A stretch of DNA of 32,000 nucleotides from Pseudomonas nitroreducens NBRC 12694 (GTDB taxonomy: Bacteria; Pseudomonadota; Gammaproteobacteria; Pseudomonadales; Pseudomonadaceae): NCBI RefSeq assembly GCF_002091755.1, contig NZ_BDAI01000001.1:1128670-1160669 (forward strand). The letters are read 5' to 3'. Position numbers and translations under genes: made by a program. The notes below the pieces were generated by a model. It did no database searches. It was not told where the DNA came from and saw only the letters and a list, made by a program, of their open reading frames with translations. Shown in pieces: positions 1 through 32,000 of this stretch (position 1 is the stretch's first letter; every line of letters begins with the position of its first letter).

Positions 1-53
1 TGATCCTGCTGGATGCGATGTTTGCGCTGTTCTTCATGGAGATGGGCTGGTGA
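1..53 (+). CDS. C-terminal end of an ABC transporter permease (MlaE-like), truncated by the window edge
   Basis: Frame 3 reads ...ILLDAMFALFFMEMGW then TGA at 51-53. This overlaps the GTG start of the downstream ATPase (GTGA). Operon context is permease-ATPase-MCE-lipoprotein. Confidence 0.45.
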   Translation, partial: ILLDAMFALFFMEMGW

Positions 54-835
54 GCGAACCGATCATCGTCGTCCGCGACCTGGCCAACCGCTTCGGCACC
101 CACGCCGTGCACGAGCATCTCGACCTCGATGTGATGAAGGGCGAAATCCTTGGCGTAGTCGGCGGCTCGGGCACCGGCAAGTCGGTGCTGCTGCGCAGCA
201 TAATCGGCCTGCGCCAGCCCAGCGAAGGCAGCGTCCACGTGTTCGGGCAGAACCTGCCGGCGCTGCCGCCGCTGGAGCGCTCGAAGCTCGAACGGCGCTT
301 TGGCGTGCTGTTCCAGAATGGTGCGCTGTTCTCCTCGCTGACCGTGAGCGAGAACATCTGCCTGCCACTGATCGAGCACGCCGGCCTGTCGCGCAGCGAC
401 GCCGAGTTCATGGCCAAGGTGAAGATTTCCCTCGCCGGCCTGCCGCCGGATGCAGGGGCCAAGTATCCGGCCGAACTGTCCGGCGGGATGGTCAAGCGCG
501 CCGCGCTGGCCCGCGCCCTGGCGCTGGACCCGGACATCCTGTTCCTCGACGAGCCCACCGCCGGCCTCGACCCCATCGGCGCGGCGGCCTTCGACCAACT
601 CATCCTGACCCTGCGCGACGCCTTCGGTCTCACCGTGTTCCTGGTCACTCACGACCTGGACACCCTCTACACCATCTGCGACCGCGTCGCCGTGCTCTCG
701 CAGAAGCGGGTGCTGGTGGTCGGGCCGCTGGACCAGGTCGCCCAGACCGACGACGCCTGGGTACAGGATTATTTCCACGGCCCACGCGGCCGTGCCGCGC
801 TGCAGGCCACCGAACACCTGCGGGAGGAAAGCTGA
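50..835 (+). CDS. ABC transporter ATP-binding protein (MlaF-like)
   Basis: Walker A GGSGTGKS, ABC signature LSGGMVKR and Walker B ILFLDEPTAGLD. The stop is immediately followed by the ATG of the MCE gene. Confidence 0.9.
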   Translation: MSEPIIVVRDLANRFGTHAVHEHLDLDVMKGEILGVVGGSGTGKSVLLRSIIGLRQPSEGSVHVFGQNLPALPPLERSKLERRFGVLFQNGALFSSLTVSENICLPLIEHAGLSRSDAEFMAKVKISLAGLPPDAGAKYPAELSGGMVKRAALARALALDPDILFLDEPTAGLDPIGAAAFDQLILTLRDAFGLTVFLVTHDLDTLYTICDRVAVLSQKRVLVVGPLDQVAQTDDAWVQDYFHGPRGRAALQATEHLREES

Positions 836-1774
836 ATGGAAACCCGTGCCCATCACGTACTGATCGGCCTGTTCACTCTGGTCGTGTCGATCGGCGCGCT
901 GCTCTTCGCGCTCTGGCTGGCGCAATCGAGCAACGACCAGCGCTACAAGATCTACGACGTGATCTTCAGCGAGGCGGTGACCGGCCTGTCCGAAGGCGGC
1001 ACCGTGCAGTACAGCGGCATCCGCGTCGGCGACGTGGTCTCCCTGCGCCTGGACCCGAACGACCCGCGCAAGGTCCGCGCGCGCATCCGCGTCTACGACA
1101 GCACGCCAATCCGCGAGGATACGCGCGCCAAGCTGGCCCTCACCGGCGTCACCGGCCAGGCCATCATCCAGCTCTCCAGCGCCGGCCAGGACAGCCCGCC
1201 ACTGGAAGCCAAGGATGGCGGAATCCCGGTGATCAAGACCATCCCGTCGCCTTTCGCCAAGCTGCTCGCCAACGGCGAGGACATCGCCACCAACATCAAC
1301 AACCTGATCAACAACGTGAACCGCATGTTCTCCCAGGAGAACGTCGACCGCATCAGCCGCACCCTGGACCACATCGACCAGGCGACCGGCGTGGTCGCCG
1401 AACAGCGCGACGACATCCGGCGGACCTTCAAGGAACTGGCCACCGCCAGCGAGCAGGCGCGCATTACCCTGGCCAATGCCAGCCAGCTGCTCGACCGCGC
1501 GAACCAGACCCTGGGCGGCAAGGGCCAGACGATTCTCGACGACACCCAGAAAACCCTCGCCTCCCTGCGCACCAGCAGCGAACGGGTGGAGCAACTGCTG
1601 AACAGCAACTACGACTCGGTGAACGGCGGCCTCAACGGCCTGGGCGAAATCGGCCCGGCGATCCGCGAACTGCGCTCCACCCTGGAAGACCTGCGCGGCG
1701 TCACCCGCCGCCTGCAGGAGAATCCCACCGGCTACCTGCTCGGCCGCGAACGCAACAAGGAGTTCCAGCCATGA
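836..1774 (+). CDS. MCE/MlaD-family outer-membrane lipid transport substrate-binding protein
   Basis: N-terminal TM helix (LIGLFTLVVSIGALLFALWLA) followed by an MlaD-like core (GLSEGGTVQYSGIRVGDV) and a coiled-coil tail. It sits directly after the MlaF-like ATPase. Confidence 0.85.
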   Translation: METRAHHVLIGLFTLVVSIGALLFALWLAQSSNDQRYKIYDVIFSEAVTGLSEGGTVQYSGIRVGDVVSLRLDPNDPRKVRARIRVYDSTPIREDTRAKLALTGVTGQAIIQLSSAGQDSPPLEAKDGGIPVIKTIPSPFAKLLANGEDIATNINNLINNVNRMFSQENVDRISRTLDHIDQATGVVAEQRDDIRRTFKELATASEQARITLANASQLLDRANQTLGGKGQTILDDTQKTLASLRTSSERVEQLLNSNYDSVNGGLNGLGEIGPAIRELRSTLEDLRGVTRRLQENPTGYLLGRERNKEFQP

Positions 1775-2397
1775 CCGCCCTTCCCCGCCTGCTCGCCGCC
1801 GCCCTGGTCAGCCTGTTGGGCGCCTGCTCGATCCTCCCGGAAGCGGAAAGCCCGGACTTCTACCTGCTGCCGGCCACCCAGCAACCCGTGCGCGGCAGCA
1901 CGGCGGTAAACTGGTCGCTGCGGGTCAGCGCGCCTACCGCCAGCCTGGTGCTGGACAGCAACCGCATCGCCGTGGTCCCGCAGGGCAACCAGTTGAGCAG
2001 CTACCAGGGCGCACGCTGGAGCAACCGCGCGCCGGGCCTGCTGCGTGATCGCCTGCTCGACGCCTTCACCGCCAACGGCAGCATCCGCGCCCTGAGCAGC
2101 GACGAAGCCAGCCTGCAGGCCGACCTCGACCTGACCGGCGAACTGCGCGCCTTCCAGAGCGAGTACCAGAACGGCAAGCCAGTGATCCACATCCGCTACG
2201 ATGCCCGCCTGGTGCGCACCCTCGACCAGCGCATCGTCGCCTCGCGCAGCTTCGAGGTCAGCCAGCCAGTGGACGGCAAGCAGGTGCCCGAAGTGGTCAG
2301 CGCCTTCGGCAAGGCCGCCGATCAGCTTTCCGCGCAGGTCGTGGAGTGGACGTTGCAGCAGGGACAGCAGCAGAAGTTCACACCGCCAGCCCCATGA
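1771..2397 (+). CDS. ABC-type transport auxiliary lipoprotein (YmbA/DUF330-like)
   Basis: ATG at 1771 overlaps the end of the MCE gene. Signal peptide with lipobox LLGAC. The position is typical of the auxiliary lipoprotein in MCE operons. Confidence 0.75.
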   Translation: MTALPRLLAAALVSLLGACSILPEAESPDFYLLPATQQPVRGSTAVNWSLRVSAPTASLVLDSNRIAVVPQGNQLSSYQGARWSNRAPGLLRDRLLDAFTANGSIRALSSDEASLQADLDLTGELRAFQSEYQNGKPVIHIRYDARLVRTLDQRIVASRSFEVSQPVDGKQVPEVVSAFGKAADQLSAQVVEWTLQQGQQQKFTPPAP

Positions 2398-2403
2398 GAG
2401 GAC

Positions 2404-2655
2404 TCAGCGACAGTGGTAAGGGCTTTCGCCCTCCAGCTCCTGGTCCGTCTCCACGTCCTTGATGGTGACGATGGCCTTCGGATAGACCGAGCACAGTGAG
2501 TTGCGCACGGTGTAGATGCCGCTGCCATGGGCGAGGAACTTGCCATTGCTCAAGGCCTTGCCGGACTCGTCATGGGCGCTGACTTCGTAGTTGCCGGTCA
2601 TGGTGATGCAGCCGGCGAGCGCCAGCAGGGAAAGGATAGGAACGAGGACTTTCAT
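2404..2655 (-). CDS. small lipoprotein, function unknown
   Basis: Internal ATG at 2655 preceded by AAGGAGAA. N-terminus MKVLVPILSLLALAGC has a lipobox. The longer ORF-track version has no signal peptide at its start. Confidence 0.6.
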   Translation of the reverse strand: MKVLVPILSLLALAGCITMTGNYEVSAHDESGKALSNGKFLAHGSGIYTVRNSLCSVYPKAIVTIKDVETDQELEGESPYHCR

Positions 2656-2855
2656 GGATTCTCCTTGGACGCGAGGCGCTCCTTCAACCAGGTTGCAGGA
2701 CCGCGCGAGTGTCAATCCGTGACGGGTTCGCGAAAGCGGGAAATGGCCAGCCAGCATGGCAGGGCCGCTGCGGATACGACCGACGCCGGTTGCCGCAGTT
2801 CAGCCAGCGCCCCCGCAAGAGTGCTGGCTGAAGGTATTTCTGACGAGAGGCTGCC

Positions 2856-3062
2856 TCAGCGCTTGCCCATCGAGCGACGCGAGCCGCGCGGGTGCGGCGG
2901 GCGATACTCAGCCTTGTCGTGCGCCTTGCGGTGCTGGTAGGCGGAAGCGGCCTGCTTCTGCGCAGCAAGCGCAGCCTTGGCCAATTCTGCCAGGGAGAGC
3001 GAAGGTTGTTCCTGGGTGTTGTCCGCGTTTTCGTCGCGCGGCGGCTGCTGGGAGGACGTCAT
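2856..3062 (-). CDS. small hydrophilic basic protein, function unknown
   Basis: ATG at 3062 starts MTSSQQPPRDENADN...; 68 codons. No motif recognised and coding status is uncertain. Confidence 0.35.
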   Translation of the reverse strand: MTSSQQPPRDENADNTQEQPSLSLAELAKAALAAQKQAASAYQHRKAHDKAEYRPPHPRGSRRSMGKR

Positions 3063-3182
3063 GGGGTAACCGGATAGAAAGAGTTTGACCGGCGCACATG
3101 ATAGCCGAAGCACAGGCTTCCCGGCTGCAGTCCGCTCGGAGGAATCTCGCGAGCGGCAAGGCGTGGTCTGGCGAATTGTCCG

Positions 3183-3617
3183 TCAGCTCGGCGGGAAGAG
3201 AGTTCCCGGACGGTTTACATACTCTGTCGCTTCCCGCTCGGTGAGCACCCATATCTGGCTGATGCGACTGTCCAGGCCGACCTTGATGCCGACGAATTTT
3301 CCGGTGATGTTGGGTAACAGGCCGTAAACCATGAATCGGTTGTTCTCATCACGGATACGCACCGAAACGGACAATGGATAGCTGACGGTCCTCTTGTACA
3401 GCCCCAGCGTCATGACCCGGCGCAGCAGACTCGGTTTCGGTCGCTTCAAGGTGATCACCGGATACACCGCACTGTCGACGAAGCCCACCATCATCCCCGA
3501 GGGAATCACCCGGTCGGCCAGTGCCGGGCTGCTCAGCCCCAGCATCAGGGCCAGTGCGCCGAGCAACCGGAGTGTCCAGCGTTGCAACGAAGCGCATGAA
3601 GGTACTGCTGAAGTCAT
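3183..3617 (-). CDS. exported hypothetical protein
   Basis: ATG at 3617 gives a signal-peptide-like N-terminus (LRLLGALALMLGLSSPALA). No recognisable domain. Confidence 0.5.
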   Translation of the reverse strand: MTSAVPSCASLQRWTLRLLGALALMLGLSSPALADRVIPSGMMVGFVDSAVYPVITLKRPKPSLLRRVMTLGLYKRTVSYPLSVSVRIRDENNRFMVYGLLPNITGKFVGIKVGLDSRISQIWVLTEREATEYVNRPGTLFPPS

Positions 3618-3870
3618 CGGATTTCCCGCCCTGGTTTTCCTGTTTTCGTTATCGCCCGGTTGAAGACTCCGGATCTGAGCGTGGAGCGTAGCGGTTCGCC
3701 GAGCCGCTGTCCGCACATTGATTCACAGCCTCCGGAGATTCCCATGGCGAGATGGCGGATCGTCACGCGACATTCCCGTGCAGCCCGGCGTCAAGCGGCC
3801 GCTCGGCACATTGCGAGAGGACTTGCCGCGCTCTATCGTGACGAATCCGCTGCCATACCGAGAATCCTTC

Positions 3871-4872
3871 ATGAGCGCCCTTCGCGAAGCCCTCGCCCGC
3901 TTTCCCCGCCTCGACCTGGCCGGCGGCCCGACGCCGCTGGACAAGCTGGAACGGCTGTCCACTTCCCTGGGCCGCGATCTGTATGTGAAACGCGACGACA
4001 CCACACCCTTCGCCCTGGGCGGCAACAAGGTGCGCAAGCTCGAATTCCTCGCCGCCGATGCGCTTAAGGTCGGCGCCGATACGCTGGTCACCGCTGGCGC
4101 GATCCAGTCCAACCATGTGCGCCAGACCGCCGCCGCCGCGGCGAAGCTCGGCCTGCGCTGCGTGGCGTTGCTGGAAAACCCCATCGGCACCGAGGATCGC
4201 AATTACCTGAGCAACGGCAACCGCCTGCTGCTGGACCTGTTCGGCACCGACATCGAACTCGTGCCCAACCTCGATAGCGCGGACGAGCGGCTGGCACAAA
4301 CCGGTGAACGCCTGCTCAGCGAGGGTCGCAAGCCTTACATCGTACCCATTGGCGGCTCCAACGCGCTGGGCGCCCTGGGCTACGTACGCGCCGGGCTGGA
4401 GCTGGCCGAGCAGGTTCGGGCCAGCGGCCAGGAGTTCTCCGCCGTGGTACTCGCCTCGGGAAGCGCCGGTACCCATGCCGGCCTTGCGATCGCACTGGCC
4501 GATGTGCTGCCGCAGCTGGACGTGATCGGCGTGACCGTTTCGCGCACCGATGCGGCACAGAGGCCAAAGGTGGAAGGACTGGTTGAGCGCACGCTGCAAC
4601 TGCTCGGCCACGAAGCGCAGGCGGTGCCGAACGTACATTTGTGGGACCAGTACTTTGGCCCGCGCTACGGCGAAGCCAATGCCGGGACGCTCGATGCGAT
4701 CCGCCTGCTGGCAAGCCAGGAAGGCCTGCTGCTGGACCCTGTCTACACCGGCAAGGCCATGGCGGGATTGCTCGACGGCATCCGCCAGGATCGCTTCGTA
4801 AAACCCGGACCTATCCTGTTCCTGCACACCGGCGGGTCGCCGGCCTTGTTCGCCTATCATTCGTCGACCTGA
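3871..4872 (+). CDS. dcyD: D-cysteine desulfhydrase (PLP-dependent, ACC-deaminase fold)
   Basis: Collinear by eye with E. coli DcyD: [71 protein letters not shown]. Adjacent to cystine transporter genes, as in E. coli. Confidence 0.93.
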
Positions 4873-4991
4873 CCTACATACCATCCAGAACTAGGCATGT
4901 AATTTTTTATTATTTTATTGCATAACGATTCTGCCCATATAGTCGCCACGCGTTGACTAACCTGCTTAAAACACCAAAAACGGGGACCACC

Positions 4992-5792
4992 ATGACCTTC
5001 TCCGCACTGCGACGTCATTTCCTGCTTGCCAGCCTGACCCTCACCCTCGGCGCCGGCCTCTTTGGCCAGGCCCAGGCCGCCGACGACCTGCTCGCCCAGA
5101 TCAAGGAAAAAGGCCAGGTGCGCGTGGGCCTGGAAGGCACCTACCCGCCCTTCAGCTTCCAGGACGAAAACGGCAAGCTCGCCGGCTTCGAAGTGGACTT
5201 CTCCGAACTGATCGCCAAGGAGCTGGGCGTCACCGCCAAGCTGCAGCCGACCAAATGGGACGGCATCCTCGCCGCGCTGGAATCCAAGCGCCTGGACCTG
5301 GTGATCAACCAGGTGACCATCTCCGAAGAGCGCAAGAAGAAGTACGACTTCTCCGAGGCGTACACCGTCTCCGGCATCCAGGCGCTGGTGCGCAAGGGTG
5401 ACGAAGGCAAATACGACTCGCCGGAGAAACTCGCCGGCGTGAAAGTCGGCGTGGGCCTGGGCACCAACTACGAGCAATGGCTGCGCGAGCACGTGCCGCA
5501 AGCCGACGTCCGCACTTACGAAGACGACCCGACCAAATTCCAGGACCTGCGCAGCGGCCGCATCGACGTGATCCTGGTGGACCGCCTGGCCGCCTTCGAC
5601 ATGGTCAACAAGACCAAGGGCGCCATGGCACTGACCGGCGCTCCCTTCGCTCGTCAGGAAGCCGGCATCGCCCTGCGCAAGGGCAACCCGGAATTGCTCG
5701 CAGCGCTGAACAAGGCCATCGAGAAATTCCGCGCCGACGGTACGCTGAAGAAACTCTCGGAGAAATGGTTCCAGGCTGACGTCACCCAATGA
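4992..5792 (+). CDS. tcyJ: L-cystine-binding periplasmic protein of an ABC transporter
   Basis: Signal peptide ending AQA. Strong resemblance to E. coli FliY/TcyJ: VGLEGTYPPFSFQ, PTKWDGILAALES, VINQVTISEERKKKYDFS, SGIQALV. Confidence 0.92.
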   Translation: MTFSALRRHFLLASLTLTLGAGLFGQAQAADDLLAQIKEKGQVRVGLEGTYPPFSFQDENGKLAGFEVDFSELIAKELGVTAKLQPTKWDGILAALESKRLDLVINQVTISEERKKKYDFSEAYTVSGIQALVRKGDEGKYDSPEKLAGVKVGVGLGTNYEQWLREHVPQADVRTYEDDPTKFQDLRSGRIDVILVDRLAAFDMVNKTKGAMALTGAPFARQEAGIALRKGNPELLAALNKAIEKFRADGTLKKLSEKWFQADVTQ

Positions 5793-6463
5793 TCGAGGAA
5801 AGCCTGCAGCTTGCGCTGGATTCCGCGCCCTTCCTGCTCAAGGGCGCGATCTTCACAGTAGTCCTCAGCGTAGGCGGCATGTTCTTCGGACTGCTGCTCG
5901 GATTTGTACTGGCGCTGATGCGCCTGTACGGATTCACTGCCGTGCGCTGGCTGGCACGCATCTACGTGTCGTTCTTCCGCGGCACGCCATTGCTGGTCCA
6001 GCTGTTCATGATCTATTACGGCCTGCCCCAGGCCGGCATCGAACTCGACCCTCTGCCGGCGGCGCTGATCGGCTTCTCGTTGAACATGGCCGCCTATGTC
6101 TGCGAAATCCTCCGCGCCGCCATCGGCTCCATCGACAAGGGCCAATGGGAGGCCGCCGCCAGCATCGGCATGACCCGCGCCGAGACCCTGCGCCGGGTGA
6201 TCCTGCCGCAGGCCGCGCGCACCGCCCTGCCGCCGCTGGGCAACAGCTTCATCTCGCTGGTCAAGGACACCGCCCTGGCCGCCACCATCCAGGTCCCTGA
6301 ACTGTTCCGCCAGGCCCAGTTGATCACCGCGCGCACCTTCGAAGTCTTCACCATGTACCTCGCCGCCGCACTGATCTACTGGATCCTCGCCAGCATCCTG
6401 TCGCACCTGCAGAACCGCCTGGAAGACCGGGTCAACCGCCACGACCGGGAGCAAGACGCATGA
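5789..6463 (+). CDS. tcyL: L-cystine ABC transporter permease
   Basis: Near-collinear with E. coli YecS/TcyL: LLKGA, FRGTPL..QLFMIYYGLPQ.GIELDP, SIDKGQWEAAASIGMT, VPELFRQAQLIT. ATGA overlap with tcyJ. Confidence 0.92.
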   Translation: MIEESLQLALDSAPFLLKGAIFTVVLSVGGMFFGLLLGFVLALMRLYGFTAVRWLARIYVSFFRGTPLLVQLFMIYYGLPQAGIELDPLPAALIGFSLNMAAYVCEILRAAIGSIDKGQWEAAASIGMTRAETLRRVILPQAARTALPPLGNSFISLVKDTALAATIQVPELFRQAQLITARTFEVFTMYLAAALIYWILASILSHLQNRLEDRVNRHDREQDA

Positions 6464-7227
6464 TCGAAGTCCGCCAGCTGACCAAGCAGTTCCGCGGCCA
6501 GGAGGTGCTCAAGGGCATCGACCTGACCGTCCAGCCCGGCGAAGTGGTCGCGATCATCGGCCCCAGTGGCTCGGGCAAGACCACCCTGCTGCGCTGCCTG
6601 AACCTGCTGGAGGTGCCCAACGGCGGGACCATCCAGGTCGGCGACATCCTCATTGACGCCTCGCGGCCGCTCAGCGGCCAGCAGGGGCTGATCCGCAAGC
6701 TGCGGCAGCACGTGGGTTTCGTCTTCCAGAACTTCAACCTGTTTCCCCACCGCACCGCGCTGGAGAACGTGGTGGAAGGCCCGATCATCGTAAAGAAGGA
6801 ACCGCGCGCCCAGGCCATCGAGCGCGCCCGCCAGTTACTGGCAAAGGTCGGACTGGCCGGCAAGGAAGACTCCTATCCCAAGCGCCTCTCCGGCGGGCAG
6901 CAGCAGCGCGTCGCCATCGCCCGCGCCCTGGCCATGCAGCCGGACGTGATTCTCTTCGACGAACCGACTTCGGCACTGGACCCGGAGCTGGTCGGAGAGG
7001 TCCTGGCGACCATCCGCGGCCTGGCCCAGGAAAAGCGCACCATGGTCATCGTCACCCATGAGATGAGCTTCGCCCGCGACGTCGCCAACCGGGCGATCTT
7101 CATCGACAAGGGCGTGATCGTCGAACAGGGCGATGCCAAAGCGCTGTTCGCCCACCCGAAGGAAGAGCGCACCCGCCAGTTCCTCAGCAAATTCCTCGAT
7201 CAGGGCGACAGGCACGCTGCCGAATAG
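6460..7227 (+). CDS. tcyN: L-cystine ABC transporter ATP-binding protein
   Basis: Walker A GPSGSGKT, signature LSGGQQQRVAIARAL, Walker B ILFDEPTSALD. ATGA overlap with tcyL. Confidence 0.92.
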   Translation: MIEVRQLTKQFRGQEVLKGIDLTVQPGEVVAIIGPSGSGKTTLLRCLNLLEVPNGGTIQVGDILIDASRPLSGQQGLIRKLRQHVGFVFQNFNLFPHRTALENVVEGPIIVKKEPRAQAIERARQLLAKVGLAGKEDSYPKRLSGGQQQRVAIARALAMQPDVILFDEPTSALDPELVGEVLATIRGLAQEKRTMVIVTHEMSFARDVANRAIFIDKGVIVEQGDAKALFAHPKEERTRQFLSKFLDQGDRHAAE

Positions 7228-7353
7228 AATCGAATTAATCGATCTATATCTGCCGATATTTGCGCTTTTTTATCGATCATCTGCGAGAGAAGATAGTCCC
7301 ATGAACCGCGCGGACTGGCCCACCGGCCAGCCGCGCCCCACGAGGACTAAGTC

Positions 7354-8052
7354 ATGATCGAACGCAGACCCTTCCAGCAACTCGGCGGCGCCAACCACGG
7401 CTGGCTCAACGCCAAGCACCACTTCTCCTTCGCCGAGTACTACGACGCCGAGCGTATGGACTGGGGTAACCTCCGCGTCTGGAACGATGACGAAATCGCC
7501 GCGGGCACCGGCTTCCCACCGCACCCGCACCGCGAGATGGAAATCATCACCTACGTTCGCCAGGGCGCGATCACCCACCAGGACAGCCTGGGCAACAAGG
7601 GCCGCACCGAAGCGGGTGACGTGCAGGTAATGAGCGCAGGCTCTGGCATCGTGCACTCCGAGTACAACCTGGAGAAGGACGTCACCAAGATCTTCCAGAT
7701 CTGGATCATCCCCTCGATCCGCGGCGGCACGCCGTCCTGGGGCGCCAAACCCTTCCCGAAGGGCGATCGCGCCGGGCGCTTCGTAACCCTGGCCAGCGGC
7801 TATGAAAACGACGCCGACGCCCTGCGCATCCGCGCCGAAGGCCGCCTGGTCGCCGCCACCCTGAAGGCCGGCCAGACTGCCGAGTACGAGCTTGGCGGCA
7901 ATCGCCGGGCCTATCTGGTTCCGGCGGTGGGCAAGGTCGAGGTCAACGGTATCGAGCTACTGGCCCGTGACGGCGCCGCAATCGCCGATGAGGCCGTGGT
8001 GAAGGTCACCGCACTCGAAGACAGCGAAGTGATTCTGGTGGATGTTGCCTGA
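7354..8052 (+). CDS. yhhW: pirin-family protein (YhhW-like quercetin 2,3-dioxygenase)
   Basis: Cupin metal motif GFPPHPHREMEIITYV. Overall collinear with E. coli YhhW (HGWL..HHFSFA.YYD, MSAGSGI.HSEYN, QIWI.P). GAGGA Shine-Dalgarno 7 nt upstream. Confidence 0.88.
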   Translation: MIERRPFQQLGGANHGWLNAKHHFSFAEYYDAERMDWGNLRVWNDDEIAAGTGFPPHPHREMEIITYVRQGAITHQDSLGNKGRTEAGDVQVMSAGSGIVHSEYNLEKDVTKIFQIWIIPSIRGGTPSWGAKPFPKGDRAGRFVTLASGYENDADALRIRAEGRLVAATLKAGQTAEYELGGNRRAYLVPAVGKVEVNGIELLARDGAAIADEAVVKVTALEDSEVILVDVA

Positions 8053-8069
8053 CCCAGGCCGCAGTAACG

Positions 8070-8101
8070 AAAAAGGCACGCGTCACGGCGTGCCTTTTTT
8101 T
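8070..8101. terminator. bidirectional rho-independent terminator between convergent genes
   Basis: Stem GGCACGC (8075-8081) pairs with GCGTGCC (8088-8094). It is flanked by an A-run upstream and a T-run downstream. Confidence 0.7.
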
Positions 8102-8114
8102 GGCCCAAGGTTTT

Positions 8115-8777
8115 TCAACGCTTGCGACAAAGGCTCATGCCATCGCCAATCGGCACCAGCGAATAGTCCACTCGCTCATCCACCTTCAAGGCCAGGTTGA
8201 GTTGCTGGATCGCGCGGGTATCCGCACTCTCCGGGTTGGCCTCCAACACTCGTCCACTCCACAGTACGTTGTCGAAGACCACCAGCCCGCCCACACGCAG
8301 CAGAGCCAGCGCGTGCTCCAGGTAGGTGAGGTAATTCGCCTTGTCGGCGTCGATGAATACCAGGTCGAAAGCGCCTTGCTGATCGCCCGCAACCAGGGCT
8401 TCCAGGGTGGCCAGTGCAGGTCCGAGCCGCAGCTCGATGCGCGAGTCGACGCCAGCGTCGTGCCAGTGGCTGCGTGCAATGTCGTTGTACTCACCCGGCA
8501 GGTCGCAGCAGAGGATATGGCCGCCTTCGGGCAGCGCCTCGGCCATGCACAGGGCGCTGTAGCCGGTGAAGGTGCCGATCTCGAGGATTCGTTTCGCGCC
8601 GGTCAGCCCGACTAGCAGCGCGAGGAACTGCCCCTGCTCCGGAGCGACCTGCCAGCGAGACATCGGTAACCTGGCCGTCTCGGCGCGCAATCGTGCCTTC
8701 ACTGGCGAATCGCGCAGGGAAACGTCGAGCAGATACTGATAAAGCGAGTCGTCGAGGTTCAGCGTGCGAGTGGTCAT
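8115..8777 (-). CDS. class I SAM-dependent O-methyltransferase (caffeoyl-CoA OMT family)
   Basis: SAM-binding motif ILEIGTFTGYSAL; FDLVFIDADK and the VFDNVLW motifs are typical of family 3 O-methyltransferases. AGGAGG Shine-Dalgarno. Confidence 0.85.
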   Translation of the reverse strand: MTTRTLNLDDSLYQYLLDVSLRDSPVKARLRAETARLPMSRWQVAPEQGQFLALLVGLTGAKRILEIGTFTGYSALCMAEALPEGGHILCCDLPGEYNDIARSHWHDAGVDSRIELRLGPALATLEALVAGDQQGAFDLVFIDADKANYLTYLEHALALLRVGGLVVFDNVLWSGRVLEANPESADTRAIQQLNLALKVDERVDYSLVPIGDGMSLCRKR

Positions 8778-8792
8778 GGGCCCTCCTAAGTA

Positions 8793-9323
8793 TCAGGGAT
8801 GGAGGGCGAGACTCTGCACGGCGAGGACGCGCTTGGCTTCCAGGAAGGCTTTCTGCCAATAGGCGCTGTCAAGGCTGTCCAGGCGCACGGTCCCGCCCGT
8901 TCTGGGCGCGTGAACGAAGCGCCCTTCCCCGACATAGATACCCGCATGGCTGACGCCACGTCCACCGCTGGTAGCAAAGAACACCAGGTCGCCACTCTGC
9001 AAGGATTCGCGGCCAACGGTCGGCGCACGCATGGAAATCATCTCGCGAGTGGAACGCGGCAGCATCAGGCCGGTGGCATCGCGATAGACGTAGCCGATCA
9101 GGCCGCTGCAATCGAATCCGCTATCCGGCGTATTACCGCCCCAGCGATACGGAGTGCCGACCAGGCCAATGGCACGGATCAGAACATCGTCGGCAGCCTG
9201 GGTGTTGTAGACGGGAGCAGCGTTAGCGCGCACTACGGGAGGCGGCGCAGGCGGAGTGCGACTGGCGCAGGCAGCCAGCGAGGCGAGAAAAGCGAGGAGA
9301 ATGATGCGCTGAGGAACGAGCAT
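8793..9323 (-). CDS. NlpC/P60 (C40) peptidoglycan endopeptidase lipoprotein
   Basis: Lipobox LASLAACAS. Catalytic core GFDCSGLIGYVY ... SHAGIYVGEGRFVHAP. I prefer the ATG at 9323 over the TTG at 9341. Confidence 0.85.
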   Translation of the reverse strand: MLVPQRIILLAFLASLAACASRTPPAPPPVVRANAAPVYNTQAADDVLIRAIGLVGTPYRWGGNTPDSGFDCSGLIGYVYRDATGLMLPRSTREMISMRAPTVGRESLQSGDLVFFATSGGRGVSHAGIYVGEGRFVHAPRTGGTVRLDSLDSAYWQKAFLEAKRVLAVQSLALHP

Positions 9324-9403
9324 GTGATGGCATCCCGTCAAGGAGTGCCATCACTTTGTACCAACAGTGACTTGAGCGCAATACTTAAAGTAAAACTTTA
9401 AGT

Positions 9404-10024
9404 TCAGCGACTCACAGTGTGAGGTTCGTAGCCTGGTTCGAGCACCCGCTTGGCTTCCATGTAGCTCAGGCGCCAGTAGCTCTCGTCCAGGCTGTCCACG
9501 CGGACACCACCACCACGGCGGCTGGCAGAGTGGATGAACTGTCCGTCACCGATATAGATGCCGGCATGGCTGACCCGGCCGCGACCACGGTTGTTGAAGA
9601 AGATCAGGTCGCCCGGCTGCAGGTCTTCTTTCGAGACCAGCGGGACATCCATGTTGATCATCTCACGCGTGGAACGCGGCAGGCTGATGCCCGCTTCTTC
9701 GCGGAACAGATAGCCCACGAAGCCGCTGCAATCGAAGCCGGTCCGCTCCGACTTCCCACCAAAGCGGTACGGCGTACCGATCAGCGAAAAAGCGCGGTCC
9801 AGAATGTCGGATACATGGGCAGTCGAACTGCCGTTATCGTTTTTGGCCCCCTCGTCCTGCGACTCATTCATCAGCACTATGTTGTGCTGATTTACCTGGA
9901 GCGCTGCTCGAGTGGCAGGTGCTGAAGCGACCTGGTTCGGCTGCGATTCCGGCGAATGGCTGGCGCAAGCTGCCAGCAGCAGAACGAAACTCATGGGCAC
10001 GAGGGGTGCTAAGCGTTTAAGCAT
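9404..10024 (-). CDS. NlpC/P60 (C40) peptidoglycan endopeptidase lipoprotein (paralog)
   Basis: Lipobox LLLAACAS. Core GFDCSGFVGYLF ... SHAGIYIGDGQFIHSA. I prefer the ATG at 10024 over the GTG at 10030. Confidence 0.85.
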   Translation of the reverse strand: MLKRLAPLVPMSFVLLLAACASHSPESQPNQVASAPATRAALQVNQHNIVLMNESQDEGAKNDNGSSTAHVSDILDRAFSLIGTPYRFGGKSERTGFDCSGFVGYLFREEAGISLPRSTREMINMDVPLVSKEDLQPGDLIFFNNRGRGRVSHAGIYIGDGQFIHSASRRGGGVRVDSLDESYWRLSYMEAKRVLEPGYEPHTVSR

Positions 10025-10099
10025 GGGCACGACCGTGTCTCATTAGCTCCATTTATTAGCGGGCTAATTTGCCCGCTCAATGGGACCAATGCAAGTTTT

Positions 10100-10864
10100 T
10101 TATCGCGGAATGTGACTCAGCAGGCGCGGCATAATGTCTAAGGCTCGACCCACCATTCTTTCTTCGACCACCGAACTCAGGTCGGTCAGCCCCGGGTTCA
10201 CCTCGGCGGTGAAGCCTCCAGCATCCCGAGTTCGCAGCACGGGCTCGATGATGTACGGGAAGCTCGCGGTGGTCCCGACCAGCAGAACGGCATCGAATCC
10301 CTTGCGCAGTTGCGCGTAGAGCGTATCGACGGCCTCTTCCGGCAACATCTCCTCGAACAGTACTACCGGCGGGCGCAGCACACCTGCACAGCGCACGCAC
10401 TTCGGTGGTAGCGGGCCATCCAGGTGCCCTGCCAGCTCGGTGCTTTCCAAGCCGCACGACTGGCAGTACAGCGGTGCAAGTTCGCCATGGATCTCGATCA
10501 GCCGTTCAGGCGGCGAGCCGGCGCGGCGGTGAAACCCATCGATGTTCTGGGTGAGCACCCAGCACTCCGGCTTGAGCCTCTGCAGCTCCGCGATGGCTTC
10601 ATGGCCAACGTTGGGCTGCGCGCCCAGGCAGGCCTTGCCGAGTTCCGCCAGATACTTCCAGCACAGCGCCGGATCCTTCTGCAGCATCGGCCCGGAGATC
10701 GCTACTTCGATCGGTACGCCTTCCGCCGTCCGGCCGTTGTACAGACCACCCAGGCCGCGATAGGTGGGCATCCCGGAGTCGGCGGAGAGCCCGGCACCGG
10801 TAACTACCAGGATACGTTCTGCACGAGCAAGCGCTGCGCCAGTGCGTTCGATCGCCGAGTCCAT
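10100..10864 (-). CDS. Sir2-family NAD-dependent protein deacylase
   Basis: GAGLSADSGMPTYRG NAD pocket, QNIDGFH catalytic His, zinc ribbon CQSCG...CVRCAG. AGGAGG Shine-Dalgarno. Confidence 0.9.
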   Translation of the reverse strand: MDSAIERTGAALARAERILVVTGAGLSADSGMPTYRGLGGLYNGRTAEGVPIEVAISGPMLQKDPALCWKYLAELGKACLGAQPNVGHEAIAELQRLKPECWVLTQNIDGFHRRAGSPPERLIEIHGELAPLYCQSCGLESTELAGHLDGPLPPKCVRCAGVLRPPVVLFEEMLPEEAVDTLYAQLRKGFDAVLLVGTTASFPYIIEPVLRTRDAGGFTAEVNPGLTDLSSVVEERMVGRALDIMPRLLSHIPR

Positions 10865-10892
10865 GCGCCCTCCTACGCGGCAGGACCGCGTA

Positions 10893-11564
10893 TCAGTGGT
10901 TGACCGTGAAAGCCAGCATCATGGAAATCTGGCACAGCGGACGGCCGCTTTGTTCCTGCCATTGATTAAAGGCAGCCTGCACCAACGCCAGATCCTTCTG
11001 GCTGGTGGGCGCCTTGTCGACTATCTCCTGAGCCTTGAGCGCGGCAACCACATCGTCGCCGAGGACGAACGTGTCCTTGCCGGCCATGCGCAGGAAACGC
11101 GGCGCGGACATGCCGCCCAACTGACTACCACGCTTGGCCAGCAGCTTCCAGAGACCGACGATGTCGCTGGACGGCCAACTGGCCAGGAGTTTGCCGAAGC
11201 TGCCGTATTCGCGAGCAATGTCTAAGACGAACTGGGCGTTGCGCGGCACGCTCTTGAGCTTGCCCAGGTGACGAATCAGCCGGGCGTCCTGCATCAGGTT
11301 TTCCAAGCGCTCGCCGCCCATCAGCACGACCTTCTCCGGGTCGAAGCCGAAGAAGACCTCCTCGAAGGCCGGCCACTTGGCATCCACCAGGCTGTGCTTG
11401 AGGCCGGCGCGAAAGATACGCAGGCTAATCAGCGACAGGTAGCGATCATCAGTCACCGCCGCCAGCTCGTCCGCTGACTTGGCCTGCGGAAGCCGGGCAT
11501 CCAGCGCCTCGACCGAGCCGAAGCGGTTCAGACAGTACTCATACAGCCACTGGTAATCGCGCAT
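10893..11564 (-). CDS. DNA-3-methyladenine glycosylase I (Tag)-like protein
   Basis: The segment RIFRAGLKHSLVDAKWPAFEEVFFGFDPEKV resembles the Tag/Adenine_glyco core (QAGLSW..KR..F...F..FD). The N-terminus differs from canonical Tag, so this is only a family-level call. Confidence 0.55.
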   Translation of the reverse strand: MRDYQWLYEYCLNRFGSVEALDARLPQAKSADELAAVTDDRYLSLISLRIFRAGLKHSLVDAKWPAFEEVFFGFDPEKVVLMGGERLENLMQDARLIRHLGKLKSVPRNAQFVLDIAREYGSFGKLLASWPSSDIVGLWKLLAKRGSQLGGMSAPRFLRMAGKDTFVLGDDVVAALKAQEIVDKAPTSQKDLALVQAAFNQWQEQSGRPLCQISMMLAFTVNH

Positions 11565-11582
11565 CAGGCGTCCTTGCGAGTT

Positions 11583-12410
11583 TTACAGGTTCATCACGTC
11601 TAGGAAGCGCGGCGTCGCAGTCTCGTCGATGCGCAGGCTGTTGAAGTCGAACAGGTTGCGGTCCGCCAGTTGCGACGGCACCACGTTCTGCAAGGCACGG
11701 AACATGATCTCGGTGCGGCCCGGCGACTTGCGCTCCCAATCCAGCAGCATCTCCTTGACCACCTGGCGCTGCAGGTTCTCCTGCGAACCACACAGGTTGC
11801 ACGGAATGATCGGGAACTCCTTGAGCACCGAGTAGGCTTCGATGTCCTTCTCGTTGCAGTACGCCAACGGGCGGATCACCATGTTGCGGCCGTCGTCGGA
11901 GAGCAGCTTGGGCGGCATCGCCTTGAGGGTGCCGCCGTAGAACATATTAAGGAAGAAGGTTTCCAGGATGTCGTCGCGGTGGTGTCCCAGCGCCATCTTG
12001 GTCGCGCCGATTTCGTCAGCATAGGTATAAAGAGTGCCACGGCGCAGGCGCGAGCACAGCGAGCAGGTGGTCTTGCCCTCCGGGATTTTCTCCTTCACCA
12101 CCGAGTAGGTGTCCTTCTCGATGATGTGGTACTGCACGCCGATGGATTCCAGGTAGGCCGGCAGCACGTGTTCGGGGAAGCCGGGCTGCTTCTGGTCCAT
12201 GTTCACCGCAACGATCTCGAACTGAATCGGGGCGACCTTTTGCAGGTACAGCAGGATGTCCAGCAGGGTGTAGCTGTCCTTGCCGCCGGACAGGCAGACC
12301 ATCACCTTGTCGCCGTCCTCGATCATGTTGAAGTCGGTGACCGCTTCGCCAACCTGGCGGCGCAGGCGTTTCTGCAGTTTGTTCTGGTTGACCGAAAGGG
12401 TACTGGCCAT
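11583..12410 (-). CDS. ttcA: tRNA 2-thiocytidine(32) synthetase
   Basis: PP-loop CLSGGKDS plus the CSLC and CNLCG cysteine clusters. N-terminus ([19 protein letters not shown]) is typical of TtcA. Confidence 0.93.
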
Positions 12411-12452
12411 GGTGCTCTGGAATCCGAAGGCAAGACGAAAAGCCGGTCATTT

Positions 12453-12462
12453 TACGCGCAAA
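12453..12462 (+). repeat. candidate outer att core copy, TACGCGCAAA (partner at 25701-25710)
   Basis: Exact 10-bp direct repeat with partially matching flanks. Under this model the 18-bp repeats and the TATCC motifs lie inside the element as arm-type sites. Confidence 0.35.
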
Positions 12463-12532
12463 TCGCCCATGGCGGACACCACGCATTCAAGCCATTGATC
12501 CATAAAGAATTTTCTTAAGCAATCAGATCGCA

Positions 12533-12550
12533 TGTCGAAGAAGTGTCGAA
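12533..12550 (+). repeat. 18-bp direct repeat TGTCGAAGAAGTGTCGAA: candidate attL core or integrase arm-type site
   Basis: Matches 25566-25583 (TGTCGAAAAAGTGTCGAA) at 17 of 18 positions, in the same orientation. Each copy is itself an internal GTCGAA duplication. Confidence 0.5.
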
Positions 12551-12679
12551 GCAATTCCCTGCCTTGTTACAAGGCGCCTCCACCCCACCACCCAGTGACG
12601 GTGAAATGCTGACGCTACCATCCAGCCCATGATAAAAGTAACCAACAGGGATCAAGCAGGAAGTGAAAGGAAGGCAAGA

Positions 12680-13867
12680 ATGCTTAGCGATGAAAATTTA
12701 GAGCAGCTTCGATATAAGGGCGAGAGTGTAGACCTAGACTTCAAACAAGCCCAGTATCCTTTCTCTGGCGCAACTGACCATCAGAAATCTGAATTACTGA
12801 AAGACATCCTAGCGATGGCTAATTCGTACCGGACAGAGCCGGGCCACATACTTATTGGCTTTAAAGACCAAACCCCGCACCCCGCAGAGGTTGTCGGGCT
12901 TACTGATAGCGATCATATTGACGACGCTACCCTTCAACAGTTCGTTCATAGCAAGGTGGCCCCAAACCTTGAATTCCAATACGAAGAACGCCTGTTCGAT
13001 GGCAAGCATATTGCGATCATCACCATCCCCAAGCAACCTCGACCATTTGCACCAAACAAAGATTATGGGAAATTAAAAAAGAACACTGTCTATGTGCGAC
13101 GTGGAAGCTCAACAGACGAGGCCTCAATCACCGAAATAGCAAAGATGGCGGTACTTGACGCAGGATCATCAAAGACAGCCCAAGTCAAATTACAAATCGA
13201 CACTGATAAAAACACTCCCTTGCCCGACCACTTAACCCTTCGCTTTTTGCGTTTCGAAACTCTTCCTGACTACGAAGAAAACAACTGGATAGACATGGGA
13301 TTTGGAATAAAACGGCAAATTCCCTCCATCACCCCTGTCAATAGCGACTACTACCGCGATTGCGCGGATTACTGTAGCACTAGAAGCCGAATGGCCCTGA
13401 TCAGGCTGTCACTGTCAAATAGATCAGATTTCTCGCTAAGAGAGGTTAAGCTCGAAGTATCGTGCGCCGCAAATCAAGGACAGACTATCAGAATGTTGCG
13501 CTCTGACGATCTGCCCGACGAGCCTGAATCTAAACTAAACCTTATTCACGGCGGAATTCAAGCAGTGGTAAATCGCATGAGGCAGAGAGTCATAATAGAT
13601 CAGCGCTCTCGCGATCCGATCTGCCATATAGACCTGGAAACACTTCGACCAGGCGAAACGGGCAGAGCAGAAACCGACATCGCAGTGCTTTTCAGTGGCC
13701 CAGGTGATTACCTAATCAAGTTCAGAATACTAGCCAATGAAATATCCGCCCCCATCACCCAAGAACACACCATCACCGTAACAGGTACAACGGAAGAATT
13801 GAGCTTTAATGACTTACAAGAAATAATTTACGGAGAGGGAACTCAAATTGAAAGCCCTACCCAATAA
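12680..13867 (+). CDS. AlbA_2/Schlafen-like (putative DNA/RNA-binding) domain protein with an uncharacterised C-terminal half
   Basis: ATG at 12680 preceded by GAAAGGAAGG. The N-terminal ~160 aa show AlbA_2 hallmarks: ESVDLDFK, LLKDILAMANS, GHILIGF.D, IAIITIP, VYVRRGSSTDEAS..EI. The remaining ~230 aa have no recognisable motif. AT-rich relative to neighbours. Confidence 0.7.
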   Translation: MLSDENLEQLRYKGESVDLDFKQAQYPFSGATDHQKSELLKDILAMANSYRTEPGHILIGFKDQTPHPAEVVGLTDSDHIDDATLQQFVHSKVAPNLEFQYEERLFDGKHIAIITIPKQPRPFAPNKDYGKLKKNTVYVRRGSSTDEASITEIAKMAVLDAGSSKTAQVKLQIDTDKNTPLPDHLTLRFLRFETLPDYEENNWIDMGFGIKRQIPSITPVNSDYYRDCADYCSTRSRMALIRLSLSNRSDFSLREVKLEVSCAANQGQTIRMLRSDDLPDEPESKLNLIHGGIQAVVNRMRQRVIIDQRSRDPICHIDLETLRPGETGRAETDIAVLFSGPGDYLIKFRILANEISAPITQEHTITVTGTTEELSFNDLQEIIYGEGTQIESPTQ

Positions 13868-13923
13868 CTTAAAAACCAACACTAACGCACGATAAGGAAC
13901 TACACACTCCCAACGTCTTAGAG

Positions 13924-14922
13924 TTACGAACAAGCATCAAGAGCAGACAATGGATTGAGTCGAATCGCATCTTGCAGATACTCGGGCGAAAGATGGGCAT
14001 AGCGCATCGTCATATTGAGCGACGTGTGTCCAAGAATCTCTTTGAGAGCAAGTATGTTTCCGCCATTCATCATGAAGTGCGACGCGAAGGTGTGGCGCAG
14101 CACGTGGGTGCACTGGCCTCTCGGCAGCACGATATTGCATCGCTTCACCATGCGAGCGAATGCCTCTCGGCAGCTCGGGAAGCGGTCCTTCTTAGTGAAA
14201 TAGGCCTCCAGGCGGTCTTGCAGCTCCTGGGAGATCGGCACAGTCCGTACTCGCTTCGACTTGGTGTTGGCGAACACCACACAGCCCGCACGAACCATCG
14301 GCCAAGTCAGTCGTTGAGCTTCCGACCATCTCGCTCCCGTCGCCAAGCAAATCTCTGATATCAGGGCCAAGTGTGGGAACGTCGAATAGTCCCGCAGTGC
14401 AGACACCAGGGTCGCGACCTGAGCTTTCGACAGGAACGACACCACTTCCTGCTGAGGCTTTAGCGGCTTCAATGTGTCCAGGGGATTGGCGTAGTCGATG
14501 TCACCAAGTCGGCGCAGCTCGGTATAGATGGACTTGAGGTAGGAGTAACGCACGTTGATCGAGCGCGGAAGTGCCCCCTCCTCCAACTCCACCTTACGCA
14601 GTGCAACCAAGTCTGAGACGGTAAACGTCTGAGCGATGGGATTGCCCAGCTTCGCAGCGATGAAGAGCAGCATGTTCCTGCGGCGCCGTCCGCTGGTGAT
14701 CGCATGCCCGTGCAGCTCATACCAACGCTCAATGAGCTGAGACAGTCGGCGTGTGTCCTTCGGCCTGGGATTCCACTCCGGTGTCACCGCCAGTTTCGCG
14801 CGCACTGACGCTTCGAAGCGTTGGGCCTCGCCCTTGGTCTTGAACCGCTTGCGGAAGCGCTTCCCCTTGATGGGTTCGACGTCGACGAACCAGCGACCAT
14901 CCTCCAGCTTGGTAATCGCCAT
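13924..14922 (-). CDS. int: tyrosine recombinase / phage integrase
   Basis: Catalytic region ATGARWSEA ... HVLRHTFASHF ... LGHTSLNMTMRYAHL (R..HxxR..Y). N-terminal arm-binding-type domain (GRWFVDV..GKRFRKRFKTKGEAQ). TAATG overlap with the rep gene. Confidence 0.92.
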   Translation of the reverse strand: MAITKLEDGRWFVDVEPIKGKRFRKRFKTKGEAQRFEASVRAKLAVTPEWNPRPKDTRRLSQLIERWYELHGHAITSGRRRRNMLLFIAAKLGNPIAQTFTVSDLVALRKVELEEGALPRSINVRYSYLKSIYTELRRLGDIDYANPLDTLKPLKPQQEVVSFLSKAQVATLVSALRDYSTFPHLALISEICLATGARWSEAQRLTWPMVRAGCVVFANTKSKRVRTVPISQELQDRLEAYFTKKDRFPSCREAFARMVKRCNIVLPRGQCTHVLRHTFASHFMMNGGNILALKEILGHTSLNMTMRYAHLSPEYLQDAIRLNPLSALDACS

Positions 14923-16217
14923 TAGATCGCGTACCCCCGCTTCAAGTACCGATCATTTATGAGTCCAATGACGTGCCTTTCGAGGTCGCGAGTGCTGTAG
15001 CCCTTGGCGGTGTAGTGATCCTCTATCACGTGCCAGAAGGGAAGCGTTCTCCCGACCTCCAGGGCCTTTTTTGGTGGCACGCGCTCCCGTGCGATCAGGC
15101 TGGCGAACTGGCCGAGAAACATCTCGCAGTTCTTGCCGGAGAAGCCCTGAGCCGTCTTGTAGTAACGGCGGTATTCGGTGCGATCAATGAGCGGATCGGC
15201 CTCTACCTGCACCTGGGTATCCAGGGTGATGAGCGACCAGAACGGATTGAACTCCTTCGGGCTGTCCAACAGCCGGAAGTTCTCACAGGCGTAGCCCCAC
15301 AGGCCTTGCAGATGCGGGCACAGCCCTGAGTACGTGCGGCAACCGATCACCTCGCCGGAGGTCATCGTGGAGCCTTCGGAGAACTGCTGTACCACCGAAT
15401 GGTGGAAGCGGAACTCGATACGCCACACCGTTTCCAGCGGGTTGAAGGCGGGTTCGCCATCACCGAAGGGATCGCCGTTGAGGGAAGCCCAGACGTTTTC
15501 CCAGTAGTCGAGCTTGTCGGTTGCCCGAGCTTGGAGCGTCTTGTTGTAGATGCTCAGTTGCAGGCCGCTGGCCGAGCCGAACATGTACGTTTCACCGCGA
15601 CCGTAGACCGAGGCGTTGCCGTCGAACTCGATACGCTCGATGCCGCTGATTTGGCGAACGCGCCGGGACCGGCAGTGCATGCGATCCACCAAGTCAGACG
15701 GAGGGGTCCAACCCTGCACATCAAGGGCGAGGTGCACAGCGCATTGGTTGGTTTCGCAGGCAGAAAGAACGCCTTCGGCCAAGTCATCGAGCACGCCTTG
15801 CAGGATCGATGGATCGGCTCCATCCAGGGCGTGCGGGGACACCTCAATCTTGAGGTGCGGGCCAATGTTCTCCAGCTTCACATTATGGTTCTTGATCAGC
15901 AGGATCAGGCCCATATCAGCGTTCTGTAGCCGGTACTGGTAGCCGGGGTCGCGACCAAGACGGCCCTTGGCCCACTGATACCCGGCGAACTCTACGATGT
16001 CTTCCGGCTCATCAAAGATCGCCATGATCTCGGGTCGAATCAGGCCGTTGTACAACTGGCGAACCGTATCTACGCCGCAGCGCAGCAGACGCACACCGGA
16101 AAGGTCAGTGAACTCCCCTGCCCTACTGCTGAAAAAGATGCGCCCTTTGGGCGACTCAAAGAACTGCCCGTCTTCCTGAAGTACTGCGCGAATCTGGTGT
16201 TCTGCTGCCTTAGTCAT
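14922..16217 (-). CDS. Pf-type replication initiation protein (gene II analogue)
   Basis: 431-aa ORF between zot and int, the position and size of the Pf1/Pf4 replication initiator. No independent motif verified by eye. Confidence 0.75.
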   Translation of the reverse strand: MTKAAEHQIRAVLQEDGQFFESPKGRIFFSSRAGEFTDLSGVRLLRCGVDTVRQLYNGLIRPEIMAIFDEPEDIVEFAGYQWAKGRLGRDPGYQYRLQNADMGLILLIKNHNVKLENIGPHLKIEVSPHALDGADPSILQGVLDDLAEGVLSACETNQCAVHLALDVQGWTPPSDLVDRMHCRSRRVRQISGIERIEFDGNASVYGRGETYMFGSASGLQLSIYNKTLQARATDKLDYWENVWASLNGDPFGDGEPAFNPLETVWRIEFRFHHSVVQQFSEGSTMTSGEVIGCRTYSGLCPHLQGLWGYACENFRLLDSPKEFNPFWSLITLDTQVQVEADPLIDRTEYRRYYKTAQGFSGKNCEMFLGQFASLIARERVPPKKALEVGRTLPFWHVIEDHYTAKGYSTRDLERHVIGLINDRYLKRGYAI

Positions 16218-16343
16218 GATTCAAACCTATCCAATGCTATCCAATGAGTAACTGGGTTATCCGACGTGTTACAGGGTCGTCGGCCGCGCCTTCGGCCTAC
16301 CGCTCGTGCCTGGCGCTCCCGGCCGGCGGCGCGGCTCGCCGAC

Positions 16344-16454
16344 TCAAAACGGAAACGCCGCCACCGGCTGCATCACCTGCAGGGCGGTCAGAAATCCGAG
16401 CGCATAGGCGAGTGCGAGCAGCCCTAGGGCGTTGATCAGGCCATGCAGGGTCAT
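16344..16454 (-). CDS. 36-aa hydrophobic peptide coupled to zot (speculative)
   Basis: ATG at 16452-16454 overlaps the zot stop (ATGA). Translation is [36 protein letters not shown], one TM-like helix. Below the ORF-track length cutoff. Confidence 0.3.
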
Positions 16455-17746
16455 TGGGTCCTCCAGGGGCGGGCGGGGTATTCGGAGTCAGGGACGATGG
16501 TCAGCGTTGGCCCTGCGGGCGCTGCTGGGGCGACTGCGACTTCTACGGATGGTGTTGCGGGCGTCTGCGCCGGCTTGGGGAAGGCTCCAGCGCACACCAC
16601 CGTCTCGTGGTAGCTCTGGTAGAACAGCTCGGCAACGCACTCGGAGCGGGGCCGCACGCGGTAGCCGGATTCGCTCAGCTGCTGCGAGTTGAGCATCAGC
16701 CGTCGCCCTTCTGGGTCGATGATGGCGAACAGGTAGACCGTGCCCTTCTTGCCGAACTGCTCGCCTTGCTTGTCGCCCTTCACCACGCCGGCCACGACGA
16801 TCTGCCGGCCCGCGAAGGGATGCTCAGCTAGTGGAAGAGTCGAAACACTTGGTTGGCCAAGTACAGAACTAGTAGGAAGAGTGCTACGCGCAGCAGCAGG
16901 CGTTGGAGCAGGTACAGCAGCCCCTTGAGGATGAGGCGCACTAGCTGGCTGAGGATGGGCAGGATCAGTTCCTTGCTGAGCGCCACCACCGATGACCTTG
17001 AGAGGTCCCATATAGCTGACAAAGCCAATAGTGCCGGCCAGCAGTGCCAGTAGAAGAACCAACTTAGGCGACCGGAAGAGACTCTTGCCGGCCTTGGTGT
17101 CCTGGGTCTTTCCGGTGGCGGTGGACTGGTAGAGGGCGAAGGTCTGCTTTCGGATTCGCTTGTATTCGACGATGGTGCCGTCAGCGGGTGGTCGGTTGAG
17201 CTGGGCGTCATGCTGGGCCTCCTTGTACCGGCCGGGGATACCGATGACCGCGAGGTTGGAGTGTTTGTAGGCCATCTCGCAGGTCATGCGGATGTCGTCG
17301 CGGATGTAGCTGATGTTCGGGGTGGTCAGGACGATGTCCCAGTTGAAGTGCCGGTGCCGGGTCCAGGCATCCAGCCAGCCCATGGGCCGATCCGCTTCAT
17401 GGGCCGCCTCGGGGCCGCCGGGGTAGTCGAATTTCTCCAGGTCCTTTTCACGCCAGGATTTGGGGAACAAGAGTTGGGTTTCATCAAAGATCAGGAACGC
17501 GCCCCGCGGCGCCCACTGAAACCACGTGCGCATCTTGTCGAGGTCGGCCAGCGATTCGAGATCGAGGTTGATGATCTGCGCGGAGTTGGGCAGCTGCGGG
17601 AAGACGCTGTAGGCGCGCTCCAGGGTGAAGCCACGGACGTTGGTGATGATGACGCGGCCATCCTTGAGGGCCGGGACGGCATCGTCTTGGATCGCACCGG
17701 AAGTTTTGTAGGAGCCGTTGGGGCCGTGGTGAATCTTGATCGACAT
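16451..17746 (-). CDS. zot: Zot-like assembly ATPase (gene I analogue)
   Basis: Walker [11 protein letters not shown] at the N-terminus, central TM segment ([15 protein letters not shown]). GGGAGGTGA Shine-Dalgarno. Position downstream of the minor coat gene. Confidence 0.9.
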
Positions 17747-17753
17747 GATTCAC

Positions 17754-18110
17754 TCACCTCCCAATGAAGGGCACAAAGCGCATACAGAAGCGTGTGGCCA
17801 GGGCGGAGAACAGGATGTTGAGGGCCTGCGGCACGCCGAGAAATTGCAGCGCGGCAGCCAGCGGGGCGGGCAACGTGGCGTACATGGAGCGCACCATGTT
17901 GGAGACGCCGAGGCTGTCGATCAGCTCGCGGGCGACGGTGTAGCTGACATCGAGCAGGAACAGGAAACCCTGGAGCGCGCTGTACATCGCCCACTTGGTG
18001 GCAACGACGAAGCCGTCCTTGATGAAGTCGTAGATGCCTTGGGTCATGAACTCCCAGATCCATTGGAAGAACAGGATGATCTGGTCGAAAGAGCTGGATA
18101 GCCATTCCAT
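17754..18110 (-). CDS. Pf minor coat / membrane protein (gene VI-like, DUF2523-type)
   Basis: 118-aa polytopic hydrophobic protein directly between coaA and zot, as in Pf1/Pf4. Confidence 0.7.
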   Translation of the reverse strand: MEWLSSSFDQIILFFQWIWEFMTQGIYDFIKDGFVVATKWAMYSALQGFLFLLDVSYTVARELIDSLGVSNMVRSMYATLPAPLAAALQFLGVPQALNILFSALATRFCMRFVPFIGR

Positions 18111-18114
18111 GAGG

Positions 18115-19302
18115 TCACTCCTTCAAAATGGCGAACGCGGCCAGCACCGATGCCATGAACATCAGCGCGTAGCGCAGGTAGGAGAGTTTTTCTTCGTAGG
18201 CGGTGAAGCAGAGGCTGACGCTCTTCTTCCACACGGTGAAGGTGTCGCAGGGGAGCTTGCCGCCGCCCTCGCCCAGGTTCAGGTCAAACACGCCTCTGAG
18301 CTGATCAGCGTTGGTTTTGATCTTGTCGCGGAAGGTGTCTTTGGCTTCTTCGACTTTGGCGTCCCACTCTTTGAGTGCTTCGTCCCAACTGCCCTGCTTG
18401 GGCTGCTCCAGTTCCTCCGTGGGGCCGTCGCCGCCATCGGAGCCGTCATCACCGCCACCGCCGCCGGTATTGCCGCCGTCGCCGCCACCCTCACCACTGC
18501 CCGTACCAGGATTGGTGCCGCCATCGCTGCCGCCGCCGTTGTTTCCGCCACCGTTGTTGCCCCCGCCCGAACCGCTACCGCTGTTGTTGTTTTCAGCGGG
18601 GCCGCCCGGTGTGGCGACACAGGTGGTGCCTGACCACGAGTAGCCGGGAAAGCAACGATGGTCGGGATCGACATCCGGCGGGGTCTGTTGCGCATTGGTG
18701 CAGCCGATGTAGCCGTTCACCGTTTTCACGCAATCGAACTTCTTGGCAAGGTCATCCAGATAGTCCTGTAGCGACTTCTCCGGATCGGTGCCGTCGGCGT
18801 TATCCGAGGGATCGTCATTGCCGCTGGGCGACATGTCGAATTCGCACTGCGTGGCGGTGCAGTTCTGCGGCTCGCCCGGCTCGTAAATGCAGTGATCCTT
18901 GATCTCCGGATCAACCGGGATTACGGCCTGCCCATCGACGAAGGAGAACTGGACAATCTTGGTGTAGGGATCGCGGGTCTTGCAGTCATCGTCGCTAGGT
19001 GCCGGAGGATCATCACAGGCACCTGTCGCGGAGTTATAAACCTTCGGCGCAACACACTCCGTTCCATACCTGTACGTCGAGCTGTACAAGTAATCCCGAT
19101 CATCATTTTCGCCGTAGCGATAGACACACTGAGCACTCCTGCCATTAGCACTCATATCAACCCGCTTAAATCTTGGGTAGATGGCAGTGCAAGCCGCAAC
19201 AGCAGAAGGCCATTGCCCAGAGCGCCCCGAGACAGTCCAGTAATAATCAGCGGACGCGGAGAAAGACAAAAAGAGCAGCACAATAAGAAATATATGCCGC
19301 AT
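18115..19302 (-). CDS. coaA: adsorption / minor coat protein CoaA (gene III analogue)
   Basis: ATG at 19302 with GGAGA Shine-Dalgarno. Signal peptide MRHIFLIVLLFLSFSASA, Cys-rich N-domain, long Gly/Asn/Ser/Asp linker and a C-terminal membrane anchor (LMFMASVLAAFAILKE). The longer ORF-track start would run through coaB. Confidence 0.8.
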   Translation of the reverse strand: MRHIFLIVLLFLSFSASADYYWTVSGRSGQWPSAVAACTAIYPRFKRVDMSANGRSAQCVYRYGENDDRDYLYSSTYRYGTECVAPKVYNSATGACDDPPAPSDDDCKTRDPYTKIVQFSFVDGQAVIPVDPEIKDHCIYEPGEPQNCTATQCEFDMSPSGNDDPSDNADGTDPEKSLQDYLDDLAKKFDCVKTVNGYIGCTNAQQTPPDVDPDHRCFPGYSWSGTTCVATPGGPAENNNSGSGSGGGNNGGGNNGGGSDGGTNPGTGSGEGGGDGGNTGGGGGDDGSDGGDGPTEELEQPKQGSWDEALKEWDAKVEEAKDTFRDKIKTNADQLRGVFDLNLGEGGGKLPCDTFTVWKKSVSLCFTAYEEKLSYLRYALMFMASVLAAFAILKE

Positions 19303-19316
19303 ATACCTATCTCCAT

Positions 19317-19345
19317 GAAAAAAGAACCCCGCCGAAGCGGGGTCC
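19317..19345 (-). terminator. rho-independent terminator/attenuator between coaB and coaA
   Basis: On the minus strand: GGACCCCGC-TTCG-GCGGGGTTC followed by TTTTTT. A terminator after the major coat gene is classic for filamentous phages. Confidence 0.6.
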
Positions 19346-19445
19346 AGGTTCGGCACTTGCAGTGCAGTCAGAAGAATTCGCCGCAGCGGTACCCGGTGAT
19401 GAAGGCGCCGGCGAAGAACGCCCCCAACCACACCGACCAGAGCAC

Positions 19446-19697
19446 TTACGCCTTGCGCAGCATGCTGTAGATCAGGCCGGCGACCGCGAGGATGACCAGG
19501 GCACCGACGATGTAGCCGCCGATGTTGGACATGTCGCCCTTGCCGTCGGTGATGGCCTGCTCGACCGAGCTGGTGTCGATGACGCTGGCGGCCCACACCG
19601 GCATCGAGGAGGCAGCGGTGACGGTGCCCGCGATGCAGACGTTTCGGAACGAGCGGATCGGGTTGAACTTGGCGATCTGTTGTTTCATGCCTTTCAT
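19446..19697 (-). CDS. coaB: major coat protein CoaB (gene VIII analogue)
   Basis: The mature part, ...VIDTSSVEQAITDGKGDMSNIGGYIVGALVILAVAGLIYSMLRKA, is nearly identical to the Pf1 coat protein as I remember it. The leader MKGMKQQIAKF... is also Pf1-like. Confidence 0.95.
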   Translation of the reverse strand: MKGMKQQIAKFNPIRSFRNVCIAGTVTAASSMPVWAASVIDTSSVEQAITDGKGDMSNIGGYIVGALVILAVAGLIYSMLRKA

Positions 19698-19710
19698 GGG
19701 TATTTCCTCT

Positions 19711-19962
19711 CTACTTGGCTTTACGAAGAAGTGACGCGACCCAGCCAGTTAAAAGCCCCGTCACGAATGCCCCGAGAACGCCCGCAGCACCGATGCTGAA
19801 GGCCTCCAGGGAGAACCCGCCGTTGACCAGGATTTCAATTGCTCCAGCGGCCTCGGGCGGAATCAGATAGGCCTGTTGCCATTCGATCTGCTGGCAGCGC
19901 ATGAGGCCGCCCGCCGTGGACGCCCAGCTGGTGCAGACCTGAACGGCGACCACGCCTGACAT
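19711..19962 (-). CDS. small Pf membrane protein (PA0722-position)
   Basis: 83 aa with a hydrophobic Gly/Ala-rich C-terminal helix ending LLRKAK. Tightly packed between neighbouring phage genes. Confidence 0.55.
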   Translation of the reverse strand: MSGVVAVQVCTSWASTAGGLMRCQQIEWQQAYLIPPEAAGAIEILVNGGFSLEAFSIGAAGVLGAFVTGLLTGWVASLLRKAK

Positions 19963-19963
19963 G

Positions 19964-20185
19964 TCAGCGGGCCTCCTTGCGTGGCTGGTCGCACCAGCCC
20001 CAGAAGGAGCGCAGGACGAACCACCACAGGGCGAAGAAGGCGAACGCAGCCGCGACCACAGCGATCACGGAATCCAGCGGGTAGGGTTCGAGGAATTCGC
20101 GCACCGCACGCACGGCAGGCGATACGGCGCAAAGGATTGCCACGTACAACACCCAGCCGAAGGCGAAACGGAGCGGCGCTTTCAT
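19964..20185 (-). CDS. small two-TM Pf membrane protein (PA0721/pfsE-position)
   Basis: 73 aa with two hydrophobic helices and an aromatic-rich end (FFALWWFVLRSFWGW). First gene downstream of the ssDNA-binding protein gene. Confidence 0.55.
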   Translation of the reverse strand: MKAPLRFAFGWVLYVAILCAVSPAVRAVREFLEPYPLDSVIAVVAAAFAFFALWWFVLRSFWGWCDQPRKEAR

Positions 20186-20201
20186 CTACCTACCCTCGCC
20201 G

Positions 20202-20636
20202 TCAGGACTTGCTGCTGTCGGAGGGTTTCTCAGCGGCAGGCTTCTCGCTGGCCGGCTGCTGAGTTGGGCGCTGGGCTTGTGCCTGGGGTTGCAGTTGGCG
20301 GCTCGGTGCGGGGGTGTGCACGTCCTTGCCGGTGGCGAGCAGTTCGGTCAGTACCTGGGTGTTCTTGGTGTTGCCGAAGCGGTCTTTGGTCGGGCGCACC
20401 ACGGTGGCGAACTTGCACAGCACCGGGGAGCCTTCGAAGACGATGGCATCGAGAAGGGTCGGCTCAATGTCGTACTGGGTGATTTCGAAGCCCTTGGCGT
20501 TGCCGCGAGCACCTTCTGGGATAGGGGAAATGGCCTGCACGCTGGCGAAGACTTCGCCGGAGGCTTTCGAGGTGAAGGTGTCAGTCTGGATGACCCACAG
20601 TTCAACGACACCGCCAGTGGTTGCAAACATGTTCAT
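20202..20636 (-). CDS. Pf ssDNA-binding protein (gene V analogue)
   Basis: ATG at 20636 with AAAGGAGAA Shine-Dalgarno gives 144 aa. The sequence MNMFATTGGVVELWVIQTDT...PIPEGARGNAKGFEI..Y.IEPTLLDAIVFEG.PVLCKFA.VVRPT.DRFG matches the Pf1 gene 5 protein from memory, with a Pro/Gln/Ala-rich tail. Confidence 0.92.
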   Translation of the reverse strand: MNMFATTGGVVELWVIQTDTFTSKASGEVFASVQAISPIPEGARGNAKGFEITQYDIEPTLLDAIVFEGSPVLCKFATVVRPTKDRFGNTKNTQVLTELLATGKDVHTPAPSRQLQPQAQAQRPTQQPASEKPAAEKPSDSSKS

Positions 20637-20973
20637 TGGTAGTTCTCCTTTTGCCTTTTTTAGGCATGAGTTGGCCCGCAACCTGATTAGGCTGTTCGCA
20701 TCAAATGGCGGGAATTACTGCCTTGCCGAATTATTCAAACATCTATTTCTACTGAAATTTCATACATCAATTAATTTCAGATAGATACTTTCAAACTGGA
20801 TACTGTTGGATAGGACACGACTCTATTTTTATGCCAACTTTCAATACATAAGAAAGTTTGATGTTCTTAAGAGAAACGTCGTAAGGACTCTGCCCTTACC
20901 ATCCCGCTCTCGCCGCCGAGGGCTCAGGAGCGCGGGGCGGTGGTGCTGCCCCTCACTCCCGCGCGGAGGCTAT
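20637..20973. promoter_or_regulatory. AT-rich non-coding region upstream of the structural operon (candidate promoter / origin / packaging region)
   Basis: No credible ORF. Markedly AT-rich. Contains the inverted repeat CTGAAATT (20752-20759) / AATTTCAG (20773-20780) and phased TGGATA copies at 20797-20802 and 20807-20812. Confidence 0.4.
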
Positions 20974-21180
20974 TCAGGGAGGGGGACGGTCAAGGGTGCG
21001 CTTCGCCCGGCGCTCCGTTTGACCGAACGGGAAAGCGCGTTCGGACAAGCCGGTGCGGCGGCCCTGGACCTGATTGGCCCAGGTGGGGATGGTGTGGCGA
21101 GCGTGGTAGCGGCCAATCACTGCACCAACCATCAGCAGGACGAGCCAGAAGATCAGGTGCGGGAGTGGGTTAGAGACCAT
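20974..21180 (-). CDS. small Pf protein with N-terminal TM helix
   Basis: 68 aa, LIFWLVLLMVGAVIG helix. Third-codon positions are mostly G/C. Starts 3 nt after the stop of the upstream ORF. Confidence 0.4.
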   Translation of the reverse strand: MVSNPLPHLIFWLVLLMVGAVIGRYHARHTIPTWANQVQGRRTGLSERAFPFGQTERRAKRTLDRPPP

Positions 21181-21781
21181 GGCTCAACCCTCCAGCTCGA
21201 AGGGGGCGCGCACGGGGACGAAGGGAGTCGGCCTGCCGCTGTCGTAGATAACGTGCCAGTACTTCGGGGGACGGAGCGCGGGCATGTGTTTCGCGCAAGT
21301 AGAACCCCGTTCCACCCGGTACGTCGAGTGGATCGAGCGCCACACTCCCGCGACCTTGGCCATCGTGGTAACGACCGTGAAGACTCGCGTAGGGCGGCAC
21401 TCGGTACAGGGTATGCACTGGGAGGGATCGGGCTTCGCCAGTTCGCGACGGGACCAGCAGACAGAGCAGTCGCAATCCGGGGCGTGAGGTTGACGAACGT
21501 ACTTCGACAGCATCGGAAGTCACCTCGCGATCAGAAGGCAGACGCGGATGAATCACAGCGAGAGAGAGCAGGCACCGCATAGAAGGAAGAACGTCATCAT
21601 CGCGGTTGGCTTCGACGGTCAAACGTGCGGAGGCAAGCTCCATCCGTCCTTCTTCATGGAATCGGCGCGCTGCATCTGCAAAGCCATCGGCCACTGCCTT
21701 GCGCATCAGCCGGAACGACATGCGCGCAGCGGCGAGTTTTTCTCGTACACGCTGAGCGCTGAGAGGAGAAAGAAGGCTCAT
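21170..21781 (-). CDS. ORF coupled to xis; 3-prime extent uncertain
   Basis: ATG at 21779-21781 overlaps the xis stop (ATGA). The first ~90 codons look protein-like (SAQRVREKLAAARMSFRLMRKAVADGFADAARRFHEEG). The frame then stays open across the 21184-21513 gene with an R/L/S/P/G-rich, off-frame-like composition. Confidence 0.3.
   Translation of the reverse strand: MSLLSPLSAQRVREKLAAARMSFRLMRKAVADGFADAARRFHEEGRMELASARLTVEANRDDDVLPSMRCLLSLAVIHPRLPSDREVTSDAVEVRSSTSRPGLRLLCLLVPSRTGEARSLPVHTLYRVPPYASLHGRYHDGQGRGSVALDPLDVPGGTGFYLRETHARAPSPEVLARYLRQRQADSLRPRARPLRAGGLSHGL
21184..21513 (-). CDS. Cys-rich small Pf protein (possible zinc-binding)
   Basis: 109 aa with CDCSVCW and CIPCTEC clusters. Third-codon positions are predominantly G/C when read by eye, supporting this frame over the overlapping one. 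Confidence 0.55.
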   Translation of the reverse strand: MLSKYVRQPHAPDCDCSVCWSRRELAKPDPSQCIPCTECRPTRVFTVVTTMAKVAGVWRSIHSTYRVERGSTCAKHMPALRPPKYWHVIYDSGRPTPFVPVRAPFELEG

Positions 21782-22002
21782 CAGAGGCCCTCCTGTTCCA
21801 GCAGATGACGATTCAACAGCGCCACATTCACCATGACGTGAGTTCCGATCTTGTAGCGCGGGATATACCCGCTCCTGATCCAGCCCCACACGATTTGCTC
21901 GTCGTCCCCCATTCCTATCCACCTCGCAAATTCTTTCCAAGGAAGAAGCGGCGGTGCCCCTCTGAGGTCGGCGACTGAAACTTTGACTCCATCCAAATCC
22001 AT
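21781..22002 (-). CDS. xis: excisionase / AlpA-type small HTH regulator (XisF-like)
   Basis: ATG at 22002 with AGGAG Shine-Dalgarno; 73 aa. The segment LLPWKEFARWIGMGDDEQIVWGWIRSGYIPRYKIG resembles MerR/AlpA-type excisionase HTH. Divergent from the repressor gene, as in Pf4/Pf5. Confidence 0.7.
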   Translation of the reverse strand: MDLDGVKVSVADLRGAPPLLPWKEFARWIGMGDDEQIVWGWIRSGYIPRYKIGTHVMVNVALLNRHLLEQEGL

Positions 22003-22034
22003 GACCCTACTCCTAGCACTCGACAACAAGGGAT

Positions 22035-22097
22035 CACCGTGGTCCACCGGCAGATAAAACCACCGTGGTCCCATTGCTGTCAAGACCACCGTGGTCC
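22035..22097. promoter_or_regulatory. three phased operator-like direct repeats in the xis / repressor divergent control region
   Basis: CACCGTGGTCC occurs exactly at 22035-22045, 22061-22071 and 22087-22097, i.e. every 26 bp, between the two divergent start codons. Confidence 0.6.
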
Positions 22098-22109
22098 ATC
22101 ATCGCCACC

Positions 22110-22529
22110 ATGAGCAGAGAAGACCCACAATTCAAACTTCGAATGCCGCAGTCCTTGCGAGATCAGGCGGAGCAGGCAGCCAAGAGTGCAAGCAGATCGC
22201 TAAACGCGGAGCTAGTTGCGCGCTTGGAGGCAAGCTTTCTCTCGGCCGCAGAACCTGGGGAGTTGATGCGTGCCGAACGGGCAAGGGAGCTCGCTGCAAT
22301 TGCGCGCGAGGGAGTTCCTGAAGAAATTCGGAGACGTGTACTAAAAGCGATCAACCGCGCCGTAGAGCTTGGGCACAGTGCGGTAATCGTGGATTTCAAA
22401 GACCTCAAGCTCGATGGAATGGCGGAACCCATCTTTGAGGAGCTGACACGCAATATCAGCCTCGAACTGACTAGTGCAGGCTACGAGATCGAATGGGACG
22501 GAGGGGCGGCACTCTGGATCAACTTCTGA
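22110..22529 (+). CDS. ribbon-helix-helix (Arc/MetJ-type) DNA-binding protein, candidate prophage immunity repressor
   Basis: ATG at 22110. N-terminus PQFKLRMPQSLRDQAEQAAKSASRSLNAELVARLEASF is a typical Arc-like RHH. Divergent to xis across the repeat-bearing operator region. Confidence 0.7.
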   Translation: MSREDPQFKLRMPQSLRDQAEQAAKSASRSLNAELVARLEASFLSAAEPGELMRAERARELAAIAREGVPEEIRRRVLKAINRAVELGHSAVIVDFKDLKLDGMAEPIFEELTRNISLELTSAGYEIEWDGGAALWINF

Positions 22530-22966
22530 TCAATCCTGCCCGCCACTAGACATCGCTTTCCGCTCCCGCGACCGTCACAGAGCGATCCTCATTCATCGCA
22601 CCAAGGTTCCGCCTCTCCACCCGCTCTTCGGCAAGTCAGGTAAACAGAACGGCTGGCTTTCGGGACAATCTCGTCTTGCCGGGATAACGCTCCTTACCTT
22701 TCTATGAGACAAGACGCCTGCGTCAAAGCAACCTATTGCTACCAGGTAGCTCTGCGCCGCACGAGGCTCTGGAGATGGGAAATGCTCGCCCCGATAGAAA
22801 ATCCTTAAAAATCAATAGCTTTATCAAAAGACCTCTTCGCTTTACGTCGGCCATCTGCTCTGGCAAATCGAATTTTCATACAGAAAAGTCGGAGAAATCT
22901 GACCCAAAGCCCGAAAACAGCGTGTTTACTTTGGTGTATAGTTAACGCAGTTTTTGTAATCCACCT

Positions 22967-23788
22967 ATGGGCTACCTCCTCATGACGTCTCGTACTGGCA
23001 TCCTGAAAAACTCCCCTCTCGCCCACGTGATTGCTTCCGTCCGGTTTGCGCCTTGGCCGCTCATCGCCAAGCACATGGCCGACATCCAAAATGCACTGCG
23101 AGAAATCGCACCGCTGATGAGCGAGATTCAATTGGAGCAGTTGGGACCAGATGGGCAACCGCTGGGAACTCCACGTCAGTCTTGGGTGCTGATAGCTGCT
23201 GACCACAGCTTCTCTATTCAGTTTTCTTCTGACCAGATGTTGATCCACTCATATAAATACTCTCGCTTTTCCGACTTTTCGGAGAGATTTGATAGATCAA
23301 TTTCAACCTTGCTTCAACATATGGGCTTTATTGACGTCATAAACATGGGCGTTAGATATATTGACCACATAAAACCAAAAAACAACGAAGATATAGAGCA
23401 ATATATAAACAAAAAATTCCTACCAGCAACTACAAGTGACCACAAATCAATCGGCGGACAATCAGTAGCCGACTACCTGATAAGCGAAACAACTCGCTTG
23501 CGAGTTAATATATTGAGCATGCCCGGCACTCCAAATCTTCCTCAGGATGTTATCAGTGTCTCCATGATGGATAGCGCTCCATATAGACAACTTCAAATTG
23601 AGGTTCTTCAGGAAAATCAGCTTACACTTGACATGGACGCAATATTTACCCCTCCGACTCCGTCCAGAATTAAGCGCGAAGATATTCTAGAAAAGCTGAA
23701 ATATCTTCATGATGTGAACAATGCATTCTTCAGGCACCCTGAAGTCTGCTCAGAGCATGCATTTAAAGTCTGGAAAGGAGAGCAGTAA
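22967..23788 (+). CDS. TIGR04255-like family protein (function unknown); cargo gene A
   Basis: Family-like landmarks from memory: N-terminal SPLAHVIASVRF, central MGVRYIDHI, LTLDMD, C-terminal NNAFFRH. The start could instead be the ATG at 22982. AT-rich. The stop overlaps the next ATG (TAATG). Confidence 0.7.
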   Translation: MGYLLMTSRTGILKNSPLAHVIASVRFAPWPLIAKHMADIQNALREIAPLMSEIQLEQLGPDGQPLGTPRQSWVLIAADHSFSIQFSSDQMLIHSYKYSRFSDFSERFDRSISTLLQHMGFIDVINMGVRYIDHIKPKNNEDIEQYINKKFLPATTSDHKSIGGQSVADYLISETTRLRVNILSMPGTPNLPQDVISVSMMDSAPYRQLQIEVLQENQLTLDMDAIFTPPTPSRIKREDILEKLKYLHDVNNAFFRHPEVCSEHAFKVWKGEQ

Positions 23789-24480
23789 TGGATTATTACG
23801 GAACCAACTCCCAAGCCTACAGCGCACCACCCTATATCATAGATAGCAAAAGCCTATTTACCTCTGGCGCCAGTGGCAGAAAGTTTCCAAATAAAAAGCC
23901 GCCGGCTACAGCAACAATCATTTTCAATACTGGGCATCAAAACATCAGCACAGGGGCAAGGCCGTTTAATGGCGGGAGAATTCGAGTCCTCATAAATGAT
24001 GTAGTATTTGAAACATCAAAAATAGAATTTAAAGAAACCCCAATAGAATCCACATCCGTAATAGCCTCACCGACAACAACATCAGAAAAACTATCACTAC
24101 TTCAGAGCTCCTTCGGAATATCAATAACGCAAATGTCCGACATTCTAGGAGTTACAAGAAAAACAATCTATGACTGGATTGACGGATCAGAGCCAAGACC
24201 TGCTTCTTCTCAGAAGATTGATATACTTACGGAGATCTCCGAAAGGCACTCCAACATCAACTTGTCGCGCCTAAAAACAGTCTGGAACATACCAATCAAC
24301 GGAAAGTCTTTACGCCAAGTATTGGCCGAAGACTCGACAGATAGGACTGGCGTGCTAGAAGATGCCTCTGCTAAAATCGCTGCGCTTGCCCCCAAGCTTG
24401 GGGCTCCAAGCAAGCCATCTAAGGCAAAGATAAGAATGGCTCACCTTTCTGATATTGACAGGGCATCAGATGTCGGATGA
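23788..24480 (+). CDS. XRE-type helix-turn-helix protein with an orphan N-terminal region; cargo gene B
   Basis: HTH ISITQMSDILGVTRKTIYDWIDG at about residues 120-142. The ~100-aa N-terminal segment looks low-complexity or disordered. The C-terminal tail (NIPINGKSLRQVLAEDSTDRTGVLEDA) is reminiscent of Xre/MbcA/ParS-type antitoxin C-domains. Confidence 0.72.
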   Translation: MDYYGTNSQAYSAPPYIIDSKSLFTSGASGRKFPNKKPPATATIIFNTGHQNISTGARPFNGGRIRVLINDVVFETSKIEFKETPIESTSVIASPTTTSEKLSLLQSSFGISITQMSDILGVTRKTIYDWIDGSEPRPASSQKIDILTEISERHSNINLSRLKTVWNIPINGKSLRQVLAEDSTDRTGVLEDASAKIAALAPKLGAPSKPSKAKIRMAHLSDIDRASDVG

Positions 24481-25366
24481 AGGTTTAGTTGAAGCTATCC
24501 GGAACAATGGATGGTGGCAGGGATCAGTGATCTCGGCCGCCGAGCTCAGTTCCTATCTGGAGCTGCCGGAAGGCATTGAGTTCCTAGTGGTCGCCTCTCA
24601 GACATGCAATCTCTACAACTTCAGTTTGACAAATATTCCTGTTTTCGAGCTGGTCGGCGCAAAACGTCTGGATAATTGTAATAACGCGTATACGAAAGGT
24701 GATCACCCTCGCATTCTACACCTAGAGTCAATCACTCAAGATCAAGAAACAATACTCCTCGAGGTCAATATATTACAACGATATTGGCTAGATCGCAGGA
24801 TATTAGCTTCCACATCTCCTATAGCATCTATTCGTGACTCATGCGACCTTCACGATCCAGACATCATGAAAAAGCAATGGCTGGACAAGTTTTCAGGATG
24901 GCTGGCCCGCAGCTATACCCGAGTAACCTTACCAGATGAATTTAATACCGCCCTCGAAAAGGGTCGATTGAAAAAATACATAAACAGTAAGCTAACGGCC
25001 GATGCAGACTCGCTACATGGTATATATTTTAACATCTCTCACGATAGCGAAGACCCGTATGATGGCTCGCTTGGCCTGATGCCGCCTCCCTACCTCTTGG
25101 AAATCACAGTAGTAACAAACTCCGGCGTTTCTTCAGAGTCTTTAGAAACCCGCATGAAACAGGAGCTTTTCGAGAGAAAAAAGAATGGAGATCAAGAGCC
25201 TCTTCCTTCTATCGCAGACACATGCCTTGCACAGGGTATTACCATCTCTGAACTAGGAATCATTGGCCGAACGACAGATGACTTGACACTTGGAGAGCTT
25301 AGCAACCTTACAAGATACTCCATGGTAGATCACCTTTCAGACTCAAAATTCTCCTCACCTGAATGA
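24470..25366 (+). CDS. orphan 298-aa protein; cargo gene C (candidate effector)
   Basis: ATG at 24470 lies 11 nt inside the end of gene B (the ORF-track start at 24455 is TTG). No catalytic or domain motif recognised by eye. Same AT-rich composition as genes A and B. Confidence 0.68.
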   Translation: MSDEGLVEAIRNNGWWQGSVISAAELSSYLELPEGIEFLVVASQTCNLYNFSLTNIPVFELVGAKRLDNCNNAYTKGDHPRILHLESITQDQETILLEVNILQRYWLDRRILASTSPIASIRDSCDLHDPDIMKKQWLDKFSGWLARSYTRVTLPDEFNTALEKGRLKKYINSKLTADADSLHGIYFNISHDSEDPYDGSLGLMPPPYLLEITVVTNSGVSSESLETRMKQELFERKKNGDQEPLPSIADTCLAQGITISELGIIGRTTDDLTLGELSNLTRYSMVDHLSDSKFSSPE

Positions 25367-25565
25367 CCACAAGTTTACTTTTAATTAATCCAATAAACTT
25401 AAACAAGCTTAACTCATTACACTCCAAAGCATTGCCACCCAATCACAGCCCAGCACATCAGCATCATCTATCCTTATATAAAAATAAATATAACCAACCA
25501 CTAATCAGTGAAATTTATTCCGCATTTTTTCGTTTGAATTCAACTGACCTTTGACAGCATACAGG

Positions 25566-25583
25566 TGTCGAAAAAGTGTCGAA
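25566..25583 (+). repeat. 18-bp direct repeat TGTCGAAAAAGTGTCGAA: candidate attR core or integrase arm-type site
   Basis: Matches 12533-12550 at 17 of 18 positions, in the same orientation. Confidence 0.5.
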
Positions 25584-25700
25584 ATTGCTGATCAGTGCTA
25601 TCCAAAGCAAACCAACTCGAGCTCCATGAAAGCCCCCTCCGTTCCTAATCTATCCGGAGCTTTCCAACGCTATCCACTCAAAAAGCCTGTCTAGCTTTTC

Positions 25701-25710
25701 TACGCGCAAA
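25701..25710 (+). repeat. candidate outer att core copy, TACGCGCAAA (partner at 12453-12462)
   Basis: Exact 10-bp direct repeat, 48 bp upstream of the DnaJ-related gene start. Confidence 0.35.
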
Positions 25711-25758
25711 GCGACGCGTACCCCAGCCCCTCTATCGGGCTGCTGCTAATCTGACAGC

Positions 25759-26355
25759 ATGACGCGCGATCTCGATCCTTCCCTCGAACTGACTGACCAG
25801 CTTCTGCAGTTGCTACGGGAAGCGCATGAAGGAATCTCCGAATTCCAGCTGATCCAGCAATTGAAGGCTCGGCACTCCACTCACGTGCCCAACCTGCCGC
25901 TGACCGACAAGCTGGTGCTGTTCCGCACCCACTTTCTGGTGTTCAACGCGTTGTATCGCCTGCGCGACCAGCTCTGGGCGGAGGGCGCCGCGCACCTGGA
26001 GATCGGGCCGCTGCAGATTCGTCTCTCTCCTTTTATGAATGGCGCACAGGCCCTCGCCGAGCGGGACGCACTACGCGCCTACTACCTGGATGAGAAGCAC
26101 CTGAAGGAAACCACCGAGCACGATGTGGAGAAGTTGCTGGAAAGCTTCTGGACACGTATGCAGGGCAACGAGGAAAAAGCCGCGGCATTGGCACTCTTCG
26201 AGCTGGAGGACGGCCCGGTGGATTACGCGCTGATCAAGCTGCGATACCGCCAACTGGTGAGCCTGCACCATCCCGACAGAGGCGGCAGCACCACTCGATT
26301 GCAGTCGATCAACAAGGCGATGGAAATACTGGAGCGCTATTACAGCCGCCCGTGA
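25759..26355 (+). CDS. DnaJ-related protein with a C-terminal J domain
   Basis: C-terminal J-domain with HPD motif (YRQLVSLHHPDRGGS...INKAMEILERYY). The N-terminal part is typical of the DNA-J related family. Confidence 0.85.
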   Translation: MTRDLDPSLELTDQLLQLLREAHEGISEFQLIQQLKARHSTHVPNLPLTDKLVLFRTHFLVFNALYRLRDQLWAEGAAHLEIGPLQIRLSPFMNGAQALAERDALRAYYLDEKHLKETTEHDVEKLLESFWTRMQGNEEKAAALALFELEDGPVDYALIKLRYRQLVSLHHPDRGGSTTRLQSINKAMEILERYYSRP

Positions 26356-26515
26356 AACTTCCATTTGCTCTAAACCCACGGACGACGTGGCTTGCAGCCA
26401 TTCCTATACTGCGACTTAAGGTCGCATAGGTCGGCTGGGCACCGGATGACGCTGGCTACGCGTACTCGGCGCCTCGCTGGGGGGCGGCCTTCTATAAGAA
26501 GAGGAGAATGCTGAC

Positions 26516-27112
26516 ATGATCCATCATGTGTGGGGGCTCTTCACCCATCCCGATCAGGAATGGCAGGACATCCGCGGCGAGGAAGAATCCATCAGCCACA
26601 TGTACCTGACCCACGTCCTGATCCTCGCTGCCATCCCGGTCATTTCCGCCTACATCGGCACCACGCAGGTTGGCTGGGTATTGGGTAATGCGGGACCGGT
26701 CAAGCTGACGGCCGCCAGCGCGATCCAGCTGACCATCATGACTTACATCGCCATGCTCGCCGGCGTCGCCGTGATGGGCGCCTTCATCCACTGGATGGCT
26801 CGTACGTACGACGCGTCGCCATCGCTGACCCAATGCATCGTCTTTGCTGCGTACACCGCGACTCCGCTGTTCATCGGCGGCCTGGCGGCTCTCTATCCAC
26901 ACCTGTGGCTGGGCATGATCATCGGCACGGCCGCGATCTGCTACACCGTCTACCTGCTCTACGTCGGCATCCCGACCTTCATGAACATTCCCAAGGATGA
27001 AGGTTTCCTGTTCTCCAGCTCCGTGCTGGCGGTAGGACTGGTGGTGCTGGTGGCGATGATGGCCCTGTCGGTCATCCTCTGGGGCAGCGGCGTCGGCCCG
27101 GAATACACCTGA
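26516..27112 (+). CDS. Yip1-family inner membrane protein
   Basis: Hydrophilic N-terminus followed by five hydrophobic helices. GAGGAG Shine-Dalgarno. Family call is from overall architecture and memory of Pseudomonas homologs. Confidence 0.75.
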   Translation: MIHHVWGLFTHPDQEWQDIRGEEESISHMYLTHVLILAAIPVISAYIGTTQVGWVLGNAGPVKLTAASAIQLTIMTYIAMLAGVAVMGAFIHWMARTYDASPSLTQCIVFAAYTATPLFIGGLAALYPHLWLGMIIGTAAICYTVYLLYVGIPTFMNIPKDEGFLFSSSVLAVGLVVLVAMMALSVILWGSGVGPEYT

Positions 27113-27128
27113 TCTCACGCTCTGCGGA

Positions 27129-27160
27129 AGAAACCGGGCCCTTGTGGCCCGGTTTCTTTT
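27129..27160 (+). terminator. rho-independent terminator after the Yip1 gene
   Basis: AGAAACCGGGCC (27129-27140) pairs with GGCCCGGTTTCT (27146-27157), followed by TTT. Confidence 0.7.
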
Positions 27161-27344
27161 GGGCTCCTCGCAGGAGCGAGCCGTCGCTGAACGGGTTCGC
27201 GAGCAAACTCGCTCCTGCAGAGAGCGGCACTTGCCTGAAACTCGTCCGGCTTGCCTGAAGCTGCACCCCGGACGAGCGGCCACGAGAAATCCTCCACCGG
27301 CGCGCCGACTGCGGCATAATCTTGCCCCGTCGGAGAACCACTGT

Positions 27345-27842
27345 ATGCCTGAACAGCTCAACGCTCGCGTCGAAGCCTGCTACCAGCAGGCCGAAGCCTT
27401 CTTCCAGCGGCGCTTTCCCCGCCCGGAAGTGAGCTTCCGGCTACGCGGCCAGAAGGCCGGCGTCGCCCACCTGGATGAAAACCTGCTACGTTTCAACCCG
27501 CAGTTGTACCGTGAAAACCACGAACACTTCCTGCAGCAAACCGTGGCCCATGAAGTGGCGCACCTGATCGCCCACCAGATGTTCGGTCCGCGCATTCGCC
27601 CCCACGGCGAGGAGTGGCAACTGATCATGCGCGGCATCTACGGCTTGCCGCCGGACCGCTGCCACACCTATGAAATCAAGCGTCGCCGCTCCACCCGCTA
27701 CCTGTATCGCTGTCACTGTGGAGAGGGAAACGAATTCCCCTTCTCCTCCCAGCGTCACAACCTGGTCGCCCAGGGCCGCCGCTACTATTGCCGGCGGTGC
27801 CGCGCCACCCTGGTATTCACCGGCGAAACCCGCCGCGAGTGA
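27345..27842 (+). CDS. sprT: SprT-family zinc metallopeptidase
   Basis: ATG at 27345 gives 165 aa. HEVAHL zinc motif and a C-terminal Cys-rich zinc ribbon (CHCG...CRRC). Confidence 0.9.
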   Translation: MPEQLNARVEACYQQAEAFFQRRFPRPEVSFRLRGQKAGVAHLDENLLRFNPQLYRENHEHFLQQTVAHEVAHLIAHQMFGPRIRPHGEEWQLIMRGIYGLPPDRCHTYEIKRRRSTRYLYRCHCGEGNEFPFSSQRHNLVAQGRRYYCRRCRATLVFTGETRRE

Positions 27843-27848
27843 TGCTGC

Positions 27849-29030
27849 TCAGGCGATGACCTTGGCCGCCTTCAGCGCAGCAACCTGTTCGTCGGTGTAA
27901 CCCAGTTCTGCCATCACCTGCACCGTGTGCGCTCCCAACGCAGCGCCGATATGGCGTGGCTCGGGCAGGCCGGCGGAGAAACGGATCGGGCAGGCCGCCT
28001 GCCGTTGCGCCCCGCCCTTGCCGTTGGGCACCTGCGTGACCACACCCCGTTCACGCAACTGCGGATGTTCCACCGCCTCGGCCAGGGACAACATCGGCTC
28101 GACACAGGCGTCCAGCGCGGCAAAGCGCTCCAGCCAGTGAGTGAAGTCCTGCTTCTCGAACTCGATGGCGATTTCGCGCTTGAGCGACTGCTGCTCTTCC
28201 GGTTTGGGCGACAGCCCGCGCGCGGCCAGTTCCGGGCGGCCGATGGCGGTGCAGAACTGTTGCATGAACTGCGGCTCCAGGCTGCCCACCGAGAACCAGC
28301 GGCCATCGCGGGTGCGGTAGTAGTCGTAGAAGCTGCCACCGTTGAGCGCGAGGCCTTCCATCTCCGGCTCCACTCCCGCCGCAAGATAGCCGGCACCCGC
28401 CATGCCGTGCAGGCTGAAGGCGCAGTCGGTCATGCTCACGTCAACCTGCTGCCCCTCGCCCGTCTGTTGCCGATGGATGACTGCCGCCAACAGGCCCATC
28501 ACGCCATGCAGCGAACCACCGGCGATGTCCGCCAGTTGCACGCCCAGCGGCAGCGGGCCGCTCTCGCGGCGGCCGGTGTAGCTGGCCACACCGGCCAGGG
28601 CCAGGTAGTTGATGTCATGCCCGGCGCGGTCGCGCAGCGGCCCGGTCTGGCCGTAACCGGTGATCGATACGTAGATCAGCTTCGGGTTGATCGCCTTGAG
28701 CGCCTCGTAACCGACGCCGAGCTTGTCCATCACGCCGGGGCGGAACTGCTCCAGCACGATGTCGTATTCCTGCACCAGTTGCTTCACCACCTCCACCGCC
28801 TCGGCCTGCTTGAGATCCAGAGCAATGCAGCGTTTGTTGCGGTTGAGGTAGGCGTGGCTGGCGGAGGTGCCGTCCACGTGCGGCGGCAGCACGCGCACCA
28901 GGTCCATGCGCGTGGGCGACTCCACGCGCAACACCTGGGCGCCCATGTCGGCCAGCAGCAGCGAGGCGAACGGCCCCGGCAGCAGGGTGGAGAAATCGAG
29001 GATCTTCAGGGAGGCGAGCGGGCCGTTCAT
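27849..29030 (-). CDS. CaiB/BaiF family III CoA-transferase
   Basis: ATG at 29030 with AGGAG Shine-Dalgarno (the ORF-track start is TTG). N-terminal LKILDFSTLLPGPFAS..LADMGA.V..VE and the GHDINYLA motif are typical of the family. Confidence 0.9.
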   Translation of the reverse strand: MNGPLASLKILDFSTLLPGPFASLLLADMGAQVLRVESPTRMDLVRVLPPHVDGTSASHAYLNRNKRCIALDLKQAEAVEVVKQLVQEYDIVLEQFRPGVMDKLGVGYEALKAINPKLIYVSITGYGQTGPLRDRAGHDINYLALAGVASYTGRRESGPLPLGVQLADIAGGSLHGVMGLLAAVIHRQQTGEGQQVDVSMTDCAFSLHGMAGAGYLAAGVEPEMEGLALNGGSFYDYYRTRDGRWFSVGSLEPQFMQQFCTAIGRPELAARGLSPKPEEQQSLKREIAIEFEKQDFTHWLERFAALDACVEPMLSLAEAVEHPQLRERGVVTQVPNGKGGAQRQAACPIRFSAGLPEPRHIGAALGAHTVQVMAELGYTDEQVAALKAAKVIA

Positions 29031-29072
29031 GGGCACTCCTGTTTCGCTCAATCGATGCGTGGGCGCCGCGCC

Positions 29073-30212
29073 TCAGAGCTTCATGCCGCGGCTGATGATC
29101 TCTTTCATGATCTCCGAAGTACCGGCGAAAATGCGCTGGATGCGCGCGTTCGCGTACATCTTGCAGATCGGATACTCCCACATGTAACCCCAGCCACCGT
29201 GCAGTTGCACGCCCTCATCCACCACCTTGCAGAGCAGTTCGGTGGTGAACAGCTTGGCCTCGGCGGCCACTTCGGGAGTGAGCTTCTTCTGGTTGTGGTC
29301 CATTACGCAACGATCGGTGAAGACCTGCGCCACGTCGATCTGCGTACGCATCTCGGCGAGCTTGAAGCGGGTGTTCTGGAAGTGCGCGATCGGGCGATCG
29401 AACGCCTTGCGCTCCTTCACGTAGTCGACGGTCGCGTTCAGCGCGGCCTCGGCGCCGGCCACCGCGCCACAGGCGTTGGTCAGGCGTTCCTGGGCCAGCA
29501 TGTTCATCAAGTAGAAGAAACCGCCCTTGGCGTCGCCCAGCAGATTTTCCTTCGGCACTTTCACGTTGTTGAAGAACAGCTCGGCGGTGTCCTGGCTCTT
29601 CATGCCCAGTTTCTTCAGATTGCGCCCGCGCTCGAAGCCTTCCATGCCACGTTCAACCACGAACAGCCCCATGGCGTGCTTGTTCGAAGGATCAGTCTTC
29701 GCCGCGACTATCACCAGGTCCGCCAGCAGGCCGTTGGAGATGAACACCTTGGAGCCGTTGAGGACGAAATGGTCCCCCTTGTCCACCGCCGTGGTGCGCA
29801 TGCCAGCCAGGTCCGAGCCGGCCGACGGCTCAGTCATCGCCACCGCCAGGATGCTTTCGCCACGAATGATCCCCGGTAACCAGCGGGCCTTCTGCTCGGC
29901 ATTGCCGTACTCGGCGATGTAGGGGCCGCACAGCGCCGAATGCAGCGGGATCATGAAACCAGGCTCGTTGATGGCAGCCAATTCCTCACACATGATCTGT
30001 TCGTAGCGAAAATCCTTCAGAGCGGATCCACCGTATTCCTCTTCCGCCCAGGGCAGCAGAAAGCCCATCTCCCCCGCCTTACGCCAGACACTGCGGTCCA
30101 CCACGCCGGCTTCCTCCCATTCCTCCTGGTGAGGCACCACTTCCTTGTTGAGGAAGGATCGGAACGCATCGCGGAACAGGTTGTGTTCGGTCTCGAAGTG
30201 ATTGCGCAGCAT
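29073..30212 (-). CDS. acyl-CoA dehydrogenase
   Basis: ATG at 30212 gives 379 aa. ACAD motifs AMTEPSAGSDL, GGWGYMWEYP and RIFAGTSEIMKEIISR. The upstream part of the ORF-track ORF is non-coding-like. Confidence 0.92.
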   Translation of the reverse strand: MLRNHFETEHNLFRDAFRSFLNKEVVPHQEEWEEAGVVDRSVWRKAGEMGFLLPWAEEEYGGSALKDFRYEQIMCEELAAINEPGFMIPLHSALCGPYIAEYGNAEQKARWLPGIIRGESILAVAMTEPSAGSDLAGMRTTAVDKGDHFVLNGSKVFISNGLLADLVIVAAKTDPSNKHAMGLFVVERGMEGFERGRNLKKLGMKSQDTAELFFNNVKVPKENLLGDAKGGFFYLMNMLAQERLTNACGAVAGAEAALNATVDYVKERKAFDRPIAHFQNTRFKLAEMRTQIDVAQVFTDRCVMDHNQKKLTPEVAAEAKLFTTELLCKVVDEGVQLHGGWGYMWEYPICKMYANARIQRIFAGTSEIMKEIISRGMKL

Positions 30213-30357
30213 GGTCGACTCCCGGTGGGTTGAGTGCCCGCAGGGTAGGTGCTGGCCGCGCGCGGCCTCAATGACGCGAGCGCTCAGGGTCGATTGACGC
30301 AATCGCCCAGCAGATGCGAGTGTGAAATATCCCAAAGCTGCACCGGAGAGCGCCCGC

Positions 30358-30822
30358 ATGCAGATTCGCCCTTTCCAGGCGGAAGACTTCCCGCCGTACG
30401 AAAGCTGGTTCGCCGACCCCGTGCTCTTTGCGCAGCTTGGCCCGATGGACCGTGAATGGCTGGAACAGCTGCTGAACGCTCCGGACAGAGTCCTGTACAG
30501 CATCCTGCGCGGCGATCTGCTGGTGGCGGTTGTGGGGATTTGCCTGCCCAACCCCGACCACCCGTACTATTTCGTCACCGATCTCGCCGTGCGCCCGGAG
30601 TTGCGTGGTTCAGGTGTTGGGCGCGCGGTGATGGCGCTGGTGATGAGCCGAGCGGAACTGCAGAGCAGCCCCTTGTGGCGCGCCAGCGTGAGGCCGGACA
30701 ACCTGGGGGCGCTGGCCTTCCTCATCAAGCTGGGCTGGACACGACTGGAAATGGGCAATCCGTTCGATGAGCTGCTCGAGTTCGAATTCCGCCGGCGCCC
30801 GGCGGGCCCCTTGCTCCGCTGA
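30358..30822 (+). CDS. GNAT-family N-acetyltransferase
   Basis: ATG at 30358. MQIRPFQAEDF start and an acetyl-CoA pocket RGSGVGRAVM (R/Q-x-x-G-x-G/A). Confidence 0.8.
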   Translation: MQIRPFQAEDFPPYESWFADPVLFAQLGPMDREWLEQLLNAPDRVLYSILRGDLLVAVVGICLPNPDHPYYFVTDLAVRPELRGSGVGRAVMALVMSRAELQSSPLWRASVRPDNLGALAFLIKLGWTRLEMGNPFDELLEFEFRRRPAGPLLR

Positions 30823-30956
30823 TCCGGCAAGGGTGCTGTAGTGGACTCCGCCCGGGATGATTTCATTCTCGACGTGAAGCGAGCCGATCGAGGGCAAATC
30901 GCTCCCGCGCAATCGGGATGTTCGGCGTTCATAAAGAAGCAATTTCCCGGCTCGCA

Positions 30957-30982
30957 TAAAAAACCCCCGCCGGGGCGGGGGT
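30957..30982 (-). terminator. rho-independent terminator of the porin gene
   Basis: ACCCCCGC (30963-30970) pairs with GCGGGGGT (30975-30982). On the minus strand the hairpin is followed by a T-run (30957-30962). Confidence 0.7.
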
Positions 30983-31017
30983 TCACACAAAGGAGTCAAA
31001 CGGTATTGCTGTAGTTC

Positions 31018-32000
31018 TTAGAACACGTACTGCAGGCGGGTCACGACACCGTTGCCGTCGTCGTCACCGTTGGCGTTGCGGATGCCATCGGTACTGACGT
31101 GAACGTAGTCCAGGGAGACCTTCACGGCTTCGTTGGCGTACCAGTTCACACCGATGGTGTTGGTGCTGGCCTTGGTGTCGCCCACGTCGCGGGTGGCGGT
31201 AGCCACGACCACGTTCGGGTCATCGACCTTGATGTGGTCGTAGCGGTAGAAGACTTCCCAGGCACCGATTTCCTTGTTGGCCGGCTTGATGGTGTCGAAC
31301 TTGGCGCCATCGAGCTTGTAAACGCGGGATTCGCCGGTGATGGTGTAGGCCAGTTGGCCGTAGTAGCCGTCAGCCTTGATGTCCTGGAAGGCATCGGCAT
31401 CAGCCTTCAGCTTGCGCTTCAGGTATTCGGCCTGAGCGGAGAACGGGCCGAAGGCGTAGGCGAATTCTGCGCCCCAGGTGGAGTCGTCCTTGTAGGAACC
31501 GGCCGGGCTCAGGGTGGCGCCGCCGAAGGTCGCGCGGTTGCCATTGTCGCCAGCGTCGTTACCGCCGTTGGTGGCGATACCACGCATGCCCAGACGCGGA
31601 CGGATGCGGGAATCGAAGGCGGTGTCGTTCAGGTCACGGTAGGCGTAATCCAGGCCGACATGCAGGACGTTGCCGTCGGTGTTCAGCGGAGCGAACACGC
31701 CGCGGAAGTTGAACTGCTTGACGCTGTCGCCGTCGGTGTCGTCGGCGTCCTTGGCATATACGCCGGCGTCCAGGTAGGCCATGTTGGCGACGACGCCGCC
31801 AACCTGGGCCCCCATGCCATCCTGGTGGGTGTTGATCCAGTCAGCCAGTTCGTAGGCGCTGGTACGCTCGGTGGCGGTCACCCACTTGGAGCTGGTGGCT
31901 TTCTCCAGACCGAAGTCCGGGTCGAAACGGCCGAACTTCAGGGTTACCGGAGCGAAGCCGGTGTAGCTGAAGGAAGCCTCGTCGAAGTAGCCGTTGTCAG
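31018..32000 (-). CDS. phosphate-selective porin O/P family (OprO/OprP-like), N-terminus outside the window
   Basis: C-terminal beta-barrel signature ...RLQYVF. The frame stays open to the window edge (upstream reads ...[20 protein letters not shown], typical of the OprO/OprP family). The ORF-track start at 31881 is only a GTG inside the gene. Confidence 0.85.

Follow-up and report, generated by a model that had tools for sequence, protein, structure and literature searches.

The gene at positions 12680..13867 (plus strand) of the window, the whole 32,000-nucleotide stretch of Pseudomonas nitroreducens NBRC 12694 DNA analysed here, is cargo of a Pf-like (Primolicivirus-type) prophage and lies between its attachment repeats. 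It encodes a protein of 395 aa and 44.6 kDa in which a Schlafen/AlbA_2 nuclease domain is joined to a predicted Ig-like sensor, and, judging from sequence comparison, it is likely to be a prokaryotic Schlafen of the pSlfn5 family that serves as a single-protein anti-phage system. By homology, the protein would be a tRNase that depends on a trigger for its activity and that confers a defence phenotype on its host.

The gene and its prophage

The gene occupies an open reading frame that extends from 12629 to 13867 on the plus strand and translates to 412 aa. Since a Shine-Dalgarno sequence (AGGAAGG) is positioned a few bases 5' of the ATG at 12680, this same ATG is the annotated start of the NCBI P. 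nitroreducens protein P0001, which is 100% identical to the window protein, and the N-termini of all aligned homologues agree with it, this codon is most likely the start, giving a product of 395 aa. No sigma-70-like promoter was detected upstream on the plus strand by a simple scan, and scanning the surroundings of the gene for promoters and terminators yielded nothing informative. The gene had originally been predicted to be AT-rich, convergent with an integrase gene, and situated between that integrase and the left end of a prophage, and each of these features was borne out by the data. Its GC content is 0.467, compared to 0.576 for the integrase gene, 0.60 for the Pf core and 0.63 for the flanking chromosome; the tyrosine integrase gene (13924..14922; Pfam Int_N, E=1.8e-29, and Phage_integrase, E=9.9e-23) is on the minus strand; and the attachment repeats and empty site described below place the Schlafen gene as the first gene inside the left end of the insert, beyond the integrase.

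The boundaries of the prophage were proven by comparison with an empty site. A look-up of the exact TtcA protein, which is encoded on the left flank, returned seven contigs (L063 and six others, including the complete genome CP120376.1) in which ttcA is directly beside a DnaJ-related gene, and in the window this DnaJ-related gene is found at 25759. When the empty site was aligned to both junctions, it showed a single copy of the 10-bp sequence TACGCGCAAA, compared to two copies in the window, where the left copy of this direct repeat constitutes the attL core (12453..12462) and the right copy the attR core (25701..25710), delimiting an insert of 13,248 bp (12463-25710). An 18-bp repeat was also observed within the insert. 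Its left copy, TGTCGAAGAAGTGTCGAA, which consists of two tandem GTGTCGAA units, is located at 12533..12550 on the plus strand, 71 bp inside the left end, and its right copy, TGTCGAAAAAGTGTCGAA, is located at 25566..25583 on the plus strand, about 118 bp inside the right end, with the two copies agreeing at 17 of 18 positions. This repeat (TGTCGAARAAGTGTCGAA, at 12533 and 25566) was considered as a candidate for the att core and rejected, because the empty-site junction corresponds to the 10-bp sequence and the 18-mers are internal. Based on their position inside the insert, the 18-bp repeats are probably arm-type integrase binding sites.

A Pf1-like core that includes the coat protein genes spans 14922..19962 on the minus strand and displays about 80% DNA identity to Pf1 and to clinical PfAC phages. 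Encoded in this core, all on the minus strand, are a replication initiator (14922-16217), Zot (16451-17746; Zot match, E=4.6e-73), a DUF2523 protein (17754-18110) and CoaA (18115-19596), and a match to phrog_1159 in the Pf core reached E=5.7e-222. At the opposite end of the prophage, AT-rich cargo at 22967..25366 on the plus strand encodes a TIGR04255-family protein, an HTH protein and a conserved hypothetical protein of ~300 aa. This cargo, with a GC content of 0.45, belongs to the same element and is separate from the Schlafen gene.

Domain structure and relation to RorSlfn5

The original prediction assigned an AlbA_2/Schlafen-type domain to the N-terminal part of the protein, and Pfam analysis agreed, with a match of SLFN_AlbA_2 (PF04326) to the first ~150 residues, which correspond to aa 32-165 in the 412-aa translation of the ORF, at E=3.1e-16 and 60.4 bits, compared to a score cut-off of 25.3 bits. 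Together with PADLOC and a profile search of PDB sequences, this result delimits a Schlafen (SLFN_AlbA_2) nuclease domain at aa 1-160 (12680..13159, plus strand). PADLOC PDC-S50 aligned with the N-terminal part only (E=3.1e-15), and the sole match of the family profile among PDB sequences was CbCash (9ylu_A, E=8.5e-5), again in the N-terminal domain only (residues 39-158). Neither NCBIfam nor PHROGs assigned the protein to a family. The motif Ex4(E/D)xK can be read directly from the sequence as E15-S-V-D-L-D20-F-K22 (12722..12745, plus strand). This motif is the catalytic signature of these enzymes, and the E15A/D20A substitutions inactivate RorSlfn5 (PMC13056530); the numbering of E15 and D20 in the window protein is the same as that in this dead mutant. 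An alignment of 35 homologues (44-71% identity), examined for conserved acidic Schlafen residues as had been proposed, showed that E15 and D20, as well as K22, are invariant. Neither Pfam nor NCBIfam gave a match to an HTH domain or to a HATPase_c_4/GHKL ATPase at E<=1, in keeping with the earlier remark that the protein lacks an HTH/HATPase_c_4 module.

The C-terminal ~230 aa, which are covered by no Pfam, NCBIfam or PHROG family, had been described as an orphan half, but they instead represent a conserved domain of a sizeable family with a confidently predicted Ig-like fold. In an AlphaFold2 model of the whole-length protein (mean pLDDT 85.8) the C-terminal half was predominantly beta-strand, and when modelled alone it was almost all beta (pLDDT 91.9, pTM 0.84). 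Foldseek comparison of this half with the PDB returned integrin alpha ectodomains and the CFA/I and CooA pilins among the leading matches, with further Ig-like matches to antigen I/II adhesin domains and TTHA1873; E-values reached about 1e-5 to 1e-7, extending down to 8e-6 for the integrin alpha ectodomain, pilin and adhesin matches, with modest TM-scores of 0.3-0.45. Comparison with the viral structures of BFVD gave generic Ig-like matches only. These model-based matches support a fold class, the Ig-like beta-sandwich, and no specific relative. Based on AlphaFold2, Foldseek and homology, aa 166-385 (13175..13834, plus strand) are predicted to form an Ig-like beta-sandwich domain that acts as a phage-sensor module.

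This domain is present full-length in the best 120 of 898 homologues, and it has invariant residues of its own in the 35-member alignment, including P196, D197, N221, R226, N247, S249, E259, G342, R349 and P358. When the C-terminal 230 aa alone were compared exhaustively with 1.84 billion representatives by HMMER, 72 clusters were recovered, and in all full-length matches the domain is located at about 165-390, behind an N-terminal domain of ~165 aa. Short matches of ~225-245 aa were considered as stand-alone sensors and set aside, because every one of them starts at a conserved internal methionine, Met156, and a truncated gene call is the most likely explanation. Across the family, the nuclease domain averages 64.6% pairwise identity and the sensor 41.3%.

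The pSlfn5 proteins are prokaryotic Schlafens that include RorSlfn5, SfoSlfn5 and PagSlfn5 (Perez Taboada et al., Nat Microbiol 2026, PMC13056530). RorSlfn5 from Raoultella ornithinolytica, a hexameric protein of 43.1 kDa, protects E. coli against T5; binding of a phage tail assembly chaperone to its Ig-like domain activates it, and in a reaction that depends on Mn2+ it cuts the anticodon arm of tRNAs from both host and phage (PMC13056530). Within pSlfn5 the nuclease is conserved and the sensor is variable, with RorSlfn5 displaying similarity to integrin ectodomains, and the identity of RorSlfn5 is 79.6% to SfoSlfn5 but only 39.6% to PagSlfn5, which is nevertheless classed as pSlfn5 (PMC13056530).

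A search seeded with the homologue from Serratia sp. J2 recovered P0121 from Serratia fonticola (383 aa) and P0123 from the Klebsiella/Raoultella group (382 aa), and the cluster of the latter includes a protein from R. ornithinolytica (P0190, 382 aa). P0121 and P0123 are identical at 305 of 383 positions (79.6%), and the computed mass of P0123 is 43.0 kDa, compared to the published 43.1 kDa for RorSlfn5. Because the 79.6% figure for the S. fonticola homologue, the protein mass and the positions of E15 and D20 all agree with the published data, we infer from this circumstantial evidence that P0190/P0123 corresponds to RorSlfn5 or to an almost identical allele. Over its full length, the window protein shares 46% identity with P0190 (E=5e-116), a degree of similarity to the presumptive RorSlfn5 that lends support to the initial suggestion of a single-gene anti-phage RNA nuclease, and for the C-terminal half taken by itself the identity is 38% (E=1e-49). 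Since the homology to pSlfn5 includes the C-terminal half, the protein does not have a new architecture, this class having been published in 2025-2026. At the same time, given that the sensor is 38% identical and that two of the three pSlfn5 orthologues tested provided no defence against a panel of E. coli phages (PMC13056530), activity and specificity are not transferable from RorSlfn5 to the window protein. The 909 phage records in which homologues of the T5.142 tail assembly chaperone were found come mainly from Vibrio and enterobacterial phages, with Vibrio, Salmonella, Escherichia and Klebsiella as the dominant names and Pseudomonas falling outside the ten commonest organism names. This distribution, along with the 38% identity of the sensor, implies that the trigger of the window protein is probably different.

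Homologues and alternative explanations

The homologue search returned 898 matches, the best 120 of which are nearly all 370-410 aa in length, with a query coverage of about 90-95% and an identity of 45-72%. The hosts among these best 120 include Xanthomonas, Stenotrophomonas, Halomonas, Serratia, Cupriavidus, Delftia, Aminobacter and Marilutibacter (Lysobacter maris in the NCBI listing), as well as many metagenomes. The protein has the identical sequence (100%) on each of the 15 contigs examined. At six loci of this identical protein (L001-L006) it is always beside the same integrase, with ttcA on the other side in four of the six, and the Pf genes behind the identical Schlafen-integrase pair differ, with Zot at 72% in L002 and Rep at 87% in L006. 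The closest non-identical homologue among the best 120 of 898, P0002 (about 71-72% identity), is convergent with a truncated integrase, a fragment that matches residues 203-325 of the window integrase at 89% identity. The P0002 neighbourhood is devoid of Pf genes, and this locus resembles a decayed remnant in which the Schlafen gene was retained.

More distant homologues were found in a variety of mobile settings. The Xanthomonas arboricola homologue (62% identity) has the same geometry as the window gene. Next to it come a type II CBASS operon, with patatin, CD-NTase, E1/ThiF and JAB genes, and an unrelated integrase, and its locus also adjoins an unrelated filamentous prophage (Zot, gV-like DNA-binding protein). 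The homologue in Serratia sp. J2 comes directly after the P22-type ejection-protein genes of a P22-like prophage and adjoins BrxR and a type I-E CRISPR-Cas locus, while an AIPR gene is near the Delftia homologue and AlpA/integrase islands hold the Raoultella/Klebsiella protein. Pf-like genes were beside the homologues in none of 48 GTDB loci (tblastn with Pf genes and integrase), and tblastn detected no homologues in 50,697 deposited phage genomes, Pf phages included. Relatives are also present on 16 plasmids, with full-length copies on five. The family is therefore mobile and defence-associated, and is no conserved chromosomal regulator. The survey of mobile elements that had been suggested along with the original prediction thus located homologues in prophages, integrative islands and defence neighbourhoods, and instead of conserved, non-mobile chromosomal homologues it found members scattered in mobile and defence contexts.

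It is conceivable that the gene encodes an AlbA_2-type DNA-binding regulator of prophage or host genes with no nuclease activity. Its homologues carry NCBI names such as 'helix-turn-helix domain-containing protein' and 'AlbA family DNA-binding domain-containing protein', and in about 62% of the Slfn-domain proteins of bacteria the domain is joined to HisKinase and/or HTH modules (PMC13056530). However, no HTH or ATPase domain was detected here by Pfam or NCBIfam, Foldseek and AlphaFold2 give an all-beta Ig-like fold for the C-terminal half in place of a transcription-factor architecture, the E/D/K triad is invariant, the closest characterised relative is a tRNase, and the scattered homologues do not belong to conserved chromosomal operons, making a regulator the least probable explanation that we considered. 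The gene could also be a silent or decaying passenger, that is, an intact-looking ORF that was acquired horizontally and is no longer functional in its host, consistent with a GC content of 0.467 compared to 0.63 in the host and with the absence of a promoter consensus upstream in the simple scan. We regard this as very unlikely, given that the ORF is intact and retains all of the family-invariant residues, and that the protein is 100% identical on the 15 contigs examined, six of which (L001-L006) carry differing Pf replication and structural genes. Moreover, low GC is typical of defence cargo, and that of the opposite-end cargo is likewise 0.45.

A role of the Schlafen nuclease in the Pf life cycle or in competition between filamentous phages, rather than in defence against tailed phages, is less improbable than either of these, though still unlikely. 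Such a role could take the form of exclusion of superinfecting Pf or of a prophage-stabilising addiction module like PfiT/PfiA, and it would fit with the location of the gene, which matches the slot in which Pf4 presumably carries PfiT/PfiA. It would also fit with the identity of the Schlafen-integrase pair across loci where the Pf replication and structural genes vary, with the retention of P0002 beside a truncated version of the same integrase where there are no Pf genes, and with the unrelated filamentous prophage that adjoins the 62%-identical Xanthomonas homologue. On the other hand, no partner ORF of antitoxin size accompanies this single gene in the interval from the att site to the integrase, most homologues are located away from filamentous phages, as indicated by the 0 of 48 GTDB loci with Pf-like neighbours, and the characterised relative senses a tailed-phage protein (PMC13056530).

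Proposed mechanism and comparison with known systems

In the reading that we favour, that of a pSlfn5-type anti-phage system, the Schlafen domain would be a metal-dependent RNase with E15, D20 and K22 as its catalytic residues, and the idle protein, probably an oligomer, would remain silent until the Ig-like domain engages a protein made by an incoming phage. Once activated, the enzyme, probably again an oligomer, would cut host and phage tRNAs in the anticodon arm, leading translation to stall and phage yield to fall. The gene would ride as a moron at the integrase end of the Pf1-like prophage, and the lysogen, and hence the prophage, would be protected against other, probably tailed, phages. 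Because the capsids of filamentous phages have no fixed size limit, the Schlafen gene should travel with the Pf genome. Filamentous phages are not known to have a tail assembly chaperone, so self-triggering by a T5-type chaperone should not occur. These phages lack tails and leave the host by secretion without killing it, and a tRNase that is triggered by tailed phages and carried by a non-lytic, tailless Pf could thus arm the host without triggering itself, and spread immunity horizontally.

We also considered, as a tentative and rather unlikely extension, the joint possibility that the sensor may recognise another class of trigger and that the Schlafen-integrase pair may be a semi-autonomous defence module. 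The trigger could then be a protein of a rival Pseudomonas phage, rival filamentous phages included, and the pair would persist while Pf backbones are swapped (L002, L006) or lost (L071), having been recruited independently beside an unrelated filamentous prophage and CBASS in Xanthomonas. If this were true, the post-integrase end of inoviruses would be a recurrent hotspot for defence cargo, with tRNase immunity spread by non-lytic virions. As a pSlfn5-type system, the gene would extend this family from the tested Enterobacterales proteins to Pseudomonas, its diverged sensor would offer a natural test of the retargeting of Ig-like sensors to new phage proteins, and it is a candidate for experiments on Pf-mediated phage resistance.

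Among known systems, SLFN11/12/13/14 and SAMD9 have an SLFN_AlbA_2 nuclease domain with a catalytic carboxylate motif and perform antiviral tRNA cleavage (PMC13056530). These eukaryotic proteins have the domain and the carboxylate motif in common with the window protein. In human SLFN11, a linker lies between an N-terminal nuclease domain with two lobes and a helicase at the C-terminus (PMC13056530), whereas the window protein combines a single AlbA_2 domain detected by Pfam with an Ig-like sensor. Cash (CbCash, PDB 9ylu; PMC13462974) is a CRISPR-associated Schlafen within type III CRISPR loci that cleaves tRNA and is activated by cA4 through a Csx15 Rossmann-like sensor. The Schlafen domain alone of the window protein aligns to 9ylu; a Pfam scan detected no Csx15/cyclic-oligoadenylate sensor in this protein, and there is no CRISPR locus in the window, the neighbours being ttcA and Pf genes. 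The PDC-S50 profile is similar in length, at 387 positions, and aligns with the N-terminal part of the window protein, but only its positions 8-158 align and the C-terminal half of the profile does not, so that PDC-S50 looks like a sister architecture with a different sensor.

With regard to its genomic setting, the accessory ends of Pf prophages carry defence systems that include Retron, ShosTA, Kiwa, Gabija and Avs (PMC11878078). The Schlafen gene resembles this accessory-end cargo, as well as PfiT/PfiA, in its location at the variable end beyond the integrase and in a presumed role as a host-protecting moron. In contrast, the Schlafen protein is unrelated to those of PfiT/PfiA and other Pf cargo, and it is encoded by a single gene instead of a toxin-antitoxin pair.

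The resemblance to pSlfn5 extends over the whole protein. Both are about 380-395 aa in length with Ex4(E/D)xK at E15/D20/K22, both combine an N-terminal Schlafen nuclease with a C-terminal Ig-like beta-sandwich, as predicted here, that yields integrin-ectodomain-like Foldseek matches, and both are single-gene systems on mobile DNA with a conserved nuclease and a variable sensor. In comparison with RorSlfn5, the sensor of the window protein is only 38% identical and its trigger is probably no T5-type tail assembly chaperone, and the gene differs from pSlfn5 in being found in Pseudomonas and carried by a filamentous, Pf-like prophage. As a Schlafen nuclease with an Ig-like sensor, the gene is already known in kind from pSlfn5 and constitutes a useful example of it, while its Pseudomonas host, its proven carriage inside a filamentous prophage and the recurring Schlafen-integrase arrangement are modestly new.

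The Schlafen gene and integrase across P. nitroreducens prophages

When loci L002, L003 and L006 from P. nitroreducens contigs are set against window 13924-19596, the Schlafen protein shows 100% identity throughout, and the integrase beside its gene retains 99.7-100% identity. The neighbouring Pf genes vary, with identities to the window of 72% for Zot, 73% for the DUF2523 protein and 30-57% for CoaA in L002, and of 87% for Rep in L006. This association of a constant Schlafen protein and near-constant integrase with differing Pf genes suggests that a single integration-and-cargo module is common to mosaic Pf backbones.

The closest non-identical Schlafen homologue (about 71-72% identity) is found at locus L071 (4860-6498). 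Its gene is oriented convergently with an integrase fragment of 120 aa, which shares 89% identity with the integrase of the window. No Pf genes were present near this homologue, and the locus looks like a decayed prophage remnant in which the Schlafen gene is still intact.

Prophage ends and probable regulatory region

An 18-bp direct repeat, TGTCGAA(G/A)AAGTGTCGAA, built of two tandem GTGTCGAA units, occurs at window 12533-12550 and 25566-25583, placing its copies 71 bp and about 118 bp inward of the two prophage ends. These repeats are probably arm-type binding sites for the integrase. They are distinct from the recombination core, TACGCGCAAA. Within the prophage, a gene for an Arc-like DNA-binding protein (22065-22529, + strand; Pfam Arc, E=2.5e-12) is divergent from a 102-aa ORF (21781-22089, - strand), and together the two probably represent the repressor/excisionase switch region.

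A three-gene cassette at the opposite end

At the prophage end opposite the Schlafen gene, we also observed an AT-rich (45% GC) set of three overlapping genes (22967-25366, + strand), encoding a 273-aa TIGR04255-family protein (NCBIfam, E=5e-30), a 230-aa HTH protein and a conserved hypothetical protein of ~300 aa. The last of these had no match in Pfam, PADLOC or PHROG, and each of its roughly 130 homologues is named 'hypothetical'. This gene order, with proteins of 267, 230 and 302 aa, is repeated in P. citronellolis (L079), beside Abi_2, DUF3987 and an integrase, and is found again in P. viridiflava (L080). The cassette is mobile and may be a TA-like or defence system that has yet to be described.

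Schlafen homologues beside defence systems

In Serratia sp. J2 (L055, 3704-21152), a homologue with 49% identity lies directly 3' of the P22-type ejection-protein genes of a prophage (gp7, Inj_translocase and gp16), the region in which sieA/immI are located in P22; BrxR and a type I-E CRISPR-Cas system follow directly. Behind the pSlfn5 homologue of Xanthomonas arboricola (62% identity; L056, 10001-21179, and L057) comes an entire type II CBASS operon, with genes for patatin, CD-NTase, ThiF/E1 and JAB. Further on are an integrase and a filamentous prophage that encodes Zot and a gV-like ssDNA-binding protein and has no relationship to Pf. This arrangement shares the window's geometry, with CBASS as an additional defence system in the cargo slot.

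Follow-up and report, generated by a model that had tools for sequence, protein, structure and literature searches.

The classic type II toxin-antitoxin (TA) arrangement places an HTH gene first and lets it overlap the following gene. Among three-gene systems, Rst_3HP ('hp + hp + hp') from an E. coli P2 hotspot has been validated and protects against P1 (Rousset et al., 2022; PMC9122126). The ends of Pf prophages can hold TA modules, for example PfiT/PfiA (PMC12328805). KKP (PfkA/PfkB/PfpC) of Pf is a tripartite regulatory cargo that defends against other phages (PMC11341870).

The locus considered here consists of three genes, A, B and C, in a window of 32,000 nt (the whole stretch of Pseudomonas nitroreducens DNA that was analysed). 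The window also contains a Pf1-like inovirus core on the minus strand, with an integrase, Zot, CoaA, Rep, an excisionase-like gene and an Arc-like repressor. The features of the locus and its carrier are the following.

12533-12551, plus strand: left copy of an att-like imperfect direct repeat, TGTCGAAGAAGTGTCGAAG, identical to the right copy at 17 of 19 positions
13924-14922: integrase, part of the Pf1-like core
22065-22529: Arc-like repressor, part of the Pf1-like prophage
22923-22943 (21 nt), plus strand: operator-like tandem direct repeat, TGTTTAC-TTTGG-TGTATAG-TT
22982-23788, plus strand: gene A, TIGR04255-family protein of 268 aa (NCBIfam match; conserved start context)
23788-24480, plus strand: gene B, Xre/Cro-type HTH protein of 230 aa, its start overlapping the stop of A
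24470-25366, plus strand: gene C, putative effector of 298 aa from an unannotated superfamily, overlapping the end of B
25566-25584, plus strand: right copy of the att-like repeat, 200 nt 3' of the stop of C

The three open reading frames (22967-23788, 23788-24480 and 24470-25366) are co-directional and overlapping on the plus strand, and both junctions are as the original prediction had placed them. In the TAATG at 23786-23790, the stop of A and the start of B share one base, while C opens with the ATG at 24470 and shares its first 11 nt with the end of B, the stop codon of which is complete at 24480. A good Shine-Dalgarno sequence, AGGAG, precedes the start of B by about 7 nt. The genes had also been called more AT-rich than both phage core and host, which agrees with their GC contents of 0.451 (A), 0.444 (B) and 0.457 (C); the core genes of the phage have 0.58-0.62 and the flanking host DNA has about 0.63. 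The same junctions recur in every related locus, where the start of B lies at most 12 nt from the stop of A or overlaps it and C overlaps the end of B; thus, the tight coupling of the trio is no local accident.

The trio was expected to lie between the immunity repressor and the right prophage end, and it does so, with the Arc-like repressor on one side and the right att-like copy on the other. The att-like repeat has just two matches in the window at three or fewer mismatches. Its right copy is found beyond the stop of C, which places the operon inside a 13.05-kb element; a host DnaJ-related gene starts at 25759. The left copy, which lies outside the operon and serves as context, bounds the carrier prophage. 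These data support the description of A-B-C as a single operon, AT-rich and foreign, that is carried as cargo in the accessory slot on the repressor side of a Pf-like prophage. A simple sigma-70 scan of the operon region returned no promoters, and the assignment of the operon promoter is therefore uncertain. Scanning of the same region gave no convincing plus-strand terminator, and an Rfam search of the window had no matches.

For gene A, the predicted open reading frame was correct, whereas its start at 22967, which would add five residues, probably was not. The true start is most likely the second ATG, at 22982, because the context CTCATGAC is conserved in divergent loci, the homologues are 265-272 aa long, and NCBI and one other pipeline both call a protein of 268 aa. 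The proposed identity of A was confirmed by a match to NCBIfam TIGR04255 of 105.1 bits (E = 5e-30; cutoff 30), in which residues 13-269 cover positions 2-251 of the 252 in the model. Membership was defined as a score above the curated NCBIfam cutoff together with full-length model coverage, and the homologues of A carry the name TIGR04255 from both NCBI and JGI. No mention of TIGR04255, IPR026349 or CHP04255 was found in the searchable literature or in the supplements of two hotspot papers. The AlphaFold model of A (pLDDT 90.8, pTM 0.87) has two repeated beta-alpha-beta4-alpha halves, and residues R21, Q36, R40, G123-x-R125-Y-x-D128, D189 and D217-x-D219 are kept across phyla. A fold search with A gave no convincing match (TM at most 0.34); the best of these poor matches were AdoMetDC, CYTH/VTC, phosphagen kinases and Bet v1, which are ligand-handling folds. 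An AdoMetDC/prozyme fold, the top match (E = 6e-4), was rejected on a TM of just 0.27-0.30.

Gene B encodes an HTH protein with a distinct N-terminal region of about 95 aa ahead of the HTH, as had been foreseen. This region is variable among homologues, and 21 of 25 homologues match HTH families in Pfam (best E = 7e-7), five of the 25 matching the antitoxin Xre-like HTH family. Conserved segments include LSITQxxxxxGVTRKTxYDW in the HTH, RLKxVWNIPxxGxSF in the middle of the protein and AHLxDIDRxxD in the C-terminal tail. The homologues were drawn from trio loci; a word-indexed homologue search for B yielded just five proteins. The likeness of the tail to Xre/MbcA/ParS antitoxins, also part of the original prediction, was not supported. 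Of the 26 Pfam families matched by the 25 homologues, the 25 listed are all HTH families, with no MbcA/ParS C-terminal domain among them.

Gene C had been regarded as an orphan, a view displaced by an exhaustive search that placed it in a superfamily of 1,393 clusters at 50% identity. Within this superfamily W15, Q17, C46, E60, Y149 and R151 are invariant. In the predicted model (pLDDT 88), a beta-barrel-like domain at the N terminus is followed by a helical segment and by an alpha/beta domain at the C terminus; a conserved C-terminal tail, RYSxVDHLS, is disordered in this monomer model. Sequence and profile searches with C against Pfam, NCBIfam, PADLOC, PHROGs and the PDB gave no matches, and neither did 62 members of the superfamily against Pfam, NCBIfam and PADLOC; fold searches in the PDB and BFVD returned nothing significant. 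For A and B, the sequence family searches yielded TIGR04255 and a generic HTH, respectively, and nothing else. Over about 135 residues of C, MazF/PemK/CcdB toxins recur as the top fold matches in these two independent libraries. The MazF/PemK matches are all sub-threshold (E of 0.025 or higher; TM about 0.5, on the target only). When the superfamily profile was compared by hhalign with a small, manually entered alignment of MazF, Kid and EndoA, the probability was 0.4%. The MazF-like fold is thus a sub-threshold lead, and it is the sole direct hint that C may be a toxin. In our reading, a strand and polar loop of C, VVxSQxC[ND], recalls VVLSxxxYN of MazF. The idea of a Cys-His protease was dropped because H84 is not conserved beyond the near family.

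The original prediction had proposed to check whether the three genes recur together, as a conserved set, in mobile or defence islands, and the outcome was clearly positive. In all of the checkable loci, which number over 40 and range from Pseudomonas to Cyanobacteria, Deinococcota and Acidobacteriota, the gene order is the same. The trio is sporadic in distribution and occurs with the same order in at least six bacterial phyla, including Pseudomonadota, Desulfobacterota, Cyanobacteriota, Deinococcota and Acidobacteriota. Order and tight junctions are preserved in 16 of 16 genome loci having upstream DNA, in all loci from plasmid and phage records (queried with C or A), and also in viral and metagenome contigs. 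Plasmid matches to TIGR04255 have the layout of A, B and a third gene in eight of eight cases. At these plasmid loci, B passes its narrow HMM in all eight and the third gene passes the narrow C HMM in seven; in the remaining locus it was aligned by hand.

This strict linkage bears on the proposal that B-C is an ordinary type II TA addiction pair that stabilizes its carrier, A being just a linked accessory protein or chaperone with no part in sensing. The order and overlap of B and C (HTH gene first, overlap of 8-11 nt) are typical of type II TA, some B homologues match the antitoxin Xre-like family, TA cargo is established for Pf prophage ends (PfiT/PfiA), and the weak MazF-like fold lead for C points in the same direction. 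However, A is never missing and lies directly 5' of B-C, with coupled junctions, across phyla. Its presence at every B-C locus argues that A is functionally required rather than optional. The size of C, about 300 aa with two extra domains, is also at odds with an ordinary pair, which we consider quite unlikely.

The trio is almost always found on mobile elements or beside known anti-phage genes. It adjoins the portal and terminase genes of P2-type phages, where the old/tin hotspot is situated; it rides on P4-like primase-integrase satellites; and it occurs in an integrase/Abi_2 island and in a serine-recombinase island. On plasmids, it lies beside PIN, VapBC, PrlF/YhaV, an integrase and a DNA methyltransferase with DUF262. 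Further neighbours are a type I restriction enzyme (R-M), HerA, HKD+Snf2 and TIR, and a pooled neighbour census of the trio loci also matched the PD-T4-1, AbiEii and AbiD models. By its recurrence in unrelated genomes, the trio falls into the operational class of defence-island or mobile-element-hotspot cargo, with the exception of Methylobacter, where it is inserted on its own between housekeeping genes and no mobile or defence neighbours are visible. The neighbourhood alone does not separate defence from addiction, anti-defence or other accessory roles.

Two further explanations can be weighed against this distribution. The trio may constitute a non-immune accessory or stress module spread by mobile elements, in which A and C are enzymes whose substrate is a small molecule or a nucleic-acid base and B is the ligand-responsive regulator that controls them. 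The enzyme-like polar constellations kept in A and C would suit such a role, as would the ligand-handling folds among the poor matches of A, the isolated Methylobacter trio and the His-Xaa-Ser radical-SAM genes that neighbour the trio in two loci. Yet the neighbour census contains no recurring transporter or metabolic partner; integrase, P2/P4 phage, TA and defence genes recur instead. With a sporadic spread over six phyla and a foreign composition also speaking against it, a non-immune module seems rather unlikely. The other explanation is that the trio works for its carrier's life cycle, by controlling lysogeny or by element-specific superinfection exclusion like KKP, or that it is anti-defence cargo. 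The trio does adjoin the immunity repressor on the same strand, and the Pf regulatory cargo KKP also acts on other phages. Nevertheless, the closest relatives of the P. nitroreducens trio are not on inoviruses. The carriers are unrelated to one another (inovirus, P2-like phages, P4-like satellites, integrative islands and plasmids) and one chromosomal site is element-free, so that the trio is not tied to the regulation of any one carrier. We consider this explanation very unlikely.

The region 5' of gene A provides a view of how the operon may be controlled. The 21-nt repeat consists of two half-sites with a period of about 12 nt, lies 39 nt 5' of the start of A and includes a -10-like TATAGT at 22937-22942. 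It is unique in the window and had no matches in shuffled sequence (0 of 100). In most near-family loci, which represent several genera, the element is found 24-70 nt 5' of A with zero to two mismatches, and it is near-invariant although the trio proteins are just about 40% identical. The exact 21-mer is followed by A at 11 of 12 metagenome matches and at all five viral-contig matches. In distant lineages, other period-12 repeats occupy the same place in seven of nine loci (shuffle mean, 0.44), and the repeat unit and the recognition helix of B change together. Mesorhizobium, the one distant lineage with a near-family helix (ERKTVYSW), has kept the near-family repeat. Because the upstream repeat covaries with the recognition helix, B probably autoregulates the A-B-C operon through it, judging from sequence comparison. 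A palindromic operator 5' of A was sought in the window and none was found; the conserved element is a direct repeat. A degenerate version of the repeat motif lacks the trio at 38 of 43 matches in viral contigs. Of these 38, 25 fall in one homologous phage gene on the other strand, three in other long open reading frames and the remaining 10 or so in iteron-like arrays of unrelated elements. With degenerate matches mostly lacking the trio, it is the exact 21-mer alone that marks it, and not any TGTATAGTT tandem.

We propose that A-B-C is a self-contained, horizontally mobile three-component defence or addiction (TA-like) module, a reading whose chances we put at about even, with B the likely regulator or antitoxin, C the likely effector and A an obligate partner. 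As a defence or addiction module, the trio would ride as lysogen-expressed cargo of the Pf-like inovirus. The covariation suggests that HTH domains of B, as head-to-tail copies, could occupy the two half-sites, which have a period of about 12 nt and overlap the -10-like hexamer, and that this would result in autoregulation. B and C would form an overlapping gene pair in the antitoxin-then-toxin style. The effector C may possess a composite site, proposed from conservation, made up of Q17, C46, E60 and R81 of the N-terminal beta-barrel-like domain and Y149 and R151 of the helical segment. As obligate third partner, A has an Arg/Asp constellation that suggests ligand binding or conversion; it might act as a sensor or modulator that times the release of C, and this is the weakest step of the proposal. 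It is possible, if somewhat doubtful, that A-B-C is an unrecognized immune system spanning phyla, with the TIGR04255 protein as sensor, the Xre-type protein as repressor, acting through a co-evolving direct-repeat operator, and as restraint of C, and a new superfamily of about 1,400 clusters with a Cys/Glu/Tyr/Arg site as effector.

If A-B-C is a defence or addiction module, a function would be gained for TIGR04255, a curated but wholly uncharacterized family. The roughly 1,400 sequence clusters related to C, for which Pfam has no model, would become a new superfamily of effectors, and a system missed by annotation tools in Pseudomonas, methanotrophs, rhizobia and cyanobacteria would be recognized. 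It would also point to a common cargo pool for Pf-type filamentous prophages, P2 hotspots and P4-like satellites. The 21-bp putative operator and the conserved recognition helix lend themselves to experiments on how regulator and operator co-evolve. For work on the module, gene boundaries are known exactly, and candidate catalytic residues and a putative operator sequence are at hand.

In comparison with known systems, the original view that no named system has this gene combination still stands. PADLOC-DB v2.0.0 gave no matches for A or C and a weak, generic HTH match alone for B (mad1, E = 0.0011). Rst_3HP resembles A-B-C in having three genes and a place in the P2 portal-side hotspot, and its genes have no recognizable domains. 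Its proteins of 337, 357 and 227 aa differ from those of A-B-C (268, 230 and 298 aa), and there is no sequence relationship. Identity with the Rousset 3HP (pFR109) was rejected, as HMM scores did not exceed 2 bits and BLASTP against the pFR109 proteins (a three-sequence database) gave nothing better than E = 0.02 over 29 residues. Similar to PfiT/PfiA, KKP and the PA0715/PA0716 slot of Pf4, A-B-C would be non-structural, lysogen-expressed cargo at a Pf prophage end. However, its proteins are unrelated to those of these accessory modules, contain no kinase, phosphatase, reverse transcriptase or ParE-like domain, and are not confined to inoviruses.

The Xre-RES, MbcTA and ParST systems are set apart by B, whose homologues have no Xre_MbcA_ParS C-terminal domain among the Pfam families listed, and by C, which has no RES/ART match. 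More generally, C falls in no recognized toxin superfamily by sequence and B has no known antitoxin neutralization domain. C is far larger than classical type II toxins, being three times the size of MazF/PemK/CcdB, and its conserved residues (Cys, Glu, Tyr and Arg) are different. The candidate operator is a direct repeat, whereas dimeric Xre antitoxins usually bind a palindrome. In contrast to the tripartite TA systems HigBA-SecB ('TAC') and paaR-paaA-parE, A is neither SecB-like nor a known regulator, and the HTH gene is in the middle rather than first. The likeness to type II and tripartite TA nevertheless extends over several features. By its 11-nt overlap and its HTH, B-C would be an adjacent, co-transcribed pair with a DNA-binding antitoxin. 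The HTH gene directly precedes the gene of a larger protein, a third gene is strictly linked to the pair, prophages and plasmids serve as carriers, and autoregulation through an upstream repeat is probable.

The three ORFs of the module are present in the window as originally placed, and the original prediction was also right about the junctions that fuse them: A and B are joined by TAATG at 23786-23790, and C starts with the ATG at 24470, 11 nt within B, whose stop codon occupies 24478-24480 in the window sequence. An AGGAG precedes the start of B in the same sequence. The genes and the associated upstream element are as follows.

22923-22943: operator-like tandem repeat, TGTTTACTTTGGTGTATAGTT, 39 nt upstream of the A start
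22982-23788, plus strand: gene A, TIGR04255 protein of 268 aa
23788-24480, plus strand: gene B, Xre-type HTH protein of 230 aa
24470-25366, plus strand: gene C, putative effector of 298 aa

The operon is AT-rich, as had been claimed, with a GC content of 0.451 (A), 0.444 (B) and 0.457 (C) compared with 0.58-0.62 in phage core genes and ~0.63 in the host flanks. The proposed ORF for A stands, but its start does not. Conservation places the start at the second ATG (22982), which gives the 268 aa also called by NCBI; homologs are 265-272 aa in length, and the start context CTCATGAC can be aligned across loci whose proteins are only 50-60% identical. An antisense ORF of 147 aa (22805-23248, minus strand), probably spurious, overlaps the upstream region and 5' end of A.

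When 185,579 species genomes were scanned with patterns from C, 18 loci were obtained. All 16 of those with upstream DNA encode homologs of A and B ahead of C, with order and orientation unchanged, so A-B-C does co-occur as a conserved trio in other genomes. In related loci, the A stop and B start are at most 12 nt apart and C overlaps the end of B; independent gene calls concur, for example in P. citronellolis (B-C overlap of 11 nt). Plasmids of Gloeocapsopsis, Mesorhizobium and Meiothermus and one Acinetobacter record carry more distant relatives of C (21-28% identity), with a gene annotated 'TIGR04255 family protein' and one encoding 156-189 aa ahead of each. Similarly, a plasmid search with A as query gave 8 matches, all followed by a B-like gene and then a third gene. 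Profile HMMs established homology of the middle gene to B in 8/8 of these loci, and of the third gene to C in all except L038, where the homology was seen by manual alignment; scores for the third gene were marginal in plasmid loci L036 and L037 (E 0.0016 and 0.0098). The module thus occurs in Gamma-, Beta- and Alphaproteobacteria, Desulfobacterota, Cyanobacteriota, Deinococcota and Acidobacteriota. The reading of B-C as a plain addiction pair that carries A as a passenger is quite improbable, because A is never absent.

The tandem repeat upstream of A consists of half-sites TGTWTAS and TGTATAG, ~12 nt apart, with a -10-like TATAGT within the second. It is unique in the window and was matched in 0 of 100 shuffles. 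Neither a palindrome upstream of A in the window nor, by a simple sigma-70 scan of the region, a promoter was found. Copies with 0-2 mismatches lie 24-70 nt before A in loci of Pseudomonas, Methylobacter, Paraburkholderia, Desulfocapsaceae and Gallionellaceae. The proteins encoded there are ~40% identical, so conservation of the cis element far exceeds that of the coding sequence; the Caballeronia and Ralstonia copies of this 21-nt element have 3-4 mismatches. Trio and operator are co-inherited: A, with B and C as far as the contig extends, comes after the exact 21-mer in 11 of 12 metagenome and 5 of 5 viral-contig matches. In viral contigs, a degenerate version of the motif is not specific for the trio, as it also matches, on the opposite strand, one homologous gene of AT-rich phages in 25 contigs. 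These IMG/VR contigs (L041, L044, L046-L048, L050, L053 and others) form two clusters of related phages (GC 0.30-0.38) sharing a gene for 600-670 aa, the coding sequence of which happens to contain the reverse complement of the degenerate motif; raw motif matches should not be taken as independent without caution. The degenerate motif also matches iteron-like arrays in unrelated elements. Such arrays of GTGTATAGTT, whose unit resembles the operator half-site, were seen in unrelated viral contigs with no A, B or C homolog (L057, six copies at ~1390-1570; also L068, L073 and L051).

In distant lineages, other tandem repeats occupy the equivalent position: GTGTAAAGTGA twice in Meiothermus, ATGTAMACTT three times in Gloeocapsopsis, TGTGTAAT twice in Vibrio and TTTCACTTTAC twice in Rhizobium. 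The period is 12 in 8/9 loci and 11 in L038, and repeats matching at least 8/9 positions occur in 7/9 distant loci, against a dinucleotide-shuffle mean of 0.44 (maximum 3). The recognition helix of B is altered in exactly the lineages with differing repeats (SRQALYDW, SRTTLYKW, TRKTLHNW, TRQSLYNW). In Mesorhizobium, the helix (ERKTVYSW) is closest to the near-family TRKTVYDW, and the repeat is also near-family. This covariation of repeat and helix is the best support here for the suggestion that B may bind the repeat and autoregulate the operon.

In protein B, the N-terminal ~95 residues are variable and partly of low complexity. A strongly conserved HTH (LSITQLAELFGVTRKTVYDW) comes next, then a middle block that is also conserved and, at the C-terminus, an acidic tail. 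HTH Pfam families were matched by 21/25 B homologs (best E 7e-7) and the 'antitoxin Xre-like HTH' family by 5/25; the B profile matched Xre-type structures in the PDB with marginal E-values. The tail had been likened to Xre/MbcA/ParS antitoxins, but no MbcA/ParS-type C-terminal domain was among the 25 families listed for the 25 homologs.

Protein C, which had no match in any sequence library searched, had been taken for an orphan. This is not so: a word-indexed search gave 130 clusters and an exhaustive profile search 1,393 clusters at 50% identity (621 with E <=1e-10). Members are nearly all 255-290 aa, with a conserved core in the N-terminal ~195 residues; no fusions occur among the top 150, and Pfam gave no meaningful match for any of 62 diverse members. 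Only W15, Q17, C46, E60, Y149 and R151 are invariant across the superfamily, and G18, P57, R81, W144 and P155 nearly so. H84 is invariant within the near family and lost from distant members, which counts against a Cys-His protease. In the model (pLDDT 88, pTM 0.64), a beta-rich domain occupies the N-terminal part up to about residue 125. After it come a helical segment bearing RSYTRVxLPDEFN and an alpha/beta domain in the C-terminal part; the conserved RYSxVDHLS tail is disordered. Fold searches of PDB and BFVD gave no significant match. MazF-mt1, E. coli MazF and CcdB (PDB) and 'PemK-like protein' and 'Endoribonuclease' (BFVD) recurred near the top, with MazF/PemK/CcdB-type matches reaching a probability of 0.92 at a target TM of ~0.5. 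A possible MazF-like fold stays a lead, because profile-profile comparison with MazF/Kid/EndoA was negative.

Protein A belongs, over its full length, to TIGR04255 (105 bits, cutoff 30), and neither a Pfam family nor a solved-structure relative was found for it. Its very confident model (pLDDT 90.8, pTM 0.87) has two repeated beta-alpha-beta4-alpha halves, and the best fold match was AdoMetDC/prozyme (E 6e-4, TM only ~0.3). Residues kept across phyla (R21, Q36, R40, G-x-R125-Y-x-D128, D189 and D217-x-D219) suggest a ligand or catalytic site. The alternative of a non-immune accessory enzyme module is unlikely, though not negligible. Neither the 8 million papers searched nor the supplements of two hotspot studies mention 'TIGR04255' or its InterPro aliases.

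The carrier is a Pf-type prophage. Its region 14755-19962 is ~80% identical, on the minus strand, to Pf1, Pf4 and other Pf phages, and is completed by the following Pf-type genes between att-like repeats.

12533-12551: att-like left repeat, TGTCGAAGAAGTGTCGAAG
13924-14922: integrase
21781-22089: excisionase-like gene
22065-22529, plus strand: Arc-like repressor
25566-25584: att-like right repeat, TGTCGAAAAAGTGTCGAAA

The two repeats form an imperfect direct repeat (17/19 identical), are the sole two matches within the window and bound a 13.05-kb element inserted between host genes for a PP-loop ATPase and a DnaJ-related protein; this places the trio within the element, on the same side and strand as the repressor. 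Integration of Pf4-type phages is usually described as tRNA-associated, whereas no tRNA gene was found across this window. Identical protein sequences were found in Pseudomonas nitroreducens GCA_900188285.1. The product of a second AT-rich cargo gene, at the integrase end (12629-13867, plus strand, GC 0.465), has 412 aa and a Schlafen AlbA_2 domain (Pfam 3e-16); over its N-terminal 150 residues it matches PDC-S50 (3e-15), a candidate defence family in PADLOC. Putative defence cargo is thus present at each end of the prophage.

Elsewhere, the trio resides in mobile elements and defence hotspots. It directly adjoins P2-type portal and large terminase genes, the old/tin hotspot position, in P. 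juntendi and one viral contig; follows a P4-type primase and integrase in five loci; and also lies within an integrase/Abi_2/DUF3987 island and beside a large serine recombinase. Plasmid-borne copies neighbour PIN, VapBC and PrlF/YhaV modules, tyrosine integrases, IS elements and a DNA methyltransferase with DUF262. Within 5 kb of the trio, the neighbours include a type I restriction enzyme, HerA-type ATPase, HKD+Snf2 helicase and TIR protein, and when neighbour ORFs were pooled in a census, PD-T4-1, PDC-S02, PDC-S13, AbiEii and AbiD models were strongly matched. The Methylobacter copy stands alone, its three genes inserted between uvrD and a DUF1614 gene. None of the closest relatives of the window copy is on an inovirus, which indicates that the module moves between carrier types. 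Carrier-specific regulation or anti-defence is a poor prospect, since unrelated carriers share the module. HxsD/HxsB/HxsC (His-Xaa-Ser radical-SAM maturase) genes lie within a few kb in two unrelated loci, the Pseudomonas-like contig L081 (260-3476) and the Mesorhizobium plasmid L032 (9631-12250), and may be a recurrent island partner.

The best-supported reading, to which we give an even chance, is that A-B-C is a mobile defence or addiction module. The roles that we infer for all three proteins are that B would repress the operon at the direct-repeat operator and, as upstream partner of the overlapping gene pair, restrain C; that C would be the effector; and that A would be an obligate sensor or modulator. 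The feature itself is real, well delimited and conserved.

Among known systems, no PADLOC model matched A-B-C, and a naming elsewhere after 2023 is possible. A validated three-hypothetical-protein system from the E. coli P2 hotspot (Rousset 2022, PMC9122126) was considered and rejected as unrelated. The function of A-B-C is strongly circumscribed, and the trio, while not a demonstrated new system, is a solid candidate for one. Although it has no known toxin family and no MbcA/ParS or RES domains, and so does not qualify as a member in any of the comparisons that could be made, its closest working likeness is to Xre-regulated or tripartite TA/abortive-infection systems.
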